Below, in pieces: positions 1 to 64,000 of a stretch of 64,000 nt of DNA. The first letter of the stretch is position 1, and each line of letters begins with the position of its first letter. The position numbers and the translations under genes are program-made. Origin of the DNA: Escherichia coli (lineage in GTDB: Bacteria > Pseudomonadota > Gammaproteobacteria > Enterobacterales > Enterobacteriaceae). Under the pieces are notes generated by a model. It was not told the origin of the DNA, searched no databases, and was given only the letters and a program-made list of their open reading frames with translations. The stretch lies in assembly GCF_024700885.2 (NCBI RefSeq), contig NZ_CP117016.1. The stretch is one strand, 5' to 3'.

Positions 1-11075: not shown

Positions 11076-12122
11076 ACTCTCCTGCGGCGACAAATGTTGC
11101 ATCGCCTGCGCGATACTACGTTCAATCACCGCACGGCGAGTATCGTTGGCAGGTAAGAGTTTCAACATCATCTCCCACGCGGCAACGGCTTCGCCAAATC
11201 GCTGCTGCTCAAAGGCATTAAACGCATACATGCTTAACACACGGATATTACTATGATCCGTTCTCACCAGCTGACGTAGCAGTTCACCGCCGAGGCGGTT
11301 GTCGTTGGGATCAGATGAACGTGTCAACGCTTCAGCGTATCCCAGTGCAGCATCGCTGTTTTTCGGATCGAGGCGATACGCAGTAGCGTATGCATCGGTG
11401 GCGATACTGGCGTTACCCAGCGCCATGCCAACGCGGCCCAACATAATCCAGCCTTCTATATCTCCCGGATTTTTTTGCAGTTGAGTACGCATCCCCAGCG
11501 CAAGGCGCGACATCTCTTCTTCGTTGAGCGGATCGGCTTTCGGATCCAGCGCCCTGTCCAGTAACGCCGGAGCCTGTGCCGTGGCCTGCTGCCAGATTTT
11601 CACCTGCTGATAATTGCCCGTCTGGTAGTAGCTGACGCCAGCCACAATTAACGCCACCACAATACCCGGCAGATAAACAATATATCCGGCACGCTTACCT
11701 TCCGGCACGCTTTGTTCAGGAAACGCGTCCGGCACCACGCGTACCCGACGCCGCGAACGGGCGTAAATGACCCAACCTCCAATGCCAATAGCCACTACCG
11801 GAAGCACCCACAGCAGCACGGTCAGCGGCGTTAACGGCGGATCGTAAGTGACGAAGTTGCCGTAACGCGCCACCATATAATCGACAATCTCTTTCTTACT
11901 TTTACCTTCCTGCATCAGTTCATACACTTTCTGGCGCAGGTCGGTGGCAATCATCGAGTTGGAATCGGCAATGCTGTTGTTCTGGCATTTCGGGCAGCGT
12001 AGTTCTTCAGTGAGTTGCCGGAACTGCTGCTCCTGCGCTTCATCCTTAAACTGCAACACGTCGATGGTCGCCAGCGCTGAGCCGGAGATCATCAGCATCA
12101 GCACGCCCAATAAAAACCTCAT
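11070..12122 (-). CDS. ccmH: Cytochrome c maturation protein CcmH (350 aa)
   Basis: N-terminal LRCPKCQ thiol motif, C-terminal TPR-like domain; last gene of ccm operon. Confidence 0.92.
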   Translation of the reverse strand: MRFLLGVLMLMISGSALATIDVLQFKDEAQEQQFRQLTEELRCPKCQNNSIADSNSMIATDLRQKVYELMQEGKSKKEIVDYMVARYGNFVTYDPPLTPLTVLLWVLPVVAIGIGGWVIYARSRRRVRVVPDAFPEQSVPEGKRAGYIVYLPGIVVALIVAGVSYYQTGNYQQVKIWQQATAQAPALLDRALDPKADPLNEEEMSRLALGMRTQLQKNPGDIEGWIMLGRVGMALGNASIATDAYATAYRLDPKNSDAALGYAEALTRSSDPNDNRLGGELLRQLVRTDHSNIRVLSMYAFNAFEQQRFGEAVAAWEMMLKLLPANDTRRAVIERSIAQAMQHLSPQESK

Positions 12123-12676
12123 TGTGCGGCCTCCTTACTGTATTTCTCCCACAGCGGCTTGATCTCTTCTTCCCAGACGCGAGGATTGAGATCGCCCGCA
12201 TGGCGATAGCGAATGATGCCGTTGCCGTCGATGAGGAACGTTTCTGGCGCGCCATAGACACCGAGATCCAGTCCTAACATGCCGTCGCCATCAAACAGGC
12301 TTAGTACGTAAGGATTGCCCAGCTCTTTCAGCCAGCTGATTGCCTTCTGGCGATCGTCTTTATAGTTCATGCCGACCACGCGGATGCCCTGCGCAGAAAG
12401 CTGATTCAGATATTGATGTTCCGCACGGCAGGTCGGACACCAGGTCGCCCAGACGTTAAGCAGCACTGGTTTGCCCTGAGTCAGCACATCCGCCTGATAA
12501 AACTGCCCCGGATTGTCCAGTGATTCGAGGCGAAACTTCGGCACTGGCTTGCCAATGAGCGCCGATTCCAGATTGGTCGGATCATCCCCTTCGGCATTAC
12601 GCGCCAGCTGCCACAGCAGCGCCGCGGCAATCGCCAGGAAGATAATCAACGGAATTAACAATACTTTGCGCTTCAT
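12119..12676 (-). CDS. ccmG: Thiol:disulfide interchange protein CcmG/DsbE (185 aa)
   Basis: Thioredoxin motif WCPTC; 4-nt overlap with ccmH start. Confidence 0.93.
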   Translation of the reverse strand: MKRKVLLIPLIIFLAIAAALLWQLARNAEGDDPTNLESALIGKPVPKFRLESLDNPGQFYQADVLTQGKPVLLNVWATWCPTCRAEHQYLNQLSAQGIRVVGMNYKDDRQKAISWLKELGNPYVLSLFDGDGMLGLDLGVYGAPETFLIDGNGIIRYRHAGDLNPRVWEEEIKPLWEKYSKEAAQ

Positions 12677-14616
12677 ACAGCCTCCGGCGCAGTTTTCTGC
12701 GGGTTCACGCGCTTACGATAGCGAGGATCAAACAGACACAGCAGTCCGCCCAACGCCATCATCAGCCCGCCCGCCCAAATCCAGCGAACAAACGGTTTGT
12801 AGTAAAGACGCACAGCCCACGCGCCGTTTTCCAGCTCTTCACCGAGCGCGGCGTACAGGTCACGCATGATGCCACCGTCAATCGCCGCTTCGGTCATCAT
12901 CGACCCAGCAGTGTTGTAATAACGTTTTTCCGCATACAGCACCGTTTCCGGCTTGCCATCTCGCGTTACGCCGATAGTCGCCACACCGCCGCGCCAGTTC
13001 GGGCCAGTCACCTCTTTGACATCACGGAAGGTGAAGCGATATTCATGAATATCGACGCTATCGCCGGACTTCATGCGCACATCACGCTCAACGCTATAGT
13101 TCTGGCTAAAGGCAATGCCAACAATTGTCACTGCCAGCCCCAGGTGAGCCGCCACCATCCCCCAATAACTGAAGGTGGTTTTCGTGCCGCGTGAAATACG
13201 CAGCGCAGCTTCCGCAATTGCCAGCACCGCAATCCAGCAGGCCATTGCCAGGCCGAGCACCGTCATCGCAACAACTTTGCTTTCGAACAGCCACGGCAAC
13301 AGCAGAGACAGCACCAGCGTAGAGATGAAGGCGATAATCAATAAATTGCGGATTTTACGTGGGCGATCGCGCCCCCAGCGCACCAGAGGACCGACACCCA
13401 GCAGTAGCGCAAACGGCACCATCAGCCAGGTAAACATGGTGTTGAAGAACGGTTCGCCAATCGAAATACTGCCCAGTCCCAGTTGCTTGTGCACCAGCGG
13501 CAGCAGCGTCCCCAGCAACACCACCAGCATCGCGGCGACCAGCAAAACGTTGTTCGCTAACAGCAGAGATTCCCGCGACCACAGCGCATTGTTTACGCGT
13601 GAGCGAACTTTGTGTCCACGCGCGGCAAACAGCAGCAGCGAACCGCCAATCACCAGCACCATAAAGGCGAGGATAAACATACCGCGCGCCGGATCAGACG
13701 CAAACGCGTGTACCGATACCAGCACGCCGGAACGCACCAGGAAAGTCCCCAGCAGACACAACGAGAAGGCACTGATTGCCAGCAGTAATGTCCACGCTTT
13801 GAAGCTGGCGCGTTGTTCAGTGACCGCCAGTGAGTGCATCAGCGCAGTCCCCACCAGCCACGGCATAAACGAGGCGTTTTCTACCGGATCCCAGAACCAC
13901 CAGCCGCCCCAGCCGAGTTCGTAATAGGCCCATGCGGAACCGAGCACAATGCCGAGCGTCAGGAAGATCCACGCCGCCAGCGTCCACGGGCGGGTAAAAC
14001 GCGTATAGGTGCTGTCCAGACGCCCACTCAACAAAGAAGCAATGGCGAAAGCAAACGCCACCGAGAAACCGACGTACCCCATATAAAGCAGAGGCGGATG
14101 GAAGATCAGCCCCGGATCCTGTAACAGCGGGTTAAGATCGCGACCTTCAATCGGGAAGTTCGGCAACGTGCGTGAGAACGGGTTAGAGGTAAAGAGAATG
14201 AACAGCAAAAAGCCGACGCTGACCATCCCCATTATCGCCAGTACGCGGGCCACAATATCCAGCGGAATACGCTGACTAAAAATCGCCACCGCAAAGGTCC
14301 AGCCGCTCATCAGCAGCACCCACAGCAGAAGCGAACCTTCATGCGCGCCCCAGGTAGCCGCCACGCGATACCACACCGGAAGCTGGGTATTGGAGTTGCT
14401 GGCAACATAGGTGACGGTAAAGTCGTTGACCACGAAAGCATTGACCAGCACCAGAAATGCGCCAGCTACAGACATAAACAGCAGCCAGGCAAACAAGCGG
14501 GAAGACGCCATCATGCGCGCATCTCCGCGCGCCACGCCCCATAGCGGATACACGGACAGCAGCAGCGCAACTCCTAGCGCCAGACACAGCAGTCCGTTAC
14601 CAATTTCCGGCATCAT
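12673..14616 (-). CDS. ccmF: Cytochrome c-type biogenesis heme lyase subunit CcmF (647 aa)
   Basis: Polytopic membrane protein with Trp-rich (WGGWWFWD) motif; overlapping stop/start with neighbours. Confidence 0.93.
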
Positions 14617-15092
14617 GATGCTGGGTCCTTATAAACACTCGCCGGGCGACGGTGATTGGCTTCCATCGCTTTCTCAACTTCTGGCGGCGTGTAGTTTTCA
14701 TCATGTTTCGCCAGCACTTCTTTCGCGAGGATATGATTGCCTTTTTCCAGTTCGCCCTGCACCACAACGCCCTGCCCTTCACGGAACAGATCCGGCAAAA
14801 TGCCTTCGTAAGAGACATCTACTGAACCTTCAGCGTCGTAAATGGTGAAAGTTACTTTTAGCGAATTGGGATCGCGCTGCACACTACCCGGCATCACCAT
14901 CCCGCCAACGCGCAGACGCTGACCGACTTCCGGCATTTGCTGAGTTTCACGCTTGCCGTAGAGAATTTCCCCCGGCGTATAAAAGAGATCGATATTCGAG
15001 CGCAGCGCATATAGCACCAGACCGATAGTCAGCGCCAGCCCTGCCAACACGGCACAGGCAATCCACAAGCGGTTTTTACGGCGAATATTCAT
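14613..15092 (-). CDS. ccmE: Heme chaperone CcmE (159 aa)
   Basis: Recognised sequence; operon position. Confidence 0.92.
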
Positions 15093-15298
15093 GCAGCCTC
15101 CTGCTGTTGCGCAGCACGTAAACGCGCCTCACGCGCCCGCTGTTGCGCCACGCCACGCAGAATTGCGCGATGCTGCATCACCGAGTGCACGACCAAAACC
15201 ACCAGCGGAATAACGGTCATCACCACCGCCAGCCAGACAAAAAAGGCGTAACCGCCCATTGCGAAAAATTCATTCCAGGAAGCAAATGCAGGGGTCAT
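15089..15298 (-). CDS. ccmD: Heme exporter protein CcmD (69 aa)
   Basis: Small single-TM protein; overlapping reading frames with ccmC and ccmE. Confidence 0.88.
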
Positions 15299-16032
15299 TT
15301 ACGGCCTCTTTTCAGTATCAGTTCACTCACCCACGGACGGCGTTTTTCCATCAGCAAAATCAAATTACGCATCCGCATCAGCGTCAGCGTGGCAGACAGC
15401 AGCAGGAAGCCAAAAATCGACCAGCGCAGCGGCGAACGCATCGCCGGATCGATACTTTGCTGCATCCGCGTTGATCCCTGATGCAGGGTGTTCCACCACT
15501 CCACGGAGTAATGAATAATCGGCAGATTCACCACGCCAATCAGCACCAGAATACCTGCCGCACGGCCCGCCAGACGCCGGTCGTCGAAGGCGTGCCACAG
15601 GGCAATTACACCAACATACAGAAACAGCAGCACCAGTTCAGAAGTCAGGCGTGCGTCCCATACCCACCAGGTGCCCCACATCGGTTTTCCCCATGCAGAG
15701 CCGGTAACCAGGGCAATAAAGGTAAACACGGCACCAATGGGGGCCATCGCCGCCACCGCCAGGTTGGCCATTTTCATCTGCCAGACAAGGCCAATAAACG
15801 CCGCCACCGCCATTGATGCATAAATGCCCATCGACCAGATCGCCGCAGGCACATGCAGGTAGATAATGCGGTAGCTATTTCCCTGTTGATAATCAGCCGG
15901 AGCAAAGCCGAATCCCCAGATCCAGCCGACGGTAAGCACGACCACACTGGCAATTGCCAGCCACGGTATAAACCAGCCACAGATTTGATACAGCCGTGGT
16001 GGGATCGCCAGTTGATGCAGTGTTTTCCACAT
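15295..16032 (-). CDS. ccmC: Heme exporter protein CcmC (245 aa)
   Basis: Start at MWKTLHQLAIPP (complement ATG 16030-16032); WGxxWxWD Trp-rich motif. Confidence 0.9.
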   Translation of the reverse strand: MWKTLHQLAIPPRLYQICGWFIPWLAIASVVVLTVGWIWGFGFAPADYQQGNSYRIIYLHVPAAIWSMGIYASMAVAAFIGLVWQMKMANLAVAAMAPIGAVFTFIALVTGSAWGKPMWGTWWVWDARLTSELVLLFLYVGVIALWHAFDDRRLAGRAAGILVLIGVVNLPIIHYSVEWWNTLHQGSTRMQQSIDPAMRSPLRWSIFGFLLLSATLTLMRMRNLILLMEKRRPWVSELILKRGRK

Positions 16033-16073
16033 AGTTTCGATACCAGACTCGAACAAAAATCAGTAATCCAGCG

Positions 16074-16736
16074 TTATTGAATGCTGATTCGTAACGCTGC
16101 CGCCGTCGCAAAAGGACTTAATGTCGCGGTGCCTGCCAGCAACGCGCCTAAAATTGCCAGATACCCATCAACGGGCAAATGCATAGAAGCCGCGTCCATC
16201 GCGGCGGTGGCAAAGATGAGTAATGGGATAGTCAGCGGTAATACGAGAATGCTGAGCAGCACACCACCGCGCTTAAGTCCCACTGTCAGCGCCACGCCCG
16301 GTGCTCCGAGAAAGCCAAGCGTAGGGGTTCCCAGCAGTAGCGTCAGCGCCATCACTTGCCAGCCATAAACATCCATTCCCAGTAGCATTGCTACCAGGGG
16401 CGAAAGGATAAGTAACGGCAGACCGGTTACCATCCAGTGCGCCATCACCTTCGCCAGCACAACGGCGGGCAAGGGTAACGGCAACAACATCAATTGTTCA
16501 AGACTGCCGTCCTGCAAATCGTCACGGAACAGACGCTCCAGTGCCAGCAAGGATGAAAGCAGTGCGGCAACCCAGATAACGCCCGGTGCAATACGCGCCA
16601 GCAGTTGCGGCTCCGGACCGATACTGAGCGGAAAAAGGGTAATGACAATCAGGAAGAACCACAGCGGGTTGGCGATTTCGGCGCTGTGGCGAAACGCTAC
16701 GCGCAGCTCAAGACGGAAAATGCGCCAGAACATCAT
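16074..16736 (-). CDS. ccmB: Heme exporter permease CcmB (220 aa)
   Basis: Polytopic membrane protein; operon position. Confidence 0.92.
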
Positions 16737-17356
16737 GCGGCCCTCGTTTGCGTCAGTGAAATGCGGCGAATTTTACTTTCAGCAACGTTGAGCGGCTGGT
16801 GGGTAGTCAGAATCACAATCCCCCCCTGCTCCGTATGCTGCGCCATACGCTGGGTCAGACGATCGACGCCGTTAACGTCAATCGCGGTAAAAGGCTCGTC
16901 GAGGATCCATAACGTGGCACGGGTCAGCCACAGACGCGCTAAAGCGACGCGGCGTTGTTGCCCGGCAGAAAGTTGATTTACCGGAATATCTTCGAATCCG
17001 GCAAGCCCGGCCTGCGCCAGAGCTTCCAGACATTGTGCGGTATCGCCATCGCGATGATAAAAGTGCAGATTTTCTAACGCCGTCAGCCGGGTTTTGATCC
17101 CCGGCTGATGGCCTATCCATAACAGGTTTTGATGGTAGCTGTCGCGAACCTGATGCAAGGGCTGCCCTTGCCAGAGAACGTCACCCGCATCAGGGCGAGA
17201 CAACCCCGTCAGCAAACGGAGAAGCGTTGTCTTCCCCGCGCCGTTGCTACCGGTGATTTGTACCCACTCTCCTGCGTTCAGCGTAAATGACAAGCCACTA
17301 AATAAGGTTCGTTCATCCCGCTCGCAAAGTAACTCTCTGGCTTCAAGCATACCCAC
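16733..17356 (-). CDS. ccmA: Heme exporter ATP-binding protein CcmA (207 aa)
   Basis: Walker [13 protein letters not shown] signature LSAGQQRR, Walker B ILDEP. Confidence 0.93.
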
Positions 17357-17368
17357 GCAATAACCCTG

Positions 17369-17971
17369 TTAAAAACCTGGCTCGACTTCGCGCATATCGG
17401 GCAGCTTGTGCGCTATCCCTTTATGGCAATCAATACAGGTTTGCCCATCTTTCACCGCCTGGTCATGCATCTTCGCGGCAACCGATTTCTGGGCGGTTGT
17501 ATCCATATACTCGAAGTTGTGACAGTTACGGCACTCCTGCGAGTTATTGTCCTTCATGCGCCGCCACTCATTCTGTGCCATCGTCAGGCGATGAGCTTCA
17601 AATTTCTGCGGCGTGTCAATAACGCCAAAAATTTTACCATACAGCTCTTTACTTGCTTTGAGCTTGCGTATCATCTTCGGCACAAACTCGTGCGGAACGT
17701 GACAATCCGGACAGGTCGCACGAACGCCGCTACGGTTGTTGTAGTGCACGGAATCCATGTATTCCTGATACACCGTGTTACGCATTTCGTGGCAGCTAAT
17801 GCAGAACTCTTCGGTATTGGCTTTTTCCATCCCGGTGTTAAAGCCGCCCCAGAAGACGATGCCGCCAACAAAGCCGATCAACAGCAGCGTCCCCAGCGCC
17901 AGACGGCTGGGGGTACGCCACCATTTCCACAGGCGCTTAATCAGACCAGGCTTACGGTCAGAATTTCCCAT
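17369..17971 (-). CDS. napC: Tetraheme cytochrome c NapC (200 aa)
   Basis: Four CxxCH motifs (CISCH, CPDCH, CRNCH, CIDCH); N-terminal membrane anchor. Confidence 0.93.
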   Translation of the reverse strand: MGNSDRKPGLIKRLWKWWRTPSRLALGTLLLIGFVGGIVFWGGFNTGMEKANTEEFCISCHEMRNTVYQEYMDSVHYNNRSGVRATCPDCHVPHEFVPKMIRKLKASKELYGKIFGVIDTPQKFEAHRLTMAQNEWRRMKDNNSQECRNCHNFEYMDTTAQKSVAAKMHDQAVKDGQTCIDCHKGIAHKLPDMREVEPGF

Positions 17972-17980
17972 AATAACCTC

Positions 17981-18430
17981 TTATTTCCCGTAACCTTTTG
18001 ACGGGGTAAAGGTATTCCCCACGATTGGCGCGGTATCAGCCTGCGGTACGTGACATTGCAGACAGAAATAACGACGCGGAGCCACTTCCGCGCCCACTTT
18101 GCCGTCGCTGTCCATAAAGTGAGTAGGACTGATGCGCGGTGCGCCAGTGGTGCGATAGCTTTCGACACCGTGGCACTGCAAGCAGCGGTTGGTATTGGTC
18201 GTTACCTGATAACCTTCAACGCTATGCGGGATCATTGGCGGCTGATTCACATAGTTCAGCGGCATCCGTTCCTGCTCTTTTGGCATCCGAATGGCCCCTT
18301 CCTGCGTCCCGGATACTTCCGGCGACTGGCTAAAATCGACGCCATTAGCCGCCCAAACCGCGCCGCTCACCACCAGGGCCAGCATCGCCGTCCATTGACA
18401 CAGCGCTTTCTTCAGGTCATGGCTTTTCAT
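17981..18430 (-). CDS. napB: Diheme cytochrome c NapB (149 aa)
   Basis: Start at [12 protein letters not shown] (complement ATG 18428-18430); two CxxCH motifs; ATGA overlap with napH stop. Confidence 0.9.
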   Translation of the reverse strand: MKSHDLKKALCQWTAMLALVVSGAVWAANGVDFSQSPEVSGTQEGAIRMPKEQERMPLNYVNQPPMIPHSVEGYQVTTNTNRCLQCHGVESYRTTGAPRISPTHFMDSDGKVGAEVAPRRYFCLQCHVPQADTAPIVGNTFTPSKGYGK

Positions 18431-19290
18431 GATTTCGCTCCCGAACTCCATCGTGTAGTTATTGTAAATACATCCTCAGAACAGACATCCACGCAGCGAC
18501 CGCACGTCATGCAATCGCGGCTGGTGACCTGCACCGGGCTTTGTTCATCCAGCACCGGGGCACGTAGCACATGCGGTTCCGGGCAAACATGAAAACAATC
18601 CATACAGCGGTTACATTTCTGCCGATCGCTGGCCGCAACGGTAATGACACCTTTGCTACCCAGCACGCCATACAGCGCGCCAACCGGACAAATGTGCCCG
18701 CACCAGCCGTGTTCAACGACCAGTAGATCAAATAAAAACAGCGCGAGAATAAGCAGCGCGCCGCTGCCGAATCCCATTACCAGACTGCGCCCCATCAGGG
18801 AAACGGGGTTGATCCATTCCCAGATGAGTGTGCCGGTTAAGGCCGATCCCAGCAGAATGACCACCAACAGCACGTAGCGAATGTGGCGAGGGATCGTCGC
18901 AGACTGATTGAGGTCAAAGCGCCTGCGTAACCAGTTCGCTAAGTCGGTAATCGGGTTCAGCGGGCAGACCCAGCTGCAAAATAATCGCTTTCCTGCCAGC
19001 GCGTAGAGCACGGTGATAATTACCGCACCGGTCAACGCCACCGTGGCAGGCAGATGACCGCTGGCAAGACTTTGCAGCGTCATCAGCGGATCGGTCAGCG
19101 GAACGGTGTCGAATAACAGGCTACTGCTGTAGTTGCCGTGCAAGATCCACACACCAAACCACGGACCGCTCAAAAACATCCCCAGCACGAAGAACTGACA
19201 AAGGCGACGTAACACCAGCCAACGGTGGCTGCGCCACCAGCCTTTTTTCTCCAGCGCCTCGCGCCCGGCGTCACGTTTACGATTTGCCAT
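18427..19290 (-). CDS. napH: Ferredoxin-type membrane protein NapH (287 aa)
   Basis: TM segments plus C-terminal 4Fe-4S cysteine clusters. Confidence 0.92.
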
Positions 19291-19972
19291 TGTTCCCCTC
19301 CAGCCAGCCGAAGCGGTAATGGTGACCTAACTCCCCTTTCGCCAGTGACAGCGGTAACACCTTGATTGCCGGTTGTTCCAGCACGCACACTTTTTCGCAC
19401 TTACCGCAGCCGGTACAGGCGTCGCTGTGAACCGTCGGCAGAAAGCGGGCGTGCTTACCGGTACGCGTGTTGCGCTCCAGCTCCAGGGTGATGGCCTCAT
19501 CAATTTTCGGGCATTCGCGATAACAAACATCGCAGCGCAGCCCCTGAAAGTTGAGACAGTTTTCCTGGTCCACCAGCACCGCCAGCCCCATCCGCGCGTC
19601 GTCGATCGATTCGATCTCACGATCCAGCGCACCGCTCGGGCACACTTTGGCGCACGGAATGTCCTCACACATTTCGCAAGGAATATCCCGTGCGACAAAA
19701 TATGGCGTGCCCGCCGACAGGCCAGAAGCCAGCGTCGCCAGTTTTAAGGTGTCATAAGGGCAAGCCTGAACACACTGACCGCAACGCACACAGGCACTGG
19801 CAAAGGCGTTCTCGTTTATGGCTCCGGGCGGGCGCAACCGCACGCCAGATGCGCGTGCGGTTTGCTGTTGTAACCCCAGCGCCACACCCACGGCAGCCAG
19901 CCCGCCTGCTGTGCGAACAACATCGCGCAGAAAGCGGCGGCGACCATTTTGAGGTTTCGCTGACCGGGACAT
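19277..19972 (-). CDS. napG: Ferredoxin-type protein NapG (231 aa)
   Basis: Tat-like N-terminus (RRRFLRD) and multiple CxxCxxCxxxCP motifs. Confidence 0.92.
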
Positions 19973-19978
19973 AATGGC

Positions 19979-22465
19979 TTACACCTTCTCCAGTTTGACC
20001 GCGCACTTCTTGAAGTCCGTCTCTTTCGAGAGCGGATCGGTCGCGTCCAGCGTCAGTTTGTTAACCAGCTGTGCGGCGTCGAAGAACGGCATGTACACCA
20101 GGCCCTGTGGCGGACGGTTACGACCGCGCGTTTCAACAATCGAGATCACTTCGCCACGGCGAGAAACCACTTTCACTTTGTCGCCACGGCGCAGATCGCG
20201 CGCTTTCGCATCCAACGGGTGAATAAACAGGACCGCTTCCGGGAAGGCACGGTGCAGTTCCGGCACACGGCGAGTCATACTGCCGGTGTGCCAGTGCTCC
20301 AGAACGCGTCCGGTAGAGAGCCACAGGTCGTACTCTTCATCCGGTGCTTCCGCCGCCGGTTCGAAAGGCAGCGCGAAAATCACCGCTTTGCCATCCGGTT
20401 TACCGTAGAACTTGTAGCCTTCGCCCGCTTTCACGTACGGGTCGTTACCTTCGCTGTAACGCCACTGCGTTTCTTTACCGTTCACCACCGGCCAGCGCAG
20501 ACCGCGCGCTTTGTGGTAGTCATCGAACGGTGCCAGATCGTGACCGTGACCGCGACCAAACCATGCGTACTCTTCGAACAGCCCTTTTTGCAGATAGAAG
20601 CCCAGCTCGCGGGATTCATCGTTCAGCTGATCTTCCGCCAGTTCGGATAGCGGGAATTTGCTCACTTCCGGGGTGGCATACAGAACTTCGTACAGCGTTT
20701 TGCCACGCAGTTCCGGTTTCTTCGCCAGCAGCTCTTCCGGCCATACTTCTTCAGTTTTGAAGCGGCGGGAGAACTGGACTAACTGCCAGAGATCCGATTT
20801 CGCTTCGCCCGGTGCCTGTACCTGCTGACGCCAGAACTGAGTACGGCGTTCGGCGTTACCGTAAGCCCCCTCTTTCTCTACCCACATTGCGGTCGGCAGG
20901 ATCAAGTCGGCGGCCAGCGCACTGACTGTCGGATACGGATCGGAAACGATGATAAAGTTGCGCGGATCGCGCCAGCCCGGCATACGCTCTTCATTGATGT
21001 TCGGCCCGGCCTGCATGTTGTTGGTACACATGGTCCAGTAAACATTCAGCTTGCCGTCTTTCAGCGCACGGTCTTGTGCTACCGCGTGCAGACCGATTTT
21101 CGCCGGAATGGTGCCGCTCGGGATATTCCACTTCTTCTCGCAGATATCACGATGTTTCTCGTTAGTCACCACCATGTCCGCAGGCAGACGGTGAGCAAAG
21201 GTGCCCACTTCACGCGCAGTACCACACGCGGAAGGCTGCCCGGTCAGGGAGAACGGACCGCAACCCGGCTGGGAAATTTTGCCGGTCAGCAGGTGCAGGT
21301 TGTAGACCAGGTTGTTAGCCCACACACCGCGGGTATGCTGGTTGAAGCCCATCGTCCAGTAGGAGATGACTTTCTTGTTCGGATCGGCATACAGCTGCGC
21401 CAGTTGCTCTAACTGGTCTTTCGGCACACCGGTCATTTCAGCAGTTTTTTCCAGCGTATACTCGGCAACGAAGGCTTTGTAATCTTCAAAGCTCATCGGT
21501 TCGGAGGCGTCAGAACCTGGATTCTTCGCTGCTTTTTCCAGCGGATGGGTCGGACGTAAACCGTAGCCGATGTCCGTCGCGCCTTTGCGCAGGTTAACGT
21601 GTTTGCTGAAGAAGTCCTGATTTATCGCATTGTTTTGAATGATATAGTTGGCGATGTAGTTCAGGATCACCAGGTCAGATTGCGGCGTAAAGATGATGCC
21701 GTTATCCGCCAGCTCGAAGCTACGATGCTGGTAGGTAGAAAGCACCGCCACGGTGACGTTCTGGTTGGAGAGACGACGGTTAGTGATGCGCGACCAGAGG
21801 ATCGGGTGCATCTCCGCCATGTTTGCGCCCCACAGCACAAACGCGTCAGCCTGCTCGATGTCGTCATAGCAGCCCATCGGCTCATCCATACCAAAGGTAC
21901 GCATAAAGCCAACTACCGCCGACGCCATACAGTGACGCGCGTTCGGGTCGATGTTGTTCGAACGGAATCCCGCTTTGAACAGCTTGGACGCGGCATAACC
22001 TTCCCAGATAGTCCACTGACCAGAACCGAACATACCGATCGATTCCGGCCCTTTTTCTTTCAGGGCGGTTTTGAATTTCTCTTCCATCACATCGAAGGCC
22101 TGATCCCAGGTGATTGGGGTAAATTCGCCTTCTTTGTCATATTTACCGTTTTTCATACGCAGAAGCGGCTGCGTCAAACGGTCTTTACCGTACATGATTT
22201 TGGGCAGGAAATAGCCCTTAATGCAGTTCAGGCCACGGTTAACCGGTGCGTCCGGGTCGCCCTGACAGGCCACCACACGCCCCTGCTGCGTTCCGACCAG
22301 AACGCCGCAACCAGTACCGCAGAAACGGCACGGCGCTTTATCCCATTTAATGGCTTCCTGCTGACCAACAACGGCGCGGGCAACGCCCGGCACGCTGAGA
22401 CCGGCAGCCGCCGCAGCGGCCGCAACGGCGTTAGCTTTCATAAAGCTACGACGACTGAGTTTCAT
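19979..22465 (-). CDS. napA: Periplasmic nitrate reductase catalytic subunit NapA (828 aa)
   Basis: Tat signal (SRRSFMK), N-terminal 4Fe-4S CxxCxxxC motif, molybdopterin oxidoreductase core. Confidence 0.95.
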
Positions 22466-22725
22466 GGTGTTTCCTCACCTTGCTCTTCCTGCTGGTGATA
22501 AACCAGCGACACCGCCAGCACGCCCTCTACGTTGCGTACTGACTCAATGGTTTGGATCAGCGTTTCGCTGTCTTCTGCTTCCACCACCACAATCAACTGA
22601 CCGCTCGGCGCGTCGCTGACAGCAACTTCACAGCCGGGAAAGGCGTTCAGTTGGGTGCTGATGTCTGAAATTCGTTCGCTTTTGGCCTGCACGACCAGGC
22701 TGCAAACTTGCCAGTTAGTGTGCAT
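22462..22725 (-). CDS. napD: NapA chaperone NapD (87 aa)
   Basis: Recognised sequence; overlapping napA start. Confidence 0.9.
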
Positions 22726-23209
22726 GGAGATACTCCGCAGTTATGGCTGATACCGGACAGCTGGCTGCACATGCTCCACATCCGTTGCAAAGTTGGCTAT
22801 TAAGTTGCGGCTGGTAGATCCCGGAGAGCGTCGGGCGAAAGATAATTGCCATTGGCTCACAGCTATCCTGACAGCGGCGGCATTCAACTGACTGATACGC
22901 CAGGCACGCGTCCCCAATGGTGAACTGCAAATCCCAGGCCCTGGTGTGGCGCGGAGAAAATAGCGATTCGGGGCAAGCCTGCGCGCAGGCGTAACAGAAG
23001 CTGCACTCGTTATTTTTGAAGTTAACGCTCGGATAGCCGCCCGCGCCGCGTTGCAGAATGTTGTTTTCACAAGCATTAATACAGGCGTCGCAGCGGGTGC
23101 AATGGGTCAGAAAATGAGATTCATCACCGGACCAGGGCGGACGGATACCGTTACTGGCTTTGCGCCAGCGACCAGTGAGTATGCCCCGACGGGATGCATC
23201 AATCTTCAC
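22715..23209 (-). CDS. napF: Ferredoxin-type protein NapF (164 aa)
   Basis: Multiple 4Fe-4S cysteine motifs; first gene of the nap operon. Confidence 0.9.
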   Translation of the reverse strand: MKIDASRRGILTGRWRKASNGIRPPWSGDESHFLTHCTRCDACINACENNILQRGAGGYPSVNFKNNECSFCYACAQACPESLFSPRHTRAWDLQFTIGDACLAYQSVECRRCQDSCEPMAIIFRPTLSGIYQPQLNSQLCNGCGACAASCPVSAITAEYLHAH

Positions 23210-23322
23210 ATTGACCTTCCATCATTAACGCGCTCTGAAAATTGAGAGCGACCAAATAAACCGCATAATTAATAAGCCATTTTTATAGCCGCTAAGATAT
23301 TAAAGGATGTGTCAAAGATGCA

Positions 23323-23338
23323 TACCCCGATCGGGGTA
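23323..23338. promoter_or_regulatory. NarP/NarL 7-2-7 heptamer pair in the napF promoter region
   Basis: Perfect palindrome TACCCCG-AT-CGGGGTA about 115 bp upstream of the napF start codon. Confidence 0.7.
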
Positions 23339-23342
23339 AAAC

Positions 23343-23358
23343 CTGTAGCAGGATCAAA
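23343..23358. promoter_or_regulatory. Candidate FNR half-site upstream of the NarP site
   Basis: cTGtAgcagGATCAA; good right half-site ATCAA, weak left half-site. Confidence 0.35.
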
Positions 23359-23614
23359 AGAGTGGCGGGAAGCGTGGCAAAAACGGGCTTTTGCTCACAT
23401 TTCAAATGGTTATAAACATATTTATATAGCGATTAATTCACCAGAAATATTTCTGTTGGTTTGCTCTCTCATCAGAATTTAACACTAAAAGAGCAGGTAA
23501 AATTATCTGAATGTTCTTTAAGTTATTCATAAAGCAAATTAATAAATCTGATGAATATGTTAACCTTCAGCGACATCATCGGTGAAAACCTATAAATGAA
23601 GAAGGAAAGCAAAA

Positions 23615-24103
23615 ATGAAGACCATTCTACCTGCAGTATTGTTTGCCGCTTTCGCCACCACCTCCGCCTGGGCGGCAGAGAGCGTCCAGCCACTGGAAAA
23701 AATCGCGCCTTATCCACAAGCTGAAAAAGGCATGAAGCGTCAGGTGATTCAGTTAACCCCGCAAGAAGATGAATCTACCCTGAAAGTAGAACTGTTAATC
23801 GGTCAGACGCTGGAAGTCGACTGCAATTTACATCGTCTCGGCGGGAAGCTGGAAAGCAAAACGCTGGAAGGCTGGGGCTATGATTATTATGTCTTTGATA
23901 AAGTCAGTTCCCCGGTTTCGACGATGATGGCCTGCCCGGATGGCAAAAAAGAGAAGAAATTTGTCACCGCGTATCTGGGCGATGCTGGAATGCTGCGTTA
24001 CAACAGCAAGCTGCCGATCGTGGTGTATACGCCAGACAATGTAGATGTGAAGTACCGCGTCTGGAAGGCGGAAGAGAAAATTGACAACGCGGTAGTTCGC
24101 TAA
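23615..24103 (+). CDS. eco: Ecotin, periplasmic serine protease inhibitor (162 aa)
   Basis: Signal peptide [20 protein letters not shown], recognised ecotin sequence; SD GAAGGAAAG upstream. Confidence 0.93.
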
Positions 24104-24119
24104 ACTGCCGTGAAGTGCG

Positions 24120-24250
24120 GCACCCGCCAGGTCGGATAAGGCGGTCACGCCGCATCCGACATCTAACGCCCGAGCCGGTTGCCTGATGCGACGCTGACGC
24201 GTCTTATCTGCATACGCCACATCCGGCATACCATGCCGGATGTGGCACAT
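24120..24250. repeat. REP/BIME cluster between convergent eco and mqo
   Basis: At least two inverted REP-like units (gccgcatccgac..., gcctgatgcgacgctgacgcgtcttatc..., ccggatgtggc). Confidence 0.7.
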
Positions 24251-24252
24251 CA

Positions 24253-25911
<1,659 letters not shown>

Positions 25912-26116
25912 TTACTTTTAGTCGCTTTATTGCAGGTGAGATTTGCGCGGCATCAACGGTAACACTTAAGTAACAACATTTAAATAATGTTTATAAATTA
26001 TATTCTAATTTTAGAAACATTATAATTTCGTTGATTAATTATAGGGTTATTAGAAATGAAGGGATTTTTAGAATATTGACCTGGCGGCAGCAGTCCGCCA
26101 GGTCAGCGTCGAAATA

Positions 26117-27760
26117 TTATGCCGTCCGGGCAACGGCATCACGCGAAGCAGCATCGCGCTCTTCGCCTGTCAGCTCGCTAAGTAGCCCGTTGCGCATTTC
26201 CAGCAGGCGGTCAGCGTGGATAAAGTAATGATCATCATGACTGATGGCGAAAATCGTTTTACCCATCTCCTGCATCAGCGGCAGCAGCACCTGATAAAAC
26301 TCACGACGGAAGTGTGGGTCCTGATCCGCCGCCCATTCATCCAGCAGGATAATATCGCGTTCTTCTGCCAGCGCCAGCAACAGCGCGACGCGTTTTTTCT
26401 GCCCTTTCGATAACTTCAGGTTAATAATACGCCCGTTATTTAACTCAAGCTTATGAGCCATTTTCAGTTGCGCCAGCCACTTCTCAATCAGTTGCGGGTT
26501 AGCGGGTTGACCCTCCGGCCCTAGCAGTTGATCGAACAGCCAGACATCGGTAAACACTGCCGAAAACAGTTTGCGATAATCTTCCGGTTGTTCGCCGCTG
26601 ACAGGTTTGCCATCCAGCAAGATTTCGCCGCTTTGTGGCTGATACAAGCCCGTCAGCAACATCGCCAGCGTCGATTTTCCGCTACCGTTGCCGCCAATCA
26701 GAAACAGCAGCTCGCCACGTTTGATGGTGAGATTAATCGGACCAACGGAAAACGCGTTATCCTGATAAGCAAACGTCACGTTACGCAGCTCCAGCGTTTG
26801 CCAGTTGGGAAACGCCTGCGGGCGCGGAAACTCTGCTTTGAAAGGCGCGAGCGCGAATTTGTTCAGCTTGTTAAACGCCACCTGCGCCGTCAGCAGCGTC
26901 GGTAATGCGCCAACCGCCGAAAGCAGCGGCGTACGCAGGAATAACAGCGTCAACGAATAGGTCGCGGCAACGTTGGTATCAGCCCAACCGAGACTGTTCG
27001 CCATCCAGAACACCAGGCCGATAGCGCCCAGCATCATGATGTTTGACCAGTTCACGGCACTAAGATGGAAGGTGTCTGCGCGGATAATATGATGGCGATA
27101 CTCTTGCGCATCAGGAATGTAGAGGTTGTTAAACACATACTCGGCGCGTTCACGGTTCAGAGTCAGCTCTTTGCGCCCTTCGAGTACGGTTTGAAAATCC
27201 GTGTACAGCTTGTCTTCGGTTTCACGCAGGGTCGCCATATGTTTGTAAACCCGCGCCACCAGCACAAAACCGCCCCAGATGGTGACTGCCATCCAGATAG
27301 CCGTTACCAGCAACATTTTGCCGGACAACATCCACAGATACGCCGCGGAACCGATAGTGAGAATGATCCCCTGCACCAGTTCCGGCAGACGAACAAACGC
27401 AATAGTGATATTGCGCACATCGCTGGTTAACCCCGCCAGCAACGAGGCGCTACCGAGTTGTTCGATACGCTCGACGTGAGTATCCAGAATCCGCTTAATA
27501 AATTCGCTACGCAGTCGGTAAACAAAGTGATGCCCCAGCGTAGTAAGTGCAAGTTGCGATCCCAGTGTGACCGCCATTAACAGCAGCAATAAACCCAGAA
27601 ACTCCGGCAACACCAGCAGACTGGTATCCGCCGTTTCAATAAGGCGCTGATTGATAAAAGCAATTAAGCCAATGCCTAAAGCCGCACTGGCGAGGCTTAG
27701 CGCCATCACACTGATAAATGGCCAGCGATACTGCCGCCAGACAAGTACAAGAAGTTCCAT
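26117..27760 (-). CDS. yojI: ABC transporter (fused permease/ATPase) YojI, microcin J25 exporter (547 aa)
   Basis: N-terminal TM domain, Walker [10 protein letters not shown], signature LSKGQKKR, Walker B ILLDE. Confidence 0.92.
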
Positions 27761-27835
27761 GCAGAAAACCCGGACAATGAATTACAGCCCGCAGTTTAAA
27801 CATCTTCGCGCGCACAGCAATAATAATTCTTATTT

Positions 27836-28486
27836 TTATTCTTTTTTACCTGCCTGACGGAATGTCAGGTTGTAGCGGCAGTCGGTGGTGAGTGGATGAA
27901 ACCCCGCTTTCAACGGTTGAATGCCGTGATAAAACAGCCGCGACTCACCGCCCCATACCACCACATCGCCATGTTCCAACAACAATCTTTTTAGCGGATC
28001 ATTTCGTTTCAGGCCACCAAATTGAAAAATCGCGGGTAAGCCCAGAGAAACAGAAACAATTGGCGCGCGCAGATCCGGTTCGTCTTTATCCTGATGCAGC
28101 GACAGTTTCGCGCCAGGAGCGTAGCGGTTGATAAGACAAGCATCTGGCTGGAAATCTGGAAAGCCCGCCGCCGTAGCCGCACGTTGACATAAATTATGAA
28201 AACTCTGCGGCATGGCGGGCCACGGTTTATTTGTTTGCGGATCAATGGGCGAATAGAGATAACCTTGCCGATGGGTCGTCCAGCCCAGATGCCCACAGTT
28301 GGTCATCGCCACCGACATGGTATATCCGCCTGGAGTGACCATCTGGCGAAACGGCGACTGGCTGGCAACATCATTAATATCGCGGATCAGTTGCTCCGCA
28401 GCGTTAAAAGCAAAACGCCGTAAAATCACCGCACCAGCCGCCAGTGGCTCTTGCCACGGTTCAGCATCGGCAAACAGGTCCAACAT
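27836..28486 (-). CDS. alkB: Alpha-ketoglutarate-dependent dioxygenase AlkB, DNA/RNA demethylase (216 aa)
   Basis: HxD...H iron-binding residues (LHQDKDE ... H in GFHPL); 1-nt overlap with ada stop. Confidence 0.93.
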   Translation of the reverse strand: MLDLFADAEPWQEPLAAGAVILRRFAFNAAEQLIRDINDVASQSPFRQMVTPGGYTMSVAMTNCGHLGWTTHRQGYLYSPIDPQTNKPWPAMPQSFHNLCQRAATAAGFPDFQPDACLINRYAPGAKLSLHQDKDEPDLRAPIVSVSLGLPAIFQFGGLKRNDPLKRLLLEHGDVVVWGGESRLFYHGIQPLKAGFHPLTTDCRYNLTFRQAGKKE

Positions 28487-29550
28487 TACCTCTCCTCATT
28501 TTCAACTTCGCGGCGCAGCAGTTGCGCTTTGCGCGACACGCCCCAGCGGTAACCGGAAAGTGAGCCATCACCACGGACCACCCGATGACAAGGTATAACG
28601 ATAGCGAGCTTGTTGGCGGCACAGGCGCTGGCAACGGCACGTACCGCTTTCGGTTTGCCGATGGCGTTCGCCAGTTGCTGATAACTGACGGTTTCACCAC
28701 AAGGTATCGTGCGCAGTGCCTGCCAGACTTGTTGCTGAAAAGCAGTGCCGCGAATATCCAGCGGTAACGTCAGCGGCGTATCGCGTTGATTGAGGCTGGC
28801 GATCACTTCACGCAGATGTTGTTGAAACGTCAGATCGGCAGGCGCGTTGTCGGCAGCGGGAAACATCTGCTGCAACTCGCTGATTAGTGTCGCGTCATCA
28901 TCGCCCAGCAATATCGCGCAAATCCCCCGCTCGCTTTCTGCCACCAGGCAACGGCCCAGCTCACAATCAGCCAGCGCGTAACGCACCGCCAGATTTTCGC
29001 CACCGTGACGGAATTGTTTAGCCGTCATGCCCAGCGTTTCGTCGGCTTTGCGGTAGTAACTGCTGCTGTCGGGAAATCCGGCGTTAAGAATAGATGTAGT
29101 CACGCTCTCCCCTTTCGCCAGCGATTCGCGCAAACGGCGAGCGCGCCAGGCCTGTTGCCAGGCTTTAGGCGTCATTCCGGTAGTCGCTTTAAACAACCGA
29201 TGCAGATGGAACGGACTCATCGCCACCTGGTCGGCTAAGGCTTCCAGCGTTACAGGCGTTTCCTGTTCCAGAAGTCGGCAGGCGTGGGTAATTTTATCAA
29301 GCCGATGTTGCTGGGCATTGGCTTTGTCTGGCTGACAACGTTTGCAGGGGCGAAATCCGGCGGCGAGTGCCTCGCTGGCATTTGCGTAGAAGGAGACATT
29401 TTCCCGCAAGGCATGTCTGGCGCGGCAAGACGGACGGCAAAAGATACCCGTGGTGCGCACGGCGAAAACGAATTCGCCGTCGGCATTCGGGTCGCGGGCT
29501 AAGACAGATTGCCAGCGTTGATCGTCAGTTAAGCAAGTGGCGTTTTTCAT
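28486..29550 (-). CDS. ada: Bifunctional regulator / O6-methylguanine-DNA methyltransferase Ada (354 aa)
   Basis: N-terminal Zn cysteine cluster with Cys38 (FCRPSCR), AraC HTH, C-terminal PCHRV active site. Confidence 0.93.
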   Translation of the reverse strand: MKNATCLTDDQRWQSVLARDPNADGEFVFAVRTTGIFCRPSCRARHALRENVSFYANASEALAAGFRPCKRCQPDKANAQQHRLDKITHACRLLEQETPVTLEALADQVAMSPFHLHRLFKATTGMTPKAWQQAWRARRLRESLAKGESVTTSILNAGFPDSSSYYRKADETLGMTAKQFRHGGENLAVRYALADCELGRCLVAESERGICAILLGDDDATLISELQQMFPAADNAPADLTFQQHLREVIASLNQRDTPLTLPLDIRGTAFQQQVWQALRTIPCGETVSYQQLANAIGKPKAVRAVASACAANKLAIVIPCHRVVRGDGSLSGYRWGVSRKAQLLRREVENEER

Positions 29551-29610
29551 AATCAGCTCCCTGGTTAAGGATAGCCTTTAGTCTGCCCGGTCACCATCAC
29601 GCAAAAACCA

Positions 29611-29630
29611 ACAATCTTGCGCTTTAATTT
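29611..29630 (-). promoter_or_regulatory. Ada box (AAAGCGCA) of the ada-alkB promoter
   Basis: Minus-strand reading aaaaattaaagcgcaagatt about 60-80 bp upstream of the ada start. Confidence 0.6.
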
Positions 29631-30679
29631 TTTTCGCTGACAAGGAAGCTTTTAAACTGTGGTGACATCCAGGTTTTAAAGCTATCGTCTTCTTTGGTGA
29701 TCATATAAACCGCCAGCCCTTCCCGGCGAACAACCTCTTTGGCTTTCTCCGGCCCGAGCACCATCAAACCTGTATCCCAGGCGTCGGCTTCCAGCGCCGT
29801 CGGTGCAATCACCGTCACGGACACCAGATTATGCTCGATAGGTCGTCCGGTTTGCGGATCGATAACATGAGAAAGGCGTTTGCCGTCCAGTTCGTAATAG
29901 TTGCGGTAGCTGCCGGAGGTGCTGATACCGTGGCCGTTGATATCCACCACCGCCTGAACTGCGTTTTCTTTATCGGTTGGTTTTTGAATCGCCACTCGCC
30001 ACGGCTGGCCTTCACCGTTCATACCACGGCTGTTCAGCGCCCCGCCCACCGACACCAGGTAGCGAGAAATACCTTCCTGCTCCATCAAGCGTGCCAGATG
30101 ATCGGCGGCATAGCCTTCGCCGACGGTGGAGAGATCGACATATAAATCCGGAAGATCTTTTTGCAGGTACTGCTGATGATACTGATTGATGACAGTCAGG
30201 TGCTGTAAGCCGGTTTTGGCTTTCATTGCATCAATTTGTTCCTGGCTCGGAATTTGTACTGGTTGTTGTTCCGGGCCAAAGCCCCACAGATTCACCAGCG
30301 GCCCAACAGTAATATCCATCGCGCCATCGGTCTTTGCGCCAATACGTAGCGAGGTGGTGACGATATCGGCCATCGCTTCACTTACCGGCCACGGTGTCAG
30401 ACTTTGCGAGTCGTTAAAGCGCATCAGCGCAGAGTCTTTTTTATAGGTCGAAAGCAGCTGATCGTCAGCGTCCAGCTGGGTCTGAATCTTCTCTTTAAGT
30501 TCAGCACTGCGTTTGGCGTCAATGCCAGGGATGCTGGCACGCCAGAAGGTTCCCATGGTTTTGCCTTCAAGAACGGTAACTTCGGTAGCGTGGGTTTTGG
30601 CGGGTTGTGGTTTTTGATCGCAACCAACAAAGAAGAGCGCGGCAGCCAGCAGTGCCACGCGGGTAAAGCTTATTTCCAT
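29624..30679 (-). CDS. apbE: FAD:protein FMN transferase ApbE (351 aa)
   Basis: Lipoprotein signal (LFFVGC), ApbE family core. Confidence 0.92.
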   Translation of the reverse strand: MEISFTRVALLAAALFFVGCDQKPQPAKTHATEVTVLEGKTMGTFWRASIPGIDAKRSAELKEKIQTQLDADDQLLSTYKKDSALMRFNDSQSLTPWPVSEAMADIVTTSLRIGAKTDGAMDITVGPLVNLWGFGPEQQPVQIPSQEQIDAMKAKTGLQHLTVINQYHQQYLQKDLPDLYVDLSTVGEGYAADHLARLMEQEGISRYLVSVGGALNSRGMNGEGQPWRVAIQKPTDKENAVQAVVDINGHGISTSGSYRNYYELDGKRLSHVIDPQTGRPIEHNLVSVTVIAPTALEADAWDTGLMVLGPEKAKEVVRREGLAVYMITKEDDSFKTWMSPQFKSFLVSEKN

Positions 30680-30744
30680 ACGTGATTATCCTCATGCGAA
30701 CGGTCGCAAGAGTACACCAAAAAAACGCGTTTGTACGCTGAAAA

Positions 30745-30772
30745 CAATGAAAAAAGGGCCCGCAGGCCCTTT
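30745..30772 (-). terminator. Rho-independent terminator of ompC
   Basis: Stem GGGCC/GGCCC with a poly-T run on the minus strand immediately downstream of the ompC stop. Confidence 0.8.
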
Positions 30773-30790
30773 GTTCGATATAAATCGAAA

Positions 30791-32231
<1,441 letters not shown>

Positions 32232-32324
32232 GCTATCATCATTAACTTTATTTATTACCGTCATTCATTTCTGAATGTCTGTTTACCCCTATTTCAACCG
32301 GATGCCTCGCATCCGGTTTTTTTT
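32232..32324 (+). ncRNA. micF: MicF antisense sRNA
   Basis: Recognised sequence gctatcatcattaactttatttattaccgtcattcatttctgaatgtctgtttacccctatttcaaccggatgcctcgcatccggtttttttt including the terminator hairpin and U-run. Confidence 0.9.
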
Positions 32325-32635
32325 ACCCTTCTTTACACACTTTTCATTATTCTGTGCTACCACAGAAAAACTATAACGCTTGTTAACTATTTCACAAATA
32401 ATTAACATCGGCATAATTTCCAGCAATCTTCGTTTATTTGCAATTAATTTCGTTGGGCTTTTTGTAGGTTATTTGTACAGCAAAATGGCGCTTGTACATC
32501 TATTTCACCCAATGCAGGATGATAAATATCACGGGAGAATAGAGAATCATCAATCAGGTAAGAGTCTGGAATTTCACACTGTACCCTTTATACTGCCCTA
32601 TCACTTCGCGAAGTTTTAACAGGTCATAAACACGA

Positions 32636-35308
32636 ATGCGTCAGAAAGAGACAACGGCCACGACCCGCTTTTCACTCCTACCGGGGAGCATTACCCGCTT
32701 CTTTTTACTGTTGATCATTGTGTTACTGGTGACGATGGGGGTAATGGTACAAAGCGCCGTTAACGCCTGGCTGAAAGATAAAAGTTACCAGATTGTCGAC
32801 ATTACCCACGCAATCCAAAAGCGCGTCGATACCTGGCGTTACGTGACCTGGCAGATCTACGACAACATTGCCGCGACGACCTCCCCCTCCTCCGGCGAAG
32901 GTTTACAAGAGACGCGCCTGAAACAGGATGTCTACTATCTGGAAAAACCGCGCCGCAAAACGGAAGCGTTAATCTTTGGCTCTCACGACAACTCAACGCT
33001 TGAGATGACTCAGCGGATGTCCACTTATCTGGATACATTGTGGGGCGCAGAAAATGTACCGTGGTCGATGTATTACCTGAATGGTCAGGATAACAGTCTG
33101 GTGCTGATCTCAACCCTGCCCCTCAAAGATCTCACCTCCGGATTTAAAGAATCGACCGTCAGCGACATTGTTGATTCACGTCGTGCAGAGATGTTGCAAC
33201 AGGCCAACGCCCTCGATGAACGCGAAAGCTTTTCTAACATGCGCCGCCTGGCCTGGCAGAACGGTCATTACTTTACCTTGCGTACCACCTTTAACCAGCC
33301 GGGACATCTGGCAACGGTTGTGGCTTTTGATCTGCCGATTAATGATTTGATCCCACCGGGTATGCCGCTGGACAGTTTCCGCCTTGAGCCAGACGCGACG
33401 GCAACGGGAAACAATGATAATGAGAAAGAAGGGACGGATAGCGTCAGTATCCACTTTAACAGTACGAAGATTGAAATCTCCTCGGCACTCAACTCTACCG
33501 ATATGCGCCTGGTCTGGCAGGTTCCTTATGCCACCTTATTGCTGGATACGTTGCAAAACATTCTGCTGCCACTGCTGCTGAACATCGGTTTGCTGGCGCT
33601 GGCGTTATTTGGCTATACCACATTCCGCCATTTCTCCAGTCGCAGTACAGAAAGTCTACCCAACACGGCGGTCAATAACGAATTGCGCATTTTACGGGCA
33701 ATCAATGAAGAGATAGTCTCACTGCTGCCGCTCGGCCTGCTGGTTCACGATCAGGAATCGAACCGCACTGTCATAAGTAACAAAATTGCCGATCATTTGC
33801 TGCCGCATTTGAATCTGCAAAACATCACCACCATGGCGGAACAGCATCAGGGGATTATTCAGGCGACGATTAATAACGAGCTGTATGAGATCCGCATGTT
33901 CCGCAGCCAGGTCGCGCCGCGCACACAAATTTTCATTATTCGCGATCAGGATCGCGAAGTGCTGGTAAACAAGAAACTCAAGCAGGCGCAGCGTCTGTAT
34001 GAGAAAAACCAGCAGGGGCGGATGACCTTTATGAAAAACATTGGCGATGCGCTGAAAGAACCCGCACAGTCCCTGGCGGAGAGCGCGGCTAAACTCAACG
34101 CCCCGGAAAGCAAACAACTGGCGAATCAGGCTGATGTGCTGGTGCGGCTGGTCGATGAAATACAGTTAGCGAACATGCTTGCGGACGATAGCTGGAAAAG
34201 TGAGACGGTGCTGTTCTACGTGCAGGATTTGATTGATGAAGTTGTGCCTTCAGTGTTGCCTGCCATCAAGCGTAAAGGTCTGCAACTGCTGATTAACAAT
34301 CATCTGAAAGCACACGATATGCGCCGCGGCGATCGCGATGCCTTACGACGTATTTTGCTGTTACTGATACAATATGCCGTGACCTCAACGCAATTGGGAA
34401 AAATCACCCTTGAGGTTGATCAGGATGAGTCCTCCGAAGACCGCCTGACGTTCCGCATTCTGGACACTGGAGAAGGCGTAAGCATTCATGAAATGGATAA
34501 TTTGCACTTCCCGTTTATCAACCAGACCCAAAACGATCGCTATGGCAAGGCGGACCCGCTGGCATTCTGGCTGAGCGATCAACTGGCGCGTAAACTGGGC
34601 GGTCATTTAAACATCAAAACGCGGGATGGGCTTGGTACACGCTACTCTGTGCATATCAAAATGCTCGCAGCTGACCCGGAAGTTGAAGAGGAAGAAGAGC
34701 GATTACTGGATGATGTCTGCGTAATGGTGGATGTTACTTCGGCAGAAATTCGGAATATTGTCACTCGCCAGTTAGAAAATTGGGGTGCAACCTGTATCAC
34801 ACCCGATGAAAGATTAATTAGTCAAGATTATGATATCTTTTTAACGGATAATCCGTCTAATCTTACTGCCTCTGGCTTGCTTTTAAGCGATGATGAGTCT
34901 GGCGTACGGGAAATTGGGCCTGGTCAATTGTGCGTCAACTTCAATATGAGCAACGCTATGCAGGAAGCGGTCTTACAATTAATTGAAGTGCAACTGGCGC
35001 AGGAAGAGGTGACAGAATCGCCTCTGGGCGGAGATGAAAATGCGCAACTCCATGCCAGCGGCTATTATGCGCTCTTTGTAGACACAGTACCGGATGATGT
35101 TAAGAGGCTGTATACTGAAGCAGCAACCAGTGACTTTGCTGCGTTAGCCCAAACGGCTCATCGTCTTAAAGGCGTATTTGCCATGCTAAATCTGGTACCC
35201 GGCAAGCAGTTATGTGAAACGCTGGAACATCTGATTCGTGAGAAGGATGTTCCAGGAATAGAAAAATACATCAGCGACATTGACAGTTATGTCAAGAGCT
35301 TGCTGTAG
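32636..35308 (+). CDS. rcsD: Phosphotransfer intermediate protein RcsD (890 aa)
   Basis: Two N-terminal TM segments, periplasmic domain, degenerate kinase domain, C-terminal HPt; upstream of rcsB. Confidence 0.92.
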   Translation: MRQKETTATTRFSLLPGSITRFFLLLIIVLLVTMGVMVQSAVNAWLKDKSYQIVDITHAIQKRVDTWRYVTWQIYDNIAATTSPSSGEGLQETRLKQDVYYLEKPRRKTEALIFGSHDNSTLEMTQRMSTYLDTLWGAENVPWSMYYLNGQDNSLVLISTLPLKDLTSGFKESTVSDIVDSRRAEMLQQANALDERESFSNMRRLAWQNGHYFTLRTTFNQPGHLATVVAFDLPINDLIPPGMPLDSFRLEPDATATGNNDNEKEGTDSVSIHFNSTKIEISSALNSTDMRLVWQVPYATLLLDTLQNILLPLLLNIGLLALALFGYTTFRHFSSRSTESLPNTAVNNELRILRAINEEIVSLLPLGLLVHDQESNRTVISNKIADHLLPHLNLQNITTMAEQHQGIIQATINNELYEIRMFRSQVAPRTQIFIIRDQDREVLVNKKLKQAQRLYEKNQQGRMTFMKNIGDALKEPAQSLAESAAKLNAPESKQLANQADVLVRLVDEIQLANMLADDSWKSETVLFYVQDLIDEVVPSVLPAIKRKGLQLLINNHLKAHDMRRGDRDALRRILLLLIQYAVTSTQLGKITLEVDQDESSEDRLTFRILDTGEGVSIHEMDNLHFPFINQTQNDRYGKADPLAFWLSDQLARKLGGHLNIKTRDGLGTRYSVHIKMLAADPEVEEEEERLLDDVCVMVDVTSAEIRNIVTRQLENWGATCITPDERLISQDYDIFLTDNPSNLTASGLLLSDDESGVREIGPGQLCVNFNMSNAMQEAVLQLIEVQLAQEEVTESPLGGDENAQLHASGYYALFVDTVPDDVKRLYTEAATSDFAALAQTAHRLKGVFAMLNLVPGKQLCETLEHLIREKDVPGIEKYISDIDSYVKSLL

Positions 35309-35324
35309 CAAGGTAGCCTATTAC

Positions 35325-35975
35325 ATGAACAATATGAACGTAATTATTGCCGATGACCATCCGATAGTCTTGTTCGGTATTCGCAAATCACTTGAGCAAA
35401 TTGAGTGGGTGAATGTTGTCGGCGAATTTGAAGACTCTACAGCACTGATCAACAACCTGCCGAAACTGGATGCGCATGTGTTGATTACCGATCTCTCCAT
35501 GCCTGGCGATAAGTACGGCGATGGCATTACCTTAATCAAGTACATCAAGCGCCATTTCCCAAGCCTGTCGATCATTGTTCTGACTATGAACAACAACCCG
35601 GCGATTCTTAGTGCGGTATTGGATCTGGATATCGAAGGGATCGTGCTGAAACAAGGTGCACCGACCGATCTGCCGAAAGCTCTCGCCGCGCTGCAGAAAG
35701 GGAAGAAATTTACCCCGGAAAGCGTTTCTCGCCTGTTGGAAAAAATCAGTGCTGGTGGTTACGGTGACAAGCGTCTCTCGCCAAAAGAGAGTGAAGTTCT
35801 GCGCCTGTTTGCTGAAGGCTTCCTGGTGACCGAGATCGCTAAAAAGCTGAACCGCAGTATCAAAACCATCAGTAGCCAGAAGAAATCTGCGATGATGAAG
35901 CTGGGTGTCGAGAACGATATTGCTCTGCTGAATTATCTCTCTTCTGTGACCTTAAGTCCGGCAGATAAAGACTAA
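35325..35975 (+). CDS. rcsB: Response regulator RcsB (216 aa)
   Basis: Start MNNMNVIIADDHPIVLFGIRKSL at ATG 35325; receiver plus LuxR-type HTH. Confidence 0.93.
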   Translation: MNNMNVIIADDHPIVLFGIRKSLEQIEWVNVVGEFEDSTALINNLPKLDAHVLITDLSMPGDKYGDGITLIKYIKRHFPSLSIIVLTMNNNPAILSAVLDLDIEGIVLKQGAPTDLPKALAALQKGKKFTPESVSRLLEKISAGGYGDKRLSPKESEVLRLFAEGFLVTEIAKKLNRSIKTISSQKKSAMMKLGVENDIALLNYLSSVTLSPADKD

Positions 35976-35979
35976 TCAT

Positions 35980-36060
35980 CTGTAGGCCAGATAAGACGCG
36001 TCAGCGTCGCATCTGGCATTTGCACTGAATGCCAGATGCGGCGTAAACGCCTTATCCGTC
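35980..36060. repeat. REP element pair between rcsB and rcsC
   Basis: tgtaggccagataagacgcgtcagcgtcgcatctggcat ... gccagatgcggcgtaaacgccttatccgtcctac inverted REPs. Confidence 0.7.
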
Positions 36061-38910
36061 CTACGAATCCCGCGATTTCCTGACCCTCTCGGCATATACC
36101 GTTAGCGTCTGTTTTATCACATCCAGCGTTACCGGCTTCGACAGGCAGCTGTCCATACCAGACTCCAGACACCGCTGCTTCTCTTCAGCCAACGCATTAG
36201 CAGTTACTCCGATTACCGGCAACGTCAGTCCCAACTGACGAATGCGTTGCGTCAAGCGGTAACCATCCATATTTGGCATGTTGACGTCGCTAAGCACGAT
36301 ATCAATATGATTCTTGCTAAGTACATTAAGCGCATCGACGCCATCATTCGCGGTTTTACATTGATAGCCCAACGATCCCAACTGATCTGCCAGAAGACGC
36401 CGGTTAATCGGATGATCATCCACAACCAGAATCATCATATCGTCGTTATCGCTGACCGCTTTGTCCGTCGACGGCAGAGCGTTAGCAGGATCATCGCTCT
36501 CCATCTCGATCAAATAAATACGCGCCAACAATGCCGGTAGCTCATGCGGGGCAGCCACACTGTGTACCCACTCCCCTGGCGCTTTCTCCAGCGGAATACC
36601 AATATGGCGACGACAGAAGGTCACTACCGCTCTACCCTGCCATTTTTTGCTCACTACCTCGTCAGTGATTAACACATCTTCGGGAGTCGGTTCCTGCCCT
36701 TCGTATGTTGTAACGACGATGCCGCTGCGCTGCAAACTGGTTTCCAGGAACTGACAGAGCGACGCATTGCGGACCGCCAGCCAGCAGCGTTTACCACTCA
36801 ACCCTTCCACGCCTTTTTTCTGCGGGTACTGAGCGCCGTACAACGGAATACGCACGGTAAACTGGCTGCCCATTCCCGGTTCTGAATCTACCGAGATGTC
36901 GCCGTCCATCATGCTGATCAGTTTTTCACAAATCGCCAGCCCCAGACCGGTCCCCTGGAAGTTACGCTGTACGCCCGTTCCGACCTGGAAGAAGGGATCA
37001 AACAAGCGCACCACTTCTTTCGCCGGAATCCCCACTCCGGTATCGCGAACGCGGATAGAGAGATAATCGCCATCAGCGCGAACATGCAAAACTATACAGC
37101 CGGTATCGGTGAATTTTATGGCGTTACTCAACAGGTTGGAGATGACCTGCTGTAAACGCATCGGGTCGCCATTTAAGGCCACTGGCACATCCGGTTCAAT
37201 AAAGCAGTACAAGCCTAGCTGCTTGCGTACCACCAGCGGTAAATAGTTGGCGGTGATGTGGTTCATCACTTCACGCGGTGAAAACTCACGCGGTTCGATC
37301 TTCAACTGTTCTGATTCAATTTTCGAGAAATCGAGAATATCGCTGATAATTTTCAACAACAGGCTGGAAGAGTTATTCATTGCCGTCACCAGCCGATCGA
37401 CGCCTTTCGGTAACTCTTTGGTTTGCAACAGATCCAGGTTACCGATAATGCCATACAGCGGCGTTCGCAGCTCATGACTGACGGTGGCAAGGAACATCGA
37501 TTTTGACTGGCTCGCCTGTTCCGCTGCTTGTGCCATCTCCTGCAACGACTCTTCCATCTTCACGCGCGAAGAAACATCCACCAGCACACAAATGGCCACG
37601 TTTTCATTACGATAGCGCGAATGGACGAAGCTGATTTGCAGATTGGTATTGTTGCTGGTCAGGACATCAACAAAATTGACCTGCTGCCCACAGATAATTT
37701 GTGTCAGCCGTTGGCGATCCTCATGCGTAAGCATATTGAGATAGGTATGCGCCAGTTCGTTACTTAAAATATTGACGCCATCAGCGGTACGCAAAATGCA
37801 GATACCCACTGGCGCGGAGGCGACAATCTTGCGATTAAACTGCTCATGTTCTTCCAGTCGCAGGGCGTCGCTTTCCGCCGGAATGAAAATACGTCGCTCG
37901 TACATCCGCGCGAGAGTAAACAATGCAGCTCCGGCAAGCACATTCAGCAAAATTGCGTTAAGGATCAACATGCGAATGCGTTCCAGCACCTTATCAACCG
38001 GCACCGAATACACGATGCTTAGCGATGAGGGTGGCAGATTTTTCTTCAGCACCAGCTCCCGGAACCCTTCCGTATAGCCAAACCAGGAGCGTTCCTGCAT
38101 CCAGCGAGGATCGCCCTTAATTTTGCTTTCTGGTCCGGTAAGCGAAATCAGGGTATGACCATTTTCATCAAGAATGGTAACCCCCATCGGCAACGTACCA
38201 GGTAAGAAAAAGTTCTCCATCCGGATGGTCTGCTCGACACCCAAAAGCGCCTGCAACCGGTTCGCCAGATAAACTGGCGTCAACGCGTAAAAATACCCGA
38301 CGCCAGGGCGCGGACCTTCGCTGATCCAGTAGAGGTTACTGCCGCTATCGTCTTGTGGTGCATTTCGATATTTATTGATGCGTTCATGCAAAGCTTTCAA
38401 CGCGGTATCGCGTTCCACTGGCATATCACGCAGACCGAAATTGGCCATGCAAAGGTTATCGCTGCCGATTAAAAATACCCGGTTGAGATCGTAAGCCGCA
38501 GAGAAATTATCGCGCCAGTAGCGCATAAACCACACCAATGACTCCAGAGAGCCTCGCCAGGTGTTACTCATTGCGGAACAATCGGAGTCGGCAAACAGCG
38601 GTTCAAACGCAGGCACATCCGCCTGCGTTTCTCGTCCACGCGGGGAAAGCACACCGTTTTCTGCCGATAAGCGATTTTCAGCTATGTACTTCAGCTCTTT
38701 CATCACATCAGAGGTACGTTGAATAAAGCGCTGAGCCTGATCGGAACTCAGATTAAATTCCTGACGAATTTCCGATTCTCGCTGATGTAACGCATTCACG
38801 ATGTAAAAAACGGATGAAAAAGCAATCAACAGCCAGAGCACTAACGCCAATGCTCGGAACATGTAGCGCGAGGCTTTCAGGGTTGTACGAAAAGAAGCAA
38901 GGTATTTCAA
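36061..38910 (-). CDS. rcsC: Hybrid sensor histidine kinase RcsC (949 aa)
   Basis: TM segments, HisKA H-box (SHELRTPL), HATPase, C-terminal receiver domain. Confidence 0.93.
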   Translation of the reverse strand: MKYLASFRTTLKASRYMFRALALVLWLLIAFSSVFYIVNALHQRESEIRQEFNLSSDQAQRFIQRTSDVMKELKYIAENRLSAENGVLSPRGRETQADVPAFEPLFADSDCSAMSNTWRGSLESLVWFMRYWRDNFSAAYDLNRVFLIGSDNLCMANFGLRDMPVERDTALKALHERINKYRNAPQDDSGSNLYWISEGPRPGVGYFYALTPVYLANRLQALLGVEQTIRMENFFLPGTLPMGVTILDENGHTLISLTGPESKIKGDPRWMQERSWFGYTEGFRELVLKKNLPPSSLSIVYSVPVDKVLERIRMLILNAILLNVLAGAALFTLARMYERRIFIPAESDALRLEEHEQFNRKIVASAPVGICILRTADGVNILSNELAHTYLNMLTHEDRQRLTQIICGQQVNFVDVLTSNNTNLQISFVHSRYRNENVAICVLVDVSSRVKMEESLQEMAQAAEQASQSKSMFLATVSHELRTPLYGIIGNLDLLQTKELPKGVDRLVTAMNNSSSLLLKIISDILDFSKIESEQLKIEPREFSPREVMNHITANYLPLVVRKQLGLYCFIEPDVPVALNGDPMRLQQVISNLLSNAIKFTDTGCIVLHVRADGDYLSIRVRDTGVGIPAKEVVRLFDPFFQVGTGVQRNFQGTGLGLAICEKLISMMDGDISVDSEPGMGSQFTVRIPLYGAQYPQKKGVEGLSGKRCWLAVRNASLCQFLETSLQRSGIVVTTYEGQEPTPEDVLITDEVVSKKWQGRAVVTFCRRHIGIPLEKAPGEWVHSVAAPHELPALLARIYLIEMESDDPANALPSTDKAVSDNDDMMILVVDDHPINRRLLADQLGSLGYQCKTANDGVDALNVLSKNHIDIVLSDVNMPNMDGYRLTQRIRQLGLTLPVIGVTANALAEEKQRCLESGMDSCLSKPVTLDVIKQTLTVYAERVRKSRDS

Positions 38911-39076
38911 AGGGGCGAAGCTCCGCCTCAGGTGACCGATGGAGTGTGGTTAAGGTAGCGGTAAAAGCGTGTTACCGCAATGTTCTCTCTTCTCTGGAAT
39001 ATGATACACCGCCGAGAAATCATCACCTTAACCTCTGATAATCGTCATATACCGGACAAGACTAGTGGATTTCAGC

Positions 39077-40903
39077 ATGCATTATATGAAGTGGATTTAT
39101 CCACGCCGCTTACGCAATCAAATGATCCTGATGGCAATCCTGATGGTCATTGTCCCAACGCTTACTATTGGTTATATCGTAGAAACGGAAGGACGTTCAG
39201 CAGTCTTATCTGAAAAAGAGAAAAAACTTTCTGCCGTGGTCAACCTGCTTAATCAGGCACTAGGCGATCGCTATGATCTCTACATCGACTTACCACGTGA
39301 GGAGCGTATCCGCGCATTAAATGCAGAACTTGCCCCCATTACCGAAAATATCACTCACGCCTTCCCTGGCATCGGCGCTGGTTATTACAACAAAACGCTG
39401 GATGCGATAATCACCTACGCGCCTTCAGCGCTATATCAGAATAATGTCGGCGTTACCATTGCCGCAGATCACCCTGGTCGCGAAGTCATGCGTACAAATA
39501 CCCCTTTGGTTTATTCAGGCAGGCAGGTGCGCGGCGATATTTTGAATTCAATGATCCCCATTGAGCGTAATGGTGAAATCCTCGGCTATATCTGGGCCAA
39601 TGAATTAACCGAAGATATTCGCCGCCAGGCCTGGAAAATGGATGTGAGGATTATCATTGTGCTCACCGCCGGTTTGCTGATAAGCCTGCTGTTGATTGTC
39701 CTTTTCTCCCGTCGCCTGAGCGCCAATATTGATATCATCACCGATGGCCTCTCGACTCTGGCGCAAAATATTCCCACTCGATTACCACAATTGCCCGGTG
39801 AAATGGGGCAAATCAGTCAGAGTGTTAACAACCTCGCCCAGGCACTGCGTGAAACGCGGACACTTAACGATCTGATTATTGAAAACGCTGCCGATGGCGT
39901 CATTGCCATTGACCGCCAGGGTGATGTAACCACCATGAACCCGGCAGCAGAAGTCATCACTGGCTATCAACGTCATGAACTGGTAGGGCAGCCTTACTCC
40001 ATGTTGTTCGACAATACTCAGTTCTACAGTCCAGTACTGGATACGCTGGAACATGGCACCGAACATGTAGCGCTGGAGATCAGTTTTCCAGGCCGTGACC
40101 GCACCATTGAACTCAGTGTCACTACCAGTCGTATTCATAACACGCATGGTGAAATGATAGGTGCTTTGGTGATTTTCTCTGATTTAACTGCCCGCAAAGA
40201 AACCCAGCGCCGCATGGCGCAAGCAGAACGCCTCGCCACACTGGGTGAGCTGATGGCTGGCGTCGCGCATGAAGTACGTAATCCGCTAACGGCTATTCGT
40301 GGTTATGTACAGATCTTGCGCCAACAAACCGGTGACCCAATACATCAGGAATATCTGTCCGTAGTACTCAAAGAAATCGATTCAATTAACAAAGTTATTC
40401 AGCAATTGCTCGAATTTTCACGTCCACGCCACAGTCAATGGCAACAAGTCAGCCTCAATGCATTGGTTGAAGAAACTCTGGTACTGGTACAAACCGCTGG
40501 CGTACAAGCGCGGATCGACTTCATAAGCGAACTGGATAATGAATTAAGCCCGATTAACGCCGATCGTGAACTGCTCAAACAGGTACTACTGAATATCCTG
40601 ATCAATGCCGTCCAGGCTATCAGTGCACGAGGGAAAATTCGCATTCGAACCTGGCAGTACAGCGACTCACAACAGGCCATTTCGATAGAGGACAACGGCT
40701 GTGGCATTGATCTCTCGCTGCAAAAAAAGATCTTCGATCCCTTTTTCACTACCAAAGCCTCAGGAACCGGGCTTGGTCTGGCGTTAAGTCAACGCATCAT
40801 TAATGCCCATCAGGGTGATATTCGCGTCGCCAGTTTGCCGGGCTACGGCGCAACCTTCACGCTTATTTTACCGATCAACCCGCAGGGAAATCAGACTGTA
40901 TGA
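39077..40903 (+). CDS. atoS: Sensor histidine kinase AtoS (608 aa)
   Basis: Start at MHYMKWIYPRRLRNQ (ATG 39077); PAS domain, H-box (AHEVRNPL), HATPase. Confidence 0.9.
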   Translation: MHYMKWIYPRRLRNQMILMAILMVIVPTLTIGYIVETEGRSAVLSEKEKKLSAVVNLLNQALGDRYDLYIDLPREERIRALNAELAPITENITHAFPGIGAGYYNKTLDAIITYAPSALYQNNVGVTIAADHPGREVMRTNTPLVYSGRQVRGDILNSMIPIERNGEILGYIWANELTEDIRRQAWKMDVRIIIVLTAGLLISLLLIVLFSRRLSANIDIITDGLSTLAQNIPTRLPQLPGEMGQISQSVNNLAQALRETRTLNDLIIENAADGVIAIDRQGDVTTMNPAAEVITGYQRHELVGQPYSMLFDNTQFYSPVLDTLEHGTEHVALEISFPGRDRTIELSVTTSRIHNTHGEMIGALVIFSDLTARKETQRRMAQAERLATLGELMAGVAHEVRNPLTAIRGYVQILRQQTGDPIHQEYLSVVLKEIDSINKVIQQLLEFSRPRHSQWQQVSLNALVEETLVLVQTAGVQARIDFISELDNELSPINADRELLKQVLLNILINAVQAISARGKIRIRTWQYSDSQQAISIEDNGCGIDLSLQKKIFDPFFTTKASGTGLGLALSQRIINAHQGDIRVASLPGYGATFTLILPINPQGNQTV

Positions 40904-42285
40904 CTGCTATTAATCGCATCCTTATTGTGGATGATGAAGATAATGTTCGCCGTATGCTGAGCACCGCTTTTGCACTACAAGGATTCGAAACACATTGTGC
41001 GAACAACGGGCGCACAGCATTACACCTGTTTGCCGATATTCACCCTGACGTGGTGTTGATGGATATCCGCATGCCAGAGATGGACGGCATCAAGACACTA
41101 AAGGAGATGCGCAGCCATGAGACACGGACACCCGTTATTCTGATGACGGCCTATGCTGAAGTGGAAACCGCCGTCGAAGCACTACGCTGCGGAGCCTTCG
41201 ACTATGTTATCAAACCGTTTGATCTCGATGAGTTGAATTTAATCGTTCAGCGCGCTTTACAACTCCAGTCAATGAAAAAAGAGATCCGTCATCTGCACCA
41301 GGCACTGAGCACCAGCTGGCAATGGGGGCACATTCTCACCAACAGCCCGGCGATGATGGACATCTGCAAAGACACCGCCAAAATTGCCCTTTCTCAGGCC
41401 AGCGTCTTGATTAGCGGTGAAAGCGGCACCGGGAAAGAGTTGATTGCCAGAGCGATTCACTACAATTCGCGGCGGGCAAAGGGGCCGTTCATTAAAGTCA
41501 ACTGCGCGGCGCTGCCGGAATCGTTGCTCGAAAGTGAACTGTTTGGTCATGAAAAAGGGGCATTTACTGGTGCACAAACCTTGCGTCAGGGATTATTTGA
41601 ACGTGCCAACGAAGGTACTCTGCTCCTCGACGAAATTGGCGAAATGCCGCTGGTACTGCAAGCCAAATTACTACGCATTCTGCAGGAACGGGAATTTGAA
41701 CGGATTGGCGGCCATCAGACCATAAAAGTTGATATCCGCATCATTGCTGCCACCAACCGCGACTTGCAGGCAATGGTGAAAGAAGGCACCTTCCGTGAAG
41801 ATCTCTTTTATCGCCTTAACGTTATTCATTTAATACTGCCGCCTCTGCGCGATCGCCGGGAAGATATTTCCCTGTTAGCTAATCACTTTTTGCAAAAATT
41901 CAGTAGTGAGAATCAGCGCGATATTATCGACATCGATCCGATGGCAATGTCACTGCTTACCGCCTGGTCATGGCCGGGAAATATTCGAGAGCTTTCCAAC
42001 GTTATTGAACGCGCCGTCGTGATGAATTCAGGCCCGATCATTTTTTCTGAGGATCTTCCGCCGCAGATTCGTCAGCCAGTCTGTAATGCTGGCGAGGTAA
42101 AAACATCCCCTGTCGGAGAGCGTAATTTAAAAGAGGAAATTAAACGCGTCGAAAAACGCATCATTATGGAAGTGCTGGAACAACAAGAAGGAAACCGAAC
42201 CCGCACTGCTTTAATGCTGGGCATCAGTCGCCGTGCATTGATGTATAAACTCCAGGAATACGGTATCGATCCGGCGGATGTATAA
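40900..42285 (+). CDS. atoC: Sigma54-dependent response regulator AtoC (461 aa)
   Basis: Receiver domain, AAA+ domain with GESGTGKE and GAFTGA motif, C-terminal HTH. Confidence 0.93.
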   Translation: MTAINRILIVDDEDNVRRMLSTAFALQGFETHCANNGRTALHLFADIHPDVVLMDIRMPEMDGIKTLKEMRSHETRTPVILMTAYAEVETAVEALRCGAFDYVIKPFDLDELNLIVQRALQLQSMKKEIRHLHQALSTSWQWGHILTNSPAMMDICKDTAKIALSQASVLISGESGTGKELIARAIHYNSRRAKGPFIKVNCAALPESLLESELFGHEKGAFTGAQTLRQGLFERANEGTLLLDEIGEMPLVLQAKLLRILQEREFERIGGHQTIKVDIRIIAATNRDLQAMVKEGTFREDLFYRLNVIHLILPPLRDRREDISLLANHFLQKFSSENQRDIIDIDPMAMSLLTAWSWPGNIRELSNVIERAVVMNSGPIIFSEDLPPQIRQPVCNAGEVKTSPVGERNLKEEIKRVEKRIIMEVLEQQEGNRTRTALMLGISRRALMYKLQEYGIDPADV

Positions 42286-42296
42286 CGCCAAAACTT

Positions 42297-42337
42297 GCTA
42301 TGCAGAAATTTGCACAGTGCGCAATTTTCTGCATAGC
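42297..42337. promoter_or_regulatory. AtoC-binding inverted repeat upstream of atoDAEB
   Basis: Near-perfect 41-bp palindrome gctatgcagaaatttgcacagtgcgcaattttctgcatagc. Confidence 0.8.
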
Positions 42338-42419
42338 CGCTCATTCTCCTTATAAATCCCCATCCAATTTATCCCTTCATATTCAATTAGTTAAATAACA
42401 ACATTCAATAATCTCATTC

Positions 42420-42434
42420 TGGCACTCCCCTTGC
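42420..42434 (+). promoter_or_regulatory. Sigma54 (-24/-12) promoter of atoDAEB
   Basis: TGGCAC-N5-TTGC matching the RpoN consensus, ~50 bp upstream of the atoD ATG. Confidence 0.8.
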
Positions 42435-42480
42435 TATTCCCTGACTGTACCCACAACGGTGTATGCAAGAGGGATAAAAA

Positions 42481-43143
42481 ATGAAAACAAAATTGATGAC
42501 ATTACAAGACGCCACCGGCTTCTTTCGTGACGGCATGACCATCATGGTGGGCGGATTTATGGGGATTGGCACTCCATCCCGCCTGGTTGAAGCATTACTG
42601 GAATCTGGTGTTCGCGACCTGACATTGATAGCCAATGATACCGCGTTTGTTGATACTGGCATCGGTCCGCTCATCGTCAATGGTCGAGTCCGCAAAGTGA
42701 TTGCTTCACATATCGGCACCAACCCGGAAACAGGTCGGCGCATGATATCTGGTGAGATGGACGTCGTTCTGGTGCCGCAAGGTACGCTAATCGAGCAAAT
42801 TCGCTGTGGTGGAGCTGGACTTGGTGGTTTTCTCACCCCAACGGGTGTCGGCACCGTCGTAGAGGAAGGCAAACAGACACTGACACTCGACGGTAAAACC
42901 TGGCTGCTCGAACGCCCACTGCGCGCCGACCTGGCGCTAATTCGCGCTCATCGTTGCGACACACTTGGCAACCTGACCTATCACCTTAGCGCCCGCAACT
43001 TTAACCCCCTGATAGCCCTTGCGGCTGATATCACGCTGGTAGAGCCAGATGAACTGGTCGAAACCGGCGAGCTGCAACCTGACCATATTGTCACCCCTGG
43101 TGCCGTTATCGACCACATCATCGTTTCACAGGAGAGCAAATAA
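42481..43143 (+). CDS. atoD: Acetate CoA-transferase alpha subunit AtoD (220 aa)
   Basis: Recognised CoA-transferase subunit A sequence; operon position. Confidence 0.92.
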
Positions 43144-43793
43144 TGGATGCGAAACAACGTATTGCGCGCCGTGTGGCGCAAGAGCTTCGTGATGGTGACA
43201 TCGTTAACTTAGGGATCGGTTTACCCACAATGGTCGCCAATTATTTACCGGAGGGTATTCATATCACTCTGCAATCGGAAAACGGCTTCCTCGGTTTAGG
43301 CCCGGTCACGACAGCGCATCCAGATCTGGTGAACGCTGGCGGGCAACCGTGCGGTGTTTTACCCGGTGCAGCCATGTTTGATAGCGCCATGTCATTTGCG
43401 CTAATCCGCGGCGGTCATATTGATGCCTGCGTGCTCGGCGGTTTGCAAGTAGACGAAGAAGCAAACCTCGCGAACTGGGTAGTGCCTGGGAAAATGGTGC
43501 CCGGTATGGGTGGCGCGATGGATCTGGTGACCGGGTCGCGCAAAGTGATCATCGCCATGGAACATTGTGCCAAAGATGGTTCAGCAAAAATTTTGCGCCG
43601 CTGCACCATGCCACTCACTGCGCAACATGCGGTGCATATGCTGGTTACTGAACTGGCTGTCTTTCGTTTTATTGACGGCAAAATGTGGCTCACCGAAATT
43701 GCCGACGGGTGTGATTTAGCCACCGTGCGTGCCAAAACCGAAGCTCGGTTTGAAGTCGCCGCCGATCTGAATACGCAACGGGGTGATTTATGA
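43143..43793 (+). CDS. atoA: Acetate CoA-transferase beta subunit AtoA (216 aa)
   Basis: CoA-transferase subunit B; overlapping start with atoD stop. Confidence 0.92.
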   Translation: MDAKQRIARRVAQELRDGDIVNLGIGLPTMVANYLPEGIHITLQSENGFLGLGPVTTAHPDLVNAGGQPCGVLPGAAMFDSAMSFALIRGGHIDACVLGGLQVDEEANLANWVVPGKMVPGMGGAMDLVTGSRKVIIAMEHCAKDGSAKILRRCTMPLTAQHAVHMLVTELAVFRFIDGKMWLTEIADGCDLATVRAKTEARFEVAADLNTQRGDL

Positions 43794-45112
43794 TTGGTCG
43801 CATATCGCGTTTTATGACGCGTTTTGTCAGCCGGTGGCTTCCCGATCCACTGATCTTTGCCATGTTGCTGACATTGCTAACTTTCGTGATCGCGCTTTGG
43901 TTAACACCACAAACGCCGATCAGCATGGTGAAAATGTGGGGTGACGGTTTCTGGAACTTGCTGGCGTTTGGTATGCAGATGGCGCTTATCATCGTTACCG
44001 GTCATGCCCTTGCCAGCTCTGCTCCGGTAAAAAGTTTGCTGCGTACTGCCGCCTCCGCCGCAAAGACGCCCGTACAGGGCGTCATGCTGGTTACTTTCTT
44101 CGGTTCAGTCGCTTGTGTCATCAACTGGGGATTTGGTTTGGTTGTCGGCGCAATGTTTGCCCGTGAAGTCGCCCGCCGAGTACCCGGTTCTGATTATCCG
44201 TTGCTCATTGCCTGCGCCTACATTGGTTTTCTCACCTGGGGTGGCGGTTTCTCTGGCTCAATGCCTCTGTTGGCTGCAACACCGGGCAACCCGGTTGAGC
44301 ATATCGCCGGGCTGATCCCGGTGGGCGATACTCTGTTCAGTGGTTTTAACATTTTCATCACTGTGGCGTTGATTGTGGTGATGCCATTTATCACCCGCAT
44401 GATGATGCCAAAACCGTCTGACGTGGTGAGTATCGATCCGAAACTACTCATGGAAGAGGCTGATTTCCAAAAGCAGCTACCGAAAGATGCCCCACCATCC
44501 GAGCGACTGGAAGAAAGCCGCATTCTGACGTTGATCATCGGCGCACTCGGTATCGCTTACCTTGCGATGTACTTCAGCGAACATGGCTTCAACATCACCA
44601 TCAATACCGTCAACCTGATGTTTATGATTGCGGGTCTGCTGCTACATAAAACGCCAATGGCTTATATGCGTGCTATCAGCGCGGCAGCACGCAGTACTGC
44701 CGGTATTCTAGTGCAATTCCCCTTCTACGCTGGGATCCAACTGATGATGGAGCATTCCGGTCTGGGCGGACTCATTACCGAATTCTTCATCAATGTTGCG
44801 AACAAAGACACCTTCCCGGTAATGACCTTTTTTAGTTCTGCACTGATTAACTTCGCCGTTCCGTCTGGCGGCGGTCACTGGGTTATTCAGGGACCTTTCG
44901 TGATACCCGCAGCCCAGGCGCTGGGCGCTGATCTTGGTAAATCGGTAATGGCGATCGCCTACGGCGAGCAATGGATGAACATGGCACAACCATTCTGGGC
45001 GCTGCCAGCACTGGCAATCGCCGGACTCGGTGTCCGCGACATCATGGGCTATTGCATCACTGCCCTGCTCTTCTCCGGCGTCATTTTCGTCATTGGTTTA
45101 ACGCTGTTCTGA
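43790..45112 (+). CDS. atoE: Short-chain fatty acid transporter AtoE (440 aa)
   Basis: Polytopic membrane protein; operon position. Confidence 0.9.
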   Translation: MIGRISRFMTRFVSRWLPDPLIFAMLLTLLTFVIALWLTPQTPISMVKMWGDGFWNLLAFGMQMALIIVTGHALASSAPVKSLLRTAASAAKTPVQGVMLVTFFGSVACVINWGFGLVVGAMFAREVARRVPGSDYPLLIACAYIGFLTWGGGFSGSMPLLAATPGNPVEHIAGLIPVGDTLFSGFNIFITVALIVVMPFITRMMMPKPSDVVSIDPKLLMEEADFQKQLPKDAPPSERLEESRILTLIIGALGIAYLAMYFSEHGFNITINTVNLMFMIAGLLLHKTPMAYMRAISAAARSTAGILVQFPFYAGIQLMMEHSGLGGLITEFFINVANKDTFPVMTFFSSALINFAVPSGGGHWVIQGPFVIPAAQALGADLGKSVMAIAYGEQWMNMAQPFWALPALAIAGLGVRDIMGYCITALLFSGVIFVIGLTLF

Positions 45113-45142
45113 CGGCAACCCTACAGACAGAAGGAATAAAAA

Positions 45143-46327
45143 ATGAAAAATTGTGTCATCGTCAGTGCGGTACGTACTGCTATCGGTAGTTTTAACGGTT
45201 CACTCGCTTCCACCAGCGCCATCGACCTGGGGGCGACAGTAATTAAAGCCGCCATTGAACGTGCAAAAATCGATTCACTACACATTGATGAAGTGATTAT
45301 GGGTAACGTGTTGCAAGCCGGGTTGGGGCAAAATCCGGCACGTCAGGCACTGTTAAAAAGCGGGCTGGCAGAAACGGTGTGCGGATTCACGGTCAATAAA
45401 GTGTGTGGTTCGGGTCTTAAAAGTGTGGCGCTTGCCGCCCAGGCAATTCAGGCAGGTCAGGCGCAAAGCATTGTGGCGGGGGGTATGGAAAATATGAGTT
45501 TAGCGCCCTACTTACTCGATGCAAAAGCACGCTCTGGTTATCGTCTTGGAGACGGACAGGTTTATGACGTAATCCTGCGCGATGGTCTGATGTGCGCCAC
45601 CCATGGTTATCATATGGGGATTACCGCCGAGAACGTGGCCAAAGAGTACGGAATTACCCGAGAAATGCAGGATGAACTGGCGCTACATTCACAGCGTAAA
45701 GCGGCAGCCGCAATTGAGTCCGGTGCTTTTACAGCCGAAATCGTCCCGGTAAATGTTGTCACTCGGAAGAAAACCTTCGTCTTCAGTCAAGACGAATTCC
45801 CGAAAGCGGATTCTACGACTGAAGCGTTAGGCGCATTGCGCCCGGCCTTCGATAAAGCAGGAACAGTCACCGCCGGGAACGCGTCTGGTATTAACGACGG
45901 TGCTGCCGCTCTGGTGATTATGGAAGAATCTGCGGCGCTGGCAGCAGGCCTTACCCCCCTGGCTCGCATTAAAAGTTATGCCAGCGGTGGCGTGCCCCCC
46001 GCATTGATGGGTATGGGGCCAGTACCTGCCACGCAAAAAGCGTTACAACTGGCGGGGCTGCAACTGGCGGATATTGATCTCATTGAGGCTAATGAAGCAT
46101 TTGCTGCACAGTTCCTTGCCGTTGGGAAAACCCTGGGCTTTGATTCTGAGAAAGTGAATGTCAACGGCGGGGCCATCGCGCTCGGGCATCCTATCGGTGC
46201 CAGTGGTGCTCGTATTCTGGTCACACTATTACATGCCATGCAGGCACGCGATAAAACGCTGGGGCTGGCAACACTGTGCATTGGTGGCGGCCAGGGAATT
46301 GCGATGGTGATTGAACGGTTGAATTAA
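45143..46327 (+). CDS. atoB: Acetyl-CoA acetyltransferase (thiolase II) AtoB (394 aa)
   Basis: Thiolase motifs (VNKVCGSG active Cys, C-terminal [12 protein letters not shown]). Confidence 0.93.
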
Positions 46328-46407
46328 CAAATCAGAACCACTCGCATGGCGGGTGGTTATCTGTTTCAGCCACGATGCGCCAGAAACAGACTAAAGTCAG
46401 AAAAGTA

Positions 46408-46431
46408 AAGGGCCGAATTTTCGGCCCTTTT
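46408..46431. terminator. Bidirectional rho-independent terminator between convergent atoB and gyrA
   Basis: AAAGGGCCGA-attt-TCGGCCCTTT hairpin flanked by A/T runs on both sides. Confidence 0.85.
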
Positions 46432-46438
46432 AACTTGA

Positions 46439-49075
46439 TTACTCGTCAGCGTCGTCTGCGACATCATCGTCGCTTTCCACTTCCGGAGCGATTTCATCGT
46501 CCCCTTCCGCGGCACTGCCATCGATGGTATCCAGATCTTCCTCGTCAACCGGTTCAGCAACACGTTGCAGACCCACTACGTTTTCATCTTCCGCAGTACG
46601 GATGAGGATCACGCCCTGGGTGTTACGACCTACGATGCTGATTTCCGAAACGCGAGTACGTACCAGCGTACCGGCATCAGTGATCATCATGATCTGGTCG
46701 CAGTCATCTACCTGCACCGCGCCAACCACTAAACCGTTACGTTCGGTAACCTTGATGGAGATAACCCCTTTCGTCGCACGCGACTTAGTCGGGTATTCCG
46801 CCACTGCGGTACGTTTACCATAACCGTTCTGCGTTGCGGTGAGGATTGCGCCATCGCCACGAGGCACGATCAGAGAGACGACTTTATCGCCTTCACCTAA
46901 GCGAATACCGCGAACACCGGTGGTGTTGCAGCCCATCGCACGGACAGAAGACTCTTTAAAGCGCACCACTTTACCTTCGGCGGAGAACAGCATTACTTCA
47001 TCTTCGCCGCTGGTCAGGTCAACGCCGATCAGCTCATCGCCTTCAACCAGTTTGATCGCCACTTTACCGGCGGTACGCAGACGGTTGAATTCGGTGAGGA
47101 CGGTTTTCTTAACAGTACCGTTAGCGGTCGCCATGAAGACTTTCACGCCTTCTTCAAACTCGGTCACCGGCAGGATCGCGGTGATACGTTCGTCCTGCTC
47201 CAGCGGCAGCAGGTTGACAATCGGACGACCGCGCGCGCCACGAGTGGCTTCCGGCAACTGATAGACTTTCATCGAATAGACGCGACCACGGCTGGAGAAG
47301 CACAGAATATGGTCGTGGGTGTTCGCCACCAGCAGTCGGTCAATAAAGTCTTCTTCTTTAATACGTGCGGCAGATTTGCCTTTCCCGCCACGACGCTGCG
47401 CTTCGTATTCAGAAAGCGGCTGATACTTCACGTAGCCCTGGTGAGAGAGCGTCACAACCACATCTTCCTGAGTGATCAGATCTTCCAGGTTGATGTCTGC
47501 GCTGTTGGCGGTGATTTCAGTGCGACGTTTGTCACCGAACTGTTCACGAACCAGTTCCAGCTCTTCGCGGATCACTTCCATCAGACGATCGGCACTGCCA
47601 AGAATACGCAGCAGTTCTGCGATCTGATCCAGCAGCTCTTTATATTCGTCGAGCAGTTTTTCGTGCTCAAGGCCGGTCAGTTTCTGCAAACGCAGATCCA
47701 GAATCGCCTGGGCTTGCTGTTCGGTCAGGTAGTACAGACCGTCACGCACGCCGAACTCTGGCTCCAGCCATTCCGGACGCGCAGCATCATCGCCCGCACG
47801 TTCGAGCATGGCGGCAACGTTGCCCAACTGCCACGGATTAGCAACCAGCGCAGTTTTCGCTTCTGCAGGCGTCGGCGCATGACGGATCAGTTCGATGATC
47901 GGGTCGATGTTCGCCAGCGCCACGGCTAATGCTTCAAGGATATGAGCACGATCGCGAGCTTTACGCAGTTCGAAAATAGTACGACGGGTCACCACTTCAC
48001 GGCGGTGACGAACAAACGCCGCGATGATGTCTTTCAGGTTCATGATCTTCGGCTGACCATGGTGCAATGCCACCATGTTGATACCGAAAGAAACCTGCAA
48101 CTGGGTCTGGGAGTAGAGGTTGTTAAGCACAACTTCACCGACCGCATCGCGTTTCACTTCAATCACGATGCGCATACCGTCTTTGTCAGACTCGTCACGC
48201 AGCGCGCTGATGCCTTCCACGCGTTTTTCTTTTACCAGTTCCGCAATCTTCTCGATCAGGCGCGCTTTGTTCACCTGATACGGAATTTCGTGGACGATAA
48301 TGGTTTCACGTCCGGTTTTGGCGTCAACTTCCACTTCAGCACGGGCGCGGATATATACCTTGCCGCGACCGGTACGGTAAGCTTCTTCAATACCGCGACG
48401 ACCATTAATGATTGCCGCCGTCGGGAAGTCCGGCCCAGGAATGTGTTCCATCAGCCCTTCAATGCTGATGTCTTCATCATCGATATACGCCAGACAACCG
48501 TTGATGACTTCCGTCAGGTTGTGCGGCGGGATGTTGGTTGCCATACCTACGGCGATACCGGAAGAACCGTTCACCAGCAGGTTAGGAATTTTGGTTGGCA
48601 TGACGTCGGGAATTTTTTCCGTGCCGTCATAGTTATCAACGAAATCGACCGTCTCTTTTTCGAGATCGGCCATCAGTTCATGGGCAATTTTCGCCAGACG
48701 GATTTCCGTATAACGCATTGCCGCCGCAGAGTCGCCGTCGATGGAACCGAAGTTACCCTGACCGTCTACCAGCATGTAACGCAGCGAGAATGGCTGCGCC
48801 ATACGGACGATCGTGTCATAAACCGCCAAGTCACCATGGGGATGGTATTTACCGATTACGTCACCAACGACACGGGCAGATTTTTTATAGGCTTTGTTCC
48901 AGTCATTGCCTAGTACGTTCATGGCGTAAAGTACGCGACGGTGTACCGGCTTCAGGCCATCTCGGACATCTGGCAGCGCACGGCCAACAATGACCGACAT
49001 CGCATAATCCAGATAGGAGCTCTTCAGCTCTTCCTCAATGTTGACCGGTGTAATTTCTCTCGCAAGGTCGCTCAT
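46439..49075 (-). CDS. gyrA: DNA gyrase subunit A (878 aa as encoded), carrying S83L
   Basis: [19 protein letters not shown]-terminus, active-site region, acidic C-terminal tail; codon 83 reads TTG (Leu), codon 87 GAC (Asp). Confidence 0.95.
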
Positions 49076-49221
49076 CTAACCGCTATCCCTCTACTGTATC
49101 CCGGATTCAAAGGTCGCAAATTATAACACAGCCGCGCAGTTTGAGGTAAACCTATACGCTTTATTCACATCCAATGCCTGATATACTCGTTTGTCTTGCC
49201 AATTACGGAGTAGAAGTGCCA

Positions 49222-49944
49222 ATGAATGCCGAAAAATCGCCGGTAAACCATAACGTAGACCACGAAGAGATCGCTAAATTTGAAGCTGTCGCCTCCCGCT
49301 GGTGGGATCTTGAAGGTGAGTTCAAACCGCTGCACCGCATTAACCCGCTGCGTCTGGGCTATATTGCCGAGCGTGCTGGCGGTTTATTTGGCAAAAAGGT
49401 GCTCGATGTCGGTTGTGGCGGCGGCATTCTGGCCGAGAGTATGGCGCGCGAAGGCGCGACGGTGACCGGTCTGGATATGGGCTTTGAGCCATTGCAGGTG
49501 GCAAAGCTGCACGCGCTGGAAAGCGGCATTCAGGTGGATTACGTGCAGGAAACCGTGGAAGAGCACGCGGCAAAACATGCCGGGCAGTATGATGTGGTGA
49601 CCTGCATGGAGATGCTGGAGCACGTGCCCGATCCGCAGTCAGTGGTAAGAGCCTGTGCGCAACTGGTGAAACCGGGCGGCGATGTCTTTTTCTCGACGCT
49701 TAACCGTAACGGCAAGTCGTGGCTGATGGCGGTGGTTGGCGCGGAATATATTTTGCGCATGGTGCCCAAAGGTACGCATGATGTGAAGAAGTTTATTAAA
49801 CCGGCAGAACTGCTTGGCTGGGTAGATCAGACAAGCCTTAAAGAGCGACATATAACCGGGTTACATTACAACCCGATCACTAATACTTTTAAACTCGGCC
49901 CCGGCGTCGATGTGAACTATATGCTGCACACGCAGAATAAGTGA
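49222..49944 (+). CDS. ubiG: Ubiquinone biosynthesis O-methyltransferase UbiG (240 aa)
   Basis: Start [20 protein letters not shown] at ATG 49222 with GGAG SD; SAM-binding motif VLDVGCGGG. Confidence 0.93.
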
Positions 49945-49959
49945 GGTTGTTGTTTGGAT

Positions 49960-50080
49960 TCATCCGGCAACCGCGCCAATGCCTGATGCGACGCTTGCCG
50001 CGCCTTATCAGGCCTACAAATGCTCCCGTAGGCCAGATAAGGCGTTTACGCCGCATCCGGCAATAGTGCCGGTCAGACAG
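49960..50080. repeat. REP/BIME cluster between convergent ubiG and yfaL
   Basis: gcctgatgcgacgcttgccgcgccttatcaggcctac... and ccagataaggcgtttacgccgcatccggca inverted REPs. Confidence 0.7.
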
Positions 50081-50083
50081 CGA

Positions 50084-53000
50084 TTACCATTTCACCGTCA
50101 TCGACAAAAACCCTGCCGTCTGGGCAAAATCATCACTCCCTTTCTGCCACGCCACGCTACCACGCAGGGACACTCGCTGACTGATATTGCCCGTGACTCC
50201 CACTTTTAATTCACCCCGTTGCTTCACCGCATCGTCACTGATAGTGCTGCCATCTTCTTCAATTTCCGTCGCATGCGGATCGTGATAATAATTCAGATCT
50301 AATGTTGGTATGACATGAACAGCGGTACGCCATTCGCTGTGTAAACCCAGCCGCGTTTGAATATCATCACCCTGCGATTGTGACACGCGCGCATGGTTAG
50401 CGGCGGTAAAATCATCCTGCTGCACGCCCTGATAAATCACCTGCGCCTGCGGTTCAATCACCACACCACGCCCCGGTAACCACTGATACCCGGCTTCCAG
50501 CGAGGCGATAATCCCCGATGAGTGGTAATGATCCACGCCATCTTCATGTTCGGAAACATCATTGTTAAACCACGCGTATTGCAGCCAGCTATCCAGCCAG
50601 GCCCCCTGCTTCTGATTACCGTGCTGAAACCAGCTTGAGGTCAGACCAACGGCATAACCGTGGTTCTGGTTATCGGCGCGAGTTCCGGTCATATTCGAGC
50701 GGCTGTCGCCCTGGTTATCACTGTAGCCACCAACCGCCCCAAGCATCCACTCGCCATCCGTGCCCCAGCACCCGCTAAACAAGTCGCCGCTAAGCTGCAC
50801 CGTAGAAGTGTCTTCATGCTGAGCCAGTTGCCCCGCTGCTGTGTAATGATAATCTCCGCCGATAACACGTAAATTCAGCGTCTGACCATCGCCACCAGCG
50901 TGATCGTGTCGCTCCATCACAAACGCCTGATTTGCCGCCCGCAGGTTATTAAAATATCCACCAACTTTGGCATTCAACACCGGCTGGTAGGCAGGCGTAG
51001 GGTCCGGGGCCGGGTCGGGTGTTGGATCAGGATCCGGCGTGGGATCAGGATCGGGAGTCGGGTCTGGATCAGGTGGCGATGGTGGCGTTACTTCTTGCGA
51101 TCGCAGATACCAGTCGTTGTTATCTTCCACCAGCGTGTAGTCATATGCTCCCATATTGACGTAGCCGCTGCCTGCCAGACTGAATTGCGCATTGTTTTGA
51201 AACTGCGTTGGATCGGCTGCGAAATCAACCACTTTAATGCCTGTCGATGTCGGCTCACCAATCCCTGTAATGGAGTTAACCATCACAGTTGTGTTGCCAG
51301 CAGTATTACCGTTCATCACCAATTGATCGCTTACCGAGTCATCGCCGTTTAATTCGCTATCGAGCAGTAGCGTACCACCGCCGGTATAATCACCGTTTAC
51401 CGTCAGCGTGTCGCCAGCGACGCCATTTTGCAGGCTGACCGCACCGGACGTATTGGTCAGATTGCCATTAACTGTTACGTCGGAAAGATAAGTCAGGCTG
51501 TCAGTTTCAAGGTTGGTATTAAGCTCGCCTGTCAACGTCACGCCATCGGTGGCATTCACCAGCGTCCCATCGCCGTTAAACAGTGAGGCATTAAGGGCGA
51601 TGGAAGTATCCTGCCCGGTCAGGCGCAAAACCGTACCATCGCTGATGTCGATAGTGCCGCTGGAAGTAACATCAATTGACTGAATATCCTGATCCGCGCC
51701 AGTCTTGAACGTTGCCCCGTCACCGACCCACAGCGACGAAGCATAAGGGAAGATATCCGCTACATCGCCTTGCAGCGTGCCTTCTTCGACACGTACCGCC
51801 GACTGCGTCGTACCACTGGCGGTCATTTCCAGCGTACCCGCTCCCGTTTTAGTCAATGTGCTACCCTCATCCAGATGCTGCCCGCTGCTGTCAGCCATCA
51901 GTGCGCCCCACTGCGTGTCTACCCCCGCATCAACCGCCACTTCACCGTCGGCGCGCATTTCAATATCACGCCCGTGACCTGCTGCCTCTGAACGAGTATC
52001 AACGTCAGCGGTAATTTCCATCTCACTTTGTTGTTGGCTATCAGTAAAGATGAGCTGACGGTTTTCGTCGGTATTGCCAAGCTGCGAGTTGTCGCTCACC
52101 ACCAGCGTACCGGAAGCGATTTGCGTGGTGCCCAGGTAACTATTATTGTTTGCCAGGCTAACCAGCCCGTCGCCCGCATCGATCACCACGTAGACGCCAT
52201 CTTTCTCGTCGCCGCCGATATGCAAATTGTCGCCACCTGCGAGATCCACCACATCCTGACTGCCGATAACCGTACCGCCGCTGCCGCTGACTGCAAGGCC
52301 ATCGTTGTATGATGTGCCGCTCTGCCAGGTGGCGAAATCAGAGAGATCAAGCACGCCGCCGTTTAACACGATCGACTGCGGATCGTCCTGGAGAGCGGCA
52401 AGATCTGCCGCGTCGCCTTCCAGCGTAAGCACCGCGCCATCATCAACGACTATATCGCCAGTTAGCGCCATCGACTGAGCCCCTGCCAGCACGTAGCTGC
52501 CGTTTTGCGCAATGGTGAGCTGACCAGCACCTTCGATGGTGCCAGCAAAACTGCCCTGATTAACAGTAACGTTGCCACCAGCATCGATATTTAAAGTGCC
52601 ATTCTGAAAGCCCGTCAATGCGTGCACAAAAGTTTGTTGGGTCGAGCCAACGTTTAGCTCAGCCTGATTCTGATACTGATCAAGACTCCCTATCGTCAGA
52701 CCGTAGCAGTCTTGCGGATCGTCCTGGCAATGAGTATCTCCGACATTCATCAGGGAGTTGCTGCGACCCAGGGTAACCTCACCGTTTTCTATCTGCATCT
52801 CGCCAGTAAAGTCATTGTTATCTGCATTAAGTACCAGATCGCCGGAACCTGTTTTGGTGATTACCCCGGTACCAGCAATAGAGTCAACAACTCCGTCATT
52901 CTCTGTATTGCCGATAACCAGCGTTTTTCCGTCGGCAATATCAAAGGTAACTTCACTTAAGCCGAGATACATAAAGCCGCCCGCCTCAGTGGAAGGACCA

Positions 53001-53842
53001 TCCCCATAACCTGCTGCGCTGTTGTTCTCATCCACTAACACGCCGTTGTTCTGGCTGTAGCTGTCATCAACTGAAATATCAATAAGATAGGGAGCCGTCA
53101 CGCTATTGGTATAAATCGCCCCACCATATCCCTCAGCAGAGTTATTTGTAAATGCGGTGTTATTTATTATTGTGAAACCTGACGGATGCGTGATATTGCT
53201 ATTATTATCGGTGACATCGATTGCCCCTCCATCGCCATCACTGTAACTTGTTGATGTATATGCCTGGTTGTTATCAAAAATAACTTCACTTAAATAGACG
53301 TCATTGTTGATGGTATAAATTGCACCACCTTTGCCGTCATTAGCGATGTTATTGCGAAACACGGCGTTAGTGACACTTAAATCGACGACACCGGTATCGT
53401 TAGTACCAGAAGAATAGATTGCGCCACCATAGCCACCTGCAACGTTACCGGAAAAAATAACATTAGTAAGATTCAGCGTTGAGTTTTCTTTAGCAAATAT
53501 TGCCCCGCCGTTATTATATTCTCCTGAGACAGTATTATTGGCAAACAGAGTCATTCCAGTTTCATTTTCTGGCGATAGAGAAAACTCCGCTCCTTGTTGC
53601 AAAAATACGGCCCCACCGCTGGCGTTATTGGTCATATCCGAAAAAACCAGCCATTGCCCATCGGCGATGCTCCAGTCCTGCGTAATGCCTGAAAGGCTTT
53701 GCCTGCTGGCGTGACAACTCGCTTTGATATCATATCCCTGACATGAATCAATGGCCGCCGCGACACCGTTAGCAGAGAAAAGAGATGCAATCATTGACGG
53801 GAGTAAAGATAAATACTCCTTGCGTAGAAAAATAATCCGCAT
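50084..53842 (-). CDS. yfaL: Autotransporter adhesin YfaL (1252 aa)
   Basis: Signal peptide, repetitive passenger domain, Pro/Asp/Thr linker, C-terminal beta-barrel ending ...GFLSMTVKW. Confidence 0.9.
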   Translation of the reverse strand: MRIIFLRKEYLSLLPSMIASLFSANGVAAAIDSCQGYDIKASCHASRQSLSGITQDWSIADGQWLVFSDMTNNASGGAVFLQQGAEFSLSPENETGMTLFANNTVSGEYNNGGAIFAKENSTLNLTNVIFSGNVAGGYGGAIYSSGTNDTGVVDLSVTNAVFRNNIANDGKGGAIYTINNDVYLSEVIFDNNQAYTSTSYSDGDGGAIDVTDNNSNITHPSGFTIINNTAFTNNSAEGYGGAIYTNSVTAPYLIDISVDDSYSQNNGVLVDENNSAAGYGDGPSTEAGGFMYLGLSEVTFDIADGKTLVIGNTENDGVVDSIAGTGVITKTGSGDLVLNADNNDFTGEMQIENGEVTLGRSNSLMNVGDTHCQDDPQDCYGLTIGSLDQYQNQAELNVGSTQQTFVHALTGFQNGTLNIDAGGNVTVNQGSFAGTIEGAGQLTIAQNGSYVLAGAQSMALTGDIVVDDGAVLTLEGDAADLAALQDDPQSIVLNGGVLDLSDFATWQSGTSYNDGLAVSGSGGTVIGSQDVVDLAGGDNLHIGGDEKDGVYVVIDAGDGLVSLANNNSYLGTTQIASGTLVVSDNSQLGNTDENRQLIFTDSQQQSEMEITADVDTRSEAAGHGRDIEMRADGEVAVDAGVDTQWGALMADSSGQHLDEGSTLTKTGAGTLEMTASGTTQSAVRVEEGTLQGDVADIFPYASSLWVGDGATFKTGADQDIQSIDVTSSGTIDISDGTVLRLTGQDTSIALNASLFNGDGTLVNATDGVTLTGELNTNLETDSLTYLSDVTVNGNLTNTSGAVSLQNGVAGDTLTVNGDYTGGGTLLLDSELNGDDSVSDQLVMNGNTAGNTTVMVNSITGIGEPTSTGIKVVDFAADPTQFQNNAQFSLAGSGYVNMGAYDYTLVEDNNDWYLRSQEVTPPSPPDPDPTPDPDPTPDPDPTPDPAPDPTPAYQPVLNAKVGGYFNNLRAANQAFVMERHDHAGGDGQTLNLRVIGGDYHYTAAGQLAQHEDTSTVQLSGDLFSGCWGTDGEWMLGAVGGYSDNQGDSRSNMTGTRADNQNHGYAVGLTSSWFQHGNQKQGAWLDSWLQYAWFNNDVSEHEDGVDHYHSSGIIASLEAGYQWLPGRGVVIEPQAQVIYQGVQQDDFTAANHARVSQSQGDDIQTRLGLHSEWRTAVHVIPTLDLNYYHDPHATEIEEDGSTISDDAVKQRGELKVGVTGNISQRVSLRGSVAWQKGSDDFAQTAGFLSMTVKW

Positions 53843-54375
53843 ATTAATCTGACCATCATTTTCTATAAGACGGCATATTTAATCGCATTATACGATATGG
53901 GTTATTTTTCTTTTGTAAATTGTTCAACCCGGTGCAATGGCTATTTTGTTATTATTTCATGAATAATATCAGTGCGTCATAATTCAAGTTAATCACCTTA
54001 AGGGATATCAGTTATGTTTAAACTGAATTAAAGTAATGAATAATTTTCTTATAATATAAGGTAAATTAACAAAATGGCTTCGCATTTAACAACAACCGAA
54101 GAGAAAACAACCATTTCGACATCAACAATCGCTTACATTCGCTTATATATTGACCATAACTGATACATCAGATTATGTGATGACTCGTGCTTAGATCAAT
54201 TTTTGCAATCATTAGCCAAAAGATTAATAAACCATCTATATCAATTTATCTAACCTATTCTTCCGTTCAAGAAATCGCCGAACAGTTATTTTTAACAAAT
54301 TTTTCTCTTCCCATTGACTTTCCCGGACACCTTGTCTGACCTAAGGTGCGCGAAAGCCACTTTTTCCTTCCTGAG

Positions 54376-54384
54376 TTATCCACA
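54376..54384 (+). promoter_or_regulatory. DnaA box upstream of the nrdA promoter
   Basis: Exact TTATCCACA consensus. Confidence 0.75.
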
Positions 54385-54413
54385 AAGTTATGCACTTGCA
54401 AGAGGGCCATTTT

Positions 54414-54460
54414 CACACTATCTTGCAGTGAATCCCAAACATACCCCCTATATATAGTGT
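54414..54460 (+). promoter_or_regulatory. Putative NrdR boxes around the nrdA promoter
   Basis: cacactatcttgcagtg and ccctatatatagtgt resemble the NrdR box consensus acaCwAtATaTwGtgt, spaced about 31 bp apart. Confidence 0.55.
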
Positions 54461-54537
54461 TCTAAGCAGCTTCCCTCACTACAGGTAGTCTGCATGAAAC
54501 TATTGCGGAAAGAATTCCAAAAACAGGTACGACATAC

Positions 54538-56823
54538 ATGAATCAGAATCTGCTGGTGACAAAGCGCGACGGTAGCACAGAGCGCATCAATCTCGACAAA
54601 ATCCATCGCGTTCTGGATTGGGCGGCAGAAGGACTGCATAACGTTTCGATTTCCCAGGTCGAACTGCGCTCCCACATTCAGTTTTATGACGGTATCAAGA
54701 CCTCTGACATCCACGAAACCATTATCAAGGCTGCCGCAGACCTGATCTCCCGTGATGCGCCGGATTATCAGTATCTCGCCGCGCGCCTGGCGATCTTCCA
54801 CCTGCGTAAAAAAGCCTACGGCCAGTTTGAGCCGCCTGCGCTGTACGACCACGTGGTGAAAATGATCGAGATGGGCAAATACGATAATCATCTGCTGGAA
54901 GACTACACGGAAGAAGAGTTCAAGCAGATGGACACGTTTATCGATCACGACCGTGATATGACCTTTTCTTATGCTGCGGTTAAGCAGCTGGAAGGCAAAT
55001 ATCTGGTGCAGAACCGTGTGACCGGCGAAATCTACGAAAGCGCCCAGTTCCTTTATATTCTGGTTGCCGCGTGCCTGTTCTCGAACTACCCGCGTGAAAC
55101 GCGCCTGCAATACGTGAAGCGTTTTTACGACGCGGTTTCCACATTTAAAATTTCGCTGCCGACGCCAATCATGTCCGGCGTGCGTACCCCGACTCGTCAG
55201 TTCAGCTCCTGCGTACTGATCGAGTGCGGTGACAGCCTGGATTCCATTAACGCCACCTCCAGCGCGATTGTTAAATACGTTTCCCAGCGTGCCGGGATCG
55301 GCATCAATGCCGGGCGTATTCGTGCGCTGGGTAGCCCGATTCGCGGTGGCGAAGCGTTCCATACCGGTTGTATTCCGTTCTATAAGCATTTCCAGACAGC
55401 GGTGAAATCCTGCTCTCAGGGCGGTGTGCGTGGCGGTGCGGCTACGCTGTTCTACCCGATGTGGCATCTGGAAGTTGAAAGCCTGCTGGTGTTGAAAAAC
55501 AACCGTGGGGTGGAAGGCAACCGCGTGCGTCATATGGACTACGGGGTACAAATCAACAAACTGATGTATACCCGTCTGCTGAAAGGTGAAGATATCACCC
55601 TGTTCAGCCCGTCCGACGTACCGGGGCTGTACGACGCGTTCTTCGCCGATCAGGAAGAGTTTGAACGCCTGTACACCAAATATGAGAAAGACGACAGCAT
55701 CCGCAAGCAGCGTGTGAAAGCCGTTGAGCTGTTCTCGCTGATGATGCAGGAACGTGCGTCTACCGGTCGTATCTATATTCAGAACGTTGACCACTGCAAT
55801 ACCCATAGCCCGTTTGATCCGGCCATCGCGCCAGTGCGCCAGTCTAACCTGTGCCTGGAAATCGCCCTGCCGACCAAACCGCTGAATGATGTCAACGACG
55901 AGAACGGTGAAATAGCGCTGTGTACGTTGTCTGCTTTCAACCTGGGCGCAATTAATAGCCTGGATGAACTGGAAGAGCTGGCGATTCTGGCGGTACGCGC
56001 ACTCGACGCGCTGCTGGACTATCAGGATTACCCGATCCCGGCCGCCAAACGTGGAGCGATGGGTCGTCGTACGCTGGGTATTGGTGTGATCAACTTCGCT
56101 TACTACCTGGCGAAGCACGGTAAACGCTACTCCGACGGCAGCGCCAACAACCTGACGCATAAAACCTTCGAAGCTATTCAGTATTACCTGCTGAAAGCCT
56201 CTAATGAGCTGGCGAAAGAGCAAGGCGCGTGCCCGTGGTTTAACGAAACCACTTACGCGAAAGGGATCCTGCCGATCGATACCTATAAGAAAGATCTGGA
56301 TGCCATCGCTAATGAGCCGCTGCATTACGACTGGGAAGCACTGCGTGAGTCAATCAAAACGCACGGCCTGCGTAACTCCACGCTTTCTGCTCTGATGCCG
56401 TCCGAGACCTCTTCGCAGATCTCTAACGCCACTAACGGTATTGAACCGCCGCGTGGTTACGTCAGCATCAAAGCGTCGAAAGACGGTATTCTGCGCCAGG
56501 TGGTGCCGGACTACGAGCATCTGCACGACGCCTATGAACTGCTGTGGGAAATGCCGGGTAACGATGGCTACCTGCAACTGGTGGGTATCATGCAGAAATT
56601 TATCGATCAGTCGATCTCTGCTAACACCAACTACGATCCGTCACGCTTCCCGTCAGGAAAAGTGCCGATGCAGCAACTGCTGAAAGACCTGCTCACCGCC
56701 TACAAATTCGGGGTCAAAACGCTGTATTATCAGAACACCCGTGACGGTGCTGAAGACGCACAAGACGATCTGGTACCGTCAATCCAGGACGATGGCTGCG
56801 AAAGCGGCGCATGTAAGATCTGA
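54538..56823 (+). CDS. nrdA: Ribonucleoside-diphosphate reductase 1 alpha subunit NrdA (761 aa)
   Basis: MNQNLLVTKRDGSTERINLDKIHRVL ATP-cone N-terminus, catalytic core, C-terminal cysteine pair. Confidence 0.96.
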   Translation: MNQNLLVTKRDGSTERINLDKIHRVLDWAAEGLHNVSISQVELRSHIQFYDGIKTSDIHETIIKAAADLISRDAPDYQYLAARLAIFHLRKKAYGQFEPPALYDHVVKMIEMGKYDNHLLEDYTEEEFKQMDTFIDHDRDMTFSYAAVKQLEGKYLVQNRVTGEIYESAQFLYILVAACLFSNYPRETRLQYVKRFYDAVSTFKISLPTPIMSGVRTPTRQFSSCVLIECGDSLDSINATSSAIVKYVSQRAGIGINAGRIRALGSPIRGGEAFHTGCIPFYKHFQTAVKSCSQGGVRGGAATLFYPMWHLEVESLLVLKNNRGVEGNRVRHMDYGVQINKLMYTRLLKGEDITLFSPSDVPGLYDAFFADQEEFERLYTKYEKDDSIRKQRVKAVELFSLMMQERASTGRIYIQNVDHCNTHSPFDPAIAPVRQSNLCLEIALPTKPLNDVNDENGEIALCTLSAFNLGAINSLDELEELAILAVRALDALLDYQDYPIPAAKRGAMGRRTLGIGVINFAYYLAKHGKRYSDGSANNLTHKTFEAIQYYLLKASNELAKEQGACPWFNETTYAKGILPIDTYKKDLDAIANEPLHYDWEALRESIKTHGLRNSTLSALMPSETSSQISNATNGIEPPRGYVSIKASKDGILRQVVPDYEHLHDAYELLWEMPGNDGYLQLVGIMQKFIDQSISANTNYDPSRFPSGKVPMQQLLKDLLTAYKFGVKTLYYQNTRDGAEDAQDDLVPSIQDDGCESGACKI

Positions 56824-56825
56824 TA

Positions 56826-56950
56826 TTGAGATGCCGGATGCGGCGTGAACGCCTTATCCGGCATACGGCTCGGTTTGTAGGCCTGATATGACGCGCCAGC
56901 GTCGCATCAGGCACAGGATGCGGCGTAAAATGCCTTATCCGGCATTAAAC
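56826..56950. repeat. REP/BIME cluster in the nrdA-nrdB intergenic region
   Basis: gatgccggatgcggcgtgaacgccttatccggcatac ... gcctgatatgacgcgccagcgtcgcatcaggc ... ggatgcggcgtaaaatgccttatccggca. Confidence 0.8.
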
Positions 56951-56968
56951 TCCCAACAGGACACATTC

Positions 56969-58099
56969 ATGGCATATACCACCTTTTCACAGACGAAAAA
57001 TGATCAGCTCAAAGAACCGATGTTCTTTGGTCAGCCGGTCAACGTGGCTCGCTACGATCAGCAAAAATATGACATCTTCGAAAAGCTGATCGAAAAGCAG
57101 CTCTCTTTCTTCTGGCGTCCGGAAGAAGTTGACGTTTCTCGTGACCGTATCGATTACCAGGCACTGCCTGAACACGAAAAACACATCTTTATCAGCAACC
57201 TGAAATATCAGACGTTGCTGGACTCCATTCAGGGTCGCAGCCCGAACGTGGCACTGCTGCCGCTGATCTCGATCCCTGAACTGGAAACCTGGGTCGAAAC
57301 CTGGGCGTTCTCAGAAACCATTCACTCTCGTTCTTATACCCATATCATTCGTAATATCGTTAACGATCCGTCCGTTGTGTTTGATGATATCGTCACCAAC
57401 GAGCAGATCCAGAAACGTGCGGAAGGGATCTCCAGCTATTACGATGAGCTGATCGAAATGACCAGCTACTGGCATCTGCTGGGCGAAGGTACCCACACCG
57501 TTAACGGTAAAACCGTAACCGTTAGCCTGCGCGAGCTGAAGAAAAAACTGTATCTCTGCCTGATGAGCGTTAACGCGCTGGAAGCGATCCGCTTCTACGT
57601 CAGCTTTGCTTGTTCCTTTGCCTTTGCAGAACGCGAACTGATGGAAGGTAACGCCAAAATTATTCGCCTGATTGCCCGCGATGAAGCCCTGCACCTGACC
57701 GGTACTCAGCATATGCTGAATCTGCTGCGCAGCGGCGCGGATGATCCGGAGATGGCGGAAATTGCCGAAGAATGTAAGCAGGAATGCTATGACCTGTTTG
57801 TCCAGGCGGCACAGCAAGAGAAAGACTGGGCGGATTATCTGTTCCGTGACGGTTCGATGATTGGTCTGAATAAAGACATTCTCTGCCAGTACGTTGAATA
57901 CATCACCAATATCCGCATGCAGGCAGTCGGTTTGGATCTGCCGTTCCAGACTCGCTCCAACCCGATCCCGTGGATCAATACCTGGCTGGTGTCTGATAAC
58001 GTGCAGGTTGCTCCGCAGGAAGTGGAAGTCAGTTCTTATCTGGTCGGGCAGATTGACTCGGAAGTGGACACCGACGATTTGAGTAACTTCCAGCTCTGA
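56969..58099 (+). CDS. nrdB: Ribonucleoside-diphosphate reductase 1 beta subunit NrdB (376 aa)
   Basis: Start [17 protein letters not shown] at ATG 56969; the ORF track start at 56888 is an extension into the REP region. Confidence 0.95.
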
Positions 58100-58353
58100 T
58101 GGCTCGCATTACCCTGCGCATCACTGGCACACAACTGCTGTGCCAGGATGAACACCCTTCCCTTCTGGCGGCGCTGGAATCCCACAATGTGGCGGTTGAG
58201 TACCAGTGCCGCGAAGGTTACTGCGGTTCCTGTCGCACGCGCCTTGTTGCAGGCCAGGTGGACTGGATTGCCGAACCGTTAGCCTTTATTCAGCCGGGGG
58301 AAATTTTGCCTTGTTGTTGCCGGGCAAAAGGCGATATTGAAATCGAGTTGTGA
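58099..58353 (+). CDS. yfaE: 2Fe-2S ferredoxin YfaE (84 aa)
   Basis: Cysteine ligands CREGYCGSCR ... CCC; start overlaps nrdB stop. Confidence 0.9.
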   Translation: MARITLRITGTQLLCQDEHPSLLAALESHNVAVEYQCREGYCGSCRTRLVAGQVDWIAEPLAFIQPGEILPCCCRAKGDIEIEL

Positions 58354-58355
58354 TC

Positions 58356-58406
58356 GGGTACTAGCGCCAGATACGACGCTTACGCGTATTATCTGGCCTA
58401 CAACGA
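58356..58406. repeat. REP-like palindrome between yfaE and inaA
   Basis: gccagatacgacgcttacgcgtattatctggcctaca imperfect palindrome. Confidence 0.55.
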
Positions 58407-59057
58407 TTACATGGCGTAGTAATACGCTTTCACCTGCTCCCAGTCCGCTTTGGGGATCGGCTCCAGATATTTTTCCAGCTGGCGGAAGTCATGATTAATC
58501 GCTTTATCGCGACGCAAGCGGCGACGACTTTTCTCCAGATCAAGAAATCCAGCTTCTGCCTTACCTTCTGTTTTCACATAGATATGGCGAACATAGCAAC
58601 AGCCATGCTGACGATTAACGCTATGCATTTTCTTAAACGCCAGCGCCACTGCTTTCAACATGGCTTGCCGTACTTCGTCAGAATAGGGCGTTACTGCATG
58701 CCGGGCATACCAGTCAGCAATGCTGATGAACCCCGCCATATCTTCAGTCACCAGCAACGCGCGCCATTCCCCCTCAATTTTCACCGCTTCACCAAAAACA
58801 ATCTTCGGCACGATGACACCAGCCCGTTCCAGTTCTTTAATTACCGCAACCTCACGGACAATCGTTGGTCGGCCGAACGGATAACGTACGGAATGAAACA
58901 GATGATGCGTCATGCGCTTTACATATAGCTTTTTGCCGTTGCGCTCGACGCATTGCACCCCGCTCATACCATTACGGCGATAGTTAGGCTCTTCAACCCA
59001 GTCGCCCTCTGTTGCCCACCAGTGATTAAATTCGTCGTGCTTTGCTGAAACTGCCAT
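58407..59057 (-). CDS. inaA: Acid-inducible lipopolysaccharide kinase-like protein InaA (216 aa)
   Basis: Recognised sequence; position downstream of yfaE. Confidence 0.88.
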   Translation of the reverse strand: MAVSAKHDEFNHWWATEGDWVEEPNYRRNGMSGVQCVERNGKKLYVKRMTHHLFHSVRYPFGRPTIVREVAVIKELERAGVIVPKIVFGEAVKIEGEWRALLVTEDMAGFISIADWYARHAVTPYSDEVRQAMLKAVALAFKKMHSVNRQHGCCYVRHIYVKTEGKAEAGFLDLEKSRRRLRRDKAINHDFRQLEKYLEPIPKADWEQVKAYYYAM

Positions 59058-59137
59058 ACCCTATCGCCTGTCATTTTTTATTTACAACAATGACTATAGG
59101 TGGTTACCTGCGAAAAATCTGAATGAAACGTGTCGTA

Positions 59138-60328
59138 TTAATGAATTTCTTTTGCCACTACTAGCGCGACACCGCTTTTACCCTTCATTTGCAGCGCATA
59201 GACTCCACCAGCCACTACCACTAATAGTGCACCCAGCAGATAAATCATTCGGTAGCCAGTATGTGCAACCATCATCCCCATCACACAGGCTCCCAGCGCC
59301 AGGCCTGCATCCATCGCATTGAAGAAGAGGGAGTTTGCGACACCGATTTTATGCGGTTCCACTGAACTGATAATCTGCGTCTGAAAAACTGGCGTCACGG
59401 AACCATACCCGATACCAATCAATGCGCCAGAAACAACCATCATTATGCTTCCCTGGGTGTAGCCGAGAACCACCAGTCCTACCGTAAAGAACACAAGGCA
59501 AGGGTAAACCACATATTTCGGTCCTTTTTTGTCGCAGACATTGCCGGTAAAGGTACGGCAAATCATCAGGAAGATAGCGTAGCAAAGCAGGAAATTACTG
59601 GCTGCCGACATCAGGTTAAGTTCGCGTGCATAAAGCGCCAGAAAAGCAGAAACCCCGGCATACGAAAAGGTCATAAAAAAGGTGACCATCGCAAATGGCA
59701 ACGCCGCGCGATCGAACATGGCGGCGAAGCCCATTTTCGGCGTTGAACCATCAGCATGGCTGATAACCGGCGGCACTGTCATAATCAGCGACAGAATAAT
59801 CCCCACCGCTGCCACGCCGGTGCATAGCCAGAAAGCCAGATTAAAGGCTTCCCAGCGCGCCATATTCAGACCAATCCACGGCCCGACCACCATTGCCATC
59901 CCCATTGCCAGAGAGAAAAAACTGATGCCCTCCCCACGTCGGGAGGCCGGGATCAGCCGCGCGGAAATCGTTCCTTTTACCGTAGTGATAACCCCGAAGG
60001 TAATACCATGAAGCACCCGAATAAAAAGCAGTGATTCAATTGAGTGGCAAAAAGGATACAGCGCAGTGACCACCAAAAAGGCCAGAGAAGAGAGCCCCAG
60101 AATAGTTTTATTCGAATATTTACCTACCCATTGCCCGGCAAAGGGGCGAATAACAATGGCGGCAATTAAAAATAAAGTCACCAACAAACCTGCTTTATCA
60201 GGAGAGGCATGCAAGCGGTCTGAGATATAAATTGGCAACAATGTTAGTAAAACATAAAAGACGAAGAAAATAATAAAGCTGATGATGGTTATTGCCCAAA
60301 AATCCTTCGTCCATAACTTCTCTTTCAT
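59138..60328 (-). CDS. MFS transporter, 12-TM (396 aa)
   Basis: Hydrophobic segments throughout; MFS-type loop 2-3 motif (GQWVGKYSNK); divergent from the LysR gene. Confidence 0.8.
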   Translation of the reverse strand: MKEKLWTKDFWAITIISFIIFFVFYVLLTLLPIYISDRLHASPDKAGLLVTLFLIAAIVIRPFAGQWVGKYSNKTILGLSSLAFLVVTALYPFCHSIESLLFIRVLHGITFGVITTVKGTISARLIPASRRGEGISFFSLAMGMAMVVGPWIGLNMARWEAFNLAFWLCTGVAAVGIILSLIMTVPPVISHADGSTPKMGFAAMFDRAALPFAMVTFFMTFSYAGVSAFLALYARELNLMSAASNFLLCYAIFLMICRTFTGNVCDKKGPKYVVYPCLVFFTVGLVVLGYTQGSIMMVVSGALIGIGYGSVTPVFQTQIISSVEPHKIGVANSLFFNAMDAGLALGACVMGMMVAHTGYRMIYLLGALLVVVAGGVYALQMKGKSGVALVVAKEIH

Positions 60329-60479
60329 ACCCTACCGCCTGTCAGGATGACGCACGCAGACAACACTCCCGTTACTGCGGTTGCGTCAAATTGTGATGTA
60401 CTTTGCAGAACAGAAGTATAAATGGCGGCATGCTATTAGAGAAATTAATCGTTTTAATATTATTGATTAGCAAACTCTA

Positions 60480-61358
60480 ATGACTCTTACCCAAATAAAT
60501 TCTTTACTCGCCGTGCTGGATTACGGTGGCTTTACTGAAGCCAGCAAGCGATTGTTCATGACGCAGTCGGCGGTAAGTCAGGCAATTGCTGCCCTCGAAC
60601 AAGAACTTGGCGTGAGTATACTGTTACGCGATCGCCGTAAAGCTATACAACTGACCGCAGCAGGTCATCGCATTGTGCATCATCTGCGCGCCATTAATCG
60701 GGAAGTGAACGCAGTAAAAGAGATAGCCGAGCAGGAAAAGCAGAACCCTCAAAGAACGCTGAGACTTGGTTGTTTCCCCAGCGTCTGCGCCTGTATCTTA
60801 CCGGCTGTGATTCGCTACTTTGAAATTCATCATCCGAATATAAAAATTATTCCTTTTGAGGAAAATAGCACAGCGATTATTGATTCCCTTCAGAATGAAT
60901 CCATTGATGCCGGTTTTGTTCATTTTCCGGTGAGCGGAATGTACTCCGTGCCCATTTATCAGGATAAATTCACCGTAGTGTTACCGCCCAACCATGCTCT
61001 GGCAAAAAACAGCACTATTACAGTGGAAGAGTTAATGGGTGAACCATTAATTATTAGTAAAGGACGCTATGAATTAAGCATTATGGCACTATTTAAAGAA
61101 AAGAATATTACCCCACAGATAAAATATGAATTTAATCACCCTGATACAGCGATCAGTTTTATTCGACAGGGATTAGGCATCGCCTTATTACCAGAGTTAA
61201 CGCTGAAAACCATTGCAGATGAATTGTGTTCCGTTCCTCTCGAACCAACCTTCTATCGACAGATTTCGTTGCTGGCTAAAGAAAAGCCGGTAGAAGGCAG
61301 TCCACTGTTTTTACTGCAAATGTGTACGGAACAACTCGTGGTGAGTGGAAAAATTTGA
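60480..61358 (+). CDS. LysR-family transcriptional regulator (292 aa)
   Basis: N-terminal HTH (GGFTEASKRLFMTQSAVSQAIAALEQELGVSILLR) and LysR substrate-binding domain; ~150-bp divergent intergenic region shared with the MFS gene. Confidence 0.85.
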   Translation: MTLTQINSLLAVLDYGGFTEASKRLFMTQSAVSQAIAALEQELGVSILLRDRRKAIQLTAAGHRIVHHLRAINREVNAVKEIAEQEKQNPQRTLRLGCFPSVCACILPAVIRYFEIHHPNIKIIPFEENSTAIIDSLQNESIDAGFVHFPVSGMYSVPIYQDKFTVVLPPNHALAKNSTITVEELMGEPLIISKGRYELSIMALFKEKNITPQIKYEFNHPDTAISFIRQGLGIALLPELTLKTIADELCSVPLEPTFYRQISLLAKEKPVEGSPLFLLQMCTEQLVVSGKI

Positions 61359-61513
61359 TGTAAGACATGAGATTGATGACAAATGCAAGACTGCCTGATT
61401 CGCCACACTTAGTTGTACTATAGCCTTTACCAGGCGTAATAATTCGTTTTCACCTGATTTTGGCCCACTTTGTGAATTGGCGATATATATTTATCCAGTT
61501 GGGAGAAGTGACA

Positions 61514-61645
61514 ATGACTCCAGGTAGAAATCGGTATGAAGCGCCCGACTCACTGTCAAAACCGATCGTTGAGAGTAATGACACTCCGGCGAACAGTACA
61601 CAGTTTACTCTGGAGCCATTCTCAATCTTCAAGTGGGATACCTAG
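61514..61645 (+). CDS. Candidate small protein (43 aa), unknown function
   Basis: ATG at 61514 preceded by GGGAGAAG 7 nt upstream; MTPGRNRYEAPDSLSKPIVESNDTPANSTQFTLEPFSIFKWDT; no homolog recognised. Confidence 0.4.
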   Translation: MTPGRNRYEAPDSLSKPIVESNDTPANSTQFTLEPFSIFKWDT

Positions 61646-61823
61646 TAACTTTTCAGGGAAGTTATCAATATCTGTTTGTTACTTATTACCGTATTTATTA
61701 ACAATAATGATACTTTCTACCATGCGTAAAGGTCTTCGTAATAAAATGAGCTAAATTTGATAGTGAATATATTTTGCAAAGATTAGATTGTATCTTGTTA
61801 ACTCACAATACAAGGAATCATTT

Positions 61824-62894
61824 ATGCCAAATACATCTATTCACTTATCTCGCTGTAATATTTTACAAAATAATAAATTGCAACCAGCAGAAATTTACAA
61901 AGAATCACAACAAACCGCGAAACTTGAGTTTTTTTGCGATGAGTTTCTAAAAATATCTCAAAGTAGATACGGGTTATCAACTTCAGCAGACAGCATAGCT
62001 AATTTATTGGCTTTTTTCACGAAAGCCTCAGATGCAATTGATAGTATCAAGACCCAAAAAATTGACGTTCACAGTTATGGTTTCGTACCAATAAGACATT
62101 TTGTCGAACATGTCATAACGTATAAAAATGAATTTGCAGCGGATTATGAACCCTATACCCTTACCTTTACCCGAGGTGAAAACAACGAAGGTATTTTGAG
62201 TGTCGAAAGCAAAGAAGGGTTTATTTCACAAAGAACAATAAACTTAAATGAATATGAAACTGCAATTAACATCATCAATGAACATGTTATAAAAGAAAAT
62301 ATCCACAACACGGTCCAGTCACCGACAGAAAAAGACATTTCAAAAATAAACAGCTCTGATAAACCTTATAAAACCAGCAGTGAGGAAAGTATTAAAAGTC
62401 AACTTTACAGCGATCAAAAAAAATATACAGACCTGCTACTACATTCTGAGAAAAATACAGAATGGTACAAATACGCATCCTCCGTGGAACGCTATGATAA
62501 ATTCAAGAATTCTTCTAAGGAAATTAAAAATACCTACAAGCAAATTGTACAAGCGCAGAAAAAATTGAACCAAATGAAATACATCAATAAATTAAGTGGT
62601 GAGCTTATCGATATCGCCGACAAAAAGTTAGCACCATTAATAAATGATAGTTTCAGCTATACACGAGATTTCTTTGCTTACTCAAAACAGGAAAATAACA
62701 TCTTCACGTTTGATAATTCTAAGTTTGAAGATCCAAAGGAAAAAAAAGGTTTAATGGTACAACACAGCAATGGACAACTGGTTATTACTGGTGAATATTA
62801 TCCTGAAGGTGTGCAAATAGCATTCACTCAAGAACAATATAATAAATTAATAAGATACATTAATATTTTCTTTACTTTCCCGAAATGCGAATAA
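61824..62894 (+). CDS. Hypothetical protein (356 aa) in an AT-rich islet; no recognisable domain, no signal peptide or TM segment
   Basis: Long ORF (track 61788-62894); preferred start ATG 61824 with AAGGA SD 8 nt upstream; ~30% GC and Lys/Asn/Ser/Glu-rich composition unlike the flanking core genes. Confidence 0.65.
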   Translation: MPNTSIHLSRCNILQNNKLQPAEIYKESQQTAKLEFFCDEFLKISQSRYGLSTSADSIANLLAFFTKASDAIDSIKTQKIDVHSYGFVPIRHFVEHVITYKNEFAADYEPYTLTFTRGENNEGILSVESKEGFISQRTINLNEYETAINIINEHVIKENIHNTVQSPTEKDISKINSSDKPYKTSSEESIKSQLYSDQKKYTDLLLHSEKNTEWYKYASSVERYDKFKNSSKEIKNTYKQIVQAQKKLNQMKYINKLSGELIDIADKKLAPLINDSFSYTRDFFAYSKQENNIFTFDNSKFEDPKEKKGLMVQHSNGQLVITGEYYPEGVQIAFTQEQYNKLIRYINIFFTFPKCE

Positions 62895-63079
62895 TACTTT
62901 ACAGTATAAACTGCAATACAATTTATTATTGAACCCAATTCATACTGTTTAAGGAATAACAATGCCCAGTGTTAGCTTTCTTAACGAATGAGTTTTACGC
63001 AAATATGTTGGCATCTTTTTTAACAGGATGCACCGGTTAATGAATAGAACAACCGGAAGTAGCATTATTTCGCTTTAGC

Positions 63080-63108
63080 AGAGGATGGCGCATGAACGCC
63101 ATCCTGCA
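63080..63108. terminator. Hairpin terminator downstream of glpQ, possibly bidirectional
   Basis: AGGATGGCG-catgaa-CGCCATCCT stem-loop between the hypothetical CDS and the glpQ stop. Confidence 0.7.
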
Positions 63109-63114
63109 ATAGCA

Positions 63115-64000
63115 TTACTCTTTATTAAGGAATTTTACTGCCTTATCAGGGAAATCAGTAAACAGCCCATTTACACCCGCTTTGTTATACAGAGCATCAT
63201 ATAACTGATTCACATCAGTAGTGTATTCAGGCAGTTTATCTGACCGCACGGTATAAGGATGCACTGCCAGCTTGTTCTGCTGAGCATCTTGCACCATGCC
63301 AGTGAGTTTGATATTACCCGGCTGCGATGTCTCCTCAATCAACATATGGTAATCCGGACCAATACCATCTGCATATTCCGCCACCTGTTTCATGGCTCCC
63401 GGCTTAAACATCCAGTCGTAGTTGTAATTAATCCAGCTTCCGTCCGGCTGTTTCTGCTGCGTTTCATTCCAGTCGGTATAGGCAATCAGCTGTACCAGAT
63501 TGAGATCCATGCCCATTTTAGGTTCCAGCTCTTTCTTAATACGCTTCAGCTCATCAGCATCAAAACATTGCAAATAAACTTTATCGTCCTTACCGGTGTA
63601 ACCATATTTCTTCAGCACTTCCAGCGTTTTTGCCGCAATATCCTTCCCTTCCTGATGATGGAACCACGGCGCTTTAATTTCTGGATAGATACCGATATTT
63701 TTCCCGGTAGAGTGATTTAACCCCTGAACAAATTCAATCTCTTCTTCGAAAGTGTGTACCCGGAAGTCAGATTTACCCATCGGGAAACGGCCCGGATAAG
63801 TCTGTACTTTCTTACCGTTTTCAATATCGAAACCTTCGGTAAATTTCAGTGACTTAATTTCATCGAGCGTGAAATCTATCGCGTAGTAACGACCGTCTTT
63901 GCGCGCCCGATCCGGGAAACGATCGGCAACATCAGTAACACGATCGAGATAATGGTCATGCAGAACAACCAGATGGTCGTCTTTGGTCATCACCAAATCC
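63115..64000 (-). CDS. glpQ: Periplasmic glycerophosphodiester phosphodiesterase GlpQ, C-terminal ~294 codons; N-terminus beyond the window end
   Basis: MVMTKDDHLVVLHDHYLDRVTDV... GDPD-family sequence; reading frame open to the window edge. Confidence 0.88.
   Translation of the reverse strand, partial: DLVMTKDDHLVVLHDHYLDRVTDVADRFPDRARKDGRYYAIDFTLDEIKSLKFTEGFDIENGKKVQTYPGRFPMGKSDFRVHTFEEEIEFVQGLNHSTGKNIGIYPEIKAPWFHHQEGKDIAAKTLEVLKKYGYTGKDDKVYLQCFDADELKRIKKELEPKMGMDLNLVQLIAYTDWNETQQKQPDGSWINYNYDWMFKPGAMKQVAEYADGIGPDYHMLIEETSQPGNIKLTGMVQDAQQNKLAVHPYTVRSDKLPEYTTDVNQLYDALYNKAGVNGLFTDFPDKAVKFLNKE

What the first reader, a model, noticed from the sequence alone, without database searches (positions are those of the whole stretch)
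61360..63114. AT-rich islet between the LysR regulator and glpQ encoding an uncharacterised 356-aa protein
The segment drops to roughly 30% GC (18 of 60 bases sampled at 61861-61920) against about 50% in the flanking core genes. It encodes one long ORF with a good Shine-Dalgarno and AAA/AAT-rich codon usage. I find no catalytic motif, P-loop, signal peptide or TM segment, and no adjacent integrase, IS element or tRNA. Foreign composition inside an otherwise strictly syntenic region suggests horizontally acquired cargo, likely H-NS-silenced. Single-gene islets like this often hold phage-defence or abortive-infection functions, or effector-like proteins, but the function is open.
Basis: partly seen in the sequence, partly recalled or inferred. 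Interest (0 to 1): 0.7.

Follow-up and report, generated by a model that had tools for sequence, protein, structure and literature searches.

The report
Old E. coli-only orphan gene islet
The AT-rich stretch between the LysR regulator and glpQ is real and carries one genuine protein-coding gene (Z3496/ECs3123 of E. coli O157:H7) that has no detectable relative outside E. coli; it is an old resident of this spot that most strains have since deleted or broken, and nothing found here shows what it does or links it to phage defence.

Summary
Observation confirmed. Window 61360-63114 is the lowest-GC kilobase of the window (0.32 vs 0.51). It holds one intact 356-aa ORF (61824-62894, +) with a good Shine-Dalgarno, no TM segment, and no tRNA, IS or integrase nearby.

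The gene is the ortholog of EDL933 Z3496 / Sakai ECs3123, next to the published regulator Z3495. It has no hit in Pfam, NCBIfam, PADLOC, PHROGs, PDB, Rfam, phages, plasmids or IMG/VR. An exhaustive HMM search of 1.84 billion proteins found no true homolog outside Escherichia. Two AlphaFold runs failed (pLDDT 42 and 36).

It sits at this one locus in about 19% of complete E. coli genomes and in cryptic clade I. K-12's empty site is most simply a secondary deletion.

The ORF is really coding: chance of staying open is 4e-13, 15 of 17 diverged alleles are intact, stops are depleted, and O157 carries a compensated frameshift. Constraint is weak (piN/piS 0.56 vs 0.03-0.08 for neighbours). The gene has been lost by at least 3 deletions plus frameshift, nonsense and IS1 events. 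Its 5' region is more conserved than the ORF.

Function is unresolved. Defence and effector readings have no positive support. PGAP's "frameshifted" label on non-O157 alleles is an annotation artefact. Interest is moderate to low.

The parts
61368..63081 (.). The 1.7-kb segment absent from K-12-type genomes ('deletion 2'). It holds the ORF with its 5' and 3' non-coding DNA.
   Evidence: BLAST of the K-12 junction against the window maps the breakpoints. The tight ORF-less junction occurs in 3186 of 5426 genomes. No target-site duplication or terminal repeats were found.
61824..62894 (+). Orphan protein-coding gene, 356 aa, ortholog of EDL933 Z3496 / Sakai ECs3123 (NP_311150.1, WP_001301786.1 type).
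   Evidence: ORF. Identity to O157 is 93% at the protein level. Sakai annotation. Z numbering follows from glpQ = Z3497 and LysR = Z3495. Coding evidence.
61812..61816 (+). Shine-Dalgarno AAGGA, 7 nt upstream of the ATG.
   Evidence: Read directly from the sequence. It is invariant in 17 alleles.
61659..61823 (+). Highly conserved 5' region, presumed to hold the promoter, operator and 5' UTR of the ORF.
   Evidence: Nucleotide diversity is 0.009-0.018, the lowest of the segment. It has fewer segregating sites than the downstream non-coding DNA (P=1e-5) and than the ORF (P=2e-4). Alignment. The strict sigma-70 scan found no consensus promoter.
61676..61704 (.). Imperfect palindrome TTGTTA-N17-TAACAA inside the conserved 5' block; a candidate operator.
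   Evidence: Found by the repeat finder as I2. The outer arms are invariant in 17 alleles. Function is inferred only.
62289..62414 (+). Hypervariable central stretch (codons 156-197), with two deeply diverged allele classes; probably a disordered linker.
   Evidence: pN 0.14 and pS 0.19. Diversity is 0.10-0.11. Protein alignment. AF2 pLDDT is about 27 here.
62416..62423 (+). Poly-A tract (A8) in the ORF that acts as a frameshift hotspot. A9 gives a 208-aa truncation; A7 is the O157-type allele, compensated downstream.
   Evidence: Alignments. P0016 reads ...DQKKIYRPATTF* and has 541 member sequences.
62451..62455 (+). Second A-run (A5). It is A6 in O157-type alleles, which restores the frame 34 nt after the first shift.
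63033..63056 (+). Small hairpin CCGGTT...AACCGG downstream of the ORF; a possible terminator, low confidence.
   Evidence: Centroid structure of the RNA fold. The terminator scan did not pick it up.
63078..63107 (.). Strong hairpin (GGATGGCG-CATGAA-CGCCATCC) just past the glpQ stop codon. It is retained in the K-12-type and HH45-type deletions and in all ORF-carrying alleles, and it marks their right deletion boundary.
61514..61645 (+). 43-aa upstream small ORF, annotated by PGAP in one strain; probably not a real gene.
   Evidence: It is intact in 17 of 17 alleles, but variants are 11 nonsynonymous to 3 synonymous, about the neutral ratio. PGAP annotation in PE164.
60480..61358 (+). Context: the LysR regulator, ortholog of Z3495 (O-island 97). 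The K-12 yfaH pseudogene is its 3' remnant.
   Evidence: NCBIfam PRK09729 (yfaH) matches residues 226-292. K-12 annotation. Paper: PMC10819331.
59138..60328 (-). Context: the MFS transporter, ortholog of Z3494, transcribed divergently from the LysR gene.

Best explanation
**What it is (shown)**
- This is a 1.7-kb AT-rich chromosomal segment holding one real protein-coding gene, the ortholog of EDL933 Z3496 / Sakai ECs3123.
- The family is confined to E. coli in the broad sense, including cryptic clade I, and always sits between the LysR gene (or its yfaH remnant) and glpQ.
- It is an old resident of the locus, not a recent insertion.
- The simplest history is MFS-LysR-ORF, then yfaH-ORF, then yfaH alone (K-12). 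There were further independent losses: the HH45-type deletion, an IS1-mediated deletion, an IS1 insertion, an A8-to-A9 frameshift, a nonsense codon and a clade-I frameshift.
- Intact copies are under real but weak purifying selection.
- The 5' region is more conserved than the coding sequence.

**How it most likely works (inferred, low certainty)**
- The product is a soluble 41-kDa cytoplasmic protein. No enzyme family could be recognised for it.
- It has a conserved N-terminal part (helices plus a three-strand sheet) and a conserved C-terminal part. These are joined by a hypervariable, probably disordered linker and a helix of about 95 residues.
- It probably acts by binding partners rather than by catalysis.
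- It gives a conditional, dispensable benefit.
- It is probably transcribed from its own conserved AT-rich promoter and kept low by H-NS-type silencing.
For: **Identity and annotation**
- Strain 1190 is 100% identical to the window. The gene is ECs_3123 in Sakai. The Z numbering follows.

**Orphan status**
- No hits were found in Pfam, NCBIfam, PADLOC, PHROGs, PDB by sequence or by profile or Rfam.
- All word-indexed homologs are from Escherichia at 82% identity or more.
- The exhaustive profile search of 1.84e9 representatives gave only fragments of the same gene plus two false leads.
- The one-genome-per-species scan gave only a contaminated MAG contig.
- Phages, plasmids and IMG/VR gave nothing real.

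**Age and history**
- Clade I strain TW10509 carries the gene at the same site.
- The deletion-1 junction is identical in K-12 and in ORF-carrying strains.
- K-12 breakpoints. Independent HH45 deletion. IS1 events.

**Coding evidence**
- The chance of 356 open codons at this composition is 3.8e-13, and the other five frames hold 17-42 stops.
- 15 of 17 alleles are intact at up to about 8% DNA divergence.
- About 7.9 premature stops are expected; 1 real one is seen, or 3 by the conservative count (P=0.035).
- In-frame piN/piS is 0.56, the lowest of six frames (the others are 0.68-0.96).
- The only in-ORF indels in intact alleles are a compensating -1/+1 pair.

**Other points**
- 5' conservation.
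- Soluble, no TM.
- Secondary-structure layout, at low confidence.
Against: - Constraint is weak: piN/piS is 0.56, against 0.034 for glpQ and 0.077 for inaA. The excess of synonymous changes is only marginal (P=0.056).
- About 80% of genomes lack the gene. By protein-cluster counts, roughly 15% of carriers hold truncated alleles.
- AlphaFold gave no confident fold (pLDDT 42 and 36), so the domain picture is soft.
- No transcription, translation or H-NS binding data could be found or tested. The strict promoter scan found no consensus sigma-70 site upstream.
- The polarity of the original event (insertion or ancestral) is unresolved because no outgroup species could be examined.
- The functional part of the statement rests on what was not found, not on positive evidence.
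Confidence: 0.55

Rival explanations
1. **Decaying remnant.** The ORF once coded for something but is now effectively neutral DNA on its way out of the species. Intact copies persist only because decay is slow.
For: - piN/piS is 0.56, and 0.73 in the central third.
- At least seven independent inactivations or losses are seen.
- The full segment is present in only 1045 of 5426 genomes.
- No confident fold was obtained.
- No literature mentions the gene.
Against: - In 32%-GC DNA a neutral 1071-nt frame should fill with stops. About 7.9 are expected among the observed variants, yet only 1 is real.
- 15 of 17 alleles are intact across deep divergence.
- The O157 lineage restored the frame by a second-site indel 34 nt after a frameshift.
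- The 5' region is significantly more conserved than neighbouring non-coding DNA.
Confidence: 0.2
2. **Single-gene anti-phage defence or abortive-infection protein**.
For: - It is an AT-rich accessory gene with patchy distribution and frequent loss.
- It has a hypervariable stretch with two old allele classes.
- It has a frameshift-prone homopolymer that gives on and off alleles.
- No other function is known.
Against: - PADLOC gave 0 hits even at E<=10.
- No NTPase, nuclease, protease, TIR, Sir2 or other effector domain was found.
- It is absent from phages, plasmids and IMG/VR.
- It has never been seen at another locus or in another species, unlike typical defence genes.
- It is flanked by core metabolic genes rather than a defence island.
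Confidence: 0.1
3. **Secreted or host-interaction factor.** This could be a substrate of a type III or flagellar export system, possibly linked to the neighbouring virulence regulator Z3495.
For: - There is no signal peptide or TM segment.
- The first 22 residues are rich in Ser, Thr, Asn, Ile and Leu and contain no acidic residue (sequence).
- The predicted layout is helical with a long helix.
- The termini are conserved around a variable middle.
- It sits directly downstream of Z3495, a reported LEE activator (PMC10819331).
- It is present in O157:H7.
Against: - It is also present in strains not expected to carry LEE: APEC O78, a healthy student's rectal isolate, and canine, goat and baboon isolates.
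- It is not on a prophage or pathogenicity island.
- It persists where Z3495 is deleted, in the yfaH-plus-ORF configuration.
- No effector family was hit.
- The N-terminal composition argument is non-specific.
Confidence: 0.07
4. **Small metal-dependent hydrolase** that uses the HFVEH motif (residues 92-96, an inverted-zincin HxxEH pattern) within a predicted helix.
For: - The motif is present and invariant in all alleles.
- It lies in predicted helix 89-98.
- By my own arithmetic from the composition, the chance of HxxEH occurring in this protein is roughly 1-2%.
Against: - There is no Peptidase_M16 or other peptidase hit in Pfam even at E<=10, nor in PDB.
- The motif was picked after the fact from many possible motifs.
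- The whole N-terminal region is about 95% identical between alleles, so invariance of the motif tells us nothing.
Confidence: 0.04

Closest known systems
O-islands of E. coli O157:H7 (segments absent from K-12), specifically the neighbouring OI-97 (Z3494-Z3495)
   Same: - The segment is present in EDL933 and Sakai and absent from K-12.
- It is small, has lower GC, carries no mobility genes and lies between core genes.
- It lies 247 bp (the retained LysR 3' end) from OI-97.
   Different: - OI-97 encodes recognisable families (an MFS transporter and a LysR regulator) and has a published virulence phenotype.
- This segment encodes an orphan with no family and no publication.
- I infer it is the next numbered island (OI-98), but no paper in the library confirmed that.
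Taxonomically restricted (orphan) AT-rich genes of enterobacteria, which are silenced by H-NS as xenogeneic DNA (established knowledge: Navarre 2006, Lucchini 2006)
   Same: - GC is 32% against about 51% for the surroundings.
- It has no homologs elsewhere, weak constraint and patchy distribution.
   Different: - H-NS binding and silencing were not tested.
- The H-NS high-affinity motif is not enriched: one 1-mismatch site in the ORF.
- The gene is old at its locus rather than recently acquired.
Single-gene abortive-infection and defence proteins (PADLOC catalogue)
   Same: It is a small accessory locus of a single gene, with frequent loss and variable alleles.
   Different: It has no PADLOC model hit, no enzymatic domain, no link to mobile elements and no horizontal spread.
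Phase-variable contingency genes with homopolymeric tracts (Neisseria, Haemophilus, Campylobacter)
   Same: An in-frame homopolymer (A8) shows length variants among strains (A7, A8, A9) that switch the reading frame.
   Different: - An A8 run is short for high-rate slippage.
- The variants look fixed within lineages.
- One variant was repaired by a second-site change rather than by reversion.
- Many alleles have the tract interrupted by a G.
Cadherin-like repeat proteins (hit P0035)
   Same: A roughly 37-residue stretch (103-139...LTFTRGENNEGILSVESKEGFISQRTI) resembles the repeat motif ...LTYSL.DN..GLFSIDSKTGVISL, and it is predicted to form strands.
   Different: - hhalign gives a probability of 6.7%.
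- There is no Pfam cadherin hit.
- The apparent E-value came from summing six copies of the same short motif.
- The stretch is too short to be a whole domain.

Membership tests
Known anti-phage defence systems (PADLOC-DB v2) | Match to a defence-protein HMM | tested here: not met
   0 families at E<=10.
Known anti-phage defence systems (PADLOC-DB v2) | Location in a defence island or on a mobile element, with horizontal spread across taxa | tested here: not met
   Flanked by nrdAB-yfaE-inaA and glpQT. Absent from phages, plasmids and IMG/VR. One locus, one species.
Known anti-phage defence systems (PADLOC-DB v2) | Protection against phage infection | not testable with these tools
   Needs plaque assays.
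Any curated protein family (Pfam-A, NCBIfam, PHROGs, PDB sequences) | Significant profile or sequence match | tested here: not met
   Best Pfam hit has i-E 0.2. NCBIfam gave none. Best PHROG hit has E 7.8. Best PDB hit has E 0.3, and the PDB profile search gave none.
Mobile genomic island | Integrase, transposase, tRNA target, or flanking direct or inverted repeats | tested here: not met
   No tRNA. No boundary repeats. Neighbouring genes are MFS, LysR and glpQ. IS1 occurs only as a secondary insertion in some strains.
O-island (present in EDL933/Sakai, absent from K-12) | Present in O157:H7 and absent from MG1655 at the same locus | tested here: met
   Sakai ECs_3123 is present and Xuzhou21 carries it. 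MG1655 has 41 bp between yfaH and glpQ.
H-NS-silenced xenogeneic DNA | AT content well above the genome average | tested here: met
   GC is 0.32 vs 0.51, the lowest in the window.
H-NS-silenced xenogeneic DNA | H-NS occupancy and de-repression in hns mutants | not testable with these tools
   K-12 data sets lack the segment. No O157 data set mentioning the gene was found.
Type III secretion effector | Co-occurrence with a type III system, or location on a prophage or pathogenicity island | tested here: not met
   Present in APEC O78 and in commensal-type isolates, at a chromosomal core locus. LEE status of those strains was not checked directly.
Type III secretion effector | Secretion or translocation dependent on the injectisome | not testable with these tools
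   Needs reporter-fusion assays.
Peptidase M16 / inverted zincins | HxxEH motif | tested here: met
   HFVEH at residues 92-96.
Peptidase M16 / inverted zincins | Match to the family profile or fold | tested here: not met
   No Peptidase_M16 hit at E<=10. No PDB hit. No usable model for a fold search.
Cadherin-like repeat domain | Profile match over a whole ~100-residue repeat | tested here: not met
   Only 37 residues align, hhalign probability is 6.7%, and there is no Pfam hit.
Phase-variable contingency locus | Homopolymer tract in the ORF with length polymorphism that shifts the frame | tested here: met
   A7, A8 and A9 states at 62416-62423.
Phase-variable contingency locus | High-frequency reversible switching within a clone | not testable with these tools
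   Needs deep sequencing within a strain. An A8 run is short, and the variants look fixed within lineages.

The most novel reading that the evidence does not exclude
Z3496/ECs3123 would be the founding member of a protein family found only in E. coli, mediating a strain-specific interaction with phage, host or competitors. Three features would support this: a hypervariable central segment carried as two old allele classes, a slippage-prone A8 tract that creates on and off alleles, and a tightly conserved regulatory region. On this reading it would be a new kind of single-gene defence or secreted factor that current catalogues cannot recognise.
Probability: 0.12. Interest if true: 0.65.

Novelty: new member of a known kind. 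Interest (0 to 1): 0.3.

Why it matters
- The gene sits directly beside a published EHEC virulence regulator (Z3495) in O157:H7, yet has never been studied.
- The resistance cassette used to delete OI-97 and z3495 lies immediately upstream of this gene's conserved 5' region. Possible polar effects on Z3496 were not examined in that work.
- RefSeq/PGAP labelled all 12 fetched alleles in the majority frame (11 of them intact) as 'frameshifted' pseudogenes, because the reference protein is the derived O157 allele. Pangenome and pseudogene counts that rely on those labels will therefore be wrong for this gene.
- The gene is a clean case for studying how an old orphan gene erodes within a species. 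There are five nested locus configurations, at least three independent deletions and several point inactivations, while intact copies are still held open by selection.
- If a function were found, it would define a family with no known relatives.

Tried and rejected
1. **Distant homolog P0036 (161 aa, 38% identity).** Rejected. Its contig L005 is collinear with the window at 72% identity and riddled with frameshifts, so it is a noisy long-read assembly of the same E. coli locus.
2. **Cadherin-repeat relative P0035.** Rejected. Only a 37-residue motif matches, and hhalign probability is 6.7%.
3. **Presence in Collinsella.** Rejected. It is a 3.5-kb MAG contig 98% identical to E. coli, which is contamination.
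4. **Plasmid copy.** Rejected. The 'plasmid' is a 4.9-Mb chromosome mislabelled in PLSDB.
5. **Internal duplication between residues ~109-156 and ~292-350.** I suspected this by eye. Rejected by shuffle tests, P=0.41 and 0.81.
6. **Structure prediction.** Full length with 9 sequences gave pLDDT 42.5. The N-terminal 165 residues with 15 alleles gave pLDDT 36.5. No fold search was run because the models are unusable.
7. **The 43-aa upstream ORF as a partner gene.** Intact everywhere, but substitutions look neutral at 11 nonsynonymous to 3 synonymous.
8. **RNA element.** No Rfam match at E<=1.
9. **H-NS motif enrichment.** Not informative.
10. **Literature.** There is no mention of Z3496, ECs3123 or OI-98. 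The Z3495 ChIP-seq table appears to use K-12 coordinates and cannot cover this segment.
11. **PGAP's 'frameshifted' flag as evidence that the window copy is a pseudogene.** Rejected. The window has the majority frame, and the O157 reference carries the derived, compensated shift.
Full report
**1. Observation**

The window is E. coli chromosome and is 100% identical over this region to strain 1190. The local gene order is:
- nrdA-nrdB-yfaE-inaA
- an MFS transporter (59138-60328, minus strand)
- a LysR regulator (60480-61358, plus strand)
- the ORF under study (61824-62894, plus strand)
- glpQ (from 63115, minus strand)

The ORF is 356 codons with an ATG start. An AAGGA Shine-Dalgarno lies 7 nt upstream.

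GC is 0.343 for 61360-63114 and 0.319 for the core 61650-63080. It is exactly 18 of 60 at 61861-61920. The lowest-GC kilobase of the whole 64-kb window lies here (0.323, against mean 0.511, sd 0.049). GC3 is 0.30 against 0.48 for glpQ.

There is no TM segment, no tRNA, no boundary repeats and no IS or integrase among the neighbours. The only correction is that the first ~290 bp are at about 42% GC.

**2. Identity**

In O157:H7 Sakai the gene is ECs_3123 (NP_311150.1). In EDL933 the LysR is Z3495 and the MFS is Z3494, which together form O-island 97 (PMC10819331). glpQ is Z3497 (PMC4041753). The gene is therefore Z3496.

No paper in the library mentions Z3496, ECs3123 or OI-98. The K-12 pseudogene yfaH is the 3' remnant of the LysR gene.

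**3. Orphan status**

| Search | Result |
|---|---|
| Pfam | best i-E 0.2 |
| NCBIfam | none |
| PADLOC | none at E<=10 |
| PHROGs | best E 7.8 |
| PDB sequences and profile | none |
| Rfam | none |
| Word-indexed search of 5.8 billion clusters | only Escherichia proteins, at least 82% identical |
| Exhaustive profile search of 1.84 billion representatives | fragments of the same gene plus two leads |
| One genome per species | only a 3.5-kb 'Collinsella' MAG contig at 98% identity, i.e. contamination |
| Phage genomes | nothing |
| IMG/VR | nothing |
| Plasmids | one hit, a mislabelled 4.9-Mb chromosome |

Both leads from the exhaustive search failed:
- P0036 comes from a noisy long-read contig of the same locus.
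- P0035 is a cadherin-repeat protein that matches only a 37-residue motif, at 6.7% hhalign probability.

Two AlphaFold runs gave pLDDT 42.5 and 36.5, so no fold comparison was attempted.

**4. Distribution and history**

The full segment is in 1045 of 5426 complete E. coli genomes, always on the chromosome. All 20 carriers fetched have it at this locus. I found five configurations:

| Configuration | Examples |
|---|---|
| (a) MFS-LysR-ORF | window, O157, others |
| (b) yfaH remnant plus ORF | APEC O78, TW14425, clade I TW10509 |
| (c) yfaH remnant alone | K-12 type; tight junction in 3186 genomes |
| (d) a further deletion into yfaH, with a poly-G filler | HH45 |
| (e) intact MFS plus a very divergent LysR (71-81% identity) that abuts glpQ through a different hairpin, no ORF | JX21CE8 |

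The MFS-LysR deletion junction, at the microhomology CCCAGCAGATAAA, is identical in K-12 and in ORF-carrying strains including clade I. It is therefore a single event. The simplest series is (a) to (b) to (c), which makes K-12's lack of the ORF a secondary deletion of window 61368-63081.

HH45 and an IS1-mediated deletion are independent losses. The K-12-type and HH45-type deletions both stop at the glpQ-proximal hairpin (63078-63107).

Configuration (e) suggests that in a deeper or foreign lineage LysR abuts glpQ directly. The segment may therefore have been inserted before E. coli and clade I diverged. No outgroup could be examined, so this remains an inference.

**5. Is it a real gene?**

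- At this composition the chance of 356 open codons is 3.8e-13, and the other five frames carry 17-42 stops.
- Of 17 alleles differing by up to about 8% in DNA, 15 are intact at exactly 1071 nt. Clade I has a +1 frameshift and strain N96 has a stop at codon 286.
- With the observed mutation spectrum, about 7.9 stop-creating variants are expected. One real premature stop is seen, or three by a conservative consensus-based count (P=0.035).
- In-frame piN/piS is 0.56, the lowest of six frames (the others are 0.68-0.96). This is far above glpQ (0.034) and inaA (0.077).
- By region, piN/piS is 0.57 for codons 1-155, 0.73 for the hypervariable codons 156-197 (pN 0.14, pS 0.19, two old allele classes), and 0.39 for codons 210-356.

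The gene is therefore coding, under weak constraint.

**6. The frameshift story**

PGAP marks the ORF as 'frameshifted' in strain 1190 and in every other fetched allele with the majority frame. The reason is that O157-type alleles (L002, L019; cluster P0003) carry A8 to A7 at 62416-62423 and A5 to A6 at 62451-62455. This recodes about 10 residues and then restores the frame.

All other alleles, including the most divergent, have the window's frame. The O157 state is therefore derived, and the PGAP label is an artefact of the reference choice.

The same tract also exists as A9. That gives a 208-aa truncated protein, cluster P0016, with 541 member sequences. The compensation argues that the C-terminal 147 residues matter in the O157 lineage. 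The tract is a mutational hotspot, but nothing shows it to be a regulated switch.

**7. Regulation**

The block 61659-61858 is the least polymorphic part of the segment, with diversity of 0.009-0.018. It has significantly fewer segregating sites than the 3' non-coding DNA (P=1e-5) and than the ORF (P=2e-4).

It contains a palindrome, TTGTTA-N17-TAACAA (61676-61704), whose arms are invariant. A strict sigma-70 scan found nothing upstream.

The gene persists where LysR is deleted, so it does not depend on Z3495. H-NS silencing is plausible from composition alone. The high-affinity H-NS motif is not enriched.

**8. Protein**

The protein is 41.4 kDa, pI 6.5 and hydrophilic, and is rich in Lys, Ser, Ile, Glu and Asn.

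The low-confidence secondary-structure layout is consistent between the two models:
- helices at 23-49, 55-75 and 89-98
- three strands at 111-140
- a helix at 142-157
- a disordered variable linker
- a nearly continuous helix at 181-276
- then a small strand-strand-helix unit

The only catalytic-looking feature is HFVEH (residues 92-96), an inverted-zincin pattern. No M16 profile hit supports it. A suspected internal repeat was rejected.

**9. Interpretation**

- **Best supported:** an old, E. coli-restricted orphan gene that is dispensable and eroding. Intact copies are still held open and regulated. It most likely encodes a binding or scaffold-type cytoplasmic protein with no recognisable enzyme family, with a conditional role. 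The functional part of this reading is inference.
- **Defence:** no positive support. The gene's strict vertical, single-locus history counts against it.
- **Effector:** rests on non-specific features. The gene's presence in non-EHEC isolates counts against it.
- **Pure remnant:** contradicted by stop avoidance, the compensated frameshift and the 5' conservation. It is nonetheless true for many individual lineages.

**10. Verdict**

The finding is real, and the gene is a legitimate uncharacterised target beside a known virulence regulator. It belongs to a familiar class, the AT-rich lineage-restricted orphan islets (O-islands), and nothing here points to a new mechanism. Interest is 0.3.

Noticed in passing
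window 61824-62894; L001, L010-L018, L020, L021: RefSeq/PGAP annotates every fetched allele with the majority (ancestral) reading frame as a 'frameshifted' pseudogene. The reference protein (WP_001301786.1) is the derived O157 allele, which carries a compensated -1/+1 shift. Pseudogene counts for this gene are therefore inflated.
   Followed up: yes
L023 5500-6800 (strain JX21CE8; about 98 genomes fall in the 80-90% identity band): There is a very divergent haplotype (71-81% identity) covering the MFS 5' end, the whole LysR gene and the junction to glpQ. It has a different terminator hairpin and no ORF, and its flanks are 97-99% identical. It looks like an import from a distant lineage or a very old balanced haplotype.
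   Followed up: partly
window 61514-61645 (+): A 43-aa ORF with a GGGAG-type ribosome-binding site is annotated by PGAP in strain PE164 (WP_259394523.1). It is intact in 17 of 17 alleles, but substitutions are 11 nonsynonymous to 3 synonymous, so there is no sign of coding constraint.
   Followed up: yes
window 61676-61704: The palindrome TTGTTA-N17-TAACAA sits in the most conserved part of the segment. It is a possible regulator binding site for the ORF.
   Followed up: partly
window 61360-61399; PMC10819331 supplementary Tables S3 and S4: The published OI-97 and z3495 deletion primer ends exactly at the LysR stop codon, so the resistance cassette sits directly upstream of Z3496's 5' region. 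Polar effects on Z3496 were not examined. The paper's ChIP-seq peak table appears to use K-12 coordinates (a peak labelled glpQ at 2,351,168), so O-island DNA such as this segment could not be reported.
   Followed up: partly
L009 (JAIJJM010000334.1); H46 (NZ_CP141089.1); L005 (Logan SRR9924671): Three database artefacts turned up. A 'Collinsella sp.' MAG contains a 3.5-kb E. coli contig. A 4.9-Mb E. coli chromosome is filed as a plasmid in PLSDB. A noisy long-read contig yields false 'divergent homolog' proteins in the protein collection.
   Followed up: yes
L025 3101-3180 (strain HH45): A further deletion runs from inside the yfaH remnant to the glpQ terminator and is joined by a run of nine G. 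Its right end coincides with that of the K-12 deletion at window ~63081, which suggests the glpQ terminator hairpin sets the limit of tolerated deletions.
   Followed up: partly
window 60000-61360: The MFS-LysR intergenic region and the LysR gene are themselves below the local GC level (0.39-0.47; LysR 0.435). The low-GC zone is therefore wider than the reported islet and covers the whole block that is variably deleted.
   Followed up: no
window 31500-32900 and 53100-54800: Two milder AT-rich patches (1-kb GC 0.38-0.40) exist. The first is the ompC-rcsD intergenic region. The second is the yfaL 5' end plus the DNA upstream of nrdA. Both look ordinary.
   Followed up: partly
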